DNA of 64,000 nt. Origin: Gemmatimonadales bacterium. Lineage in GTDB: Bacteria; Gemmatimonadota; Gemmatimonadetes; Gemmatimonadales; GWC2-71-9. The position numbers and the translations under genes were made by a program. The notes under the pieces were generated by a model. It saw only the letters and a program-made list of their open reading frames with translations, was not told the origin of the DNA and did no database searches. Below are positions 1 through 64,000 of this stretch, one piece after another. The DNA lies in the NCBI GenBank assembly GCA_050183815.1, contig JBFXAY010000006.1, forward strand, positions 49,208-113,207. The letters run 5' to 3'. The stretch's first letter is position 1; every line of letters starts with the position of its first letter.

Positions 1-209
1 GTCTCGGGGGGCGGCGCCCCGTCTGCGGTGCGGTTGAGATACAGCAACCGGCCTTCCGGCGAAATCAGGGCAACGTAGTACGGCAGCCCGTCGGCGAGGG
101 CCCGCCAGAGCGCCTGAGCCGCCCGGGCCGGAACCTGGTTCGCGAGGCGGCGGTCCTCGCCGGCCGGGCCGGTCTCCCTCGAGAGCGAGTTCGCGGGTCC
201 TCGGGCCAT
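1..209 (-). CDS. N-terminal ~69 codons of an unidentified protein running off the left edge (possibly the start of a PAS-type sensor)
   Basis: ATG at 209-207 (reverse complement) opens a frame with no stop down to position 1: MARGPANSLSRETGPAGEDRRLANQVPARAAQALWRALADGLPYYVALISPEGRLLYLNRTADG. It is on the same strand as the hybrid kinase gene and 32 nt downstream of it. Confidence 0.35.
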   Translation of the reverse strand, partial: MARGPANSLSRETGPAGEDRRLANQVPARAAQALWRALADGLPYYVALISPEGRLLYLNRTADGAPPPE

Positions 210-241
210 CGGACAAAGTTAGACCACGACTGCCGCGGCGC

Positions 242-3200
242 CTAGGATTCGGCTGCCCGCGCGGTCGGGGCCCACCGGGTCAGCACCGTCCGGAGCTCCT
301 CGAGTTTGATCGGTTTGGCGAGGTAGTCGTCCATCCCGGCCCGCAGGCAGCGATCCCGGTCGCCCTCCATCGCGTTGGCGGTGAGCGCCACGATCGGGAC
401 CCGGGCCTCTCGCTGGCCGTACGTCCGGATGGCGGCGGTGGCCTCGTAGCCGTCCATCACCGGCATCTGGCAGTCCATCAGGATCAGCTCGAACGGCATC
501 CGCTGCCACATCTCCACGGCTTCCTTGCCGTTGGTCGCCAGGTCGACGTGACATCCCAGCTTCGTCAGCATCTTGGCGGCCACCTTCTGGTTGACCGGGT
601 TATCGTCGACCAGCAGGACCCGCATCGGCGTCAGACCGGCTTCCGGTCCGTCCGCCGACGCCGCGAGACCTTCAGCCGGCGCCAGGTCGCACCGCGGGGC
701 CACCAGCCGCTCGAGGCTCTCGGCGAAGGTGTCGGACCGGAACGGCCGCGAGAAATAGGCGGTGTAGCCTGCGGCGGCCAGCTCGTCGGCGCGACCCCGG
801 GTACCGCCGTCGGTCACGAGGACGAGGATCGGCTCGCCGAGTTCGTTGTTGGAGCGGACCCGCGATCCGAAGTCCACCGAAAATCGTGCGTGGGGATGAT
901 AGTCCACGATGATCAGCCGGTAGGGGTCGCCGCCCGCGGCGGCCCGGTTGAGCAGATCGAAGGCCCGGGTCGGCGAGTCCGTCGCGTCGATCCGCATGCC
1001 CAGTTCCATCGCGAACTCGGCCATCACCAGCCGCTGCATCGGATTCTTGTCGAGGTAGAGCGTCCGGACGCTCTTGAGGCCGGGATTCGACGGCAGCGCC
1101 GACGCGTGCGGATCGAGCGGGAGGCGAATCGTCGCCCAGAAGGTCGACCCGCGGCCGGCCTCGCTGTTGAGTCCGACGGCCCCGCCCATCAGCTCGGCCA
1201 GTTGCTTGGAGATCGCGAGGCCGAGACCGGTCCCGCCGAACCGCCGCGTCGTGGACGCGTCGGCCTGGGAGAACTTCTGGAACAGCCGGGCGTGGTGCTC
1301 GGGCGGAATCCCGATTCCGGTGTCGGTCACGGCAAGGCGGAGCACCGCCTCGCCGCCCGTGAGTTCCTCGCCGGACACCTCGATCAGGACGTGTCCTTCG
1401 GCCGTGAACTTGATCGCGTTGCCGGTGTAGTTGAACAGGATCTGGCGGACCCGGCCCGCGTCGCCGATCACCCGGCGGGGCGTGCCCGGCGCGAACCGGG
1501 CGGCGAGCCGGAGTCCCTTCTCGCTCGCTCGAGATGCGAGGAGGTCGATGACCTCCTCGACCGCGTTCCGGAGATCGAAGGGCAGCGGTTCGAAGCTGAG
1601 CCGCCCCGCTTCGATCTTCGAGAAGTCGAGGATGTCGTTGATGATCGTGAGCAGCGACTCGCCCGAGGAACGTACCGTGGTGGCGAACTCGCGCTGCTCG
1701 GCCGTCAGGTTCGTATCGAGGAGCAGGCCCACCATGCCGATGATGCCGTTCATCGGCGTTCGAATCTCGTGGCTCATCGTGGCGAGAAACTCGCTCTTGG
1801 CCTGGGCCGCGCTCTCGGCGCGTTCCCGCGCCTCCGAGACCGCTTCCATCGAACGGGCCAGTTCCGCCGCCGTTCGCTCGGTGGCGGCCTTGGCGGTTTC
1901 CAGTTCCCGGAGGTAGCCGAGGCGCTCTTCCTCGAGGCGCTTCTGTGCGTGGATGTCGCGCAGCGTTGCGATGCAGGTTGGCACCCCGTCGAGGAAGACC
2001 CGCCGCACGGCCAGCTCCACTTCGACCATGGCGCCGTCCGGTCGGCGGATCAGCGCCTCGACCGGCTCCTCGCGCCGGGCCCACCGATCCACCAGCGGCT
2101 CGGTCGGATCGGCACCGGGGTCGACGACGATGCTGTCGACCCGCGCCCCAACCAGCTGGTCTGCCGGCCGGGCCAGGAGCCGGACGGCCGCTCCATTGGC
2201 CGACTGGATCAGGCCGTCGTGACCGACCACGAGGAGGCCATCGGCGGTCGCGTTGAAGATCTCGCGCTGGCGGGCGGCGGCCGCCGCCAGCTCATCTTGG
2301 GTCCGCCGCTGCTCCGTCACGTCCTGGAGGCTGCCGAGGTGTCCGGTGACCCGGCCCTGGAACCAGCGCGGATGAGTCCGCGCGTGGACCCACCGGACCT
2401 CTGCTGCCTGCGTCACGATCCGGAACGTCCGGTCGAGGGGCTCAGCGCTCGCGATCGCCGCCTTCCAGGCCAGCACGGTCGCTTCCCGGTCCTCCGGGTG
2501 GACGTAGCTCGCGAACCCGAATCCCTGCAGCTGGCGGGCGGCCACACCAAAGAGAGCCGCGCAGGAGTGATTGACGTAGACCGCCATTCCCGCCGCGTCC
2601 GTCGTGAAGAGGCCCACGGGACTCGAGTCCGCGATGGCGGCGGTCTCGGCTTCGGCCGCGTTCAGCCGCGCGGCGGCGCGCCGCTGGTACCCGAATGTGA
2701 GAATCCCGCCCAGGAGGATCACGGCGAGGAGGGAGCCGAATCCGAGGACGATACGCCGCGACCGCGCGACCTCGCGGCCGACCACGGCACGCCGGTACGC
2801 GATGGCGGCGACGCCCACCACCCGGCCGCCGTCGTCGCGGATCGGCTGGAGGCCGAACTCCCGGTTCCCGATCAGGACGACCGGCGCCGGGGTACCGGCC
2901 CAGGCCCGCTCGAGTTCGGCAGCCGGGGCCTCCGCGAGAAGGGTCGAATCGGCGACCGCCGCCCCACCGATCGCCCGACCGGCCCGGTCGAGCAGGTACG
3001 CGGCTTCGAAATGCGTGTCCTCGGTGAGCCACCGATTCTCCCGCTCGACGGCGGCGGCCAGAGCCGAATCGGGGAACGGCGACCCGGCTGCCTCGAAAAG
3101 CCAGGTGGCGAACTGCGGTGCCACGACGGCGACTCGGTCGGCCAACCGGGCAATGGCCAGCTGTTCGGCCCTGTGGGCGGCCAGCCAGGTAACGACGGTG

Positions 3201-3328
3201 AGGAGGAGGAAGGCTCCCGTCGCAAGCAGCCGGCTCAGAACCGGTCTTGCGACCCGGCGGAGGGTAATGGACCCCAGCAGCGCCGACGCCAGCATCAGGA
3301 CCCCGAAGAGCGGGAATTCCCCTGCCAC
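242..3328 (-). CDS. Hybrid sensor histidine kinase / response regulator (membrane sensor, PAS domains, HisKA, HATPase, pseudo-receiver, receiver)
   Basis: 1028-aa ORF. H-box SHEIRTPMNGIIGM, ATPase G-boxes GTGLGLAISK, and a C-terminal receiver (MRVLLVDDNPVNQ...LILMDCQMPVMDGYEAT...ALTANA). Confidence 0.9.
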   Translation of the reverse strand: MAGEFPLFGVLMLASALLGSITLRRVARPVLSRLLATGAFLLLTVVTWLAAHRAEQLAIARLADRVAVVAPQFATWLFEAAGSPFPDSALAAAVERENRWLTEDTHFEAAYLLDRAGRAIGGAAVADSTLLAEAPAAELERAWAGTPAPVVLIGNREFGLQPIRDDGGRVVGVAAIAYRRAVVGREVARSRRIVLGFGSLLAVILLGGILTFGYQRRAAARLNAAEAETAAIADSSPVGLFTTDAAGMAVYVNHSCAALFGVAARQLQGFGFASYVHPEDREATVLAWKAAIASAEPLDRTFRIVTQAAEVRWVHARTHPRWFQGRVTGHLGSLQDVTEQRRTQDELAAAAARQREIFNATADGLLVVGHDGLIQSANGAAVRLLARPADQLVGARVDSIVVDPGADPTEPLVDRWARREEPVEALIRRPDGAMVEVELAVRRVFLDGVPTCIATLRDIHAQKRLEEERLGYLRELETAKAATERTAAELARSMEAVSEARERAESAAQAKSEFLATMSHEIRTPMNGIIGMVGLLLDTNLTAEQREFATTVRSSGESLLTIINDILDFSKIEAGRLSFEPLPFDLRNAVEEVIDLLASRASEKGLRLAARFAPGTPRRVIGDAGRVRQILFNYTGNAIKFTAEGHVLIEVSGEELTGGEAVLRLAVTDTGIGIPPEHHARLFQKFSQADASTTRRFGGTGLGLAISKQLAELMGGAVGLNSEAGRGSTFWATIRLPLDPHASALPSNPGLKSVRTLYLDKNPMQRLVMAEFAMELGMRIDATDSPTRAFDLLNRAAAGGDPYRLIIVDYHPHARFSVDFGSRVRSNNELGEPILVLVTDGGTRGRADELAAAGYTAYFSRPFRSDTFAESLERLVAPRCDLAPAEGLAASADGPEAGLTPMRVLLVDDNPVNQKVAAKMLTKLGCHVDLATNGKEAVEMWQRMPFELILMDCQMPVMDGYEATAAIRTYGQREARVPIVALTANAMEGDRDRCLRAGMDDYLAKPIKLEELRTVLTRWAPTARAAES

Positions 3329-3660
3329 AGCTCAGATCATCCCCGGTTGTTGATTCATGTTCGAAGATGTCTTCACAGGCTGATCGGGTGGGGAAGAAGG
3401 GTCCGCCCTCCTTCGACTGAACAGGTAGAATCATCGACACCGACCGGACGGACTTTAGGGCCGGATGGCCGGGGCGGGGCAAGGTTCTTTCATGAACGGA
3501 GCCGGTTGGCGGGGCCGAGAATCTCGCCCATTCCCGAGGCCCACAGCGGGTCCCACCGCTGAAACCGGGCGTCCCATTTCCGAACAGGGTGGGCGGCACC
3601 TGGGGCATGGTGTGATTTTGTATCGTGTTGTCTATTAATGACTTACGTTCTTTGATCCGA

Positions 3661-3675
3661 CGGCACGAACATTCC
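3661..3675 (+). promoter_or_regulatory. Weak sigma-54 (-24/-12)-like element upstream of the efflux operon
   Basis: CGGCACGAACATTCC against the consensus TGGCACG-N4-TTGC. The GG and the spacing are correct, but the -12 GC reads CC. It is preceded by a 60-bp AT-rich tract (3601-3660) and lies 40 nt upstream of the GTG at 3715. Confidence 0.3.
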
Positions 3676-3714
3676 CTTTGAGGAGGCGACTGCCCGAACC
3701 AGTACGGAGCGACC

Positions 3715-4962
3715 GTGGACATCATTCGCGACAAGCCGACGAGCAAGAAAAGGATCATCATCGGGTCGGTGATCGCCGTCGGGGTGATCGGCCTCACGGC
3801 GGCCGTGATGAACCTCGACCCGGCCGTTCCGTCGGTCGATGGCGGGACCATCTACTTCGACTCCGTGGTCCGAGGCGAGATGGTCCGCGAGGTCCGGGGC
3901 CCGGGCACGCTGGTCCCCGAGGATATTCGGTGGATCACGGCCGTCACGGCCGGCCGGGTGGAGAAGATCCATCACCTGGCCGGCGTCGAGGTCGAACCGG
4001 GGACGGTGCTCCTCGAATTGGCCAATCCGGACGTCCAGATTCAAACGCTCAACGCCGACCGCCAGCTCACCGACGCCGAGGCCCAGCTCGTTACCCTCAA
4101 GACGAATCTCGAGAACAACCGGCTCAACCAGGCCTCCACGGTCGCCCAGATGAAGCAGGAGTCCGCCGATGCCCGCCGTCGGGCCGAGGCGGGGGCGGAG
4201 CTGCTCAAGAAGAACCTGATCGTGCCGCTCGACCAGCAGCAGGCGCAGGATCGCTCGGAGGCGCTGATCGAGCGGCTCCAGATCGAGGAACAGCGGCTCA
4301 AGATCCTGTCCTCGACCATCGAGGACCAGATCCGGGTCCAGGAGGAGCAGGTGGCCCGGCTCCGGTCCATCGCCCAGTTCCAGCACGGCCTCGCCGCCTC
4401 GATGACGGTGCGCGCCGGCGCCCGCGGGATCCTCCAGGAAGTGCCGTTCCAGGTGGGCCAGTACGCCCTGCCGGGTGCCACGCTTGCGAAGGTGGTTCCG
4501 ACGCCGATTCGCCTCAAGGCGGTGCTCCGGATCCCCGAGACCCAGGCCAAGGACCTGGCCCTCGGCCAGAAGGCGATGATCGACACACGCAACGGAATCG
4601 CCCCGGGAAGGATCATTAGAATGGATCCGGCCTCGATCAACGGGACGGTCACCGTGGACGTGAGTCTCGATGACGCGCCGCCGTCCGGGAGCCGGCCCGA
4701 TCTGAGCGTTGACGGCGTGATCGAGTTGGAGCGGCTGGAGAATGTCCTCCACGTCGGCCGGCCGACGATCGCGCAGCAGAACAGTCCGGGGACCGTGTTC
4801 CGGCTCGTTGACGGCGGGAAGTACGCCGAGCGGGTCCAGGTCCGGTTCGGCCGGACGTCGGTCAGCCGGGTGGAAATCGTCGAAGGCCTCGAACCCGGCG
4901 ACGTGATCATCATGTCGGACATGTCCCAGTGGGACGAGTACGACCGGGTTCGAATCAAATAG
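3715..4962 (+). CDS. HlyD/MacA-type periplasmic adaptor (membrane fusion protein) of an ABC efflux system
   Basis: 415-aa ORF with an N-terminal TM anchor, a coiled-coil hairpin (LTDAEAQLVTLKTNLE...) and barrel-sandwich/beta-barrel segments. It is the first gene of the operon with the ABC ATPase and FtsX permease. Confidence 0.85.
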   Translation: MDIIRDKPTSKKRIIIGSVIAVGVIGLTAAVMNLDPAVPSVDGGTIYFDSVVRGEMVREVRGPGTLVPEDIRWITAVTAGRVEKIHHLAGVEVEPGTVLLELANPDVQIQTLNADRQLTDAEAQLVTLKTNLENNRLNQASTVAQMKQESADARRRAEAGAELLKKNLIVPLDQQQAQDRSEALIERLQIEEQRLKILSSTIEDQIRVQEEQVARLRSIAQFQHGLAASMTVRAGARGILQEVPFQVGQYALPGATLAKVVPTPIRLKAVLRIPETQAKDLALGQKAMIDTRNGIAPGRIIRMDPASINGTVTVDVSLDDAPPSGSRPDLSVDGVIELERLENVLHVGRPTIAQQNSPGTVFRLVDGGKYAERVQVRFGRTSVSRVEIVEGLEPGDVIIMSDMSQWDEYDRVRIK

Positions 4963-5095
4963 CCGGTGAATTCGTAGGAGCAGTTCGCGGGAGGGACGGG
5001 GGTGTCGGGCCGGGTTGGTTGGATCCTCGGTTACCGGTTTCGGCGCCTCCGTTCCGCCCCATCCCCCAGGAACACCTCACAACCGTGGAGCGGCA

Positions 5096-5800
<705 letters not shown>

Positions 5801-5841
5801 GCGGCCCGGGCTCGCCGACCCACCCGTCCGGGATCACCACG

Positions 5842-8262
5842 ATGCGAGATTTCTTCCAGGACGTCCGGCTCGCCTTCCGGTCCTTCGTCCAGGCTCCGGG
5901 GTTCACCGTCGTGGCGGTGCTCTCCCTGGGCCTGGGCATCGGCTCGATGTCGACGATCTACCTCTGGACCGACCGCTTCATCCTGAATCCGCTGCCCACG
6001 GTGCCGGGCGGCGACGAGTTGACGTTCGTGCGGACCCGCGGGCCCGAGGACGCGATCTACTCGATCTCCTACCCGACCTTCAGGGACTGGTCCGAGCGGA
6101 ATCGCGCCTTTGAGGGGCTCGCGGTCATGACCCTCGAGCGCGTCGGCGTGCGGGAACGCGACGGTGAGGCCGTCGAACGCGCCTTCGCCCTGCTCGTCAG
6201 CGGCAACTACTTCGACGTGATGCAGGTCCGGGCGCTCCACGGCCGGACGTTCTATCCGGACGAGGATTCGTCGGCGGCCCAGGTGGCGGTGTTGGGGCAT
6301 GACTACTGGCAGCGCCGGTTCCGGGGAGACCCGGGGATCGTCGGCCGCGGCATCGTGATCAACGGCCAGCGGGTCGAAGTCGTCGGCGTGATGCCACCCC
6401 GGTTCGGCGGCAGCTACGTCGGCCTCGACCTCGATCTCTACCTGCCGGTCTCGAACTATCGAGCCCTCAACCTCGGGCGCAGTCGGCTCGACGACCGCGG
6501 ATCGATGTTCCTCGAGGGGATCGGGCGGCGCAAGCCGGGGATTTCCCTCGCCGATGCCCAGGCCGACATGGAACGCGTTGGCCGGGAGCTGGACGCCGAT
6601 CTTCCCGAGGCGTCGAATCATGCCGTGGTGGAGCCGCTCGATGGCCAGGGCGCGCCGTCGACCATGAAGCCGATCTTTTTCGCGCTGCTGGGCGTCACCG
6701 CGCTCGTCCTCCTCATTGCCTGCGCCAACGTCGCGAACCTGCTGCTCGCGCGGGCGGGGAGCCGGGAACGGGAAATCGCCGTACGCGCGGCCATCGGCGC
6801 CGGCCGGCTTCGGCTGATCCGGCAGCTGCTCACCGAAAGCGTCCTTCTGGCGTTGGGTGGCGCCACCGTCGGGCTGTTCCTGGCCTATCTCGGTCGCGGT
6901 GCCCTCGTCGAAATGCTCCCGCCGGCGCCGTTCCCGGTGGACTTCCGCTTCGACATGAACTACCGGGTCGTCGGCTTCGGCCTGGTCGCAGCGCTTGGCA
7001 CCGTGCTGCTCTTCGGCGTTTGGCCCGCGTTCCGCGCCACCCGGCCGGACCTCGCCCCGGTGCTGCGGTCGTTACCGAGCGGCAGCATCGCGAAGAGCGC
7101 GGCCCGCTCCGTCCTCGTGGGCGGCCAGATGGCCCTCGCCGTCGTGGCGCTCGTTTCGGCGGGTCTTTTCCTCCGGGCCATCGATCGGTCGCGCAGACTG
7201 GACCCCGGCTTCGCCAAGCCGGAGACCCTGCTGCTCGTCGACACCGATCTCTCGATCGCCGGACTCGATGGCGACAACGGGCCGCCCGCAGTGGCGGCCC
7301 TCCTCGACCGGCTCCGGTCGGTTCCCGGAGTCGTGGATGCCTCGACCGGCAGCTTCGTCCCGCTCGGGTGGTCGTGCTGCAACTCCGCCTCCGCCGAGCC
7401 GGAGGGCTACACGCCCCGCCCGAACGAGAACACCTCGGTCGTCTACTCACGGGTCAGCCCCCGGTATTTCGAGACCATGGGGATTCCCGTCCGCTCCGGG
7501 CGAACGTTTCAGGCCTCCGACGATCGAACCGCGCCGCGCGTCGTCCTCGTCAACGAGAGCTTCGTGCGCCGGTACTGGAACGGCCTCGAGCCGATCGGTC
7601 GCCGGATCCGCCAGGCCGGGGCCGACTTCACCGTCATCGGCGTGGTGGCCGATGGGAAATACCGCACCCTCGCGAGCGACCCGTTCCCGATCATCTACCG
7701 GAGCTTTGCCCAGAGTTATACCGAGGGCTTCACCATCCACGTCCGGGCGGACGGCGATCCCTCCGGGCTGGTCAACGCCCTCCGCCGCGAGTTCCTCGCG
7801 GTCAATCCGGACCTGCCGTTCCTGAGCCCGCGGACCATGCGCCAGGAAATGCAGCAGTCGACGATCGGACAGGAAATCGGATCCCGGACGCTGGCGGTGT
7901 TCGGCGCGATCGCGCTGCTGCTCGCGGCGGTGGGTGTCTACGGCGTCATGTCCTTCCTCGTGACGCAGCGGACCCGCGAGATCGGGATCCGGGTGGCCCT
8001 CGGGGCCGCCGCGGGCACCGTGAGCCGACTCGTGATCGGCCGGGGGCTCCGGATCACCTTGATCGGTGCGGCGGTCGGCGTCGTGGCGGCCCTCGGTGCC
8101 GGCCGTCTCCTTCAGGGCCTCCTCCTCGGGGTCAGCCCCGCCGATCCCCTGACCTTCGCCGCCATCGTGTTCCTGCTCGTGGCCGTGGCGGTGGTGGCTT
8201 GCCTCGTGCCGGCCCGCCGGGCAGCCCGCATCGATCCCGTCATTTCCCTCAAGGCGGAGTAG
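5842..8262 (+). CDS. Duplicated FtsX/MacB-type ABC permease (ADOP-like, two MacB_PCD + FtsX halves)
   Basis: 806-aa ORF. Two repeats of TM + large periplasmic domain + a 3-TM FtsX block are visible (REREIAVRAAIGAG... and RTREIGIRVALGAA...). Confidence 0.9.
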   Translation: MRDFFQDVRLAFRSFVQAPGFTVVAVLSLGLGIGSMSTIYLWTDRFILNPLPTVPGGDELTFVRTRGPEDAIYSISYPTFRDWSERNRAFEGLAVMTLERVGVRERDGEAVERAFALLVSGNYFDVMQVRALHGRTFYPDEDSSAAQVAVLGHDYWQRRFRGDPGIVGRGIVINGQRVEVVGVMPPRFGGSYVGLDLDLYLPVSNYRALNLGRSRLDDRGSMFLEGIGRRKPGISLADAQADMERVGRELDADLPEASNHAVVEPLDGQGAPSTMKPIFFALLGVTALVLLIACANVANLLLARAGSREREIAVRAAIGAGRLRLIRQLLTESVLLALGGATVGLFLAYLGRGALVEMLPPAPFPVDFRFDMNYRVVGFGLVAALGTVLLFGVWPAFRATRPDLAPVLRSLPSGSIAKSAARSVLVGGQMALAVVALVSAGLFLRAIDRSRRLDPGFAKPETLLLVDTDLSIAGLDGDNGPPAVAALLDRLRSVPGVVDASTGSFVPLGWSCCNSASAEPEGYTPRPNENTSVVYSRVSPRYFETMGIPVRSGRTFQASDDRTAPRVVLVNESFVRRYWNGLEPIGRRIRQAGADFTVIGVVADGKYRTLASDPFPIIYRSFAQSYTEGFTIHVRADGDPSGLVNALRREFLAVNPDLPFLSPRTMRQEMQQSTIGQEIGSRTLAVFGAIALLLAAVGVYGVMSFLVTQRTREIGIRVALGAAAGTVSRLVIGRGLRITLIGAAVGVVAALGAGRLLQGLLLGVSPADPLTFAAIVFLLVAVAVVACLVPARRAARIDPVISLKAE

Positions 8263-8325
8263 GACGATCGGCGCTCCCGGGATAGTTTCCACGGGGACCG
8301 TGACCGTCACTCCGCCAACCGACCG

Positions 8326-8999
8326 ATGATTCGCCTCGCCAACATCGAGAAGTTCTTCCAGACCGGGCCGACCCGGACCTTCGTGCTCCGCCAGGTGGAC
8401 CTGACCATCCTGCCCGGCGAGTTCGTGACCATCATGGGTCCGTCCGGCGCCGGCAAGTCCACCCTGCTCGGCATTCTCGGCATGCTCGACGCCACCTGGA
8501 GCGGGGAGTACTACTTCCTCGACGAGCCGGTCCATGCGCTCAAGCCCAAGCACCGGGCGGAGCTCAACAAGCAGTACATCGGCTTCGTGTTCCAGCAGTA
8601 CCACCTGATCGACAGTCTGACGGTTTACGAGAACATCGAGACCCCGCTGACCTACCGGGACTACGGCCGGGGTGACCGCCAGTCGATGGTGGCCGACATT
8701 CTCGACCGGTTCCAGATCGTCGGCAAGAAAGACCTGTTCCCGAACCAGTTGTCCGGCGGCCAGCAGCAGCTGGTCGGCGTGGCCCGGGCGGTGGTCGCCA
8801 AGCCACGGCTGATCCTCGCCGACGAGCCGACCGGCAACCTCCACTCGGATCAGGCCCGCGAGATCATGGAGCTGTTCACCCGGCTCAACCGGGAGGGCAC
8901 CACGATCATCCAGGTGACCCACTCGAAGGAAAACGCCCAGTACGGCAACCGGATCATCCAGCTCAAGGATGGCTGGGTCGTGGGCGAGGAACGGGTGCG

Positions 9000-9003
<4 letters not shown>
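8326..9003 (+). CDS. ABC transporter ATP-binding protein (MacB/LolD-type), copy 2
   Basis: Walker [10 protein letters not shown], signature LSGGQQQL, Walker [12 protein letters not shown]. The stop overlaps the next gene's start (GTGA). Confidence 0.9.
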
Positions 9004-10376
<1,373 letters not shown>

Positions 10377-10389
10377 ACCAGGCCGCGGG

Positions 10390-11724
10390 GTGAGGCGGCT
10401 CGCCCACGACCAGCGGATCTTCGCCCTGGCACTGCTCGCGGGGCTGCCCGCTCTCGTGGCCGCCGGCATTCTCCTCTTCCGGACCGACACCAGCGGCCTC
10501 TTTCGCTGGACCATCCTCGGCCTGCTGGCCGCCGTCTGGCTCGGCGCCGCCCGCGCCGCCCAGGTCCGGGTGGCCCGCCCGCTCCAGGTCATCGCCAACA
10601 TCGTCGCCGGCCTGCGCGAGGGCCACTTTACCATCCGGGCCCGCGCCGAAGAGGGCACTGATGTCCTCGGCGCGCTCCGCCGCGAGCTCAATCAGCTCAG
10701 CGAGACGCTCAAGGAGCAACGCCTCGGCGCGCTCGAGGCGGATGCCCTCCTCAAGCGGCTGATGGAGGAGATCGACGTGTCGGTCTTCGCCTTCGACCCC
10801 GAAGGCGTGCTCCGGGTCACCAACCGGGCCGGCGAACGTCTCCTCGGCCAGCCGAGCGAGCGGATGCTGGGCCGAACGGCGCGGTACCTCGGACTCGAGA
10901 CCTGCCTCGAGGGCGAGACCCCTCGGATCATCGAACTCACCCTGCCCGGCACCGGATCCGGGCGCTGGGAACTCCGCCGCCGGAACTTCCGGCAAGGCGG
11001 TCTTCCGCTCGAGCTCGTGGTGCTGGCGGACATCAGCCGGGTGCTCCGGTCGGAGGAACGCCAGCTCTGGCAGCGGTTTGTGCGGGTGCTGAGCCACGAG
11101 ATCAACAACTCGCTCGCTCCGATCAAGTCGGTGGCGGCCACGCTGACCGGTCTCGTGGATCGCTCCCCCCGGCCGCCGGACTGGGAAGAGGATCTCCGCA
11201 GCGGCCTCGACGTCGTGGCCGCCCGCGCCGATTCGCTGAACCGGTTCATGGCGTCCTACGCCCGCCTCGCGAAACTGCCGCCCCCGACTTTCGGGCCCGT
11301 CAGTATCGGCGCCTGGATCGCCCGGGTCGCCCCGCTCGACCAGCGGGTACCGGTCGTCGTGGAACCCGGGCCCGAACTCACCATCGAGGCCGACGCCGAT
11401 CAGCTCGACCAGCTCCTCATCAACCTGGTCAAGAACGCCATCGAGGCGTCCCTGCCGTCCGGCGGACCGGTGGAGATCGGTTGGGTCGAGCATGCCGACA
11501 CCGTCGAGGTGTCGGTCCGGGACCAGGGCCCCGGTCTGGGGTCGACGGCCAACCTCTTCGTCCCCTTCTACACCACCAAGCCCAGCGGCTCGGGGATCGG
11601 CCTCGTCTTCAGCCGCCAGGTGGCCGAGGCCCACGGCGGCCACCTCCTGGTGGCGAACCGGACCGACCGGCGCGGCGCCGAGGCCCGAATCGTTCTCCCC
11701 AAGACGGCCCGGCGGGACGCCTAG
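10390..11724 (+). CDS. Sensor histidine kinase (2 TM, HAMP, PAS, HisKA, HATPase), partner of the NtrC-type regulator
   Basis: 444-aa ORF. H-box LSHEINNSLAPI, N-box LINLVKNAIEA, G-boxes DQGPGL and GSGIGL. Confidence 0.88.
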   Translation: MRRLAHDQRIFALALLAGLPALVAAGILLFRTDTSGLFRWTILGLLAAVWLGAARAAQVRVARPLQVIANIVAGLREGHFTIRARAEEGTDVLGALRRELNQLSETLKEQRLGALEADALLKRLMEEIDVSVFAFDPEGVLRVTNRAGERLLGQPSERMLGRTARYLGLETCLEGETPRIIELTLPGTGSGRWELRRRNFRQGGLPLELVVLADISRVLRSEERQLWQRFVRVLSHEINNSLAPIKSVAATLTGLVDRSPRPPDWEEDLRSGLDVVAARADSLNRFMASYARLAKLPPPTFGPVSIGAWIARVAPLDQRVPVVVEPGPELTIEADADQLDQLLINLVKNAIEASLPSGGPVEIGWVEHADTVEVSVRDQGPGLGSTANLFVPFYTTKPSGSGIGLVFSRQVAEAHGGHLLVANRTDRRGAEARIVLPKTARRDA

Positions 11725-11727
11725 CCT

Positions 11728-11772
11728 AACGGCGGCCCGATCGGTAGCTTGAAAGCCGATCCGGCCGCCGTT
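11728..11772 (+). terminator. Long GC-rich hairpin after the kinase gene (putative terminator)
   Basis: AACGGCGGCCCGATCGG - 11-nt loop - CCGATCCGGCCGCCGTT. This is a 17-bp stem with one mismatch, starting 4 nt after the TAG stop. There is no clear U-tract. Confidence 0.5.
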
Positions 11773-11825
11773 CGTTGATGCAAGTACTTGCGGTGTAACG
11801 ATTTGGTGAACTGGACCCTGGCAGA

Positions 11826-12143
11826 ATGAAACCGGTGGTCACCCTCGGGGGATACATGGAGCAGCACGACCGGGCCGCCGCCTTCGGCGGTGCCGACGGC
11901 CGGGCCTACTCCTGCGCCCTCTACGTGGACGACGAGCCGGACGAGGCCGGACGCTTCGCCGGGTCCCTGCTGTTCGTCCGGTGGGACGAGGCCGGGGCGG
12001 CTCCGGCGGGTCACGTCGAGAGCCCGGTGCTGGCCTACGGCCGGACCCCGGAGGAAACCCGCGAGCGCCTGGGCGCTATCTCGCTGTTCGACGCCAAAGC
12101 CGCCCTCGACGAGGCGATCGGTCGCCGGCCGGAGGGTTGGTAA
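11826..12143 (+). CDS. Hypothetical protein (105 aa)
   Basis: The ORF has good third-position GC bias and ends 2 nt before the rsgA start. I recognised no motif. Confidence 0.5.
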   Translation: MKPVVTLGGYMEQHDRAAAFGGADGRAYSCALYVDDEPDEAGRFAGSLLFVRWDEAGAAPAGHVESPVLAYGRTPEETRERLGAISLFDAKAALDEAIGRRPEGW

Positions 12144-12145
12144 TC

Positions 12146-13051
12146 ATGCCCAAGCGCGGCACTGTGATGGCCCGGTCCGGGTCCACGTACCGCGTGGCCA
12201 CGCCGATGGGTGAGGTCACGGCGGTACTGCGCGGCAAGGTCAAGCGCGACGACCGCGACCGGATCGTGGTGGGTGATGTCGTCACCCTCGACCGGGTCGA
12301 CAGCCACGGCGTGGCCGGCATCACCGGCGCCGAGCCGCGCCGCAACGTGCTCGAGCGCCGGAGCCCCACCGGCCGCGCCGCCCGGCCGGTGGCCGCGAAT
12401 CTGGATCGGGTTCTCGTGCTCACGGCGGTGACCCAGCCGAAGCCGAATCCCGGTCTGATCGACCGGCTTCTCGTCATCGCCGAAGCGAACGACATCCCGG
12501 CGGGCGTCGTCATCACCAAGATCGATCTCGCCACCCACGCCGATCTCGGCGTCCGGTTCCGCAATGCCGGGTACCCGGTCTGGCCCGTCAGCATTCGGAC
12601 CGGCGAAGGCGTCGACGACCTCGCGGCCGAGATCCGGGGCCACACGACGCTGCTGACCGGTCCATCGGGCGTCGGCAAGTCGAGCCTCCTCAATCGGATC
12701 CAGCCGGGTCTGGCCCTGCCCACCGGCGAGATCTCGGCGAAGATCCAGCGCGGCAAGAACACCACGGTGTCGGCGGTGATGGTGCCGCTCGAAGCCGGCG
12801 GTTTTCTCGTCGACACACCCGGGTTCAGCGACGTCGGCCTCGCCGGGGTCGAGCCCCGCGGGCTGGCCAACTGCTTCCCGGAAATGCGCCGCTTCGTGGC
12901 CAACTGCAAGTTTCCGGATTGCCACCACGTCACCGAGCCCGGGTGTGCCGTGCGCGCGGCGGTCGACGCCGGCGAAATCGCCGACGACCGCTACCAGACC
13001 TACCGCAGTCTCCTCACCGAACTCGGAGCCGCTCCCCGCGCCTGGGAGTAG
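12146..13051 (+). CDS. rsgA: Ribosome small-subunit-dependent GTPase A
   Basis: Circularly permuted GTPase order: G4 (ITKIDL) comes before G1 (GPSGVGKSSL) and G3 (DTPGF). C-terminal zinc knuckle CKFPDCHHVTEPGC. The start is set at ATG 12146. Confidence 0.88.
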   Translation: MPKRGTVMARSGSTYRVATPMGEVTAVLRGKVKRDDRDRIVVGDVVTLDRVDSHGVAGITGAEPRRNVLERRSPTGRAARPVAANLDRVLVLTAVTQPKPNPGLIDRLLVIAEANDIPAGVVITKIDLATHADLGVRFRNAGYPVWPVSIRTGEGVDDLAAEIRGHTTLLTGPSGVGKSSLLNRIQPGLALPTGEISAKIQRGKNTTVSAVMVPLEAGGFLVDTPGFSDVGLAGVEPRGLANCFPEMRRFVANCKFPDCHHVTEPGCAVRAAVDAGEIADDRYQTYRSLLTELGAAPRAWE

Positions 13052-13093
13052 CCCGCCACGGCATCGCCTGGCGCCGGGGTGGCGACTCCGGAT

Positions 13094-13128
13094 TGACATA
13101 AACGTCTTAGGCTAAGATGTTTAGGTCA
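13094..13128. promoter_or_regulatory. 35-bp near-perfect palindrome, candidate PadR operator overlapping a TTGACA -35-like box
   Basis: TGACATAAACGTCTTAG-G-CTAAGATGTTTAGGTCA, with 15 of 17 arm positions complementary. It lies 24 nt upstream of the PadR ATG (13152). A TTGACA is at 13093-13098. Confidence 0.6.
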
Positions 13129-13151
13129 GACCGGACCGCGGAGCCGTCCCC

Positions 13152-13490
13152 ATGGCCGAATCCATCGACGTGCTGCAGGGCACGCTCGACCTCCTCATCC
13201 TCAAGGCCCTCACCTGGGGCCCGATGCACGGATTCGAGGTGTCCCGCTGGCTCCTCCGGACGACCGACGACGCCATGGCCATCGAGGAGGGCGCCCTCTA
13301 TCCGGCGCTCCACCGGATGGAGCGCCGGAAATGGCTCTCCTCGGAATGGGCCGTGACCGAACAGGGCCGCCGCGCCAAGTACTACCAGCTCACCCGGGAA
13401 GGGCGGGACCAGCTCCGGATCCAGACGACGGCCTGGCGTCGCTACGTCGCGGTGGTGGACAAGATCATGGCCGCCGCGCGCGCCCGATGA
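13152..13490 (+). CDS. PadR family transcriptional regulator
   Basis: 112 aa. Winged-helix signature LDLLILKAL..GPMHGFEV...IEEGALYPALHRMERRKWL..EW......RRAKYYQLT. ATGA overlap with the downstream permease. Confidence 0.9.
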   Translation: MAESIDVLQGTLDLLILKALTWGPMHGFEVSRWLLRTTDDAMAIEEGALYPALHRMERRKWLSSEWAVTEQGRRAKYYQLTREGRDQLRIQTTAWRRYVAVVDKIMAAARAR

Positions 13491-16147
13491 ACCGGCCACT
13501 CCGCCGGATCTTCCGGCTCGCCTCCCGGGATGACCACGCCGTCTCCGACGCCGAGGCGGAACTCGATCTCCACCAGCACCTGCTGGAGGAGGAACTGATC
13601 GGGCGGGGAATCGCCGCCGGGGAGGCCCGCCGCCAGGCCAGGGAGGCGATGGCCGGTCGTCGCCGCATCGCGGGTGAAATGGTCGCAATCGACCGCTCCG
13701 CCCGGCGGAAGACGGTCCGCGGCGAACGCCTCAGCCGCCTCGGCGCCGACCTCCGGCTCGCCGCCCGCGGGCTCCGCCGGGATCCCTGGTTCGCCTTGGC
13801 GGGAATCGTCCTCGTCGCCCTGGGTGTCGGGGCCAACGCCGGAATCTTCAGCGTGGTCAACGCCGCGTTCTTTCGGCCGCTGCCGTATCCCGCGCCGGAC
13901 CGGCTCGTCTCCGTGCTTGAGACCCGCCGGGGGCACCTGATGCGGGTCGCCGGCGCCAATTATCTCGACTGGGAAGCTCAGGCCGACGGGTTCACGGCCC
14001 TGGCGGGCTATTTCTCCTATCCGGTCGTGTTTGCCACCGGCGATCGGCCCGAACAGCTGACCCTCGCTGCCGTCTCCCGAAGCTTCGCCACCGTGCTGGG
14101 TCGCGCGCCCCGGGTCGGCCGCTGGTTCTCGGCGGATGAGGCCCGCCCCGGCGGGCCACCGGTCGTCGTCGTCTCCTGGCGGCTCTGGCGCGATCGCCTC
14201 GGCGCCGACTCGGCGGCGTTAGGCACGCCGATCCGGGTCGACGGCCGGCTTCTCCCGATCGTCGGCGTGCTGCCGCCGGAGGCGGACCTCCCGGTGGGTG
14301 CGGACCTCTGGGTGCCGCTGGAACCGTTTCTCGACGGCGCGAGCCGGACCGGCCACAACTACGACGTCGTCGGCCGGCTGCAACCGGACGTCTCAGCCGA
14401 AGCCGCCGAGCGGTCGCTCACCCTGCTGACCCGCCGGGTCACGGTGTCCGCACCGCCGAGTGAGTATCTCGCGGACGGGGTGCGGGTCTTGCCCCTCCGG
14501 GAAACGCTGCTGGGGGAGACGCCCGGCGTGCTCCGTCTGCTGCAGGCGGCCGTGGCGCTCCTCCTGCTGGTCGCGGTGCTCAACCTCGCCACCCTGCTCC
14601 TGGCCCGCGCGGCGAAGCGCCAGAGCGAGACGTCACTGATGCTCGCCCTCGGCGCCTCCGGCCGGGATCTGGCCCAGCGGTCCGTGGTCGAGAGCCTGCT
14701 GGTGACGGCGCTCGGGGCCGGTTTGGGTCTCGGCCTCTGGCTCCTGGTCCGGCCCGTGGTCACCGGTCCCGTCGTGGCGGCCGTTCGGTTCGTGCGGGAC
14801 TTGCCGCTCGACTTCAGGGTGATCGGCTTCGTGGTCGGGGTGATCGTGGCGGCGGGACTGCTGGCCGGGGTCGTGCCGGCCCTCTGGTCGGCCCGGGCCA
14901 CCGCCGGATCGTCTGCCGCGGCCGTGAATCGGTTCACCGGTGCCTCGCGGCCGATGTGGCTCCTCGTGGCCGGCGAAGTGGCCCTCACCTTTCTCCTCCT
15001 CGCGGCCGCCGGCCTGCTGGGTCGGAGCCTGGCCCGGTTGCTCGATCAGCCGCTCGGGTTCGACCCGTCCGGTCGCCTCGCGATGAGCGTGAGTCTGCCG
15101 ACGCAGGAAGGGTCCCCGTACCGCGACCACGACCGGTACCGCGGGTTCGTCACCCAGTTGCTCGACCGGGTCGCGGCGATTCCCGGCGTCGAGTCGGTCG
15201 CGGCCGGTGCGGCCCTGCCGCTCCTCGGCTCGTCTCCGGACGGCGCCGCGCGTATTCAGGGAGAGCCGTCGGATGCAGGCGGTCCGGCGGCGGTTTCGGA
15301 ACTCCGCGTGGTGAGCCCCGGCTACTTCGCCACGCTCGGTATTCCCCTCGTCGCCGGCCGCGAGTTCGAATCCGCCGACCAGCCCGGTAGCCCCTACGTG
15401 GCGGTCGTCAACGAGGCGTTCGCCCGGACCCACCTTCGCGGCGAAAGCCCCCTGGGCCGCCAGGTCCGGTTTCCGGGAATGGACTGGAGCGGGGCCGATC
15501 GGTGGGCCACCGTGGTCGGTGTCGTCGGCGACGTCCGCGAACGCGGCCCGGCGTCCCGCGCCTATCCGGCGATCTACTACACCTTCCTCCAGCGGCCGCA
15601 ACCGTACCGCGATCTCCAGGTGGCTGTCCGGCTTGGCCGAGCCGGGTCCGCGCCGGTGCTCGAGGCGATGCGCCGGACCCTCGCCGATCTCGAGCCGATG
15701 GTGCCGTTCGAGGGCCGCACGATGGACACCGCCGTCGGTGCGGCCGTCGCGGGCCCGCGGCTCCGGATGCTCGTGCTCACCGGTTTCGCCGCGATGGCCC
15801 TCTGCCTCGCGGGTGTCGGCCTCTTCGGGGTGATTGGTTTCGTGGTTCTGCAGCGGAGCCGGGAGATCGGGGTGCGGATCGCCCTCGGGGCGTCCTCCCG
15901 ACAGGTCGTCCTGATGGCACTCCGGCATGCGGCGGCGCCGGTGGCCCTCGGGCTCGGGGTGGGCGTCGCGATGGCTGTCGCCTTCAGCCGCCTGCTGCGA
16001 GGTCTCCTCTTCGGGATCTCGACCCTCGACCCGGTGGCCCTTGGCGCAGCCATGCTGGCCATCGTGGTAGTCACGCTGGTCGCCTGCATTGGGCCGATCC
16101 GGCGAGCCCTCGCGGTGGACCCGGCGCTGGCGCTGCGCCCGGAATAG
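13487..16147 (+). CDS. Duplicated FtsX/MacB-type permease (ADOP-like) with an N-terminal cytoplasmic prefix, no adjacent ATPase
   Basis: Start at ATG 13487 (overlapping the PadR stop), 886 aa. Two FtsX blocks (KRQSETSLMLALGAS... and RSREIGVRIALGAS...). It is a paralogue of 5842-8262. Confidence 0.9.
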   Translation: MNRPLRRIFRLASRDDHAVSDAEAELDLHQHLLEEELIGRGIAAGEARRQAREAMAGRRRIAGEMVAIDRSARRKTVRGERLSRLGADLRLAARGLRRDPWFALAGIVLVALGVGANAGIFSVVNAAFFRPLPYPAPDRLVSVLETRRGHLMRVAGANYLDWEAQADGFTALAGYFSYPVVFATGDRPEQLTLAAVSRSFATVLGRAPRVGRWFSADEARPGGPPVVVVSWRLWRDRLGADSAALGTPIRVDGRLLPIVGVLPPEADLPVGADLWVPLEPFLDGASRTGHNYDVVGRLQPDVSAEAAERSLTLLTRRVTVSAPPSEYLADGVRVLPLRETLLGETPGVLRLLQAAVALLLLVAVLNLATLLLARAAKRQSETSLMLALGASGRDLAQRSVVESLLVTALGAGLGLGLWLLVRPVVTGPVVAAVRFVRDLPLDFRVIGFVVGVIVAAGLLAGVVPALWSARATAGSSAAAVNRFTGASRPMWLLVAGEVALTFLLLAAAGLLGRSLARLLDQPLGFDPSGRLAMSVSLPTQEGSPYRDHDRYRGFVTQLLDRVAAIPGVESVAAGAALPLLGSSPDGAARIQGEPSDAGGPAAVSELRVVSPGYFATLGIPLVAGREFESADQPGSPYVAVVNEAFARTHLRGESPLGRQVRFPGMDWSGADRWATVVGVVGDVRERGPASRAYPAIYYTFLQRPQPYRDLQVAVRLGRAGSAPVLEAMRRTLADLEPMVPFEGRTMDTAVGAAVAGPRLRMLVLTGFAAMALCLAGVGLFGVIGFVVLQRSREIGVRIALGASSRQVVLMALRHAAAPVALGLGVGVAMAVAFSRLLRGLLFGISTLDPVALGAAMLAIVVVTLVACIGPIRRALAVDPALALRPE

Positions 16148-16156
16148 GCCGGCGCT

Positions 16157-16483
16157 CTATTCGGTCCGGGGCTTCAGCGTCCAGCGGCTGGTGTCGCGCC
16201 GGTCGACCTTGTCCATCATCCGGTCGAAGGCGGTCTGCAAGTCGATGCCTTCCCGATTGGCCATGCAGATCAGCACGAAGATGATGTCCGCCATCTCCAT
16301 CCCGAGATCGCCTTCCGGTTCGTCCTTCTTCTTCGTCTTCTGGCCGAACCGATGGTTGACCTCGCGGGCCAGTTCGCCGACTTCCTCGGTGAGCCGGGCG
16401 AGGTTCGTGAGCGGGTGGAAGTAACCCTCCTCGAACCGGGAGATCCACGCGTCGACCCGGGCCTGGCATTCGGTGAGCGACAT
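16157..16483 (-). CDS. MazG-like nucleotide pyrophosphohydrolase domain protein
   Basis: 108 aa. The EEVGELARE...EMADIIFVLICMAN pattern (EExxE...ExxD metal ligands) is typical of small MazG/YpjD-type proteins. Confidence 0.8.
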   Translation of the reverse strand: MSLTECQARVDAWISRFEEGYFHPLTNLARLTEEVGELAREVNHRFGQKTKKKDEPEGDLGMEMADIIFVLICMANREGIDLQTAFDRMMDKVDRRDTSRWTLKPRTE

Positions 16484-16487
16484 CGGT

Positions 16488-17009
16488 TCAACCCCCGCCG
16501 AGCGCCCGAATCAGCGCCTTCATGAAGGCCGGCAGGTCGGCCGGGGTCCGCGAGGAAATGAGATGGCCGTCCACGACGACCGGGCTGTCTTCCCACTGCA
16601 TCCCGGCGTTGACGAGGTCGTCCCGGATCGCGCCGACGCTGGTGCCGCGCTTGCCCCTGACGATGCCTGCCGAGATCGGAACCCAGCCGGCGTGGCAGAT
16701 GAAGGCGACCGGCTTCCCGGCCGCGAAAATTTCCCTGGTCAGGTCGAGGACCTTCGCCGACCGCCGGAGGATGTCCGGCGCGTAGCCGCCGGGAATCACC
16801 AGGCCGTCGAAATCCGCGGCGGCGAGCCCGTCCACGCTGGTGTCGACGGTCAGCGGATACCCCCGCTTGCCCTGGTAGGTCGGCTCGCCGAGGCCGGCCA
16901 CGACCGTCGTCGCCCCCTCCTCCTCGAGTCGGATCTTCGGGTACCACAGCTCCAGGTCCTCGTACCAGTTCGCGGCGAAGATCAGGATGCGTTTTCCGGT
17001 GAGCGGCAT
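16488..17009 (-). CDS. DJ-1/PfpI family protein (class I glutamine amidotransferase-like)
   Basis: Start set at the internal ATG (MPLTGKRILIFAAN...). Nucleophile-elbow motif AFICHAGW. It is 4 nt upstream of the MazG-like gene. Confidence 0.85.
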   Translation of the reverse strand: MPLTGKRILIFAANWYEDLELWYPKIRLEEEGATTVVAGLGEPTYQGKRGYPLTVDTSVDGLAAADFDGLVIPGGYAPDILRRSAKVLDLTREIFAAGKPVAFICHAGWVPISAGIVRGKRGTSVGAIRDDLVNAGMQWEDSPVVVDGHLISSRTPADLPAFMKALIRALGGG

Positions 17010-17091
17010 CGGCGCCTCGGCGTCGGTTGTGGAGTATCTTTCCCCGGGAAACATACTCCGCCGTCCAGACCCTCCACCGATTCGGACCGCC

Positions 17092-17340
17092 ATGCGCAGC
17101 CGGGACCAGATCCTCGCCAATCTCGAAACCATCTACCGCGAGTCCTACGACCGGGCCCGGGAAACCGACGACACGAAACGCATGAGCGACCTGGACTGCG
17201 CCTACGTCCGGGATCAGTTGACGATGGAGGTCCTGCTCGACATCCGGGATCTGTTCTCGGTGACCCCGGCCGCCACCAAGACCGGTGGCACCGCCCTGGA
17301 GAAACTCGAGGCCATCCGCCGCCTCACCAAGTTCCGCTGA
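17092..17340 (+). CDS. Small hypothetical protein (82 aa)
   Basis: From ATG 17092: MRSRDQILANLETIYRESYDRARETDD... It ends 11 nt before the amidohydrolase gene. No recognisable motif. Confidence 0.4.
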   Translation: MRSRDQILANLETIYRESYDRARETDDTKRMSDLDCAYVRDQLTMEVLLDIRDLFSVTPAATKTGGTALEKLEAIRRLTKFR

Positions 17341-17351
17341 TCGGAGCCCTC

Positions 17352-19001
17352 ATGTCCCCCCGCCTCCCGTTCGTCGCCGGATTCCTCCTCGCGGCGGCCT
17401 GCGCCCGGCCGTCGCCCACCGACGCGGATCTCGTGATCTTCGGCCGGATCTGGACCGGCGATCCGGCGGCGCCCGTCGCGGCGGCCCTCGCCGTGCGGGG
17501 CGATTCGATCGTGCTGACGGGCGACAGCGTCGCCGTCGTCGCCCTCGTCGGACCGGCGACCGAGGTGGTGCCGGCGCCGGGTCTCGTCACGCCCGGGCTC
17601 CTCGACGACCACGTCCACCTGTTCATGGGCGGCTTCCAGCTGGCCAGCGTCGATCTCCGGGACGCCGCCACGCCCGAGGAATTCACCCGGCGCCTCAAGA
17701 CGTTCGCGGCCACCCTCCCGCCCGGCGAGTGGATCCAGGGCGGCAGTTGGGATCACGAGCTCTGGCCGGGAACACCGCTCCCGGATCGAAGCTGGATCGA
17801 TTCGGTCACGCCGAACAACCCGGTCTTCGTCACCCGGCTCGACGGCCACATGGCGCTCGCCAATACGGCTGCGCTCGAGGCCGCCCGGATCGATCGGTCG
17901 GTCGGCACCGTGGCGGGAGGGGAGATCGTCCGCCGGGCCGACGGTGAGCTCACCGGCGTCATGAAGGACGAGGCGCAGGGCCTCGTGGGCCGGGCGATTC
18001 CCGAACCGTCCCCCGCCCAACTCGACTCGGCCCTGACCCGGGCCATGCGTCATGCCGCCGAGAAAGGCGTCACCGGGATCGCGAGCGTCTCGACGAGCTG
18101 GAGCGAGATCGCGGCGGTGCGCCGGGCCCGCGACCGCGGCGCGCTCACCTTCCGCGTCAGCAACTACACACCGCTGGCGGGCTGGCAGGCCGCGGCCGAG
18201 TCGCTCCGGGTCAACGGGCCGGGCGACGCCTGGATCCGCACCGCCGGTGTGAAGGGGCTCATCGACGGTTCGCTCGGTTCGACCACCGCCTACTTCGATG
18301 CGCCCTACGCCGATGCCCCCCGCACCGCGGGCTTCCTCACGATTCCCGAGGACTCGGCCCGGCGCTGGATCCTCGGCGCCGATTCGGCCGGCCTCCAGCT
18401 CGCCGTCCACGCGATCGGCGACCGGGCCAACGGCCTGGTGCTCGATCTCTTCGCGGAGGCGGCCGCCCGGAACGGACCGCGTGACCGCCGGTCGCGGATC
18501 GAGCACGCCCAGCACCTCCGGCCCCGGGACGTTCCCCGCTTCGCCGAACTCGGCGTGATTCCCTCGATGCAGCCCTACCACGCCGCGGACGACGGGCGGT
18601 GGGCCGAGAAACGGATCGGGCCGGTGCGGATCAAGACGACGTATGCGTTCCGGTCGCTGCTCGCCGCGGGTGCCCGCCTGACGTTCGGCTCCGACTGGAC
18701 CGTCGCCCCGCTCGACCCCCTCCTCGGGGTCGAGGCGGCGGTTACCCGCCGCACCATCGACGGCGCGAAGATCTTCGTGCCTGAGGAGCGGATCACCGTC
18801 GACCAGGCGCTCCGGGCCTACACCGTCGAGAACGCGTACGCGATGTACCTCGATGGCGTCGTCGGCCGCCTCGCTCCCGGGCTCAAGGCGGATCTCGTGA
18901 TCTTCGATCGGGACCTGCTCACGATGCCGGTCGATTCGATCCCCGCCGCCCGCGTGCTCCGGACCATGGTCGGCGGCCGAACCGTCTACCGGGCGCCATG
19001 A
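17352..19001 (+). CDS. Amidohydrolase family metal-dependent hydrolase (YtcJ-like), lipoprotein/secreted
   Basis: Start at ATG 17352 with a signal peptide (MSPRLPFVAGFLLAAACARPS). Metal-binding HxH (DDHVHLF), later HAIGD and EHAQH motifs. Confidence 0.85.
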   Translation: MSPRLPFVAGFLLAAACARPSPTDADLVIFGRIWTGDPAAPVAAALAVRGDSIVLTGDSVAVVALVGPATEVVPAPGLVTPGLLDDHVHLFMGGFQLASVDLRDAATPEEFTRRLKTFAATLPPGEWIQGGSWDHELWPGTPLPDRSWIDSVTPNNPVFVTRLDGHMALANTAALEAARIDRSVGTVAGGEIVRRADGELTGVMKDEAQGLVGRAIPEPSPAQLDSALTRAMRHAAEKGVTGIASVSTSWSEIAAVRRARDRGALTFRVSNYTPLAGWQAAAESLRVNGPGDAWIRTAGVKGLIDGSLGSTTAYFDAPYADAPRTAGFLTIPEDSARRWILGADSAGLQLAVHAIGDRANGLVLDLFAEAAARNGPRDRRSRIEHAQHLRPRDVPRFAELGVIPSMQPYHAADDGRWAEKRIGPVRIKTTYAFRSLLAAGARLTFGSDWTVAPLDPLLGVEAAVTRRTIDGAKIFVPEERITVDQALRAYTVENAYAMYLDGVVGRLAPGLKADLVIFDRDLLTMPVDSIPAARVLRTMVGGRTVYRAP

Positions 19002-19570
19002 GGCTCGTCGGTCGGACGGTATTTCTCGGACTCCTGGCGCCGGTCCTGGGTGCCGCGCTCGGATACCTCGTCGCGGCCACCGGCAGCGGCCAGTCGGCGG
19101 CCGGCGCCTGGCCCTATGCGATCGGCGCGACGCCGCTCGCGGCCCTTTTCGGCGCGCTGGCGGCGCGGCTCGACGGGCCACCGGTGTCCCGCAGCCTCGG
19201 TGTCGCCGGGGCCCTTCTCGCGCTGGCGGCAGCCCTCGTCACCGCGCTCGTGATGGCCACGATCCGTTTCCGCCTCGCCGGGGCCACCGGGCTGGTGGCG
19301 CCCGCTGCCCTCGTCGCGACGCAGGAATTCCACCTCCTGGCGGGACTCCTGCCGGCGCTCGCCCTGGTCGGCTGGCGGCTGGGTACCACCCGCCGGAAGG
19401 CCTTGGCCCTGCCCGCGTCGGGAGCCGTCGGGATCGCCGGCGCCGTGGCGGCCGGCCCGAGCCTCATTCTCACCGCGGCGGTCGGCCGGGTCCTGCCCCT
19501 GTCGCCGCCGTTGCTCGCCCTGCTCTTCGTCGCCCTCGTCGTCATCGCGTCCTGGCCCCGGCGGGCGTGA
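18998..19570 (+). CDS. Hypothetical integral membrane protein (190 aa, about 5 TM)
   Basis: ATGA overlap with the amidohydrolase stop. Ala/Leu/Gly-rich hydrophobic segments throughout. Confidence 0.55.
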   Translation: MRLVGRTVFLGLLAPVLGAALGYLVAATGSGQSAAGAWPYAIGATPLAALFGALAARLDGPPVSRSLGVAGALLALAAALVTALVMATIRFRLAGATGLVAPAALVATQEFHLLAGLLPALALVGWRLGTTRRKALALPASGAVGIAGAVAAGPSLILTAAVGRVLPLSPPLLALLFVALVVIASWPRRA

Positions 19571-19739
19571 CGGCGAGGCCGGCCCGCCCGCCGATTTCCC
19601 TCTGAACGAGGCGGCTCCGACCGGGTGCAGGGCTCTGCAGTTCCGCCTCGCGCCCTCCGGCGGCGACGGCTAAATTGCGCGGGCTGCTCCGGACCGTTTT
19701 CCGTCCGGCTTCCGAACCAAACCCGAGCCACGGAATCTC

Positions 19740-21866
19740 ATGGCAACGCGCGCATCCAGTCGGGCCAGGACCGCTTCCCGCCTCGAAAAGGCCGACCTGC
19801 TCGACCTCTACAAGACGATGCTGCTGTCCCGCCGCATCGACGACAAGGAGATCCAGCTCAAGCGCCAGAACAAGATCTTCTTCCAGATCTCCGGCGCGGG
19901 CCACGAAGCGGTGCTCGCGGCGGCGGCCCGGATTCTCCGACCCGGCTCGGACTGGTTCTACCTCTACTACCGCGATCGGGCCCTCTGCCTGGGCCTCGGC
20001 ATGACGGCGACGGAGATGCTCCTCAGCGCTGTCGGCGCGGCCGACGACCCCAATTCGGGCGGCCGCCAGATGCCGTCGCACTGGGGCCACAAGGATCTCA
20101 ACATCGTGTCGGTGTCGAGTCCCACCGGCACCCAATTCCTCCAGGCCGTTGGCGCCGCCGAGGCGTGGGTCCGGCTCAGCGAAAACGACCAGGTGCCCGG
20201 CCGCGAGCAGATGATCGCCGGGGACGAAGTGGTCCTCTGCACCACCGGCGACGGCACCACCAGCGAGGGCGAGTTCTGGGAGTCGCTCAACACGGCCTGC
20301 AACCTCAAACTGCCGGTCGTCTACCTGGTCGAGGACAACGGGTACGCCATCTCGGTCCCGGTCGAAGTCAACACGGCTGGCGGCTCGATCTCGAAGCTCC
20401 TCACCGGCTTCCCGGGGCTCTTCATCCAGGAAGTCGACGGCTGCGATCCGCTCGCGTCCTACGATGTGATGCAGAAGGCCATCGAGTACGCGCGCCAGCG
20501 CAAGGGCCCGGCCCTGGTCCACGCCCACGTCATCCGCCCGTACAGCCACTCGCTCTCCGACGACGAGGTCAACTACAAGCCGACCGCCGAGCGGGAGGCC
20601 GAGGCCAACCGGGATCCGGTGTTTGCCTTTCCGCGGTACCTGGTGGAGCAGGGGATTGCCACCGAGGCCGAGATCGAGCTGATCAAGAAGGCCGTCGAGG
20701 ACGAAGTCGAGGTGGCGACCGCCACCGCGCTGGCCTCGCCCCAGCCGCCGGTGTCGTCGATCTACCAGTATGTCTACTCGCCGGACGTCGATCCCACGTC
20801 GGAGCAGTTCGACACCGAGGACGATCCCCGCTTCTCGGGCGATCCGACCACCATGGTGGATCTCCTCAACATCTGCATGAAGGACGAGATGGCCCGCGAT
20901 CCCCGGGTCCTCGTCTTCGGCGAGGACGTCGCCGACGTGAGCCGGGACCAGTACCTCGGCGACGTGAAGGGCAAGGGCGGCGTCTTCAAGGTGACCTGGG
21001 GGCTGCAGAAGGCCTTTGGCGCCAACCGGGTCTACAACTCGCCGCTGGCGGAGGCCAACATCGTGGGCCGGGCCATCGGCCTCGCCACCCGGGGGCTCAA
21101 GCCGGTCGTCGAGATCCAGTTCTTCGACTACATCTGGCCCGCCTACATGCAGCTCCGCAACGAGCTCGCGATTCTCCGGTGGCGCTCGAACAACGCCTGG
21201 CCGGCGCCCGTGGTCGTCCGGGTGACCTACGGCGGCTATCTCAAGGGCGGCGCGCCGTACCACAGCCAGACCGGGGCGTCGGTGTTCACGTCGGTGCCCG
21301 GGCTCCGGGTCGTCTGCCCGGCCACCGCACTCGACGCCAACGGCCTGCTCCGCACCGCGATCCGGTGCGAGGATCCGGTGCTGTTCCTCGAGCACAAGCA
21401 CCTCTATCGCCAGACCTACAACAAGGCGCCGAATCCCGGCCCGAACTTCATGATCCCGTTCGGCAAGGCGCGGGTCGTACGCGAAGGCACCGATCTGACG
21501 GTCGTCACCTACGGAGCCACCGTCCAGCGCTCACTCGTGGCCGCGAAGGCGCTCGAGGAGGAACAGGGCCGGTCGGTCGAGGTGATCGATCTCCGCACCC
21601 TCTCCCCGGTGGACTGGGAAACCATCTTCCAGTCGATCCGCAAGACGAACCGGGCCCTGGTCGTCTACGAGGACGGTCTGTCGTGGGGCTACGGTGCCGA
21701 GATCGCGGCCCGGATCGCCGACGAGGCGTTCGCCTGGCTCGATGCTCCGGTCCGCCGGGTGGCGGCCACCGATACCTTCGTGGCGTACGCGCCGGAGCTC
21801 GAAGACGTCATCCTGCCCCAGGTCGAAAGCATCAAGGCGGCGATGGAAGGAACCCTGCAGTTCTGA
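19740..21866 (+). CDS. 2-oxoacid dehydrogenase E1 component, fused alpha/beta subunits (TPP-dependent)
   Basis: 708 aa. The alpha part carries the TPP motif ([15 protein letters not shown]). The beta part is transketolase-like ([17 protein letters not shown]...). Confidence 0.9.
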
Positions 21867-22435
21867 TGCGGCGCTTCTTCCTGGTCACCCACCGCTGGCT
21901 GGGTCTCGGCGCGGCGCTGTTTCTCACGCTCGCCGGGGTGTCCGGCATGCTCCTGGTCTGGAGCGACTCCGAGACCCTCGAGATGTTCCACAAGCGTCTC
22001 TTCCTCGGCGAATTCGGGGAATGGCTGCTGATCGCGAGCACCGCGATCTTCCTCTTCCTGGCCGTCGGCGGCGTGGTGCTCTGGTGGCGCCGGAAGATTC
22101 TCACCATTCGCGGCGGCCGCGGCTGGTGGCGTACCCTCTTCGACCTCCATCACGCCCTCGGCATGATCGCGATCGTCGTGACCCTGCTCATCGCGGGGAC
22201 CGGGATCGGGATCGTGATCGAGGAAGAGGAGCACGAAAGGGAGGCCCGGGTCTCCCGCGAAGAGGAACGGGTCCGGGAAGAGGACGAGGCCCTCTACCGG
22301 CTCCACACCGGACGGACCTTTCCCCCGCCCCTCAAGGTCGTCTGGGCGCTGGCATCCCTTTCCTTCGGGATCCAGGCGCTCTCCGGATTCTTCATGTGGT
22401 GGAAGCCCCAGCAGGGGCAGGGCGGCGAGAGCTGA
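21866..22435 (+). CDS. PepSY-associated TM helix-type membrane protein
   Basis: The ATG at 21866 overlaps the E1 stop (TGATG). The N-terminus [32 protein letters not shown] is typical of PepSY_TM proteins. Confidence 0.65.
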   Translation: MRRFFLVTHRWLGLGAALFLTLAGVSGMLLVWSDSETLEMFHKRLFLGEFGEWLLIASTAIFLFLAVGGVVLWWRRKILTIRGGRGWWRTLFDLHHALGMIAIVVTLLIAGTGIGIVIEEEEHEREARVSREEERVREEDEALYRLHTGRTFPPPLKVVWALASLSFGIQALSGFFMWWKPQQGQGGES

Positions 22436-22458
22436 CCGGCGCCGCCTAACGGCGCCGG
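22436..22458. terminator. Hairpin between convergent genes (possible bidirectional terminator)
   Basis: CCGGCGCCG-CCTAA-CGGCGCCGG, a 9-bp perfect stem that overlaps the last codons of the methyltransferase gene. Confidence 0.35.
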
Positions 22459-23243
22459 CAGATCATCAGCTCGGTACTCGGGCTCTCGGACCGGTTCCGG
22501 ACCAGGTTCCGTTCGACGGGATAGAGGATCCGGCCGAGGAGGCCCCCCAGTCGGTCGCTCACCACCGCGGGCGACACCAGCGCCGTCCACGCCCACCGGA
22601 CCAGTCGCGAGCGGGTATCCGCAGGATAATTCATCAGGACGAACATCGGGACGCGGCCGACGATGTCGAATCCGGCCTGGTCGAGCGCGGCCGTGATCTC
22701 GGCCAGGGATCGGCTCACCTGATGGGTGACCCGGATCGTCGGCTGATGGATGAAGTTGTCCGACCAGAGAAAAACGCCGCCCGGCTTGAGCAGCCCTGCC
22801 AGATTGGCCAGGGCCCGCGCGTAAGCCGCGTCGTCGACGATGTGGAACAGGACATCGAAGGCGCTCACGGCGTCGAACCGGCCGGCCTCGTCGGCCAGCG
22901 GGCCCGTGAACGGCGCCCCGATGTCGGCCCGGAGAAACCGCCCGGCGGGAAACCGGGCCGCCAGCCGCTCGACCGCCACGTCGGTCAGGTCCACGCCGGT
23001 GACCTCGGCACCGCGGGCCAGCCACCGCTCCACGTAGAACCCGGTCCCCGACCCGACGTCCACCACCCGGTGACCGGCACCGAGCCCCAGGTCGTCGGCG
23101 ACCCGGTCGAAGACCTCTCCGCGAACCCGGTACATCCACTCGTTGAACCGGCGGCCCAGCCGCAAATAACCGACGCCTTCGAGATTGAAGTGATCCCGAA
23201 GGCGTCGTTCCCAGTAATCCTGCGCGGCAAACGGCTGCGTCAA
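22446..23243 (-). CDS. Class I SAM-dependent methyltransferase
   Basis: 265 aa. Motif I VVDVGSGTGFY, with post-I and motif II blocks. The TTG start overlaps the kinase stop (TTGA). Confidence 0.85.
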   Translation of the reverse strand: MTQPFAAQDYWERRLRDHFNLEGVGYLRLGRRFNEWMYRVRGEVFDRVADDLGLGAGHRVVDVGSGTGFYVERWLARGAEVTGVDLTDVAVERLAARFPAGRFLRADIGAPFTGPLADEAGRFDAVSAFDVLFHIVDDAAYARALANLAGLLKPGGVFLWSDNFIHQPTIRVTHQVSRSLAEITAALDQAGFDIVGRVPMFVLMNYPADTRSRLVRWAWTALVSPAVVSDRLGGLLGRILYPVERNLVRNRSESPSTELMICRRR

Positions 23244-25183
23244 CTAGTCGCCTCTTTGATCTCGCTCGCGGCCGCGATCAAGTGATCGACGTCGCGCGAG
23301 AGCGCCCGGGCCGCCTGCGTGGCCTGGGTCAGGTCGCCGACGACGCCGCCCACGCCCGCGGAGCGGACCCGGATCAGATCGAACCGCACGTTCTGCATCG
23401 CCAGCACGCTCGACTCGAGCCGGTCGGCGATGGCCTGGCGCCGGTTGGACAGCTCCGACGCCGTCCGGAACTGCTGCTCCAACAACCGGAATTGCCGATC
23501 CCGCTCATCGGTCTGCGGCTGGTTCGAGAGATCCTCGAGTCGGGCCTTGATCTGGTCCGGCGCTTCGGTCGTGAAGCCCTGGTCGAGGTCGTTGAGCGTC
23601 TTGGCCAGGTCCATGGCCCGCGAGTAGAGCGCCTCGGTGGTTTCTACCACTTCCGGCAGCAACTCGCGGTCGGCGGCCGGCAGCCGCTGCATCATGCCGA
23701 GGATTGCCGCGCGGTCCTTGTGGACCTGGTCGACCTTGTCGAAGTGCGCCCCGAACTCCGCCGCCCGCGGCGGGCCGATGGTCCGCCGGGCCTTGCCCTT
23801 GCCGGATGCCGCCTGGATCGCGTCGGGGGCCGGAGGGCGGTCCAGCACGTCCCGCCAGCTGTAGCCCGCCTGCCAGAGTTGGGCGTAGCTCTTGAGCAGC
23901 GGGAAACCCATCACCGCGGCCGGCAGCAGGAACCAGGGTCCGTCGCCCACGGCCACGTTGAGAAGGAGACAGCCGCCGGTAACCGCGGCCCACCGGGCGA
24001 ACTGGTCCCGGACCCGCTGGACGATCTTCGGCTCGCCGGTATCCGGCACCGGCATCGTCTCGTCCCGGCTGTCGCGGCGGATCCATTCACCCCGCTCGTT
24101 CCGGACCCACTGGCCGCCGCCGAGCGAGGCGGGCCGCTGGGCCTGGCTCGGCCGCGGCGCCAACGGCGCCCGGCCGGCGGCGCCGCCGGCCAGCCGCTGC
24201 GGCGATCGGTAGGGGCTCGACGGCCGCGGCCGCGTGGAACCGCCGGACGGCCGCCGCATCTCACGGCTCGACGTCGCGGCGGGCCGGTACCCGGTTACGG
24301 TCCGGCTCTCGAGCGCACGGCGGAGCGCATCGGCCGTGGGCCAGCGGCTCTCCGGATCTTTTTCCAGGCACCGGGCCACCGCGAGCGACAGATCCTCCGG
24401 TACCTCGGGACGCGACAGATGCAGCACCGGGGCGGGCTCGGTGATCTGCTTCATCAGAATCCCGGCGACCGTCGGGGCGTTGAACGGCAACTCGCCGGTC
24501 AGCATCTGGTACGTCACCACGCCGAGGCTGTAGATGTCCGACCGGCCGTCGATCTCGCGCTCGCCGGCGGCCTGCTCGGGGCTCATGAACTGGGGCGTGC
24601 CGATCGCCACCCCGACACCGGTGAGCGTCGCCCCCGACGAACCGGACACCGCCTTGGCGATCCCGAAGTCGGTGACCATGACCCGCCCGCGGGTTCCCTC
24701 GAGAAGGACGTTGTCCGGCTTGATGTCGCGATGGATGATCGAGAGGCTGTGGGCGGCGGAGAGAGCGTCGGCCGTTTCCTTCATGATCCGGCGGGCTTCG
24801 TCCGGAGGGAGCTTGCCGCGGCGCTTGATCCGGCCCCCAAGCGACTCGCCCTCGACGTACCCCATGACGAAATACACGAGACCGGCGCCGTCGCCGACGT
24901 CGTGGATTGGCACGATATGCGGATGACTCAGCCGCGCAGCGGTCTGCGCCTCGCGGGTGAATCGTTCTCGAATGTCTTTCTGAAAGGCGAGCTCCGGCGG
25001 CAGCACTTTGATGGCCACCCGCCGGTGAAGACGTTCGTCACGCGCCCGGAAGACGACCCCCATGCCGCCGCGACCGATTTCGCCTTCGATCGTGTACGCT
25101 TCGCCCAACGCCTCCTTGAGACGCTGGGCCAGCGGCCGATCACTCGAGTCGTTCGGTTCGGTCATCCCTTTGGCACGTTCCAA
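23240..25183 (-). CDS. Ser/Thr protein kinase (Hanks type) with 2 TM and a C-terminal coiled-coil domain
   Basis: 647 aa. GRGGMGVV, VAIK, HRDIKPDN, DFG, SPE motifs. There is a Pro/Arg-rich linker, then a hydrophobic hairpin. Confidence 0.92.
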   Translation of the reverse strand: MERAKGMTEPNDSSDRPLAQRLKEALGEAYTIEGEIGRGGMGVVFRARDERLHRRVAIKVLPPELAFQKDIRERFTREAQTAARLSHPHIVPIHDVGDGAGLVYFVMGYVEGESLGGRIKRRGKLPPDEARRIMKETADALSAAHSLSIIHRDIKPDNVLLEGTRGRVMVTDFGIAKAVSGSSGATLTGVGVAIGTPQFMSPEQAAGEREIDGRSDIYSLGVVTYQMLTGELPFNAPTVAGILMKQITEPAPVLHLSRPEVPEDLSLAVARCLEKDPESRWPTADALRRALESRTVTGYRPAATSSREMRRPSGGSTRPRPSSPYRSPQRLAGGAAGRAPLAPRPSQAQRPASLGGGQWVRNERGEWIRRDSRDETMPVPDTGEPKIVQRVRDQFARWAAVTGGCLLLNVAVGDGPWFLLPAAVMGFPLLKSYAQLWQAGYSWRDVLDRPPAPDAIQAASGKGKARRTIGPPRAAEFGAHFDKVDQVHKDRAAILGMMQRLPAADRELLPEVVETTEALYSRAMDLAKTLNDLDQGFTTEAPDQIKARLEDLSNQPQTDERDRQFRLLEQQFRTASELSNRRQAIADRLESSVLAMQNVRFDLIRVRSAGVGGVVGDLTQATQAARALSRDVDHLIAAASEIKEATS

Positions 25184-25526
25184 TCGGCGAAACGTTGAAG
25201 CCGCAAGAGCTTACCAATTTCGCTCAAGCGGGCCCCGAGGGCAACCGTTCGAGTCGTGCTGGCATACTCTCCCGGCACCTGGCTGAGGTCCAGCCAATCT
25301 GGCATGTTCGACGGACCGTCACATGGCGTAGGGGCAGGCTTCGTACCACGATTTTTCGACCCCCGATGGGACGCCGAATCGACAACCGACGCCGCGACAA
25401 TAGCTTAACCCAAACCGGGCCGGCACGGCACGGCGGATGCCCAACATGGTTCCAACCGCGTCGCCGCGGAGGACGAACTCGCGCCCCCCGCGCCGATCGA
25501 CGCTATCAGTACGGAAGGTGCCAGCC

Positions 25527-28064
<2,538 letters not shown>

Positions 28065-28085
28065 AGGCGAAGGTGCCTGAACGCG

Positions 28086-28114
28086 AACGGGGCCGGCGAT
28101 GCGCCGGCCCCGTT
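28086..28114. terminator. Perfect 13-bp GC-rich hairpin between convergent lon and the GGDEF gene (bidirectional terminator candidate)
   Basis: AACGGGGCCGGCG-ATG-CGCCGGCCCCGTT, 22 nt after the lon stop. Confidence 0.6.
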
Positions 28115-28137
28115 CCGCTTCCGATCCGGCCCGTCGC

Positions 28138-29736
28138 TCAGACCGGTGCCAGGGCCTGATCCCGGCCCGCATGCTTCGCGGCCTGGAGTGCCTTGTTGGC
28201 CGCGCGGAGCACCTCGGTGGCATCCGCTCCGTGATCGGGATAACACGCCACGCCCGCGCTCACCCGCACCGGAATCGTCACGCCCCCGACCTGAACCGGC
28301 GCCGCCGCGATGGCCGCCCGGACCTTGTTGGCCACCATCACGGCGTCCTCCACCCGGCAGCGGCGGATCAGCGCCGCGAACTCTTCGCCGCCCATTCGGG
28401 CAGTGAGGTCGCTGGCGCGGATCGTCGTCGCGAGACTTCGGGCCACCCGGAGGAGGACCGCATCGCCGGCGTGCTGGCCGTGCTGCTCGTTGACCCGCCG
28501 GAGATGGTCGACGTCGAAGGTGAGATAGGCCACCTGCTCGTTGTTCCGCCGGGCGATCCCGATGGCCCGCTCGAGCTCGTCGGTCAGCGCCTCCTGGTTG
28601 AGGAGACCGGTGGCCTCGTCGCGGTGGGCCGCGCTCCGGATCGCCCGGCTCCGGTCGATCCGGGCCGCGATCGCATGGAGCAGGTGCGCCGGCGGGGTGT
28701 TCTTCGACTGGACGTCGTCCGCACCCGCGCGAATGGCCGCAAGACGATCGGCGTCCGACAGGTCGTTCCCGAGGACGATCACGGGCGTGAGCCGGTGTCC
28801 CGGCTGGTGGCGGAGCCAGCGGATCACCGCGGGCGCGGTGGTTTCCCGGAGCCGCCAGTCCACCACGACGGCGTCCCAATGGCCCTCCTCGACGGCGGAG
28901 CGGGCGCCCGCGATCGATTCGGTCACCTTGGCGTCGACCTGAACGCCCTCGAGGGCGCCGACGAGCCCGCGGACCTCCGGCTCGGAGTGATCCACGATCA
29001 GCACGGACCGCGGTGCCGTCGCCGATCGGCCGAGGGCCCGGGCGAAGGCCACCAACTCCCGGTCGGCGTGGCCGGCCGGAATCACCGCATCCACGCTGGC
29101 GAACGGGTGGAACAGCGGATCGATGGGCTGCGACGCTTCGACCAGGACGACGGCCCCGGGGCGCACCGGGCCGGGCTGGCCCCAGGCCGCGACCAGTGAC
29201 CGCATGTCCTCGCCGTCTTCGGCCAGGATCACCGCCAGGTCGGGGCGCTCGGAGACCGGGATCTCGGTTGGCTCGAAGCCGAGCGGCTTGCGGTCGACCA
29301 CGTACTGGGCGTCGCGCAGCAGCGTTTCGATGTCGTCCCGCCGGCTGCCGGCCGACCCGAGTACGAGCGCGCGCCAGCCGAACGCCGCGGCCGCCGGTGG
29401 CTCGAGCGTCGGCAGTCCCAGCGCCAACGCCGCCCGGTCGAACGATGCCGCGATCTGGCGGATCATGTTCTCCACCGTGGCCGCCCCGTCGGGACGCGGG
29501 TCAGGATGTTCGGTGAGCCAGGCTTCGGCGCCCCGGGCCAGCGACGTGATCTCGGGGAAGCCGTAGCTTCCGCCCGATCCCGCGAGCCGGTGGAAACGAG
29601 ACTTGAGCGAGACCGCGGCGTCAGGCTCGCCGGCCTGCACGGCCGCGAGGTCCTTCCGCAGCTCGGCCAGCCGCGCGGGCGCCTCCGACAGATACTCGCG
29701 CCGGAGTTCTTCGTAGAAATCCGCGGCGCCGCTCAT
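28138..29736 (-). CDS. Hpt - degenerate receiver - receiver - GGDEF diguanylate cyclase
   Basis: 532 aa. N-terminal Hpt (FHRLAGSGGSYGF), receiver (VLIVDHSE...VVVDWRL), GGDEF domain with an RxxD-like I-site region and a GGEEF active site. Confidence 0.88.
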   Translation of the reverse strand: MSGAADFYEELRREYLSEAPARLAELRKDLAAVQAGEPDAAVSLKSRFHRLAGSGGSYGFPEITSLARGAEAWLTEHPDPRPDGAATVENMIRQIAASFDRAALALGLPTLEPPAAAAFGWRALVLGSAGSRRDDIETLLRDAQYVVDRKPLGFEPTEIPVSERPDLAVILAEDGEDMRSLVAAWGQPGPVRPGAVVLVEASQPIDPLFHPFASVDAVIPAGHADRELVAFARALGRSATAPRSVLIVDHSEPEVRGLVGALEGVQVDAKVTESIAGARSAVEEGHWDAVVVDWRLRETTAPAVIRWLRHQPGHRLTPVIVLGNDLSDADRLAAIRAGADDVQSKNTPPAHLLHAIAARIDRSRAIRSAAHRDEATGLLNQEALTDELERAIGIARRNNEQVAYLTFDVDHLRRVNEQHGQHAGDAVLLRVARSLATTIRASDLTARMGGEEFAALIRRCRVEDAVMVANKVRAAIAAAPVQVGGVTIPVRVSAGVACYPDHGADATEVLRAANKALQAAKHAGRDQALAPV

Positions 29737-30419
29737 CGGGCCCCCCGGAAGGAGTCGAGTACCCGATGGGCCGAGGCGATGTGGACCGCGTCGGTGCCCC
29801 AGTGACCCGACACGGCATCACCGGTGCGGGCGGCGATCAGCGCGCCGCGCTGATCGATGACGGCCACCAGCGGCTCGCCCGGCCAGTCGGAGACCGGCGC
29901 GATCGTGGCCACGGTGGCAAACGGCAGTTCGATGGTGCCCATGGTCCCAAGCTCCAGTGCCACCCCCCCGGCGGCCGCTTTTCTGAGCGCCGGCGTAAGG
30001 GCCGGGAACCCGTCCCCCGGGACGAGTGCCCTGACCTTCGCTTCGGCGCGGGCGATCTCGTGCGACAGCAACTGCAAGGCGCCCCGGGTCGAGTCGATCT
30101 CGACCAGGGTCGGACTTGGGGGTACCGAGATCTGGTCGAGGACCGCCGACAGTGTGTCGAGGGCCTGCGCTTGAGTATCGACAATGCGGGCAATAAGTGT
30201 AGCGGGCGGTTCGGGCCGGTAGCGCTTGGGACGCCCCGGCTCGACCCGGGCGGCGCCCTTCTGGACCAGTCCCTCGAGCGCGCTGTAGGCGTTGGCCCGG
30301 GCCAGACCGGCGGCCCGGGCAATCGCATAGCCGGTCCCGGGGCCGCCCCGGACGAGCACCTCGTAGGCGAGGCTCTCGGTGGGGGTGAACCCGAAGCCGG
30401 TCAAATCGAGCGAGGACAT
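29733..30419 (-). CDS. TrmB-like transcriptional regulator (winged HTH + C-terminal domain)
   Basis: Start set at ATG 30419 (MSSLDLTGFGFTPTESLAYEVLVRGGPGTGYAIARAAGLARANAYSALEGLVQKG), a TrmB-type N-terminal HTH. ATGA overlap with the GGDEF gene. Confidence 0.7.
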   Translation of the reverse strand: MSSLDLTGFGFTPTESLAYEVLVRGGPGTGYAIARAAGLARANAYSALEGLVQKGAARVEPGRPKRYRPEPPATLIARIVDTQAQALDTLSAVLDQISVPPSPTLVEIDSTRGALQLLSHEIARAEAKVRALVPGDGFPALTPALRKAAAGGVALELGTMGTIELPFATVATIAPVSDWPGEPLVAVIDQRGALIAARTGDAVSGHWGTDAVHIASAHRVLDSFRGAR

Positions 30420-30424
30420 CTGCC

Positions 30425-31462
30425 TCAGGCGAACTCCAGCGACCAGCCGAGGAGCTTGGCGATCATCGCCAACCGGAACGTCACATCCACCGCCCGGGAC
30501 TCGGGGCTCTTGCCGTCGCCGTAGAGCGGGTACCAGTGGTAGGTGAATTTGTTGGTCGCCTTGGGCAGCGCCTTGAGCCCCTTCGGCTGCCAGACCCCCC
30601 GGTCGTCGCAATCAGCCAGCAGCCGGGCCAGGACCTTGGAGGCGGTGGGCGCCGTATGCAGCGCGCCGAGCCGGGCCAGCAGTTCGATCGTGTAGAGGGC
30701 GAGCGGGATGTCCTTGGCGTTCCCCTTCGAATCGGCGTCGATCGGATCGCCGAGGAGGAAGGCGTCGGGCTTGAACGACTTCTTCCCGACCATGATCGTG
30801 AAGGCCTTCTTCGGCGCTGACTGCGACAGGTACTGGCCCAGCCGCTCGGTGAAGCCGGCCCGCTCCCGCTGGAGGTTCGGGAGCGACGCGATCATCGCGA
30901 CCGAATACCAGGTCGGCGGATGCGCCTCGGGATCGAGCACCGTCTTGCCCGACACCCGGGCGAACGGCTTCTCCGCGAGGGGGCTGCGGAGGAACGCCGA
31001 GACGTTCGAGGCGATCTTGTGGGCGGCCCCCCGGATCCGCGGGTCTTCCTGATACCCCGCTTCCGCCAACGCGGCGGTGGCCGCCTCGCGGTAGTGCTCC
31101 CGAACCCATTCGATCGGGTCGGCGCCCTCCTTGGCGAACTTCTGGTGCTCGAACAGCAGCCCTGGATCATCGTCCCGGGAGAGGATCCGGAACAGCACCC
31201 GCTCAGCCAGTTTGAACGACCGCGCCGAATGCGGCACGCCGAGCTGGATGAGACGGCGGTACTGTGGAACCGTGCCGATTTCCTTGATCCCATCCTTGGC
31301 GGACGGGGCGAGGCCGAGGAGGTTCCCGCCCCAGACGCCCGTGTCTTTCTGTTTCTTGACGACGGCCTGGGTGGTCTTGGCCGCCAGGATGGCCGCGCCA
31401 AGCGACTCGATGGTCTCGGGCGGGACCAGACCGGGAGCGGCGAACTCCTCGTAGGCCCGCAA
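30425..31462 (-). CDS. Conserved-looking hypothetical protein (at least 345 aa), start uncertain
   Basis: Long ORF with coding-like composition. No motif recognised. The ORF-track start is a TTG, and the frame stays open another 43+ codons upstream without an ATG, GTG or TTG. Confidence 0.6.
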   Translation of the reverse strand: MRAYEEFAAPGLVPPETIESLGAAILAAKTTQAVVKKQKDTGVWGGNLLGLAPSAKDGIKEIGTVPQYRRLIQLGVPHSARSFKLAERVLFRILSRDDDPGLLFEHQKFAKEGADPIEWVREHYREAATAALAEAGYQEDPRIRGAAHKIASNVSAFLRSPLAEKPFARVSGKTVLDPEAHPPTWYSVAMIASLPNLQRERAGFTERLGQYLSQSAPKKAFTIMVGKKSFKPDAFLLGDPIDADSKGNAKDIPLALYTIELLARLGALHTAPTASKVLARLLADCDDRGVWQPKGLKALPKATNKFTYHWYPLYGDGKSPESRAVDVTFRLAMIAKLLGWSLEFA

Positions 31463-31592
31463 CTTGATCGTATCGTTCCCATGCTCGAGCAGCCAGCCGA
31501 GCGGAACACGGTGCTGGGTGGGCAGTTCCAGAATACGCTCCCGGGTCAGGGGATGGCCAATTGGAGCGAAAACGGCGCGAAAATAGTAGTTG

Positions 31593-32525
31593 TTACTGGG
31601 GAATACTAGTGGGATGCCGGGATGTGTTCGGGCAGGAGGGGTCGTCGGCGAAGGCCTTGATGGTTGAGGTAACTGTATCTGGTATCTCGACTTGCGGCCT
31701 GTGAAGTGCCCCGGAAAACGTCACCAGAGTTCCGCAGGAAAGGGTCGCCAGCACGCTGTCGGCGATGGCGAACGGGATCACCGGATCGAGGGTTCCCCAG
31801 AGGAGGAGGACCGGAACGCGGATCTCGGCGAACCGGTCGCGAAGGGCCCGGAAGTCGAATTCCTCGAGCACCCGGCTGGCGCTGTGCTGATAGGCGGAGT
31901 CGCCCATCAAGGTGTAGCCGGCCAGCGAGTCGGGCTCACCCAGCCACGCCTCGTCGTGCTCGGGCAGGACGAACGCCCGGCTCGACAGGTACCACCCGAT
32001 GGCCCGCGCCTTTCCGGGCGACATCGAGTCGGCGATCCCGCCAAGGCCCACGGCCCACCCCGCCGGTGCAATCAGCACGGCGGCTACGATGCGCTTCGGT
32101 CGGGCCAGCGCGAGCGACGCAGCCAGCTCGCCCCCCATCGAATGCCCCACGACCACGATCGGCCCGGTGGTCCAGCGGTCGACGAAATCGGCCAGCCGGT
32201 CGGTCATCGCGGCCAGTGTGTAGGGGCCATTCACCTTGCTGCTGCCGCCGAACCCGGGAAGATCGACGGCCACCACGGCGTGATGCAGGGCCAGCGGGTC
32301 GAGCACCGCCCGCCAGGTGAAGAGCGACTCGCCGAAACCATGAAGCAGCAGCAGGGTGGTGTCGCCCTGGCCCGCCCGTACCGTGCGCAGGACGGCATCG
32401 CCGGCCGGCAGCCACTCGGCTTCGTGGACGGGCGTTGTCGACCGGGGTCGGTCGAGCAGGAAGACGAGTCCGGCCAGTGCCGGCGCCGCCAGCCACCAGA
32501 GTCGGAGTCTCAACGGGCGGGGCAT
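31593..32525 (-). CDS. Alpha/beta-fold hydrolase, secreted or membrane-anchored
   Basis: 310 aa. HGFGES oxyanion region, nucleophile elbow GHSMGG, N-terminal signal/anchor. Confidence 0.88.
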   Translation of the reverse strand: MPRPLRLRLWWLAAPALAGLVFLLDRPRSTTPVHEAEWLPAGDAVLRTVRAGQGDTTLLLLHGFGESLFTWRAVLDPLALHHAVVAVDLPGFGGSSKVNGPYTLAAMTDRLADFVDRWTTGPIVVVGHSMGGELAASLALARPKRIVAAVLIAPAGWAVGLGGIADSMSPGKARAIGWYLSSRAFVLPEHDEAWLGEPDSLAGYTLMGDSAYQHSASRVLEEFDFRALRDRFAEIRVPVLLLWGTLDPVIPFAIADSVLATLSCGTLVTFSGALHRPQVEIPDTVTSTIKAFADDPSCPNTSRHPTSIPQ

Positions 32526-33400
32526 TCGAGCAGGGTTATCGGACCCGGCCGGGACCGGGCTTCGCTGGTGAGCAGCAGCGTGGAGTCATTCCACCAGGTG
32601 ATTCCCTCGCCGAGCGGCTCGAGTCCGCCGACGAAACAGTTGGCTGCAGGATGGGCCGGCAGGAAGCCGGCCCGCTCCGCGCCGGTGAAGATATGGACCT
32701 CGCGATAGGTCCGCACCGCCAGCCGCTCCCCGTCCGGCGACAGTGTGGCGTCGGTCACCACCCCGCCGGGAGGCCGGCCCGCGACGATCGGCAGCGTCCA
32801 GAACGGTTCGGCGGTGATCCGGGCGCTGCCCCAGCTTTCGGCCGGGATCCGGAATGCCTCGATCGTGCCTTCCCATCCCTTCGAAATGATCGCGGCCTCG
32901 CCGCCGGCGCCGACGACGAGGGCCTCGGCGTCGCGGGGACCGGATCGGTAGCGTATCTCGAGCGAATCGCGGATCCGGATGGTGCCGGCCGCCAGTTCCG
33001 CGGCGGTGGGTTCGATCGCCCGGTACAGCGTGACTTGCTTGTGGCGGGCGCCGTTGTCGCCGATGTCGGCGATGTAGAGGCAGGTGGTATCGCCGCACGG
33101 CCCGCTCGCGAGCGCTTCCCAATCCCGGTTGCGGATCGGAGGTCGCACGGTGCCGACGATCGTGCCGAGGGTGTCGAGCAGGTAGAGGACGCTGGGATTC
33201 CCGGAATCGTTGAGCGTCCAGAAGCGGCCCGGATACCCGCGCGACGCGGCGGCGCCCGAGGCCTCGGGGAGGGCCGCCCGCGGCAGCACGCCGGGCTGGC
33301 GGATGCGCTCGGCCGCCAAGTCTCCGGGGGGCGCGTCGTGGCAGCCGGCCAGCACCAACGCCATCGCGGCGGCGATGCGGCGCGCCCGGCGGCCGCTCAC
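32510..33400 (-). CDS. Putative lipoprotein, probably beta-propeller-like, function unknown
   Basis: The GTG at 33400 overlaps the PQQ-dehydrogenase stop (GTGA). Lipobox LVLAGC. Motif CGDTTCLYIADIGDN. Only the last 297 codons of the 841-aa track ORF are used. Confidence 0.65.
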   Translation of the reverse strand: MSGRRARRIAAAMALVLAGCHDAPPGDLAAERIRQPGVLPRAALPEASGAAASRGYPGRFWTLNDSGNPSVLYLLDTLGTIVGTVRPPIRNRDWEALASGPCGDTTCLYIADIGDNGARHKQVTLYRAIEPTAAELAAGTIRIRDSLEIRYRSGPRDAEALVVGAGGEAAIISKGWEGTIEAFRIPAESWGSARITAEPFWTLPIVAGRPPGGVVTDATLSPDGERLAVRTYREVHIFTGAERAGFLPAHPAANCFVGGLEPLGEGITWWNDSTLLLTSEARSRPGPITLLECPAR

Positions 33401-35160
33401 GGGGTGAGGCCGAACACCGTCACCACGCCCCCGGGCGGGGCGATCGAGGCGATGTCCGGAAACGGTCCGCCGGTGCCGCCGATCCAGCCGCCGATGCCTG
33501 AGTACACGGCGACGTACTGGCGTCCCGCAGCATCCGCGAACGACACCGGATTGCCGATGATGCCCGAGGGCGTCTTGAAGCGCCACAGTTCGAGACCGGA
33601 TGTCTGGTCGACCGCCTTGAGCCAGCCGTCCATGGTGCCGTAGAACACCAGCCCGCCGGCCGTGGTGAGCGTCCCGCCGGTTACCGGATACCGTTCCGGT
33701 ACCTGCCACGCCACCGAGCCCCGCGTCGCGTCCCACGCCACCAACCGGCCCTGGCTCGGTCCCGGCACCGGTGACATCGATATCGTGGCCCCGGCGTACA
33801 ACTGACCTGCGGTGTAGGTGACGGCTTTCGGCGTCAGGTCCATGCAGAGGTCGGTGGTCGGTACGTAGAAGAGACCGGTACGCGGCGACCAGGAGGCGGC
33901 CTGGAGACCCTTGGCGCCCGCCGCGGCGGGGCAGATGCCCGCCGTCTTGCCGGTGCCCTGCCGGTACTTCGCCGCGAGCACGGGCTCGCCGCTCGGATGG
34001 TCGATCCGGGAGGCCCAGTTCAGCGGACCGAACCGTTCGGCAATGAGGATCCGCCCGGTCGTCCGGTCGATAGTGTAGGCGAAGCCGTTGCGATCGAAAT
34101 GCACCAGAGCCTTCACCGCCCGGCCGCCGATCGTCAGGTCGACGAGCAGGCTCTCGTTGGAGGCGTCGTAGCCCCATTCGTCGTGCGGGGTGAGCTGCAG
34201 CGCCCAGCGGACCCGGCCCGTGGCGGCCGAGCGGGCGAAGATCGTGTTGCCCCACTTGTTCGCGCCCGGTCGCTGGGCCGCGTTGTAGGTCCCCGGATGA
34301 TCGGTTCCGTAGAAGATGAGATCGAGGCCCGGATCGTAGGAGATCCAGCCCGATGCGGTCGCGCCGCCGTGCTGCCACTCGGCGCCGGTCCAGGTGGACA
34401 CGCCGAGATCGATCCCGCGATGCGACGCGTAGTTCGAGTTCGCTTCGCCGTCGATGAGGACGTCCGCGTCCGGCCCGGTGTGCCACGCCCGCCAGACGAG
34501 CCGTCCGGTGAGCGCGTCGTAGGCACTCATTTGGCCCCGGACGCCGTACTCGGCCCCCGCCGTGCCCACGATCACGAGATCCTTGACGACGAGCGGCGCC
34601 CCCGGCATGGTACCGCCGGATCGCCAGTCGGTGTTCTTCACCCGCCAGATTTCCCGGCCGGTCCGGGCGTCGAGTCCCGCGATCTCGCCGTGCAGGAGGG
34701 GAACCAGGACCACGCCCTTCGGATGGTAGGCGAGACCCCGGGTCCCGGCGTCGCGCCAGCCGGTCGGGAGCTTGAGCCGCGCGACGGCCGCCGGGACGGC
34801 GTACCGCCATCGCACCGGATGGCCTGGCACCGTCAGGTCCACCGCCGCGACCGTGTTGGGAAACGGGCCAAGTACGTACATGGTGCCGTCGACGATGAGC
34901 GGGTTGCCCTCGTGCGGGCCCGGGATGCCCGGGTCGAACGTCCAGAGCGGTTTGAGTCCCGCGACGTTTGCCGGCGTCAGGCGGTCGAGCCGGCTGAAGC
35001 GGGTCAGGGCGAGGTCGCCGCCGGGTGTAGGCCAATCCGCGCCGGCGCCGGGTTCGGCCGCCGCCGTCGTGGTCTGACCCCGCGCCGGGTTCGCCGCCAC
35101 GGTGAGGAAGCCGGCGATCGATAGCGCCGTTGCCCGGATGGTCCGCCCGCCGTTGCTCAA
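33397..35160 (-). CDS. PQQ-dependent dehydrogenase, methanol/ethanol-family beta-propeller (divergent)
   Basis: 587 aa with a signal peptide. Family blocks GAEYGVRG, GANKWGNT, TPHDEW, W-motif repeats, and a C-terminal GIGGW. See findings for the missing Cys-Cys and Asp. Confidence 0.88.
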   Translation of the reverse strand: MSNGGRTIRATALSIAGFLTVAANPARGQTTTAAAEPGAGADWPTPGGDLALTRFSRLDRLTPANVAGLKPLWTFDPGIPGPHEGNPLIVDGTMYVLGPFPNTVAAVDLTVPGHPVRWRYAVPAAVARLKLPTGWRDAGTRGLAYHPKGVVLVPLLHGEIAGLDARTGREIWRVKNTDWRSGGTMPGAPLVVKDLVIVGTAGAEYGVRGQMSAYDALTGRLVWRAWHTGPDADVLIDGEANSNYASHRGIDLGVSTWTGAEWQHGGATASGWISYDPGLDLIFYGTDHPGTYNAAQRPGANKWGNTIFARSAATGRVRWALQLTPHDEWGYDASNESLLVDLTIGGRAVKALVHFDRNGFAYTIDRTTGRILIAERFGPLNWASRIDHPSGEPVLAAKYRQGTGKTAGICPAAAGAKGLQAASWSPRTGLFYVPTTDLCMDLTPKAVTYTAGQLYAGATISMSPVPGPSQGRLVAWDATRGSVAWQVPERYPVTGGTLTTAGGLVFYGTMDGWLKAVDQTSGLELWRFKTPSGIIGNPVSFADAAGRQYVAVYSGIGGWIGGTGGPFPDIASIAPPGGVVTVFGLTP

Positions 35161-35231
35161 GCCCGTCTACCTTCCTGAAGCAGGTGTAAGGGTATCCGGT
35201 GGTCCCCCCTCGTCAATCCCGGCGGTGTGAC

Positions 35232-36587
35232 ATGGAGCAGTTGCTGCATCGAACGGCCGACCTCGCCGCGCGCTATCTCGCGTCGCTCGACCACCGTCCG
35301 GTGAAACCGCCCCTCGACGCCGTGGCGGCGCTGGCGGAACTCGACGTTCCGATGCCGGCAGCCGGGACGCCGTCGGAGACGGTGCTCGAGGAGCTCGATC
35401 GGGTCGGCTCCCCGGCCACCGTGGCCAGTGCGGGCGGTCGGTTCTTCGGCTTCGTCGTCGGCGGGGCATTACCCGCGACCGTTGCCGCCAACTGGCTCGC
35501 GACGGCGTGGGACCAGGAGGCCGGCATGGCCGCCACCTCACCCGCTACGGTCGCGATCGAGGCCGTGGCGCACCGCTGGCTGCTGGAGTTGTTCGAGCTG
35601 CCCGCCGACACCGCCACCGCGTTCGTCACCGGCGCCACCATGGCCAACTTCACGGCGCTGGCGGCGGCCCGGCACGCGGTCCTTGCCCGGGCGGGCTGGA
35701 ACGTGGAGGCGGATGGACTCTTCGGCGCGCCGCCGGTGACCGTCATCGTCGGCGAGGAAGTCCACCCGACCCTGCGCAAAGCGCTCGGTTTGCTGGGCCT
35801 CGGCCGGAATCGCGTCGTGACCGTAGCCGCTGATGGCCAGGGCCGGATGCGCCCTGAGGCACTCCCGCCGATCGCCGGGCCGACGATCGTCTGCGTCCAG
35901 GCCGGCAACGTCAACAGCGGCAACTCGGATCCGATCGGCCGGATCGCGGACGTCGTCGGCACCCGGGCCTGGATTCACGTCGACGGCGCCTTCGGGCTCT
36001 GGGCGGCGATCTCCCCCGAAACCCGGGCGCTCGTCGCCGGCTACCAGCGGGCGTCGTCGTGGGCCACCGACGGTCACAAATGGCTCAACGTGCCCTACGA
36101 TTCCGGCTACGCGCTGGTCCGCGATGGCGCGGCGCTGCGAGCGGCGATGGCGCTGTCGGCCGCCTACCTCCCGAGCGGCGCGGGTCGCCAGCCGGATCAT
36201 TTCACCCCCGAGCTGTCCCGCCGCGCCCGCGGCGTGGAAACCTGGGCCGCGCTTCGGGCCCTCGGCCGCGACGGCGTCCGTGAATTGGTCGAGCGATGCT
36301 GCCGGCTCGCCCGGCGTTTCGCGGCCGGCCTCGAAGCCGCCGGCTACCCACCGCTCAACGACGTGGTCCTCAACCAGGTCTGCGTGCCGTTCGGCGACGA
36401 GGCGACGACCGATCGGGTGGTGGCGCTGGTCCAGGACTCCGGCGAATGCTGGTGCGGGGGAACGACCTGGCGGGGACGGCGGGCGATGCGGATCAGCGTC
36501 TCGTCGTGGGCCACGACCGAGGCCGACGTCGACCGGAGCCTACGGGCGATTCTCGCGGCGGCCGCCGCGGTCCGCGGCGACGGCTGA
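35232..36587 (+). CDS. Pyridoxal-phosphate-dependent decarboxylase (group II, aspartate aminotransferase fold)
   Basis: Start at ATG 35232. PLP-lysine motif SWATDGHKWLNVPYDSG. 451 aa. Confidence 0.85.
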   Translation: MEQLLHRTADLAARYLASLDHRPVKPPLDAVAALAELDVPMPAAGTPSETVLEELDRVGSPATVASAGGRFFGFVVGGALPATVAANWLATAWDQEAGMAATSPATVAIEAVAHRWLLELFELPADTATAFVTGATMANFTALAAARHAVLARAGWNVEADGLFGAPPVTVIVGEEVHPTLRKALGLLGLGRNRVVTVAADGQGRMRPEALPPIAGPTIVCVQAGNVNSGNSDPIGRIADVVGTRAWIHVDGAFGLWAAISPETRALVAGYQRASSWATDGHKWLNVPYDSGYALVRDGAALRAAMALSAAYLPSGAGRQPDHFTPELSRRARGVETWAALRALGRDGVRELVERCCRLARRFAAGLEAAGYPPLNDVVLNQVCVPFGDEATTDRVVALVQDSGECWCGGTTWRGRRAMRISVSSWATTEADVDRSLRAILAAAAAVRGDG

Positions 36588-37706
36588 ATCGGCAGGCGCG
36601 GTCCGGGCGGCGGCCAGCCGCGCCAGCCGACGCGTCGCCGCTTCCTCCGACTCGAAGATGCCGGCCTGATACCGCGACCCCGGATTCCAGAGCACCCACG
36701 AGCGGACCCCCAGCTCCTCCGCCGCACGGATCTGTTCCCGGACCTCGAAGACCCCGTAGCGCGGCGCTCCGAGGGTGAACGACTGCAGGTAGGGTCGGAT
36801 CTCGGCGACCCGGTCCGCCCGGATCGCCGCCGAGCGGCGCAGGCCGTCCTGCAGCGCCCGCCGGACCATGTGGTACGGTGCGCTGTTGGGATGGCTGGCC
36901 CCGTAGACGCCCCGCTGATAGTGACTCGGGTAGACCATCGGCAGCACCACGTCGGCGGTGGTGACCAGGTCCTCCCACAACTGTCCGATTCCCATGTCAT
37001 CGACCGCGGTGGTCGTCAGGCCGAAGATGTCGATCGTGAACGGGACGCCGAAGGCCCGGGTCCGGTGGCCGATGAGCGTGAGATTGCGGGCGACGCCGTC
37101 GCGGGTCGACTCGCCTTCGCGGCGGGCCGGAAAGACGGCCGTCGCCATCCGGCTGCGGGGCTCGTCGGGAAAGCGGACGTAGTCGTACTGGATTTCGTCG
37201 AATCCGATCGCGGCCGCCTCGCGGGCCAGCTGGGCCGCGTAGACCCAGACGGAGTCGTTGAACGCGTCGACCCAGTTGGTGCCCTTCCGGTCGGTCCACA
37301 GCGAGCCGTCGTCCTTGCGGATGGCCCATTCGGGCTTGTTCCGGGCCAGGAGCGGATCCTTCGCGACCACGATCCGCGCAACGGTCCGGATGCCGCGTTG
37401 CTTGATCTCGTGGAGGCGGCGAGCTGCATCGCGGGCCCGAAGCTGCTTGTTGGCGCCGATCGCGATCGCGGTCGGAACGGTGGAGCGATAGGTGAGGTAC
37501 CCGGTGTCGTCTTTGACGTCGATCACCAGGGCATTGATCTCGGTCGTGTCGGCGAGGCGAACCAGGTCCCAGATTCGCGAAGTGCCGAAGGCCCACGCAT
37601 TCACATAGAGCGCCCGCCACGGGCCGCCCGGTGCCGGCTGCGCGGCGGCCGGAGCGGCCAGCATCAGCCCCACAAGGGCGATCAGTCGGGACGGCGCGCG
37701 GGACAT
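36540..37706 (-). CDS. Putative glycoside hydrolase-like TIM-barrel protein (COG1306/GHL type), secreted
   Basis: 388 aa with a signal peptide. The YVNAWAF...INALVIDVKDDTGYLTY block is typical of this uncharacterised hydrolase-like family. Confidence 0.7.
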   Translation of the reverse strand: MSRAPSRLIALVGLMLAAPAAAQPAPGGPWRALYVNAWAFGTSRIWDLVRLADTTEINALVIDVKDDTGYLTYRSTVPTAIAIGANKQLRARDAARRLHEIKQRGIRTVARIVVAKDPLLARNKPEWAIRKDDGSLWTDRKGTNWVDAFNDSVWVYAAQLAREAAAIGFDEIQYDYVRFPDEPRSRMATAVFPARREGESTRDGVARNLTLIGHRTRAFGVPFTIDIFGLTTTAVDDMGIGQLWEDLVTTADVVLPMVYPSHYQRGVYGASHPNSAPYHMVRRALQDGLRRSAAIRADRVAEIRPYLQSFTLGAPRYGVFEVREQIRAAEELGVRSWVLWNPGSRYQAGIFESEEAATRRLARLAAARTAPADSAVAADRGGRRENRP

Positions 37707-38428
37707 CCGAACGTGTCTACCTCGGTGCCGGCCGGAGTGGCCGGGCAGCGATCGAGCCCGTCGAGCACGCCATCGCCGTCGCTATCCGTGGGGCAGCCCC
37801 GGCTGTCCACCAGCGCTCCCCGGGGCGTGGCGGGGCACCGGTCCCGTCGATCGGGAATCTGATCGAGGTCGCTGTCCGGACCATCGCCGCTCGGCGTCCG
37901 GTTCACGCCGGTGAGGAAGGTGACGCCGACGCTCGCGCCGAACGACGTGTAGCGATACACGGGGCGGGTCCGCACCATCCCCTCGCCGCGCAACTGGGCC
38001 GTGCCGGCCAGAGGCAGGCGAAAGCCGAGACCTCCCGAAGCGGCGCCGTGGGTCGGACATACGGTCGTGTTGAAGATGCAGCCGGAGTGGCGGATCAGAC
38101 CGTAGCCGCCGCGAACGTACACCGTGCCGCTCCCGGCCTTCACATTGAACAGCACGTTTCCGGCGAGATACCGGAGCGTAAACGTGTTGTCCACCGCCGA
38201 ATTGTGGGGGCGGGTCATGTCGAACTGGCCCTCCAGTTCGAACCCGGCGGGCAGCCAGATCCCCAGCCGGGTTCCCGCGCCGACGGCCCGGAGTCCGTCG
38301 AGCGTCGTCGTCTTATTGTGCCAGACGCCCAGCGCGGACACCTCCAACGTCCCGGCGCGCTGGGCCGACGCATTTTCGAACACCCCGCTCAGCGCGAGAG
38401 TGGCGAGGACTGCGGACGAGAAGCGCAT
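37682..38428 (-). CDS. Outer-membrane beta-barrel protein with thrombospondin type-3 (Ca-binding) repeats, no OmpA C-terminal domain
   Basis: Start at ATG 38428 with a signal peptide (MRFSSAVLATLALSGVFENASAQ), an 8-strand-like barrel, then DSDLDQIPDRRDRCP...DSDGDGVLDGLDRCP repeats. The ORF ends right after the repeats. Confidence 0.75.
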   Translation of the reverse strand: MRFSSAVLATLALSGVFENASAQRAGTLEVSALGVWHNKTTTLDGLRAVGAGTRLGIWLPAGFELEGQFDMTRPHNSAVDNTFTLRYLAGNVLFNVKAGSGTVYVRGGYGLIRHSGCIFNTTVCPTHGAASGGLGFRLPLAGTAQLRGEGMVRTRPVYRYTSFGASVGVTFLTGVNRTPSGDGPDSDLDQIPDRRDRCPATPRGALVDSRGCPTDSDGDGVLDGLDRCPATPAGTEVDTFGCPARRPD

Positions 38429-38489
38429 AACGTTATAGATAGGGAACTTACCGGTGCCCGGCAAGCAGCCGATCGGCGGCGCTCCGCTC

Positions 38490-38518
38490 TTGGCGGCAGT
38501 AGCCGAGGGCGCTAGCAT
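38490..38518 (+). promoter_or_regulatory. Sigma-70-like promoter candidate for the Rdx-pfkA unit
   Basis: TTGGCG-N17-TAGCAT, 43 nt upstream of ATG 38561. Confidence 0.3.
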
Positions 38519-38560
38519 ACCGGCTTCCGAAGCGTTTCTCGCAGCCATGCCGGAGGGACA

Positions 38561-38791
38561 ATGCAGGTTTCGATCCAGTACTGCGTCGCCTGAAACTACG
38601 AACCGCGGGCCGCCAGGCTGGCGGCCGAACTCAAGGAGGCGTTTCCGGACGTCGATATCAAGAAGGTTCCGTCGAGCGGCGGGGTCTTCGAGGTGACGGT
38701 CGACGGGACGCTGCTGTTCTCGAAGAAGGCGCTAGGTCGGCACGCCGGGCCCGGTGAGGTGCTCGAGCTGATTCGGAGCCGGCCGCACTAG
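38561..38791 (+). CDS. SelW/SelT/SelH (Rdx) family selenoprotein, with in-frame TGA 38591-38593 read as Sec (CVAU motif)
   Basis: From ATG 38561 (GGAGGG SD): MQVSIQYCVA-U-NYEPRAARLAAELKEAFPDVDIKKVPSSGGVFEVTVDGTLLFSKKALGRHAGPGEVLELIRSRPH-TAG. This matches the Rdx fold signature (CxxU near the N-terminus, FEV.V.G.L.FSK). A hairpin lies 14 nt after the TGA. Confidence 0.8.
38608..38626 (+). promoter_or_regulatory. SECIS-like hairpin downstream of the Rdx TGA
   Basis: GGCCGCC-AGGCU-GGCGGCC: a 7-bp GC stem (plus a possible A-U closing pair) with a G-containing loop. Confidence 0.5.
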
Positions 38792-38806
38792 GGCGGGGGA
38801 GATCGG

Positions 38807-39952
38807 ATGCGTATCGCGATTTCGACCGGCGGCGGCGACGCTCCGGGCCTCAACGCCGTCATCCGGGCGGTCGTCCTGTCCGCGCACCAGCGCGGCTGGG
38901 AATGCTTCGGCATTCGCCGGGGATACGACGGACTCTACCGGCGGGGCGGCGGACTGCGCTACGCCTACAACAAGCCGTACGAAGGACCCGACCGCCGCCG
39001 CGAGCCGCTCGGCGGTCTCATGCCCCTCGGCCCGAAAGAGGTCCGGGGCATCACTCACCTCGGCGGCACGATTCTGGGCACCAGCAACCGGGGCAACCCG
39101 TTTTCCTGGCCGACCCGGCTCCCCGACGGATCGATCCAGGAAGTCGATCGCTCGGACGAACTGGTCGAATCCTTCCGGGCGCATGGGCTCGACGCCCTGG
39201 TGGCCATTGGCGGCGACGGCAGTCTGACCATCGCCCACGGGCTCTGGAAGAAAGGCATTCCGGTCGTCGGGGTCCCGAAGACGATCGACAATGACGTCGT
39301 CGGGACCGAGGCGACGTTCGGTTTCGACACGGCCGTGTCCACGGCGACTGAAGCGCTCGACAAGGTGCACACCACGGCGGAAAGCCACGACCGGGTCATG
39401 GTCGTCGAGCTGATGGGCCGCTATGCCGGATGGATTTCCCTCCACAGCGGTCTCTCGGGCAGCGCCGACGTCATCCTGATTCCCGAGATTCCGTTCGACA
39501 TCGACAAGGTCTGCGAGAAGATCCGGGCCCGCGAACGCGCCGGCCGCAATTTCTCGATCGTGGTCGTGGCGGAAGGGGCCCGGCCGATCGGCGGCCGCGC
39601 CGCCCTCCTCGAGGAAGCGAAGCTCGGCTCCGTCGAACGGCTCGGCGGCATGGCGGCGCAGGTGGCCGCGCTGATCTCGGAACGAACGGGCAAGGAAACC
39701 CGGAGTCTCGTCCTCGGCCACCTCCAGCGGGGCGGGTCGCCGACCACCTTCGACCGGCTGCTGGCGCTCCGCTTCGGCTCGGCCGCGGTGCGGGCCATCG
39801 GCGAGGAAGCGTTCGGCACCGTCGTGGTGTTCACCCCGCCGACGGTCAGCCGCCGTCCGATCGCCGACGTGATGGGCCGGCAGAAGACCGTGCCCCTCGA
39901 CAGCGGCATCATTCTTACCGCCCGGAACCTCGGCATCTCCTTCGGCGACTGA
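38807..39952 (+). CDS. pfkA: ATP-dependent 6-phosphofructokinase
   Basis: 381 aa. GGGDAPGLNAVIRAVV, IGGDGS, PKTIDND, MGR motifs. GDGS rather than GDDS suggests ATP dependence. Confidence 0.92.
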   Translation: MRIAISTGGGDAPGLNAVIRAVVLSAHQRGWECFGIRRGYDGLYRRGGGLRYAYNKPYEGPDRRREPLGGLMPLGPKEVRGITHLGGTILGTSNRGNPFSWPTRLPDGSIQEVDRSDELVESFRAHGLDALVAIGGDGSLTIAHGLWKKGIPVVGVPKTIDNDVVGTEATFGFDTAVSTATEALDKVHTTAESHDRVMVVELMGRYAGWISLHSGLSGSADVILIPEIPFDIDKVCEKIRARERAGRNFSIVVVAEGARPIGGRAALLEEAKLGSVERLGGMAAQVAALISERTGKETRSLVLGHLQRGGSPTTFDRLLALRFGSAAVRAIGEEAFGTVVVFTPPTVSRRPIADVMGRQKTVPLDSGIILTARNLGISFGD

Positions 39953-39961
39953 CCGCCTGCC

Positions 39962-40306
39962 TCAGGATTTCACGAAGGGAGTGGCCGGGCCCCGGAGCGA
40001 CGACCCGGGGCCCGGTTGCCAAGTGACCTGGGTTTCGATCAACGCGGCCACCTCGAGATCCTTGCCGGTGATTCCCCCGGCGCTGTGGGTCGACAGCGAG
40101 ATCGTGACGGCCGGCCAGGTCACCAGTACGTCGGCGTGGTGGTCCGCCGCCTCGCAGACGAACGCCACCGCTCCGGCCACGAGCATCGATCCGCGCCAGC
40201 CATCGGTCTCGAAGCGGCGCACGATCCGGCCGCCATCGGCCTTCCACCGGGGCAGTCCCACCAGGCCGGTGGCCAGCTCCTCCGGCGTCAGTCGCGTCTC
40301 ACTCAT
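39962..40306 (-). CDS. phhB: 4a-hydroxytetrahydrobiopterin (pterin-4a-carbinolamine) dehydratase
   Basis: Start at ATG 40306 (MSETRLTPEELA...). Signature FVCEAADHHADVLVTWPAVTISLSTHSAGG (DHHP-type motif). Confidence 0.85.
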   Translation of the reverse strand: MSETRLTPEELATGLVGLPRWKADGGRIVRRFETDGWRGSMLVAGAVAFVCEAADHHADVLVTWPAVTISLSTHSAGGITGKDLEVAALIETQVTWQPGPGSSLRGPATPFVKS

Positions 40307-40832
40307 GGGTCCTCCCTTCGGGGGCGAGTTCCGTCTCGAACCGGCCGCTCTGGCCGGGTCCTTCCTCGACGTCAACGGTGACCCGCGTGACCCCCGCCGC
40401 ACCTTCCCGGCGAAGGCCGGCTACGACCTCCCCGGTGAGGAAGCAGGCAAGGAGTTCGGCGGTCGTGTCCTGGACTGGGACGATCGCCACGTGGGCGGTG
40501 GGGAAGACGAAGCGGCGGCTCCCCCGGTAGTGAACCGCGGTGGCGTCGCCCGCCTGGTGGACCGAGACCGCGGGATTCTCGCCGGGAACCAGGACCCGGT
40601 GGTCGATCCGGTCGATCACCGGCCGGAGCACCTTCTTCACCACGGCAAAATCCACCACGAAGCCGCTCGCCTGGTCGACTGACCCTTCGACTACGACCGT
40701 GACCACGTAATTGTGGCCATGGAGGGCTTCGCACTTATGGCCGGGGATCGTCAGGAAGTGCGCGGCGGAAAAGGTCAGGTAGTCTTTCGATACCGAAACC
40801 GAGAACCGTCCGGGAAGCCGGGAACCCGTCAT
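40299..40832 (-). CDS. 6-pyruvoyl-tetrahydropterin / 6-carboxy-tetrahydropterin synthase family protein
   Basis: 177 aa. FSAAHFL...GHKCEALHGHNY (Zn-binding His residues and catalytic Cys). ATGA overlap with the MFS gene stop. Confidence 0.85.
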   Translation of the reverse strand: MTGSRLPGRFSVSVSKDYLTFSAAHFLTIPGHKCEALHGHNYVVTVVVEGSVDQASGFVVDFAVVKKVLRPVIDRIDHRVLVPGENPAVSVHQAGDATAVHYRGSRRFVFPTAHVAIVPVQDTTAELLACFLTGEVVAGLRREGAAGVTRVTVDVEEGPGQSGRFETELAPEGRTHE

Positions 40833-42157
40833 CTGGCGTGCTCCGCCCGCCAGGCTTCGACTCCCGCGGCGGCGCGCCGGAACGGAGCCAGGGTCAGGAA
40901 GAAGGTGACGGCGGCGACCACCAGACCGGCGACGGTCACCACCAGAATCGAACGGCCGATCAGCATGTCGTCACCGAAGACGTAGTCGGTCAGTGCCGCC
41001 ACGAGCAGCGGGCCGAAGGTCTGACCGATGAGGTTGACGACCAGAAGGTAGACGGCGGACGTCTGTGCCCGCATCGGGACCGGAGAGATTTCCTGGATAG
41101 CCGCCGCCGCCGCGCCGAACCCGAACGAGGCGAAGAAGGTAGATGGAATCAGCGCCCACGAGACGATCGACGTCGGCGCGAAGAGGAAGAGGAAGGCCGA
41201 AGCGAGCTCGCCGGTGATGCCGATCAGTCCGATCCGGATCTTGGCATCGGCGTAGCCGCGACGGGCCAGCCAGTCGCCCAGCAAGCCGCCGATCACCACG
41301 CCGGCCACGCCGAACGTCGCCGTCCAGAGGCCGTAGGTCAGCCCGACCTGTCGCGGCGTCCAGCCGTGGATTCGCTGCAACCAGGTCGGCACCCAGTAGG
41401 CCCACGAGTAGTTCACCAGCGCGATGGCCGCGAAGCCGAAGTTGTGGCCGGCGAAAGCGCCCAGGTGCCGCCGCACGTAGGCGACCACGCCGGCGACCGG
41501 AACCGGATCGACGGGACCGCTCGCCATGCCGCCCCGCCGCGGCTCCTTGAGCGTGGCGACCCAGAGCGACATCAGGAGACCGGGAATGCCGATGGCGAGG
41601 AACACAACCTGCCAGGCCCGGAGCGAACCCAGCACGGGCAGGACGACGGCGGCGTCGCCGCTCACCCGGCCGGTGATCCAGCCGCCCAGCATCAGCGCCA
41701 GGCCGCTCCCGAGATAGATCCCCAGCGAGTAGATGCCGATCGCGGCGCCGAGACGGTCCTTCGGGAAGTAGTCGGCGATCATCGAGTAGGCCGGTGGCGA
41801 GAGCCCGGCTTCGCCGACACCGACGCCCACCCGCGCGAGGAACAGCTGCCAGTAGTTCCGGGCCAGGCCGCAAAACGCCGTCATCACGCTCCAGGTCGCG
41901 ATCGCCCAGGCAATGATCGTTCGGCGGCTCATGCGGTCGGCCAGGCGGCCGATCGGGAGGCCGAGGACGCTGTAGAAGACGGCGAACGACAGCCCCATGA
42001 GGAGGCTCATTTGGGTGTCGCTGATGCCAAGGTCTCGACGGATCGGCGTCACCATCAGTGCGATGATCTGACGGTCGATGAACGACGAGACGTAGGCGAT
42101 CATCAGGACCGCGACCACATACCAGGAGTACCACGATCGGTCAGCCGGCCGGCTCAC
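40829..42157 (-). CDS. MFS transporter (12 TM)
   Basis: 442 aa. The MFS loop motif GRLADRMSRR between TM2 and TM3, hydrophobic throughout. Confidence 0.88.
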   Translation of the reverse strand: MSRPADRSWYSWYVVAVLMIAYVSSFIDRQIIALMVTPIRRDLGISDTQMSLLMGLSFAVFYSVLGLPIGRLADRMSRRTIIAWAIATWSVMTAFCGLARNYWQLFLARVGVGVGEAGLSPPAYSMIADYFPKDRLGAAIGIYSLGIYLGSGLALMLGGWITGRVSGDAAVVLPVLGSLRAWQVVFLAIGIPGLLMSLWVATLKEPRRGGMASGPVDPVPVAGVVAYVRRHLGAFAGHNFGFAAIALVNYSWAYWVPTWLQRIHGWTPRQVGLTYGLWTATFGVAGVVIGGLLGDWLARRGYADAKIRIGLIGITGELASAFLFLFAPTSIVSWALIPSTFFASFGFGAAAAAIQEISPVPMRAQTSAVYLLVVNLIGQTFGPLLVAALTDYVFGDDMLIGRSILVVTVAGLVVAAVTFFLTLAPFRRAAAGVEAWRAEHAR

Positions 42158-42400
42158 GGGCCGGTGCGCTCCGGCGCGATCTCTCTCGCTGTCACCACCA
42201 CCTCCTCATGACGCCGCCACCCGGTTGCCGGTGGTCGAACAACGTAGCCGCTTTGGGCACGGTTTTCCCCGGCCCGGCCTGCTCCGGCGACCGTCCCGGA
42301 CTCGGCCGGTGTCCATTTCAGGGGAATCGGCGTCCACGATTGAGGACACCATGACGGAGCTCGAAATCGTCAAGTTGTTGTCAAATAACAGCTTTGATGT

Positions 42401-42416
42401 TGGCACGCTCCTCGCA
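42401..42416 (+). promoter_or_regulatory. Sigma-54 promoter candidate (-24/-12)
   Basis: TGGCACGCTCCTCGCA against TGGCACG-N4-TTGCA. GG/GC spacing is exact, with one mismatch in the -12 box. It lies 59 nt upstream of GTG 42475 and is preceded by a 40-bp AT-rich tract containing a TCAA-N4-TTG IHF-like core. Confidence 0.6.
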
Positions 42417-42474
42417 TTTCAGCTCTTCGGAGACGAACCACAAACAGTCCGAACGACCGGACGAGGAGGCCACC

Positions 42475-42957
42475 GTGAAAGGACGCCATCAGGTACTCGC
42501 ATACGGACTCGCCCTGGCAGCACTGGCGACGTTTTCGGGCCGGGCCGAGGCGCAGCGGGTTTCCGCCCACATCAGAATCGGGGGCGGACCGGTGTCGGGT
42601 ACGGTGCACGTCGGTGACTATCCTCGTCCGCGCCGGGTCGTCTACACGCGGGTCTTCCCGCGGCGGGTTTCGATCGAACGCCGGGCCCTCGACGCCCGAC
42701 GAATCCGCAACGCCCGCGTCGTCGTTCTCTACTACGATCGGGACTGCGACCTGTACTTCGATCGGTATCGTAGGGGTCTCGTCGAGGTTCGGGTGTATCA
42801 GGAGAGGGACCGCTTCTATCGGCTCGACCCGCGGGATCGTCGCTGGGATCGGGATCGGGGCCGCGATCGGGACCGGGACCGGTATGACCGGCGGGATGAT
42901 CGGGATCGGCGCGACCGAGATGACGATTACGGCGCCTGGGAGCACGACCATCACTAG
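42475..42957 (+). CDS. Secreted hypothetical protein with a C-terminal Arg/Asp dipeptide-repeat tail and His-rich end
   Basis: GTG 42475, with GAGGAGG 7 nt upstream. Signal peptide (KGRHQVLAYGLALAALATFSGRAEAQ). Tail RDRRWDRDRGRDRDRDRYDRRDDRDRRDRDDDYGAWEHDHH. Confidence 0.6.
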   Translation: MKGRHQVLAYGLALAALATFSGRAEAQRVSAHIRIGGGPVSGTVHVGDYPRPRRVVYTRVFPRRVSIERRALDARRIRNARVVVLYYDRDCDLYFDRYRRGLVEVRVYQERDRFYRLDPRDRRWDRDRGRDRDRDRYDRRDDRDRRDRDDDYGAWEHDHH

Positions 42958-43067
42958 CTCCCGCGCATCACAGTAGCAGTAGGGTCAGCCAACCCTTCCC
43001 TTTGAGCCCCCTTGCTCAGACCAACGGCTGATCCAGTACACCCGAGGCTCCCAGCCGAGGGTCAGGG

Positions 43068-43098
43068 CAACCCCGCGACGGCGGGGTTGTTCTGTTTT
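43068..43098 (+). terminator. Rho-independent terminator
   Basis: CAACCCCGC-GACG-GCGGGGTTG, followed by TTCTGTTTTCGT. It lies 110 nt after the RD-rich gene stop. Confidence 0.65.
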
Positions 43099-43167
43099 CG
43101 TCTCCGGGCTCCCGCCGCTCGTCGCCCGGGGTGACATTTCCGCAACGCACCGTCTCGAGGTCAGGTC

Positions 43168-43791
43168 ATGGTCGGATTGCTCGCCGTCGCCGTTCTCTGT
43201 ACCGCCCCTCCGGCGGGGGCCGCCGCCGCCGATTCGCTGGCCGCTCTCTATCAGCAGGGCCGGTCGTGGACGGAGTTCCTGGCCGGGGCCAACGCCCGCC
43301 GCGACGCCTGGGTGGGCAACTATCGGGATGGCGAAGCCGACTCGGCCGCCGTCCAACGGGTCCGGCAGCTGGCGGGTCGCTGGCGGCTGCTCGTCGTAGC
43401 CGAGGACTGGTGCTCCGATTCGGTCAACACGTTGCCCTACGTCGCTCGGCTGGCCGAGGCCGGCTCCGCGCTCGAGATCCGCATCATTGGCTCGGCGGTG
43501 GGCCGCGCGGTGATGGCGAGCCACCCCACGCCGGACGGGCGAGCGGCAACGCCGACGATGATCGTCATCGACGAGGAGGGTCGCGAGGCGGGCTGTTTCG
43601 TCGAGCGTCCGGCAGCGCTGCGAGCATGGCTCGCGGCGGGCGGCGGCCGGAACAAGGCGGAGTGGTATCGCGAGGATCGCGGCCGTTCCACCGTGACCGA
43701 CCTGCTCGACCAGCTTGGAGCGGCGTCAGCGCGCCGGCTCGACGGGCCGAACCCGGACGGTGAGGCCGGATACCGCTGCACCGTCCGCTGA
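43168..43791 (+). CDS. Thioredoxin-fold family protein (Thioredoxin_9-like), secreted, degenerate active site WCSDS
   Basis: 207 aa with a signal peptide. The LLVVAEDWCSDSVNTLPYVARLAE block is typical of this family. Confidence 0.7.
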   Translation: MVGLLAVAVLCTAPPAGAAAADSLAALYQQGRSWTEFLAGANARRDAWVGNYRDGEADSAAVQRVRQLAGRWRLLVVAEDWCSDSVNTLPYVARLAEAGSALEIRIIGSAVGRAVMASHPTPDGRAATPTMIVIDEEGREAGCFVERPAALRAWLAAGGGRNKAEWYREDRGRSTVTDLLDQLGAASARRLDGPNPDGEAGYRCTVR

Positions 43792-46278
43792 AGCCGCCAA
43801 GGTGAACCGCAGCGCCTCGGCGGCAAGGCCGAGGCGCTGACCGGTGGCCGGGTCGAGCGACAGCTCGTACTCGCCGGGCCGGATCCCCATCGCGTAGAAC
43901 TCCCCGTCGCTGAAGCTGACGATTCGGCGTATCTGTCCCGTGCCGAGATGCCGGAGGACCAGGGTCACGCCCGGTGCCCCGGCCGAGTCGGCGCGGAGGA
44001 CCTTGCCGTCGATGACGCCGCCGGGTGCGATGGGAATGTCGACGATGCGGTACCGATTCGGTCCCGGCTCGACCGCCACGGCAGCCCGGGTCGGGACCCA
44101 GAGCGGTGAGGCGAGCGTGGCCGAGTCGACCGCCACCACGGCCGGTTCATAGGGCGTGACGTTCCAGAGGCGATACTCGCCCCGCGCGTCGGAGACCCGG
44201 GTTTCGAGGCCGACGCTTACCCGGACGTTGGGAAGCAGGGGTTCGCCGTCGTCGAGGCGTTCGTTGCCGTTCTCGTCGAGGAACACCCGCCCGGCGACGC
44301 CCGCGCGCTCGACGGAGGGACCGGCCGAGAGTTGGACCCGGCCGGCCTGGCGGTCGAGCAGGACCGAGCCCTGGACGTACTGGCTCGCGGTCGTGCCGGT
44401 CCGGCGGGCCGCCATCGTCGCGAACGCCCGCACCGTCTGGAGGTTGGCGGCGACGTTGACGCTGAGCAGCGGACCCTGCAGGGCGCTCCACCCGCCACCG
44501 GCCTCGAGCCGCACCGAGCGGGAGAGATTCCGGCCGGCGAAGACCGTGACGGCCGACGGCCGGAGTGACGACTCGGCCTCGACGAAGAAGCGCGCGGTGG
44601 CGGCGCCGAGCACCGGTCCGAGGCTGCGGAGCGGAAGCAGATAGCCGTTGACCTCGAAGCTGGTCCGCCGCGCCGGGCCGCCGCCCGCCCCGCGCTGCCA
44701 TCGCACGGCCGGCAGCAGTTGCAGTTCGTGGTATTGAACGGCACCGCCGAGGCGTCCGCTCGTCAGCGTCCCGGTTTCCGTTCTGATCAGATCGACGCCG
44801 CCCTCCACGAACCAGTCGCCCGATCCGTCGGCGGGGCGGTAGAGGCCGGTGAACGTGACCTGCTCACGGCGGCCCGGTACGGTGACGATCGGATCCGCCA
44901 CCCCGCGGGCGAAGCGAGTGGCTTCGATGCCGAGTGCGAGGCCGACGTTGGGTTCGAACCGGAGGGCGGTCCGCGCGATCGCATGGCCCACCACCTCGGC
45001 TTGTACGCCGAAGGCGTTGCCCACCGAGCCGACGATCCCCGCGTATGGGTGGAAGAGGTTGCCCACGGAATCCGGTCGCCAGAAGCGATCGAGGCCGGCC
45101 TGGGCGGTCCATCGGGTCGAGAGGCCGTAGCGGACGTCGGCGTTCGCGGTGGCATCGCAACGGTCGGTGCGGCAGGCGCCGAGCGAGGCACCGTACTCGA
45201 CCCGGCCGGCGCGGACCCGGTTGGCGTCGACCCGGTGGGCCCGGCTGAAGCGGCGGACCTCGCCGAACGGTCCGTAGGCGATGAATTCGACCGCGTTCTC
45301 GCCGTAGGCGATCGGCGCGTCGATGGAGTACTGCCCGAGGGCGTTCACGGAGTCGTACGCGAGCAGGCGGCCGCCGCGGTAGGCCTCGACCTCCCAGCCG
45401 GGTCCGAGGTTTCCCGTGAAGGCGACCTCACCCAGGTCGTTGGGCCGAAGCCACGGCGCGTTGCCGATGGTAAGGCCGCGAACCGAGCGGGGCCGGGGTC
45501 CGGAGCTGACGCCGTCGCCGAGGCGGGCTTGGGCAAGCCAGGGATTGTTCCGCCAGGTCCCGGCCCAGGCGACGTCGGTGCGGGGGCCGCCGGTTGCCGC
45601 GGTGCCGCTTTGTACGGCCGCAGTGAAGGAGCCGCCGAAGAGGTCGAGGCCCAGGGCGGTCGAATAGGCAGCGTTGCGGAGGCTGGTGCCCGCGGGCGCG
45701 AACACGCCGTAGTCAACGACGAGGCCATCGATGGCGCGGCGCGGTTCGGCGAGCAGCGGGGCCTCGATCGGCCCATCCCCGCGGCTCGCCGCTGTCCGGC
45801 GACGCCACTCGCGGGTGATCCGCACGGCGAGCGGCAGCGCGGAGGGGTCGACCAGTGTGGCCGTCAGGTCGGGCCAGTTGACGTTCCAGTCACCCTGGAG
45901 GAGCTGGCCCAGGACCGTGGCGGCGAGGAACCATTCCCCGTTCTGCCGGAATAGCTGCGTGGCCGCGAACGGCCATTCCCGCTCCGCGCGACGCACGGTG
46001 CCGCGGACCGGATCGATCGTGAGCGAAACGCCCGACGGTTGCAACACGGCGACGAAGCGGTCCTCGCGAACCCGCGCCTCGACCTCGGCGAGTTCGAGTA
46101 CCGCGCCGACCGGGAGCAGGGCGTCATTGCCCTGGCGGAAGGCGGGAAGGGTACGCGAGGCGAGTCGACCGAGGGCCACCTCGAGGATCACCGGCTCGGG
46201 GGCCGAATCCCGCGCAACGCTTTGCAGCGTCAGGGGCGCGACCGGGAGGATCGCGAGGACGAAGCCGAGCGCGATCAC
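43726..46278 (-). CDS. Usher-like outer-membrane fimbrial assembly protein with C-terminal CarboxypepD_reg/SdrD-B-like Ig domains
   Basis: 850 aa. The GTG overlaps the chaperone stop (GTGA). Middle block RSVRGLTIGNAPWL...GNLGPGWEVEAYRGGRLLAYDSVNALGQYSIDAPIAYGENAVEFIAYGPFGEVRR resembles an usher plug/barrel segment. C-terminal domains RVFLDENGNERLDDGE... and GVIDGKVL.... Confidence 0.65.
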   Translation of the reverse strand: MIALGFVLAILPVAPLTLQSVARDSAPEPVILEVALGRLASRTLPAFRQGNDALLPVGAVLELAEVEARVREDRFVAVLQPSGVSLTIDPVRGTVRRAEREWPFAATQLFRQNGEWFLAATVLGQLLQGDWNVNWPDLTATLVDPSALPLAVRITREWRRRTAASRGDGPIEAPLLAEPRRAIDGLVVDYGVFAPAGTSLRNAAYSTALGLDLFGGSFTAAVQSGTAATGGPRTDVAWAGTWRNNPWLAQARLGDGVSSGPRPRSVRGLTIGNAPWLRPNDLGEVAFTGNLGPGWEVEAYRGGRLLAYDSVNALGQYSIDAPIAYGENAVEFIAYGPFGEVRRFSRAHRVDANRVRAGRVEYGASLGACRTDRCDATANADVRYGLSTRWTAQAGLDRFWRPDSVGNLFHPYAGIVGSVGNAFGVQAEVVGHAIARTALRFEPNVGLALGIEATRFARGVADPIVTVPGRREQVTFTGLYRPADGSGDWFVEGGVDLIRTETGTLTSGRLGGAVQYHELQLLPAVRWQRGAGGGPARRTSFEVNGYLLPLRSLGPVLGAATARFFVEAESSLRPSAVTVFAGRNLSRSVRLEAGGGWSALQGPLLSVNVAANLQTVRAFATMAARRTGTTASQYVQGSVLLDRQAGRVQLSAGPSVERAGVAGRVFLDENGNERLDDGEPLLPNVRVSVGLETRVSDARGEYRLWNVTPYEPAVVAVDSATLASPLWVPTRAAVAVEPGPNRYRIVDIPIAPGGVIDGKVLRADSAGAPGVTLVLRHLGTGQIRRIVSFSDGEFYAMGIRPGEYELSLDPATGQRLGLAAEALRFTLAASADGAAVSGLTVRVRPVEPAR

Positions 46279-47117
46279 GGGAGGACGACGGTCGCTTCGG
46301 TGCTGGAGGCCGCGGCCTGGACCAGTTGTTCCGGCGGAAGATCGGTGCGATCGGTGCGGAATTCGAGGCGGAGGCGGTAGCGGCCGGCGGCCGCGGTGCC
46401 GAGGGGCAGGGCGAACCGGGGTTCAGCCTCGGTGTAGATCGCGATCGGGGCCGAGAACCGGCCCGCCACGCCACCGCGTTCGTCGAGCAGCGTGCCGGAG
46501 ACGGTGCCGATGAAGGCGGCGTTGCCCTGCCGGACCAGGCGGGTCCGGACCAGCAGCGAATCGCCCTGACGTTCGGCCGTCGGCGGTTCGGCGGTGATGC
46601 CGGTCGAGACCCCGCCTTTGCGGTACTGGAGCGGGATGATGGTCCGGACCTCGAGATTCAGGCCGACCGTGATGCCGGCCGGTGCAGAGTCGGCGAGCGT
46701 GACCGGTGCCTGGCCACCCCGCGCCGTGATCATGATCCGGCTCCAGTACTCGCCGTCGGCGAGGTTGGCCGGCGGACGGCCGAGGAGCCGCACCGTCTGA
46801 CGCTCGAGGGGGCCGATGACCATTCGACGGGGGTAGGCCTCGATCCATTCTGCGGCGGAGCGGCGGTCGCCGGTTCCGGGCGGAGTGGCAAGTTCGAAGT
46901 CGCCGGCCGAGTCGGTGACCGGATAGCCGAAGAAGGTGGAGATTGAGATCTCCGCCGGTTCCGACCCGGGATTGTAGAGCGTGATCGAGGCGCTGCGGGT
47001 CCGGTGGTCGACCACCACCGCGTGCGGAGCGACGAGCACGCCCTGGGCCGCCGCCCGTTCGGGCGCGAGGCCGGCAAGCAGCCCGGCCGCGAGTACGGGG
47101 AGCAGGACGGCCTTCAT
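46275..47117 (-). CDS. PapD-like periplasmic fimbrial chaperone
   Basis: Start at ATG 47117 with a signal peptide (MKAVLLPVLAAGLLAGLAPERAAAQG). Two Ig-like halves. The block ...ITLYNPGSEPAEISIS...YPRRMVIGPLERQTVRLL resembles the chaperone 'PP.f.L.P...q.vRi' block. Confidence 0.65.
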   Translation of the reverse strand: MKAVLLPVLAAGLLAGLAPERAAAQGVLVAPHAVVVDHRTRSASITLYNPGSEPAEISISTFFGYPVTDSAGDFELATPPGTGDRRSAAEWIEAYPRRMVIGPLERQTVRLLGRPPANLADGEYWSRIMITARGGQAPVTLADSAPAGITVGLNLEVRTIIPLQYRKGGVSTGITAEPPTAERQGDSLLVRTRLVRQGNAAFIGTVSGTLLDERGGVAGRFSAPIAIYTEAEPRFALPLGTAAAGRYRLRLEFRTDRTDLPPEQLVQAAASSTEATVVLP

Positions 47118-47575
47118 CAGAAAACCGTTACCGTGAGTACGACGGTGTTGGTGTAGGTACCGACCGGCTGGTTGGCGGCCGGTTGGACCGTGCCGCCGAG
47201 CCAGATGTTCGCATCGGCGCTCGTCACCATCGTGTAGTTGACGTTGCTGTTCGGATTGAAGAATGCGGGCAGGCTCGTCGGCCCCGTGCCCTGGGCCATC
47301 GCATCGTTCGGGCCGAAGCGGATGCGCATCTGGGCCCCGCCCGGGCCATTGAGCCGGCTCGGCAGCGTGAGACGGATCCGGATCCGGGTCCCGATGCCCG
47401 GTGTGCTGAAGTAGAATTGACCACTGCGGACCGGGTCGGTCGGGCTGACCGATTGGTCGACTCCCTGGAGCACGGGACCGAAATCCAGATCGCGGACGCC
47501 CTGCACGACCAGCTGCGCCGAACACGGCGCAGCGGTCATGACGAGGGTCAGCAGAGCGAGACTCGATCTCGGCAT
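47117..47575 (-). CDS. Csu/SCPU- or DUF4402-like fimbrial subunit 2
   Basis: Start at ATG 47575 with a signal peptide. DLDFGPVLQG near the N-terminus and a C-terminal GTYTNTVVLTVTVF signature. The stop overlaps the chaperone start (TGATG). Confidence 0.7.
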   Translation of the reverse strand: MPRSSLALLTLVMTAAPCSAQLVVQGVRDLDFGPVLQGVDQSVSPTDPVRSGQFYFSTPGIGTRIRIRLTLPSRLNGPGGAQMRIRFGPNDAMAQGTGPTSLPAFFNPNSNVNYTMVTSADANIWLGGTVQPAANQPVGTYTNTVVLTVTVF

Positions 47576-47667
47576 CGGGGCGTGGTGCGCTCGGGTCGGG
47601 CCCGGGCGGACTGCCGGCAAACATAGTCAGCACCCGCCGGGCGCGAGCCGGAGCAGGATCCCAGGCC

Positions 47668-48180
47668 TTAGAAGTACGTCAGGGTCATCGTCACCGTGTT
47701 GGTGTACGTCCCGACGGCCTGACCGGCCGCGGGCGACACCGTGGCGCCGACGAACACCCAGAGCCGGCCGGTACCGGTCACGTTGCCGAAGCTCGTGGCC
47801 GTAGTGCCCGCCATGTTGGCGATGGCGGTGCAGCCGCTGGTGTTGACGGCCGCCGCCTGGTTGTAGCAGCCGGTCCAGGTGCCGATCGGCAGGTTGTTCG
47901 CCCCGTTCACGAGGTTCGCCGGCAGCGTGAAGTTGATGTTGACCGGTGCGTTGACCGTGCCGGTCGCGTCGAACCGGCCGGCCGCGGCCGCGGTCGAGGC
48001 GATCGTGGCGGGCGTGCCCTGGAGCACGATGCCGAAGTCGAGGTCCTGGCCGGCCGCGATCGTGATCGGCTGGCGGACGACGGCTCGGGCGTTGATGGTG
48101 CCGTTGGTCTGGGCGGCAGCCGCGGAGGCCAGGCTCAAGCCGGCGGCGACAGCGACCGATACTCGGGTGAAGATACGCAT
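47668..48180 (-). CDS. Csu/SCPU- or DUF4402-like fimbrial subunit 1 (likely the major subunit)
   Basis: Start at ATG 48180 (MRIFTRVSVAVAAGLSLASAAAAQ). DLDFGIVLQG and a C-terminal GTYTNTVTMTLTYF. It is a paralogue of 47117-47575. Confidence 0.75.
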   Translation of the reverse strand: MRIFTRVSVAVAAGLSLASAAAAQTNGTINARAVVRQPITIAAGQDLDFGIVLQGTPATIASTAAAAGRFDATGTVNAPVNINFTLPANLVNGANNLPIGTWTGCYNQAAAVNTSGCTAIANMAGTTATSFGNVTGTGRLWVFVGATVSPAAGQAVGTYTNTVTMTLTYF

Positions 48181-48265
48181 GGTGCCCTGCTCCCTCTGTC
48201 GGATGTTCGGGTTCGCTTTCCTGGTTCGGGGAGTGGCCGCTCCGCCGAACTGACTGAGGGAGGGG

Positions 48266-48280
48266 GCAACCGGCGTGCCA
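48266..48280 (-). promoter_or_regulatory. Consensus sigma-54 promoter of the fimbrial operon
   Basis: The minus strand reads TGGCACGCCGGTTGC, an exact match to TGGCACG-N4-TTGC. It lies 86 nt upstream of ATG 48180, and an AT-rich (~40% GC) tract sits immediately upstream (48290-48365). Confidence 0.7.
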
Positions 48281-48387
48281 GCGAAATTCAGGTGTGAACA
48301 TCGAAGTCGCTTTATCGGGATTGAGATTTGTAATGCGTTGTCACGTATACTTTTATAGAGTGGACTAGGTGTCCGATTCCTGGCCAT

Positions 48388-48738
48388 TTGATGAAGCCAT
48401 TCCTGCCCCCTTCTGAGGCAATTGGGGCCGTTCGGCCCCAAACGCCCGAGCCCGGGGTCCGGCGTCGGTTTGGCGTGTTTCTCGGCCTTGCCGCGGTGGG
48501 ATTTCTGCCGGCGGCGGCGCAGGCGCAGGCCGGTTCGCGGGCGCTTCAGGCCCGGGTGGTCGTGGTCCGGCCGGAGGCTGGGGCGGGTCAGCTGGCGGTG
48601 GCTCGGTCGCTCGCCCTGTCGGCGTCAGCCCGCCGGGTCGAGGCGGGTCTGGCGACGGTGATTTCCTCCCGCCGGGCGGCGGCTCCGGCCCCCGGGGACC
48701 GGCCCCGCGTCATCACGATTCAGTTCCTCCGCAACTAG
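48388..48738 (+). CDS. Hypothetical small secreted protein (116 aa), uncertain
   Basis: The ORF has a signal-like segment (FGVFLGLAAVGFLPAAAQAQA). It is divergent from the fimbrial operon and upstream of cysD. No motif recognised. Confidence 0.35.
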   Translation: MMKPFLPPSEAIGAVRPQTPEPGVRRRFGVFLGLAAVGFLPAAAQAQAGSRALQARVVVVRPEAGAGQLAVARSLALSASARRVEAGLATVISSRRAAAPAPGDRPRVITIQFLRN

Positions 48739-48811
48739 CGCCGTTCCATTGCCGGCCGGGCCTCGGTCCCGAGTCGGCGCGGTATATTCCCGCCATGGCG
48801 ATCGAGTCGCG

Positions 48812-49711
48812 ATGACGGACCGGGAAAACCATCTCGATGTCCTGGAGGCGGAGGCGGTTTTCGTCCTGCGGGAAGTGGCGGCCGAGGTGGAACGGGCCGC
48901 CCTGCTGTTTTCGGGGGGCAAGGATTCCACGGTCCTCCTGCACCTGGCCCGGAAGGCGTTCGCGCCCGCGCGGGTTCCGTTCGCCCTTCTGCATGTCGAT
49001 ACCGGACACAACTTCGACGAGGTGATCGCGTTCCGGGACATGGTCGCCCGGGGGCACCGGCTGATGGTTGCGTCGGTGCAGGACTCGATCGATGCCGGCC
49101 GGGTTCGCGAGGAGCGTGGGCCCCGGAGCAGCCGCAACCGGCTCCAGTCGGTCACCCTCCTCGATGCAGTGGCGGAGCACCGGCTGGGCGCCCTGATCGG
49201 CGGCGCACGGCGCGACGAGGACAAGGCCCGGGCCAAGGAGCGGGTGGCGAGCATCCGGGACGAGTTCGGGCAGTGGAATCCCCGCCAGCAGCGGCCGGAA
49301 CTCTGGCAACTCTACAATCTCCGCCATCGGGCCTCGGAGCACCTTCGGATCTTTCCGCTCTCCAACTGGACCGAGCTGGACGTCTGGCGGTATGTGGAAC
49401 GGGAAGGGATCGAGCTGCCGTCGCTCTACTTTGCGCACCGGCGCGAGGTGTTCCGGCGGGACGGGATGTGGTTCGCCGCGATCGCGGCGGTCGAGCGGCT
49501 GCCGGGAGAGGTCGTGGAGACGCGGAGCGTGCGGTTCCGGACCGTCGGGGACGCCACCTGCACCGGCGCGGTCGAATCGGAGGCTGCTACCGTTGCGGCG
49601 GTGATCGCCGAGATCGCCGCCTCGCGCCTGACGGAACGGGGTGCCACCCGGGCCGACGACCGGATCAGCGACGCGGGGATGGAAGACCGGAAGCGCGAGG
49701 GGTACTTCTGA
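48812..49711 (+). CDS. cysD: Sulfate adenylyltransferase subunit 2
   Basis: Start at ATG 48812. PAPS-reductase-fold P-loop FSGGKDS and conserved ...HVDTGHNF..., ...WNPRQQRPELW... blocks. Confidence 0.93.
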   Translation: MTDRENHLDVLEAEAVFVLREVAAEVERAALLFSGGKDSTVLLHLARKAFAPARVPFALLHVDTGHNFDEVIAFRDMVARGHRLMVASVQDSIDAGRVREERGPRSSRNRLQSVTLLDAVAEHRLGALIGGARRDEDKARAKERVASIRDEFGQWNPRQQRPELWQLYNLRHRASEHLRIFPLSNWTELDVWRYVEREGIELPSLYFAHRREVFRRDGMWFAAIAAVERLPGEVVETRSVRFRTVGDATCTGAVESEAATVAAVIAEIAASRLTERGATRADDRISDAGMEDRKREGYF

Positions 49712-50982
49712 TGGACCTCCTCCGCCTCGCCACGGCCGGCTCGGTCGATGACGGCAAGAGCACTCTGATCGGCCGCCTCCTCTTCGACACCCGTCAGATC
49801 CTCGACGACCAGCTCGCGGCGGTCGAACAGAGCAGCCGGGAGCGGGGCTTCGACTACGTCAACCTGGCGCTGCTGACCGACGGTCTCCGGGCCGAGCGGG
49901 AGCAGGGGATCACGATCGACGTCGCGTACCGGTATTTCGCGACGCCGCGGCGGAAGTTCATCATCGCGGATACGCCGGGACACGTGCAGTACACCCGGAA
50001 CATGGTCACCGGCGCCTCGACCGCGGATGTGGCGCTGGTGCTGGTCGATGCGCGGAAGGGACTGGTCGAGCAGTCCCGCCGCCACGCGCTGATCGCGTCG
50101 CTCCTCGGGGTGCGGCATCTCGTGGTCTGCGTCAACAAGATGGATCTGGTGGACTATTCCGCCTCAGTTTTCGACGCGATCCGGGAGGAATTCGGCCGGT
50201 TCGCCGCCCGGCTCGAATTCGGTGACGTCGTCTTTGTCCCGATTGCGGCGCTGCACGGCGACAACGTGGCCGAGAAGTCGGACCGGATGCCGTGGTACGA
50301 GGGACCGAGCCTGCTCTGGCATCTCGAGAACGTGTACATCGCGTCGGACCGGAACCTCATCGATGCCCGGTTCCCGGTGCAGGGCGTGATCCGGCCGATG
50401 ACGGGCGAACACCACGACTATCGGGGCCTCACGGGTCAGGTCGTGGCCGGGGTGTTTCGTCCCGGCGACGAGATCATGGTGCTGCCGGCCCGCCAAGTGA
50501 CCCGGATCGCCGGCATCGACCTGGGAGGGCAGCCGCGCGACGAGGTCCGCGCGCCGGTCTCCGCCACACTGCGGCTGGCGGACGACCTCGACGTCGGCCG
50601 GGGGGATCTGATCTGCCGGCCGAACAACGCCCCGGAGGTGAGTCAGGCCGTTGAAGCGATGGTGTGCTGGTTCAGCGACCGGCCGATGACGGGCGGCGCC
50701 ACGTACACGCTCAAGCACACGACGCGGTCGGCCCGGGCCCGGATCGACACGCTCCGGTACCGGCTCAACGTCAACTCACTCTCGCGGGAGGAAGGCGCCC
50801 CCGAACTCGGTCTCAACGACATCGGCCGGGTGCTGCTCCGCACGGCGACCCCGATCTGCTACGACGAGTATCGCCGCAACCGGGCCACCGGGAGTTTCAT
50901 TCTCATCGACGAGACGACCCTGGACACCGTCGGCGCCGGGATGATCATCGGGCCGGCGGTGGAATCGGCCGGGTCGCCGTAG
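49711..50982 (+). CDS. cysN: Sulfate adenylyltransferase subunit 1 (GTPase), with no fused APS kinase
   Basis: The ATG at 49711 overlaps the cysD stop. G1 GSVDDGKST, G3 DTPGH, G4 NKMD. 423 aa. Confidence 0.93.
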   Translation: MDLLRLATAGSVDDGKSTLIGRLLFDTRQILDDQLAAVEQSSRERGFDYVNLALLTDGLRAEREQGITIDVAYRYFATPRRKFIIADTPGHVQYTRNMVTGASTADVALVLVDARKGLVEQSRRHALIASLLGVRHLVVCVNKMDLVDYSASVFDAIREEFGRFAARLEFGDVVFVPIAALHGDNVAEKSDRMPWYEGPSLLWHLENVYIASDRNLIDARFPVQGVIRPMTGEHHDYRGLTGQVVAGVFRPGDEIMVLPARQVTRIAGIDLGGQPRDEVRAPVSATLRLADDLDVGRGDLICRPNNAPEVSQAVEAMVCWFSDRPMTGGATYTLKHTTRSARARIDTLRYRLNVNSLSREEGAPELGLNDIGRVLLRTATPICYDEYRRNRATGSFILIDETTLDTVGAGMIIGPAVESAGSP

Positions 50983-52345
50983 TAGCGATCTCCGCCTCCG
51001 CCGGGGAGCCCCGACCCGAGCGCCTGAGCCAGCTGGTGTAGAGGGTGTCGCCGATGATCAACCGGCGCACCACAACGGCGAACACCACGGCCAGCATCAG
51101 CGGTAGCAGGAGGCCATAGTCGCGGGTCACCTCGAAGACGAAGAGAATCCCGGTGATCGGCGCGCCGGTAGCCGCCGCCAGCATGGCTCCCATTCCCACC
51201 ACGACGTAGGCGCTGGTTTCGATCGGCAGGTTCGGAAAGCCGATGCCGAAGAGCCCGGCGACGGCGCTCCCGACCAGCGCTCCGGTAAAGAGCGAGGGCG
51301 CAAACACCCCACCGGACCCACCGGTATTGAGCGTGACCGCCGTGGCAATCACCTTGCCGACCGCCAGTACCAGCGCCAGGTACCACGGCAGCATGATGAT
51401 GCTGTCGAGGTGGATCTCGGTGCTGCCGCGGCTCGCGAGGAGGCCGCCCGACGCCGTCACAATGAGCCCGACGATGATGCCGCCCAGCCACGGCCGGAGC
51501 TGGGGGTGGACCTGGCGGCGCCAGCGATGGCGCGCGAGGGTGTCCTCGAGCCGGACGAAGAAGCCGGCGACCAGGCCGGCGGCGATTCCGAGGACCGGGA
51601 AGAAGACGAGGATCTCCCGGTAGAAGGTGTAGCCGGCCGCTACTGGCGTCGGGAATGCGGGGTGCGGGCCAAGAATCGCCGACGAAAAGACGGCTGCCGT
51701 GACGCTGCTGATCACGACCGGCGCGAATGCCACCGTCGAAAACGATTTGAGGATCTCCTCGAGCGCGAAGAACGCACCGGCGAGCGGGGCGTTGAAGGCC
51801 GCCGCGATGCCGGCGGCCGCGCCGGCTCCCACGAGGACCCTGGTCCGGGCGACCCGCAGCCGGAGCCGCTGGGCGAGTTGGGAACCGAGCACCGCCCCGA
51901 GCACCGCAATCGGCGCCTCGGCGCCGGCCGAACCGCCGCCGCTGATCGTGACGGCCGAGGCCACGGTCTTGGCGGCGGCCGGCCGGGCCGGCAACTGGCC
52001 CGAGCGGGAGGTGACGGCGGTGTAGACGTCGGGGATATTGAGGCCGTCGTAGGAATCGCCGAGGCGGCGGACGATCCACGCCGCGAGGGCCACCCCGGCG
52101 CCGGTCAGCAGCGGCCGATAGAACCATTCGCCGCCCCACGCGAGGCGCTTCACGGGCCAGGCGAAGATGCCGGAGTAGGCCAGGGCCAGCAATTTGTAGA
52201 ACAGCGCCGCCGCGAGCGCGCCGAGGATGCCGGTGAGCACCGCCAGGCCGAGGATGACGACGTCTTCTGATGACGGTTCCCGCTGGATCCGGCGGAGGAA
52301 CAGCACCCAGGTGCGGCGGACCTGGTAGGTGATCGTCGGGAGCAC
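50945..52345 (-). CDS. ClC-family voltage-gated chloride channel / Cl-/H+ antiporter
   Basis: 466 aa. Selectivity-filter-like motifs GSAGAEAP (GSGIP-like), GGVFAPS (G(K/R)EGP / GxFxP family blocks), 10+ TM. Confidence 0.85.
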   Translation of the reverse strand: MLPTITYQVRRTWVLFLRRIQREPSSEDVVILGLAVLTGILGALAAALFYKLLALAYSGIFAWPVKRLAWGGEWFYRPLLTGAGVALAAWIVRRLGDSYDGLNIPDVYTAVTSRSGQLPARPAAAKTVASAVTISGGGSAGAEAPIAVLGAVLGSQLAQRLRLRVARTRVLVGAGAAAGIAAAFNAPLAGAFFALEEILKSFSTVAFAPVVISSVTAAVFSSAILGPHPAFPTPVAAGYTFYREILVFFPVLGIAAGLVAGFFVRLEDTLARHRWRRQVHPQLRPWLGGIIVGLIVTASGGLLASRGSTEIHLDSIIMLPWYLALVLAVGKVIATAVTLNTGGSGGVFAPSLFTGALVGSAVAGLFGIGFPNLPIETSAYVVVGMGAMLAAATGAPITGILFVFEVTRDYGLLLPLMLAVVFAVVVRRLIIGDTLYTSWLRRSGRGSPAEAEIATTATRPIPPPAR

Positions 52346-52347
52346 CG

Positions 52348-52890
52348 CTACCGCTCCGACTCGAGTTCGACCCCGAGGCCGTCCGCGATCCGGTTGACGT
52401 ACGCGAAGTAGGCGACGATCACGCAGGCGTCGTGGATGGCCCGGTCGTCGAGGCCCGCGGTCCGGAGCGCGACGATATCGCCCGCGGTGACGCCGGCGGG
52501 CCGCTGCGTGAGCCGCTCAGCGTAGCGCACGAGCGCTTGTTCGGCGGGATCCAGGTCGGCGGCCGCGGCCGCGGCCTCGGTCTGGAGGGCGGCCACCAGG
52601 GCGTCCTGCCGGTCCTTCGGCAGTCCCTCCGCGGCGAGCAGCTGACGGAGACCCGCTCCGTGGTGGTGAATTCAATACCGGCATTCGTTGAGCGCCGACA
52701 CCCGGACCGCGAGAATTTCGCGGGTCCGCCGGGACAACGGGCCGGGCCCGTGCATGGCCGTGCGGTAAAGGTCGAAGTGGTTGCGCATCGCCGCCGGGTG
52801 AATGGCGTGGATCTGGATGATGTTGTCCGGATCGGGCACCCGGGCTTCGGGGTCCAGCTCGGAATCGGGGCGATAACGGATGAAAGCCAT
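52348..52890 (-). CDS. AhpD/carboxymuconolactone-decarboxylase-family peroxidase-related selenoprotein, with in-frame TGA 52674-52672 read as Sec (CRYU motif)
   Basis: Two same-frame track ORFs (52672-52890 and 52348-52596) join through a single TGA: ...ILAVRVSALNECRY-U-IHHHGAGLRQLLAAEGLPKDRQDALVAALQTE... The TGA sits at the second Cys of the family N.C.YC...H motif. A hairpin lies 11 nt downstream. Confidence 0.8.
52645..52661 (-). promoter_or_regulatory. SECIS-like hairpin downstream of the AhpD-like TGA
   Basis: Minus-strand RNA ACGGAG-CGGGU-CUCCGU: a 6-bp stem with a 5-nt G/U loop, starting 11 nt after the UGA. Confidence 0.5.
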
Positions 52891-52980
52891 GGCGGGACGG
52901 TTCGGGTTCCGTGGAAACTAGTCCCCATCGGGGCCTTCGCCTACCTTCCCGTCTCTCTCCTTCCGACTCGAGGCACTCCG

Positions 52981-53502
52981 ATGACCAGACTGCTGGCGCT
53001 CGTGGTACTTGGCGCGGTGCTTCCGGCGACCGTGGCAGCGCAAGGAGCCGAGGCGCGCCTTCGGGAACTCAAGATCACCCTGCCCGAGGTCGCTCCGCCG
53101 CTGGCCAATTACCTGCCGGCCGTCCGGTCCGGAAACCTTGTGTTCCTGGCGGGGCACGGCCCGGCGCAGCCCTGGGGGCCGACGGCCACGGGAAAGGTCG
53201 GCCGCGACCTCACGGTGGAGCAGGGCTACGAGGCGGCGCGCAACGTCGGGATCAACTTGCTGGCCTCGCTCAAGGCCGAGGTCGGCAGCCTCGACAAGGT
53301 CAGGCGGATCGTGAAGGTGCTGGGGATGGTCAACTCCGCCGAGGGTTTCGGCCAGCAGCCCGAGGTGATCAACGGGTTTTCCGATCTCATGGTGTCGGTC
53401 TTCGGGCCGCGCGGCAAACACGCCCGCTCGGCCGTGGGCATGGCGGCGCTGCCGCGCGGCCTGTCGGTCGAGATCGAGATGATCGTCGAAGTCGAGCCGT
53501 AG
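52981..53502 (+). CDS. RidA/YjgF/L-PSP family protein with an N-terminal signal peptide
   Basis: Start at ATG 52981 (MTRLLALVVLGAVLPATVAAQG). C-terminal RSAVGMAALPRGLSVEIEMIVEV signature. Confidence 0.85.
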   Translation: MTRLLALVVLGAVLPATVAAQGAEARLRELKITLPEVAPPLANYLPAVRSGNLVFLAGHGPAQPWGPTATGKVGRDLTVEQGYEAARNVGINLLASLKAEVGSLDKVRRIVKVLGMVNSAEGFGQQPEVINGFSDLMVSVFGPRGKHARSAVGMAALPRGLSVEIEMIVEVEP

Positions 53503-53517
53503 GCCGGGCGCGCCCGG

Positions 53518-56091
53518 GTGCATCCGTCCCGCGATCATCAGCTGCCGGTCGACCCGGCTGCGTACCGGGCCGCGCGGCATCCGCGCGGCCGGGTGATCGT
53601 CATCGCCCCGACCCGGGCCGCCTGCGAGACGATCGAGCTGGCCCTCGGGACCGAAATCGAAACCCTGCTGATGCGGGAGCACGGCCCGACGCTGGTGGAC
53701 TGGGCCGAGCGGCGGCAGGCATTCGGGATCGTGGCCGGCACCGGGACCGGGAAGACGCTGGCGGTCCGGCCGATCGCGCAGGCCCTGTTGGGCGAGAGTC
53801 TTCGGTACGGGGTGGTGAACCGGGAACGGGAGGCCACCCCCGAAACGCCGACCTGGAACGTGGTCGTCGTCACCACGGGCATCGCGCGGCGGTGGTTCCA
53901 GGATGAGCTGATCTCCGGCCGCGACACGTTGGTCGTGGACGAGATTCACCAGACGTCCGCCGAACTGGAACTCTGCCTGGCGCTCGGAAAGCGGGCCGGG
54001 TGCCGGTTCATCTGGCTCTCCGCCACGGTCGATCCATCCTTCTATTCGAGCTATCTCCGGAGCGACCATGTCCTCGAGACCAGTGCCTTCGACCCCGCCC
54101 TCCGGGCCCGCGTCGAGGTGGTGGCCAAGGACGTCGACGACTTTCTCGACGAGCGCTACATCCGGAAGATCATTCGGGAGGGGCGCGGCGTGGCCGTGTT
54201 CGTGCCGACCCGGGCCGAAGTCGAACGGCTGGCCGGCAAACTCGGCGCCCGGTGGAACCGGCTCAACGCCGCGTTCTATCATGGCGGCGAGCCGATCCGG
54301 GTGATCCGGCCGTTTCTCGAAGGCCAGGTCGAGAAACCGTTCCTGCTGGCGATGACGGCCGCCGGCCAGTCGGCGATCAACGTGCCCGGACTCGACACCG
54401 TGGTGATCTACGACGCCCGCTATGGCAACGTGGTCGACCGCGGGCGCAACGTGCTCCACCGGCTCTATCTCGGTGCCAACGAGATCCTCCAGATGGCCGG
54501 GCGGGTGCATGGCCGGGTAGCCCGGGGCGAGGTGTCCATTCTGACGAACCGGCCGCTCCGGTTCCAGGACCTCCGCCCGACCCCGCCCGACTTCCAGTTG
54601 GCCGGTGACGCCGAGCGGGTGGCGCTGACTTGTGCCGCGATCGGGGTCGACGCCACGGATCTGGAACTGCCCGTGCCGCTCGACAAGGTGGCCTATCGCC
54701 GGGCGCTCGAAGTTCTGACGACCCGCGGTCTGGTGGCCGGCGGACGGCTCACCGATTTCGGCCGCGACGTCGAGGCGATGCCGGTCGAGCGGCCGTGGGG
54801 CGAACTGCTGGTGAAAGCCGATCCGCAACTCGCGCCGGTCCTCGCGGTCGCGGCCAGCGTGGACTCGCTCCATCGGATGACCAGGGAAGACCGGGACCTG
54901 CATGGGGTCGCGGTGCCCGGGAGCGACCACCTCACGACCTACAACATCTACGCCGAGGCCGTCAACCGGTTCGGGTCGGTCGGCAAGGTCTACGGGCTCG
55001 AGCGCCATCTGTTCGGGGACGGCTTCGACGAATGGGCCGAGGAACGCGGCGTGCTGGCCAAAGCGATCGAGGACGCGGCGATGGGCATGGCGTCGATCTA
55101 TCGCTCGCTCGAGCTGGGCCTGCCGCGCGGTCTCCCCTATGCGACCAAGGATCTTCGCCAGCGGTTCGTCGAGTTGGTCGCGGAGGTGATGCCGTTCGAC
55201 CTGGTGATCGACGAGGAGACGGCCGACGGGCAGGACGCCCGGGTGTCGAAGACGTCGCTCGCGGGAACCTGGGGGGCGATCGCCGGATCGATCCGGTACT
55301 TCGCCGACCGGTTCGGGACTCCGCGGGCGTCGATCGAGGGGACGACGATTCCGCTCGATCTGGTCCGCCGCTTTGCGATTCGGGGCAACCCCGTCGTGGC
55401 CGTGGCCGGACCGCGAAAGCATCAGGGGTTCATCGTGACGCACACGCTGAGCTACCACGGCTTCGAACTCGAGACGATCGACGAGCCGTTGTCGGGCCAG
55501 GTCCCCGAGGCCCTCCGGGCGAGCGCCGTCGATGCCCTCGTGGACGGACTGGTCGAGGGAAGCGTTGCCCACGCCGATCATGGGCGCGTCCGGCGGGCGG
55601 TGCGATCGCTGGACGAGTACTGGCGGCGGTCCGGCGGATCGGAGCCCGCGGTGGCGCCGGACCGGATTCGTGAGGCCCTCCGTGCCGAACTCGAGGGGGT
55701 GGACAGCTGGCGGGCGTTCCAGGGCCGAAGCCTCGACCTCGATGCCGAGCGGTTCCTGCCGGCCGGGCGCCGGGCCGCGCTGGACGCCTTGCCGGGTACC
55801 ATCCATCTCCTTGGCGATGCCACGGCACTCGAGTACGCGATCGAGCGCGGTCAGGGCGTGGTGCGCCTTCGGCTGCGGGAGGGGCAGGCCCGGCGGCTCA
55901 ATCCAGGCCACCTTCCGGATTTCGACCGGCCGGTCCGGTTCCTGGTGGCCCGGGGCGGCGAGGCGCCGCTGGAAGCGGAGAGTCTCGAGGCGTTGGGGGC
56001 GTTGCTCCGGAAGCCCTCACCGAAGGTCCATCCTCATCGCCACCGCAAGCAGAAGCGCCGGATTCCGAAGCCGGGCCGGCGGCGAAGGTAG
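53518..56091 (+). CDS. DEAH/RHA-like superfamily-2 ATP-dependent helicase (DEIH box) with a long C-terminal extension
   Basis: 857 aa. Motif I AGTGTGKT, II VVDEIHQ, III LSAT, V/VI TAAGQSAINVPG...QMAGRVHGR. Lys/Arg-rich C-terminal tail. Confidence 0.8.
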   Translation: MHPSRDHQLPVDPAAYRAARHPRGRVIVIAPTRAACETIELALGTEIETLLMREHGPTLVDWAERRQAFGIVAGTGTGKTLAVRPIAQALLGESLRYGVVNREREATPETPTWNVVVVTTGIARRWFQDELISGRDTLVVDEIHQTSAELELCLALGKRAGCRFIWLSATVDPSFYSSYLRSDHVLETSAFDPALRARVEVVAKDVDDFLDERYIRKIIREGRGVAVFVPTRAEVERLAGKLGARWNRLNAAFYHGGEPIRVIRPFLEGQVEKPFLLAMTAAGQSAINVPGLDTVVIYDARYGNVVDRGRNVLHRLYLGANEILQMAGRVHGRVARGEVSILTNRPLRFQDLRPTPPDFQLAGDAERVALTCAAIGVDATDLELPVPLDKVAYRRALEVLTTRGLVAGGRLTDFGRDVEAMPVERPWGELLVKADPQLAPVLAVAASVDSLHRMTREDRDLHGVAVPGSDHLTTYNIYAEAVNRFGSVGKVYGLERHLFGDGFDEWAEERGVLAKAIEDAAMGMASIYRSLELGLPRGLPYATKDLRQRFVELVAEVMPFDLVIDEETADGQDARVSKTSLAGTWGAIAGSIRYFADRFGTPRASIEGTTIPLDLVRRFAIRGNPVVAVAGPRKHQGFIVTHTLSYHGFELETIDEPLSGQVPEALRASAVDALVDGLVEGSVAHADHGRVRRAVRSLDEYWRRSGGSEPAVAPDRIREALRAELEGVDSWRAFQGRSLDLDAERFLPAGRRAALDALPGTIHLLGDATALEYAIERGQGVVRLRLREGQARRLNPGHLPDFDRPVRFLVARGGEAPLEAESLEALGALLRKPSPKVHPHRHRKQKRRIPKPGRRRR

Positions 56092-56143
56092 GCAGGGCCG
56101 GCGTCGTCTCCCAGCCACGGGCAATGACACCAAGGAGCGGCAG

Positions 56144-57631
56144 ATGAGTGCGCGACCCCTCATGAGAACCCCGGCCGGTTGGGCCGCCTCGCTGGCCGGA
56201 TCGGTGATCCTGGCCGGGTGCGCCGGCGGGGCCTCGATGCCGGCGGCCGATGCCGCCCGAATGAACCGGATCGTCGGCAATCTCCGGCCACCGGTCGTCG
56301 TCGAAGGCACGACCCCGGCGACCTATCGGCTCGACGACCGACTCGCCCGTCATCGTGTGCCCGGTGTCTCGATTGCCGTGGTGGACAGCGGCCGGATCGT
56401 GTGGGCCCACGGCTTCGGCCTCAAGGAAGCCGGCACCGCCGACTCGGTGACCGCGGCCACGCTGTTCCAGGCGGCCTCGATCTCGAAGCCGGTCACCGCG
56501 ACCGCGATGCTGCGACTCGTCGAGCAAGGCACGCTGTCGCTGGACGAACCGGTGAATCGTTATCTCAAGTCGTGGCAGGTCCCCGAGAACCGCTTCACCG
56601 CGCTGGCCCCGGTTACGCTCCGGCGGATCGTCAGTCACTCTGCCGGCCTCACGGTACACGGCTTTCCCGGCTACGCCGTCACCGACTCGATTCCCTCCGT
56701 CGGGCAAGTTCTCGACGGGCTCAAGCCGGCCAACACGGCCCCGGTGCGGGTCGACACGGTTCCCGGCGCGATCTGGCGCTATTCGGGTGGCGGCACCACG
56801 GTGATGCAGCTGCTCCTGACGGATGTGACCGGCGAGGCGTTCCCCGCGCTCATGCAGCGGCTCGTGCTCGGCCCCGTGGGCATGACCTCGAGCGGCTACG
56901 ACCAGCCGCTGCCCGAGGCTCGGCGGGGCGTGGAGTCGGCGGCGCACGATCGCACCGGCGCCGTGATTGCGGGCCGCTGGCATGTCTATCCCGAAATGGC
57001 GGCCGCCGGTCTCTGGACCACGCCGACGGATCTGCTCAGATGGGCCATGGCCATCGCGGCGGCGAGGGCCGGCCGCGATTCGTCGCTGCTGTCGCCCCGG
57101 ATGGCCACCGCAATGCTCACGCTGCAGCACGGCACCTCCGGTCTTGGCCCGATGCTCACCGGGGCCGGCCGCTCGTTCCGGTTCGGCCACGGGGGAGCCA
57201 ACGAGGGTTTCCGCTGCGATCTGGTCTATTTCCCCGAGACCGGGCAAGGTGCTGCCGTGATGAGCAACGGCGACAACGGCGGGGCCCTGGTTCAGGAGGT
57301 GATGCTCGCGATCGCGGCGGAGTACGGGTGGCCCGACTACGGACCGAAGAAGCTCACGCTGATTTCCCGGCCGGCGAGCGAGTTCGCGCCGTTCCTGGGC
57401 CGGTTCTCGATCACCGAACCGCAGGCGGTCACCATCGAGGTCAGCGCCGACGGCGACAAGTTGTTCGTCGAAGCGGCGGGTGTCATGCCGCGGTCCGAGG
57501 TCGGTTTCGTTGCAGCCGACCGGGTTGCGAGTCTCGAGTCGGGCGACGAATTGACGTTCGTGCTCGACCGCCGCGGTGCCGCGAGCGCGATTCGCTTCGC
57601 GGGTTACACCTTCGAGCGGGACCGGCGGTGA
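56144..57631 (+). CDS. Serine hydrolase (class C beta-lactamase / PBP4*-like family), lipoprotein
   Basis: Start at ATG 56144 (AGGAG SD), lipobox LAGC, and the S-x-x-K motif ASISKPVT. Confidence 0.88.
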   Translation: MSARPLMRTPAGWAASLAGSVILAGCAGGASMPAADAARMNRIVGNLRPPVVVEGTTPATYRLDDRLARHRVPGVSIAVVDSGRIVWAHGFGLKEAGTADSVTAATLFQAASISKPVTATAMLRLVEQGTLSLDEPVNRYLKSWQVPENRFTALAPVTLRRIVSHSAGLTVHGFPGYAVTDSIPSVGQVLDGLKPANTAPVRVDTVPGAIWRYSGGGTTVMQLLLTDVTGEAFPALMQRLVLGPVGMTSSGYDQPLPEARRGVESAAHDRTGAVIAGRWHVYPEMAAAGLWTTPTDLLRWAMAIAAARAGRDSSLLSPRMATAMLTLQHGTSGLGPMLTGAGRSFRFGHGGANEGFRCDLVYFPETGQGAAVMSNGDNGGALVQEVMLAIAAEYGWPDYGPKKLTLISRPASEFAPFLGRFSITEPQAVTIEVSADGDKLFVEAAGVMPRSEVGFVAADRVASLESGDELTFVLDRRGAASAIRFAGYTFERDRR

Positions 57632-58611
57632 GCGACGCCGGCCCGGTCCCGACGCTCGAGGCCCTGACGCCGGAGTGTCTCGCCGCGGCCCGGCAGCGGA
57701 TCGCCGGGCGGGTCGTCAGGACGCCGCTGATCCGGTGGTACGATACGACGGACGACCGCGAGGTCTGGCTCAAGCTCGAGACCCTCCAGCCGATCGGGTC
57801 GTTCAAGTTGCGCGGGGCGACGAGCGTGTTGACGTCGGTCGCGCCGGAGGTCCTGGCGGGCGGGGTCGTCACGGCGAGCGCCGGCAACATGGCGCAGGGC
57901 GTGGCCTGGGGTGCCCGCGAACTCGGCGTGCCGTGCACGGTCGTGGTACCCGACCACGCGCCGGTCACCAAGCTCAAGGCGATCGAGCGCCTGGGCGGCC
58001 GGGTCATCCGGATCGGATTCGACGCCTGGTGGCGGGTGCTCGAGGACCGCCGTTTCGAAGGTGCGCCGGGCTTCTTCGTGCACCCCGTGGCCGATACGGA
58101 GGTGATCGCCGGGAACGCCTCGATCGGATTCGAGATCGCCGAGGACCTGCCCGAGGTCGACCTGGTCCTGGTGCCGTTCGGCGGGGGCGGGCTGTCGAGC
58201 GGGATTGCCGCGGCGCTCCGGCAGGCGGCTCCGGCGGCCCGGGTGCTGGCCGTCGAGCCGGAAACCGCCGCCCCGTTCGGCGCCTCGCTCGCGGCCGGGC
58301 GGCCGGTGTCGTTCGACTACCAGCCCAGCTTCATCGACGGCTCGGGAGGCAAGAGCGTCCTGCCCGCGATGTGGCCGATCGCGCGGGCTCTGCTGGCCGG
58401 CGCGGTAGCGGTCAGCCCCGCCGAGGCGGCCGACGCCGTCCGACTGCTGGCGGAGCGGGCCCGCGTGGTGGCCGAAGGAGCCGGCGCGCTGGCACTGGCG
58501 GCGAGCCGGTCGGAGGTATCGGCCGGCCGCCGGATCGTCTGCATCGTGTCGGGCGGGAACATCGATGCGGGGCGGCTGGCCGCGATTCTCGGCGGCCAGG
58601 TCCCGCGCTGA
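57628..58611 (+). CDS. PLP-dependent threonine/serine ammonia-lyase-like enzyme (Trp-synthase beta fold)
   Basis: The GTG at 57628 overlaps the preceding stop. PLP-lysine motif GSFKLRGA and a glycine loop GGGGLSSG. Confidence 0.85.
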   Translation: MSDAGPVPTLEALTPECLAAARQRIAGRVVRTPLIRWYDTTDDREVWLKLETLQPIGSFKLRGATSVLTSVAPEVLAGGVVTASAGNMAQGVAWGARELGVPCTVVVPDHAPVTKLKAIERLGGRVIRIGFDAWWRVLEDRRFEGAPGFFVHPVADTEVIAGNASIGFEIAEDLPEVDLVLVPFGGGGLSSGIAAALRQAAPAARVLAVEPETAAPFGASLAAGRPVSFDYQPSFIDGSGGKSVLPAMWPIARALLAGAVAVSPAEAADAVRLLAERARVVAEGAGALALAASRSEVSAGRRIVCIVSGGNIDAGRLAAILGGQVPR

Positions 58612-58615
58612 GCGG

Positions 58616-58963
58616 CTACTTCACGAACTTCTCGTAGGTCTCCTGGTCGAACCCCACCAGCAGCGTCCGGCCCTTTCGTACGGTCGGCGCCCGGAGGTTT
58701 CCGCTCGGTCCGACGAGGACCGCGGCCAGGTCTGCCCGGGAAGGCTGATCCCGCTTGAGATCGAAGTGAAGCACCTTCCGGCCCTTGGTGACGTACAGGT
58801 GGTCGATGCCCTCGAGCACGGCGAGGGCCTGCTTGCCGGGAATGGTCCGCTTCTTCGCGTCCACCGTTTCGGTGACGGTGGCGTCATGCTGCGCAAGGAA
58901 CCCTTGCGTACGTTTGCAGCTGATTCACCCGGGGCGCAGGTACGCCCAATCGACTTTCGGCAT
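58616..58963 (-). CDS. ArsC/Spx/YffB-fold selenoprotein, with in-frame TGA 58927-58925 read as Sec (UISC motif)
   Basis: From ATG 58963: MPKVDWAYLRPG-U-ISCKRTQGFLAQHDATVTETVDAKKRTIPGK...LRAPTVRKGRTLLVGFDQETYEKFVK. The track ORF (58616-58864) is only the C-terminal part, in the same frame. The TGA aligns with the first Cys of the fold's N-terminal CxxC/CxxS. A hairpin lies 17 nt downstream. Confidence 0.78.
58892..58908 (-). promoter_or_regulatory. SECIS-like hairpin downstream of the ArsC-like TGA
   Basis: Minus-strand RNA CGCAAGG-GUU-CCUUGCG (or a 6-bp stem with a GGUUC loop), flanked by an outer GCUG/CAGC helix. Confidence 0.5.
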
Positions 58964-59010
58964 GGCGGTCTCGTTCAGGTTGTCGGGGTCGGCGCGCCGC
59001 GGCGCGGCCG

Positions 59011-60084
59011 TCAGGGCTGTGGCGTGGGCCGCCCGCCCGGTTTCCATTCCGGTTTGGGACCGTCCGCGAGGATCCGCACCGCGGCGGCGGCCGCGTCGAT
59101 GACCCGGGCAAAATGGTCGCGGTCGACCCGGCTGATTTCGTCGCTGGGCCGGTGATAGTCCTCGTGCATGTTGAACGTCGACAAGGTATGCGCGACGATG
59201 CCCTTGAGGGCGAACTGATAGTTGTCGCTCCGGCGGAAGAAGTTTTGGGCCGGCCGGCGATCAGGCCCGATCGGAAGGCCCGCTGCCGCGAGCGCCTCTC
59301 CCATCGTGCTTCGTTCGTACCCGGTCAGCCACGCCCGGCCCGGTCCGCCGGCGAGCGAATCAGGACGGCCGATCATTTCGATCTCGAGGTTGGCCACCAT
59401 CTGGTCGAGGGGGCGGACCGGATGGTCCGAGAACCATCGCGCGCCGAGGAGGCCGGATTCCTCGCCGATCCAGGTCGCGAAGACGAGGGTCCGCCGCGGC
59501 CGCGGTCCGCGGGCAATCTGCCGGGCGATTTCCAGGACGGCCACCACCCCTGACGCGTCGTCGTCCGCCCCGTTGTAGATCGAGTCGCCGTTGACGGGGG
59601 CGCGAATACCGACGTGGTCGTAATGCGCTCCAATCAGCACGTATTCGTCCGCGAGTGCCGGATCCGCTCCCGCGATCAGGCCGACGACGTTCGACCCCGG
59701 GAGCCGGTCCGCGGCCGGGAACGAGTCGCGCGCCGCGAAGCTTGCCGCCACCATCGGTCCCCGGACGGTTCGCTCCTGGCCGCCATTGCGGAACGTGCGA
59801 CTCGCCATGACCAGCGGCACGCGCTGGTGGAAGCCACTGTCGCCGGCCGGGGTGAGGCCAGCCCCGCGCATTTCCTCCGCGATGATGCGGGCGGCCGATA
59901 CTGCGCCCGGACGGCCCGTGGCCCGGCCCGCCAGCGAGTCGTCGGACAGGGTGGCGAGGAGCCGGTAGGCCGCGCCCGGGTCGGTCATCGGCTGAGACGG
60001 AGCGGCGTGGCCCCCGCAGGCCGCGAGCAGGAGCACGGCGGCGGGCCAGGAGCGGGTGGGCAATGTCAGGTTCGGAAAGGTCAT
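59011..60084 (-). CDS. M28 family zinc aminopeptidase, lipoprotein
   Basis: Start at ATG 60084 (MTFPNLTLPTRSWPAAVLLLAACGG). Metal-ligand blocks IGAHYDHVG, GADDDASG, EESGLLGA. Confidence 0.88.
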   Translation of the reverse strand: MTFPNLTLPTRSWPAAVLLLAACGGHAAPSQPMTDPGAAYRLLATLSDDSLAGRATGRPGAVSAARIIAEEMRGAGLTPAGDSGFHQRVPLVMASRTFRNGGQERTVRGPMVAASFAARDSFPAADRLPGSNVVGLIAGADPALADEYVLIGAHYDHVGIRAPVNGDSIYNGADDDASGVVAVLEIARQIARGPRPRRTLVFATWIGEESGLLGARWFSDHPVRPLDQMVANLEIEMIGRPDSLAGGPGRAWLTGYERSTMGEALAAAGLPIGPDRRPAQNFFRRSDNYQFALKGIVAHTLSTFNMHEDYHRPSDEISRVDRDHFARVIDAAAAAVRILADGPKPEWKPGGRPTPQP

Positions 60085-60277
60085 CGAGGTATCGTCAGGG
60101 TTCGGTCGGCGGCGGGCCAACGAGCCAGCGTCCGGCATGCCCGAGGCCGCGCTTCGCCGTGCGGACGTGGATCGTAAACGGGGTGGGTCGCCGGCGGCAC
60201 CGCCGTCCCGGAAGCGATGCCGGCGGCACGTCCCTCCGCTTGGGCGGCAGCCGACGCGCCGGCCGACGCCCCGCCGG

Positions 60278-61225
60278 TCATTCGTCCGGCGGCCCACCGG
60301 CGGCCGCGACCTGTCCGGGCTTGATCTTCCCGGCGTCGAGGCGTCCGGCGGCCGCCGTCATCTTCTCGATGATCTCGTCGGGATCCATCTTCGCGCCGCG
60401 CTTGAAGCGGATCGGATTGATCCGGGCGATCACGAAGGCCTTGAGATAGGGACTCTCGAGCCCTCGGGCCCTCAGTTCCGCCACCTTCTCCACGACGGCA
60501 GCGTCGAGCGCCAGCAGGCGCTCGGCCCGTTCCCGGCGGGTGGCGAGCGATTTGGAGAGCCGGGCGGCGGAGAACGACTCGGTGCGTTTGAGGACCGGAT
60601 GGTACGCCCCGCCCGAAAACCGGCCGTTCAGCTGGTAGCAGGCTCCGAGCGTCAGCAGGGCGGGCTCCTCGAACTCGGTCTCGTACTCCCGTTCCGGTCG
60701 GTCGTCGAGCGCACTCAGCGCCTCGGCGAGGCGGATCACTTCGAGGGCCCGTTCCCGGACATTGTGGGCCTTCTCGGTGTTGAGCACCAGGATCCGGTGG
60801 GCCACCGACTGGTCCGGCACCACGATCGCGAGCACCGCGCGGGCGCCCAGCTGCCGCATGGCCGCGAGCCGGTGGTTGCCGTTCGGCGTCCAGTAGCGGC
60901 CGTCCGCGGTCCGGACGGCTACGACCGGGTCGATGAACCGTCCGAGCCGGTCGATCGCGTCGGCGAGCCGGGCCACATGGGTCGGCGAGAGATCCCGCTG
61001 GTACGGCGTCGGCTCGACCCGGTCGAGGGGCAGGGCCGCCAGCAGCTGCCAGTGGCCACCGAGCGGCTCGCGGTAGTTGCCGACCACCGCGCCCCCGTCG
61101 GCCTCCACTTGGGTGGCCAGCGTCTCGAGGGCCGCCGGCGGCTTTCCGGATCCCACCGCGGCCGCCGTCAGACCCCGGGGTTCGGGCGCTTCCTTGCGTT
61201 TCTTGCGCGGGCGGGCGGTGGCCAT
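60278..61225 (-). CDS. ParB/Srx-fold N-terminal domain protein (orphan, no parA nearby)
   Basis: Start at ATG 61225 with a Lys/Arg-rich N-terminus. ParB-like block TPYQRDLSPTHVARLADAI...NGNHRLAAM. Confidence 0.75.
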   Translation of the reverse strand: MATARPRKKRKEAPEPRGLTAAAVGSGKPPAALETLATQVEADGGAVVGNYREPLGGHWQLLAALPLDRVEPTPYQRDLSPTHVARLADAIDRLGRFIDPVVAVRTADGRYWTPNGNHRLAAMRQLGARAVLAIVVPDQSVAHRILVLNTEKAHNVRERALEVIRLAEALSALDDRPEREYETEFEEPALLTLGACYQLNGRFSGGAYHPVLKRTESFSAARLSKSLATRRERAERLLALDAAVVEKVAELRARGLESPYLKAFVIARINPIRFKRGAKMDPDEIIEKMTAAAGRLDAGKIKPGQVAAAGGPPDE

Positions 61226-61370
61226 GGACGCTCCGGTCCGGTGGTGGGGCAGGCTCCAATAATACGTTGCCGGCGGAAGGCAGCGGCAGGCGGTCCCTGC
61301 GCCCGGACGGGGAACCGTGAAGGCCGGTCCCGGCCCGTCGTGAAGACTCCTCCACGGTCCGCGGGCCCAT

Positions 61371-61399
61371 TTGACAAGGACTTGGGGGGGCGGCACTAT
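61371..61399 (+). promoter_or_regulatory. Sigma-70-like promoter candidate for the EF-G paralogue
   Basis: TTGACA-N17-CACTAT, 32 nt upstream of GTG 61431. Confidence 0.3.
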
Positions 61400-61430
61400 C
61401 ACGCGTATCACAATCACGAGGGGGGTGCCC

Positions 61431-63479
61431 GTGAAGACCTACGGCTCGGATGCGATTCGGAACGTGGCGTTCGTGGGGCACGGCGGGTCCGGGAAGACGA
61501 CCCTGATCGACGCCCTCGCCTTCGTCTCCGGCTCGAGCCGGCGCCACGGCTCCATCAAGGACGGCACCACCCTCACCGACACCTCCCCCGACGAAATCGA
61601 CCGCAAGCATTCCATCAGTCTGGGAATCGGCTTCGCGGAGTGGCAGGATACGAAGATCAACATGCTCGACACGCCGGGCTTCCTCGACTTCTACGGCGAG
61701 GTCGCATCGGCCCTGTCCGTGGCGGACGCCGCGGTCGTGGTGCTGAGCGGGACGAGCGGCGTCGAGGTGGGCACCGAGAAGGTCTGGGAGCACTGCGATC
61801 ACCTGCATCTGCCCCGGATCCTGTTCGTGTCCCAGCTCGACAAGGAGCACGCCAATTTCGAGAAGGTCTTCGACGACGTGAAGGAACACCTCACGCCGAA
61901 GGTGCTCCCGGTCGAGATCCCCGTCGGCAACGGGGCCGAGTTCAAAGGCATCATCAACCTGTTCACCGGCCTCTGCCAGACCTTCACGGGCGGCTCGAAG
62001 ACCGGCGAGTTCGAGGAAGGGCCGATTCCGGAGGAATACCGCGAGGTGTTCGACCGGTACATGGACCAGTTCACCGAGGCCGTCGCCGCCACCGATGATG
62101 CGCTGATCGAGAAGTTCCTGGGCGGCGAGAAACTCTCCCGCGAGGAAATCGTCCCCGCCATGAAACGTGCGATCCAGGCGGGCGAGATCGTGCCGCTCTT
62201 CTGCGGCAGCGGCGAACTGATCATGGGCGTCCGGACCCTGCTGACGGAGATGGTCGAGCTGTTCCCGTCGCCCGCCGAGGTGGCGCCGCCGGCCGAGGGG
62301 CCGCTGGTGGGCCGGGTCTTCAAGATCATGTCGGAGCCCCACGTCGGCGACGTGAGCCTGTTCCGTCTCTATACGGGGTCGATCAAGAACGGCGAGGAGG
62401 TCTGGAATCACGAGCACAACGTGGCCGAGAAGCTGGGGCATCTGTCGGTGCAGCAGGGCCGCGAGCGGTTCGAGATTCCCGATCTCGCCGCCGGCGACAT
62501 CGGCTCGGTCGCCAAGTTGCGCGACACGCACACCAACGACACCTTCTGCCGCAAGGATCACCCGGTCCACCTCGAACCGATCGAATTCCCCGAGGCGGAG
62601 GCGACGTCGGCCGTGGTCGTGAAGCAGCGGGGGGAGGAGGACAAGCTCGCCGCCGGGCTTCACAAGCTCCACGAAGAGGATCCCACCTTCCACTTCGAGT
62701 ACAACTCGGAACTGGGGCAGACCCTGATCCACGGCCTCGGGGAGCGCCATTTCGACATCCTCCTTGGCCGGCTGCAGCGCAAGTACGGGGTGCATGCCGA
62801 GCTGGCCCGCCCGAGGGTGGCGTATCGGGAAACCATCAAGGGCATGGCGGAAGGGCAGGGGAAGCACAAGAAGCAGTCGGGCGGCCGCGGCCAGTACGGC
62901 GACTGCTGGATCCGGCTTGCACCGTTGGCGCGCGGCTCGGGCTACGAGTTCATCGACAGCATCGTTGGCGGCGTGATCCCCGGCAAATTCATTCCTGCCG
63001 TGGACCGCGGGATCCAGGAGGCCGCGGCCCGGGGGTCACTCGCCGGCTATCCTCTGGTGGATTTCCGGGCCGAGTGTTTCGACGGGAGCTACCACGACGT
63101 CGACTCGAACGAAATGTCGTTCAAGATGGCCGGGATTCTCGCCTTCCGGAACGTGGCTCCGAAGGCGCGGCCGGTCCTGCTCGAGCCGATCATCGCGGTG
63201 GACATCTTCACGCCCAACGAGATGCTCGGCGACGTGCTCGGCGACCTGAGTCCGCGGCGGGGCCAGATCCTCACCACGGAGGCGGTGGGCCGCCTGACCA
63301 GGGTGAGCGCCCTGGTGCCGCAGGCGGAACTGTACAAGTACTCCACCAACCTGCATTCGATCACGCACGGCCGGGGCACCCACAAGGAGCGCTTCCACGG
63401 GTACGCCGAGGCACCGGCGGAGGTCGCGGCCAAGGTGGCGGCGGACAACAAGGACAAACTCAAGCACGACGAGGACTGA
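61431..63479 (+). CDS. Elongation factor G paralogue (EF-G2-like) with degenerate G3/G4 motifs
   Basis: GTG 61431 (GAGGGGGG SD). G1 GHGGSGKTT, G3 DTPGFLDF, G4 position SQLD. EF-G domains II-V are recognisable (e.g. HKKQSGGRGQYGD). Confidence 0.88.
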   Translation: MKTYGSDAIRNVAFVGHGGSGKTTLIDALAFVSGSSRRHGSIKDGTTLTDTSPDEIDRKHSISLGIGFAEWQDTKINMLDTPGFLDFYGEVASALSVADAAVVVLSGTSGVEVGTEKVWEHCDHLHLPRILFVSQLDKEHANFEKVFDDVKEHLTPKVLPVEIPVGNGAEFKGIINLFTGLCQTFTGGSKTGEFEEGPIPEEYREVFDRYMDQFTEAVAATDDALIEKFLGGEKLSREEIVPAMKRAIQAGEIVPLFCGSGELIMGVRTLLTEMVELFPSPAEVAPPAEGPLVGRVFKIMSEPHVGDVSLFRLYTGSIKNGEEVWNHEHNVAEKLGHLSVQQGRERFEIPDLAAGDIGSVAKLRDTHTNDTFCRKDHPVHLEPIEFPEAEATSAVVVKQRGEEDKLAAGLHKLHEEDPTFHFEYNSELGQTLIHGLGERHFDILLGRLQRKYGVHAELARPRVAYRETIKGMAEGQGKHKKQSGGRGQYGDCWIRLAPLARGSGYEFIDSIVGGVIPGKFIPAVDRGIQEAAARGSLAGYPLVDFRAECFDGSYHDVDSNEMSFKMAGILAFRNVAPKARPVLLEPIIAVDIFTPNEMLGDVLGDLSPRRGQILTTEAVGRLTRVSALVPQAELYKYSTNLHSITHGRGTHKERFHGYAEAPAEVAAKVAADNKDKLKHDED

Positions 63480-63480
63480 C

Positions 63481-64000
63481 GTGGAACGGCCCCTGATCAT
63501 CGGCGTCGTCGGGGGCTCGGGGTCCGGCAAGACCACGGTGGCCCGGGGCATCTATGAAGCCCTGGGCCTCGACGCCGCGTTTCTCGATCAGGATGCCTAC
63601 TACAAGGACCTGGCGCACCTGCCGTTCGAAGAGCGGGTCCGGTTCAACTTCGACCACCCGGATGCCTTCGACACCGATCTCCTGGTGAGTCACATCGAGA
63701 GCCTTCGGGACGGGCGGATCATCGAGAAGCCGACCTACGACTTCGCGGCCCACACGCGCGCCGCCGCCCGGATTCCGGTCGAGCCGCGCGAGGTCCTGAT
63801 CGTCGACGGGATCATGCTGTTCGCCGATGCGCGCCTTCGGGCGCTTTTCGACATCAAGGTGTTCGTCGACGTGGCGGATGACATCCGATTCATCCGCCGG
63901 TTGCGCCGCGACGTCGAGGAGCGGGGGCGGAACATGAACGGGGTCATCCGCCAGTACCTCGATACCGTCCGGCCGATGCATCTCGAGTTCGTCGAACCCT
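63481..64000 (+). CDS. udk: Uridine kinase, 5' part (runs off the right edge)
   Basis: GTG 63481: VERPLIIGVVGGSGSGKTTVARGIYEALG...DQDAYYKD...FDHPDAFD...ILIVDGIMLF. This is an open-ended frame not listed in the ORF track. Confidence 0.9.
   Translation, partial: MERPLIIGVVGGSGSGKTTVARGIYEALGLDAAFLDQDAYYKDLAHLPFEERVRFNFDHPDAFDTDLLVSHIESLRDGRIIEKPTYDFAAHTRAAARIPVEPREVLIVDGIMLFADARLRALFDIKVFVDVADDIRFIRRLRRDVEERGRNMNGVIRQYLDTVRPMHLEFVEP

Follow-up and report, generated by a model that had tools for sequence, protein, structure and literature searches.

Selenoproteins of the ArsC-like type are already in the literature: an "ArsC-like" selenoprotein was catalogued by Zhang et al. in 2006 (PMC1794560), the GOS selenoproteome of 2008 lists an "Arsenate reductase 2, cd03032, UxxC" (PMC2398784), and a 2022 review names an "Arsenate reductase-like protein, COG1393, UxxC" (PMC9312934). 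The SECIS element of bacteria is described as a stem-loop immediately 3' of the UGA with a guanosine in its apical loop (PMC9312934, PMC2398784). Here we analyze a gene of this kind on the minus strand of a 64-kb stretch of DNA, which we call the window, and assign a probability of about 0.92 to the reading that the locus truly encodes a Sec-containing member of the known family NF041106. The gene is real, correctly read, and already known, since catalogues have listed ArsC-like UxxC selenoproteins from 2006-2008 onward; all that is new is the truncation of the gene at the UGA in public gene models.

Reading frame, family, and fold of the ArsC-like gene

The gene comprises the following features.

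58616..58963, minus strand: complete recoded CDS of an ArsC family (seleno)protein, based on the translation, NF041106, and full-length Cys-form homologues of the same length
58961..58963, minus strand: ATG start codon; relatives begin at the equivalent position with M[PAS]x[LIV]DW...
58925..58927, minus strand: UGA codon 13, Sec, the first residue of UxxC; aligned with the invariant Cys13 of the Cys forms and covered by the codon census
58916..58918, minus strand: TGC codon 16, the presumed resolving Cys of UISC; invariant in all aligned family members
58616..58618, minus strand: TAG stop codon, 4 nt from the end of a convergent PLP-dependent dehydratase gene

Translation of the minus strand gives 115 codons from Met1 to Lys115, with Sec13 inside, followed by TAG. 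Between ATG 58963 and TAG 58616, the frame is interrupted once only, by TGA 58927-58925. The recoded product begins MPKVDWAYLRPG-U-ISCKRTQGFLAQ..., and in its longer form the 115-residue product reads MPKVDWAYLRPG-U-ISCKRTQGFLAQHDATV...ETYEKFVK. This agrees with an earlier note on this DNA, which had followed the frame through the single TGA to ATG 58963 and had regarded the listed 82-aa ORF (GTG 58864) as holding only the C-terminal part of the protein; that ORF lies in the same frame, is the C-terminal portion of the 115 codons, and corresponds to NF041106 positions 31-107. The placement of the gene 47 nt downstream of an M28 peptidase gene is also correct, in that the stop codon of the peptidase gene on the same strand (59011-60297, PF04389) lies 47 nt upstream of the start of the ArsC-like gene. 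On the other side, a convergent plus-strand gene for a PLP-dependent Thr/Ser-dehydratase-like protein (PF00291) ends at 58611.

Membership of the NCBIfam family NF041106, "ArsC family (seleno)protein" (ArsC_rel_Se_1), calls for a score at or above the curated cutoff of 85 bits with full coverage of the model. The U-to-C product scores 135.9 bits over model positions 1-107 of 107, and the 82-aa fragment alone scores 89.2 bits. The earlier note had proposed searching the 115-aa U-to-C product against PF03960 (ArsC), and this check came out in two parts: the alignment runs from end to end of the model (1-79, E = 9.9e-5), but the score of 23.0 bits narrowly misses the gathering threshold of 24. 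Several Cys-form relatives have a precomputed PF03960 match. It is NF041106 that makes the family assignment firm. Against TIGR01617, which describes Spx and MgsR, the product scores 28.9 bits, below the cutoff of 75.

When a profile of the family was compared with solved structures, Spx (3l78, E = 3.5e-8), a putative ArsC (2m46), and YffB (1rw1) were matched. The fold was assessed on an AlphaFold2 model of a relative rather than of the window protein, namely, the closest full-length Cys form, of the same length and 67% identity (P0002), which was predicted with a pLDDT of 94.9. In this model, strand beta1 spans residues 6-9, a helix spans residues 14-25, and C13 sits at the helix N-cap. The helix N-cap after beta1 is the classical site of the redox motif in thioredoxin folds. 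A Foldseek search of the PDB with the same model returned Spx, ArsC-related proteins, and YffB as the best matches, with a probability of 1.00 and TM scores of 0.5-0.56; the scores are no higher because the middle insert differs. Between beta2 and beta3, the model has a predicted beta-hairpin (residues 55-68) as against an all-helical subdomain. The two marks of the ArsC/Spx/YffB superfamily, a thioredoxin-like core and a redox motif at the beta1/alpha1 junction, are both present in the modeled relative. The gene product is a small thioredoxin-like-fold protein of this superfamily, belonging to NF041106, and the predicted insert suggests that the clade may be structurally distinct within it.

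The public databases present a different picture of the gene. Its own entries (58616-58924) are 102 aa long when derived from NCBI and 82 aa long in Logan. The closest relative, the 94%-identical Gemmatimonadales protein MEZ4456207.1, which NCBI names "ArsC family (seleno)protein", is likewise entered as 102 aa; the entries for the gene and this relative are P0121, P0122, and P0001. The 102-aa models of both the window gene and MEZ4456207.1 take an Ile codon just past the TGA as a Met start. Exactly 102 aa is also the length of most other database entries, which start at the codon after the Sec/Cys site (MTC..., MSC...); such truncations make up about two thirds of the matches listed for the family. 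Since the models begin just past the TGA, the annotated products are without Sec and without strand beta1. The correct product is 115 aa long with U13, and the 102- and 82-aa entries need to be read as truncations. We note that the scientific weight of this correction is small, given that the family has been in catalogues since 2006-2008 and has a dedicated NCBI model.

Taken at face value, these entries correspond to an alternative in which the TGA is a true stop and the functional product is the 82-aa (GTG 58864) or 102-aa (ATC 58924) protein without the first active-site residue, or in which the locus is a decaying pseudogene of a Cys-form ancestor. The fact that public collections contain exactly these 102- and 82-aa models, for the gene as well as for its relatives, is in keeping with this alternative, as is the finding, detailed below, that the Sec machinery is not seen in the window. 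On the other hand, ATC is improbable as a natural start codon, and a truncated protein would be without strand beta1 and the nucleophile of the motif. The comparison with relatives bears on it further.

The TGA codon and the sequence upstream of it in relatives

A protein search returned 256 relatives, and their full-length members of 115-117 aa read ...DW[AS]Y[LH]Rx[GS]-C-x-[TS]-C... in the N-terminal region. In an alignment of twelve sequences, D5, W6, Y8, R10, C13, and C16 are invariant, and the TGA of the window falls on C13. The proposal that the TGA replaces the first active-site Cys to give UxxC is borne out by this alignment, in which the second Cys of the motif, C16, does not vary either. 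A lack of homologues aligning upstream of residue ~34 had been named as a result that would speak against the extended gene; full-length Cys forms do align there, through the invariant residues from D5 to C16.

We next compared the codon itself across the DNA of 80 related loci from species-representative genomes, which together with the window make 81 sequences. These loci come from at least six phylum-level groups and include Gemmatimonadota, Planctomycetota, Rokubacteria/Methylomirabilota, Acidobacteriota, Obscuribacterales, Verrucomicrobiota, and others. At the equivalent of codon 13, the census gave 39 TGA, 39 TGC, and 3 TGT, so the Cys/Sec comparison that the earlier note had called for finds both forms among relatives. 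NF041106 is characterized by Sec or Cys at the first U/CxxC position, and it is at this position that the window gene has its TGA. That 39 of the 81 sequences, from several phyla, share a TGA at this codon argues against a true stop. In Gemmatimonadota, Sec-form loci (e.g., L001, L005, and L007) and Cys-form loci (L004 and L011) are flanked by the same M28 peptidase and PLP dehydratase genes and are for that reason positional orthologues. This synteny is confined to Gemmatimonadota; no neighboring gene is conserved across phyla in the neighborhoods compared, and those of the other lineages are unrelated.

As TGA and TGC differ by a single A/C, one might ask whether the TGA is merely a sequencing or assembly error for TGC. 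Identical 102- and 82-aa products were, however, obtained from two independent sources, NCBI and Logan, with two contigs each, and TGA occurs in 38 independent relatives. The hairpin described below also co-occurs strictly with TGA. An error is the least probable of the alternatives that we weighed, with a chance that we consider negligible.

If the TGA is translated, the codons that precede it should evolve as coding sequence, as is general for selenoproteins. Across codons -9 to -1 of the 39 TGA forms, entropy is low at the first two codon positions and rises at the third. For Gly at -1, the values by codon position are 0.17/0.17/1.37 bits, and for Asp at -8 they are 0.58/0.17/1.24 bits. Codons -20 to -13, by comparison, show no constraint at any of the three positions (about 1.8 bits), and in the TGA forms conservation breaks down once the start codon is passed in the upstream direction. 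In 27 of the 39 TGA forms, the first start codon to follow the preceding stop is found at codon -12 or -13, and tblastn alignments of relatives run through the stop to residue 1. The conserved peptide before the TGA is DW[AS]Y[LH]RPG. The pattern that was used to locate these sequences preselected W, an aromatic residue, and R; it has no bearing on the conservation of D, P, and G or on the wobble pattern. Judged from these substitution patterns, the nine codons preceding the TGA evolve as coding sequence, and the expectation that 58865-58963 carries a coding signal in relatives holds. Purifying selection with third-position wobble over the 9-12 codons upstream of the TGA is at odds with a true stop.

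The hairpin 3' of the UGA

The element downstream of the UGA is as follows.

58892..58908, minus strand: SECIS hairpin with a 7-bp stem, CGCAAGG/CCUUGCG, and a GUU apical loop, based on conservation, covariation, and TGA specificity

In the window, the hairpin CGCAAGG-GUU-CCUUGCG occupies nt 20-36 from the U of the UGA and lies within codons 19-24 (T-Q-G-F-L-A). It begins at the 17th nt after the UGA, leaving a spacer of 16 nt, and its position at 58908-58892 is as had been claimed. The outer GCUG/CAGC helix that was thought to extend it fared less well: a GCUGC/GCAGC helix does extend the hairpin in the minimum-energy fold of the window sequence, yet it is not conserved in relatives, and we have dropped it from the element. 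That fold has an energy of -21.4 kcal/mol with z = -1.85 relative to shuffled sequences, and the hairpin alone is only mildly unusual. Its significance derives from conservation and covariation across relatives and not from its stability in the window alone.

The motif ACGCAAG[G/A]GUU[C/U]CUUGCG is found at nt 19-36 from the U of the UGA in 39 of 39 TGA forms, and no intact copy of the hairpin was seen in the Cys forms of the 81-sequence set. At nt 21, 27, and 33, which are third codon positions, the entropy in Sec forms is 0.29, 0.00, and 0.17 bits, compared with 1.40, 1.59, and 1.34 bits in Cys forms. The hairpin uses the codons CAA (Gln) and CUU (Leu) in a genome with a GC content of 69.5%. 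One Cys form, from a JGI metagenome contig (P0008; L086, 4037-4096), keeps the hairpin with one mismatch, ACGCAGGAGUUUCUCGCG, plausibly as a relic of a recent Sec-to-Cys conversion from a Sec ancestor.

Covariation was assessed in an alignment of 37 distinct sequences, in which the TGC codon 16 (T10-G11 in the RNA alignment) is invariant in 37 of 37. Standard pairing occurs in 96.9% of the stem cells, whereas any slid register gives 62.5% or less. At pair 26-30, 19 sequences have G-C and 17 have A-U; at pair 21-35, 35 have G-C and 2 have U-A; and at pair 24-32, 28 have A-U and 9 have G-U. The observed covariation score was reached by 0 of 500 shuffles, a generous control that overstates the significance because the sequences are related; the slid registers and the contrast between Sec and Cys forms are the stronger arguments. 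Outside this alignment, a verrucomicrobial locus (L081) has a TGA, the upstream peptide VDWSYHRNG, and an identical hairpin.

Across the family, residue 22 of the protein (window 58898-58903, minus strand) varies between Gly (GGG) and Glu (GAG). The replacement between GGG and GAG is coupled to a synonymous change of the Phe codon between UUC and UUU that keeps pair 26-30. As read from these alignments, the RNA structure couples an amino-acid replacement at residue 22 to a silent change in the Phe codon.

The hairpin is conserved and fits the published description of the bacterial SECIS, a stem-loop directly 3' of the UGA with a guanosine in the apical loop. Searched at both gathering and permissive thresholds, Rfam yielded no match to a SECIS or any other family at this locus, and it apparently has no model for a hairpin of this kind. 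A hairpin that is specific to the TGA forms and conserved with compensatory changes is difficult to reconcile with a true stop, which, with the evidence above, we consider very improbable for this codon.

Probable Sec decoding, proposed function, and relation to known systems

Assignment of the codon to Sec, as opposed to mere readthrough, draws on other genes of the window. Only four in-frame TGAs in the 64 kb are flanked on both sides by sequence of coding-like composition, and three of these four coincide exactly with the Sec/Cys site of a curated (seleno)protein family, which makes the TGA of the ArsC-like gene more than a chance occurrence. The fourth candidate, at 22152 on the minus strand, was set aside, as its composition is non-coding-like. 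The earlier note had counted the ArsC-like gene as the third selenoprotein gene of the window, and the other two are indeed matches to curated families.

38561-38791, plus strand, TGA 38591-38593: selenoprotein gene of the SelT/SelW/SelH (Rdx) family, motif CVAU; NF041051 score of 101.3 bits (cutoff 88), and PF10262
52348-52890, minus strand, TGA 52674-52672: AhpD-like "peroxidase-related enzyme" selenoprotein gene with ECRY-U-IHHH; TIGR01926 at 111.8 bits against a cutoff of 81.8, and PF02627

The SelW/Rdx-like product reads MQVSIQYCVA-U-NYEPRAARLAAEL..., and a GC-rich hairpin, GGCCGCCAGGCUGGCGGCC, lies 3' of its UGA. In the AhpD-like gene, a hairpin ACGGAG-CGGGU-CUCCGU, which was read by eye and not taken from a computed fold, starts 13 nt after the UGA. 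Because these two genes of known selenoprotein families share the window with the ArsC-like gene, the organism very probably decodes Sec. ARAGORN and Rfam searches and a Pfam scan of about 45 ORFs for SelA, SelB, and SelD revealed no selA, selB, selD, or tRNA-Sec in the 64-kb window, a scope that cannot show absence of the Sec machinery from the genome, which the earlier note had named as a further result that would count against its reading. A literature search on Sec use in Gemmatimonadetes found nothing specific.

Two candidates for Sec machinery were considered and rejected. The sole ARAGORN call, a 96-nt "tRNA-Glu(ctc)" at 1474-1569 (minus strand) that attracted attention by its length as a possible tRNA-Sec, is a false positive; it lies inside a gene for a PAS/HisKA/HATPase/receiver hybrid kinase (242-3328, minus strand) and has no Rfam tRNA match. 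A GTPase at 49273-50982 was rejected as SelB since it is CysN-like and adjoins a CysD-like gene. The two genes occupy 48749-50982 on the plus strand, the CysD-like one (PAPS_reduct domain) preceding that of the CysN-like GTPase (GTP_EFTU plus an eEF1A-like C-terminal domain), and their products resemble the subunits of sulfate adenylyltransferase. Further genes of the window that relate to redox or stress encode a Thioredoxin_9 family protein (43168-43791, plus strand) and a DJ-1/PfpI family protein (16488-17132, minus strand).

It could be argued that the UGA is read through without Sec, either by a near-cognate Trp or Cys or through reassignment, and that the hairpin is a general stimulator of readthrough, since the Sec assignment rests on sequence and the machinery genes lie outside the window. 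Reassignment is contradicted by the window itself, in which TGA ends many ordinary, well-supported genes, the M28 peptidase gene among them. Against any readthrough of this kind, the recoded site is a catalytic Cys in orthologues, a classical Sec/Cys pair; the family is curated as (seleno)protein and included in selenoproteome surveys; and two further genes of the window have TGA at known Sec sites, each then with its own hairpin. We give this explanation as slim a chance as we give the true stop, and all of the alternatives together amount to less than one chance in ten. Reading the codon as Sec, we take the presence of three selenoprotein genes in 64 kb as a sign that this high-GC organism, related most closely to Gemmatimonadales (Gemmatimonadota), uses Sec, which is useful for annotating the remainder of the genome.

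By analogy with the established bacterial Sec pathway, from which we infer both SelB binding and Sec insertion, SelB carrying Sec-tRNA(Sec) would be recruited by the hairpin within the coding sequence as the ribosome approaches, and Sec would be inserted at codon 13. U13-x-x-C16, at the end of beta1 and the N-terminus of helix alpha1, would then form a redox pair; Spx and the Cys-containing orthologues have their CxxC at the site of this UxxC. In the mechanism that we propose, Sec13 would act as the nucleophile that attacks an oxidized substrate, Cys16 would resolve the intermediate to give an internal selenenylsulfide, and a cellular thiol system would re-reduce the latter. Based on the motif, we lean toward this U13/C16 cycle with reasonable, though by no means strong, confidence. 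From fold and motif, the biochemical role is most likely that of a selenol/thiol oxidoreductase.

A more far-reaching reading can be put forward only tentatively, and we consider it rather doubtful as a whole: the clade would be a functionally distinct redox group with a remodelled middle domain, neither an arsenate reductase nor an Spx-type regulator, in which the SECIS dictates the sequence of helix alpha1. The hairpin supplies the codons for T-Q-G/E-F-L-A in helix alpha1. To judge from their third codon positions, lineages with the Cys form may have been freed of the hairpin constraint, with one of them keeping the one-mismatch copy as a "fossil". Were this reading true, the family would lend itself, as a clean natural system, to the dating of Sec-to-Cys conversions and to work on the constraint that RNA imposes on protein sequence.

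How the gene compares with its known relatives also bears on what it should be called. No ars genes were found beside it in the neighborhoods of three different lineages. With no ars context and no neighbor conserved across phyla, the names "arsenate reductase" and "Spx-like regulator" are unsupported as functions. Glutaredoxin-coupled R773-type ArsC and YffB (PF03960) belong to the same superfamily, with a thioredoxin-like core and a nucleophile at the N-terminus of helix 1. R773 ArsC has a single Cys and an Arg triad and not a CxxC/UxxC pair, while the window gene falls just below the PF03960 threshold and is not seen in an ars operon context; it is this difference in the active site, along with the missing ars context and the sub-threshold score, that leaves arsenate reduction unsupported. 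The Spx/MgsR regulators (TIGR01617; 3l78, 1z3e, 6gho), which bind the C-terminal domain of the RNA polymerase alpha subunit, are the nearest solved structures by both sequence and fold, and Spx carries its N-terminal CxxC at the same beta1/alpha1 position as the UxxC here. The family differs from Spx in its TIGR01617 score (28.9 against 75), its TM scores of 0.5-0.56, and the predicted beta-hairpin in the middle insert. Spx proteins are not known to be selenoproteins.

The recoding element can be set beside the SECIS of E. coli fdhF, which likewise forms a stem-loop inside the coding region just past the UGA and has G and U in its apical loop. In the ArsC-like SECIS, the loop G-U lies at nt 27-28 from the U of the UGA; the equivalent in fdhF is G23-U24, and the fdhF element also has a bulged U, which is not evident in the ArsC-like hairpin. 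The hairpin ACGCAAGRGUUYCUUGCG is specific to the family and doubles as codons for T-Q-G/E-F-L-A. Going by its description, we provisionally equate the published UxxC "ArsC 2" group with the NF041106 clade. On that footing, the window gene and the published ArsC-like UxxC selenoproteins of NF041106 are alike in having Sec at the first UxxC position, coexisting Sec and Cys forms, and a hairpin 3' of the UGA, with no essential difference between them.
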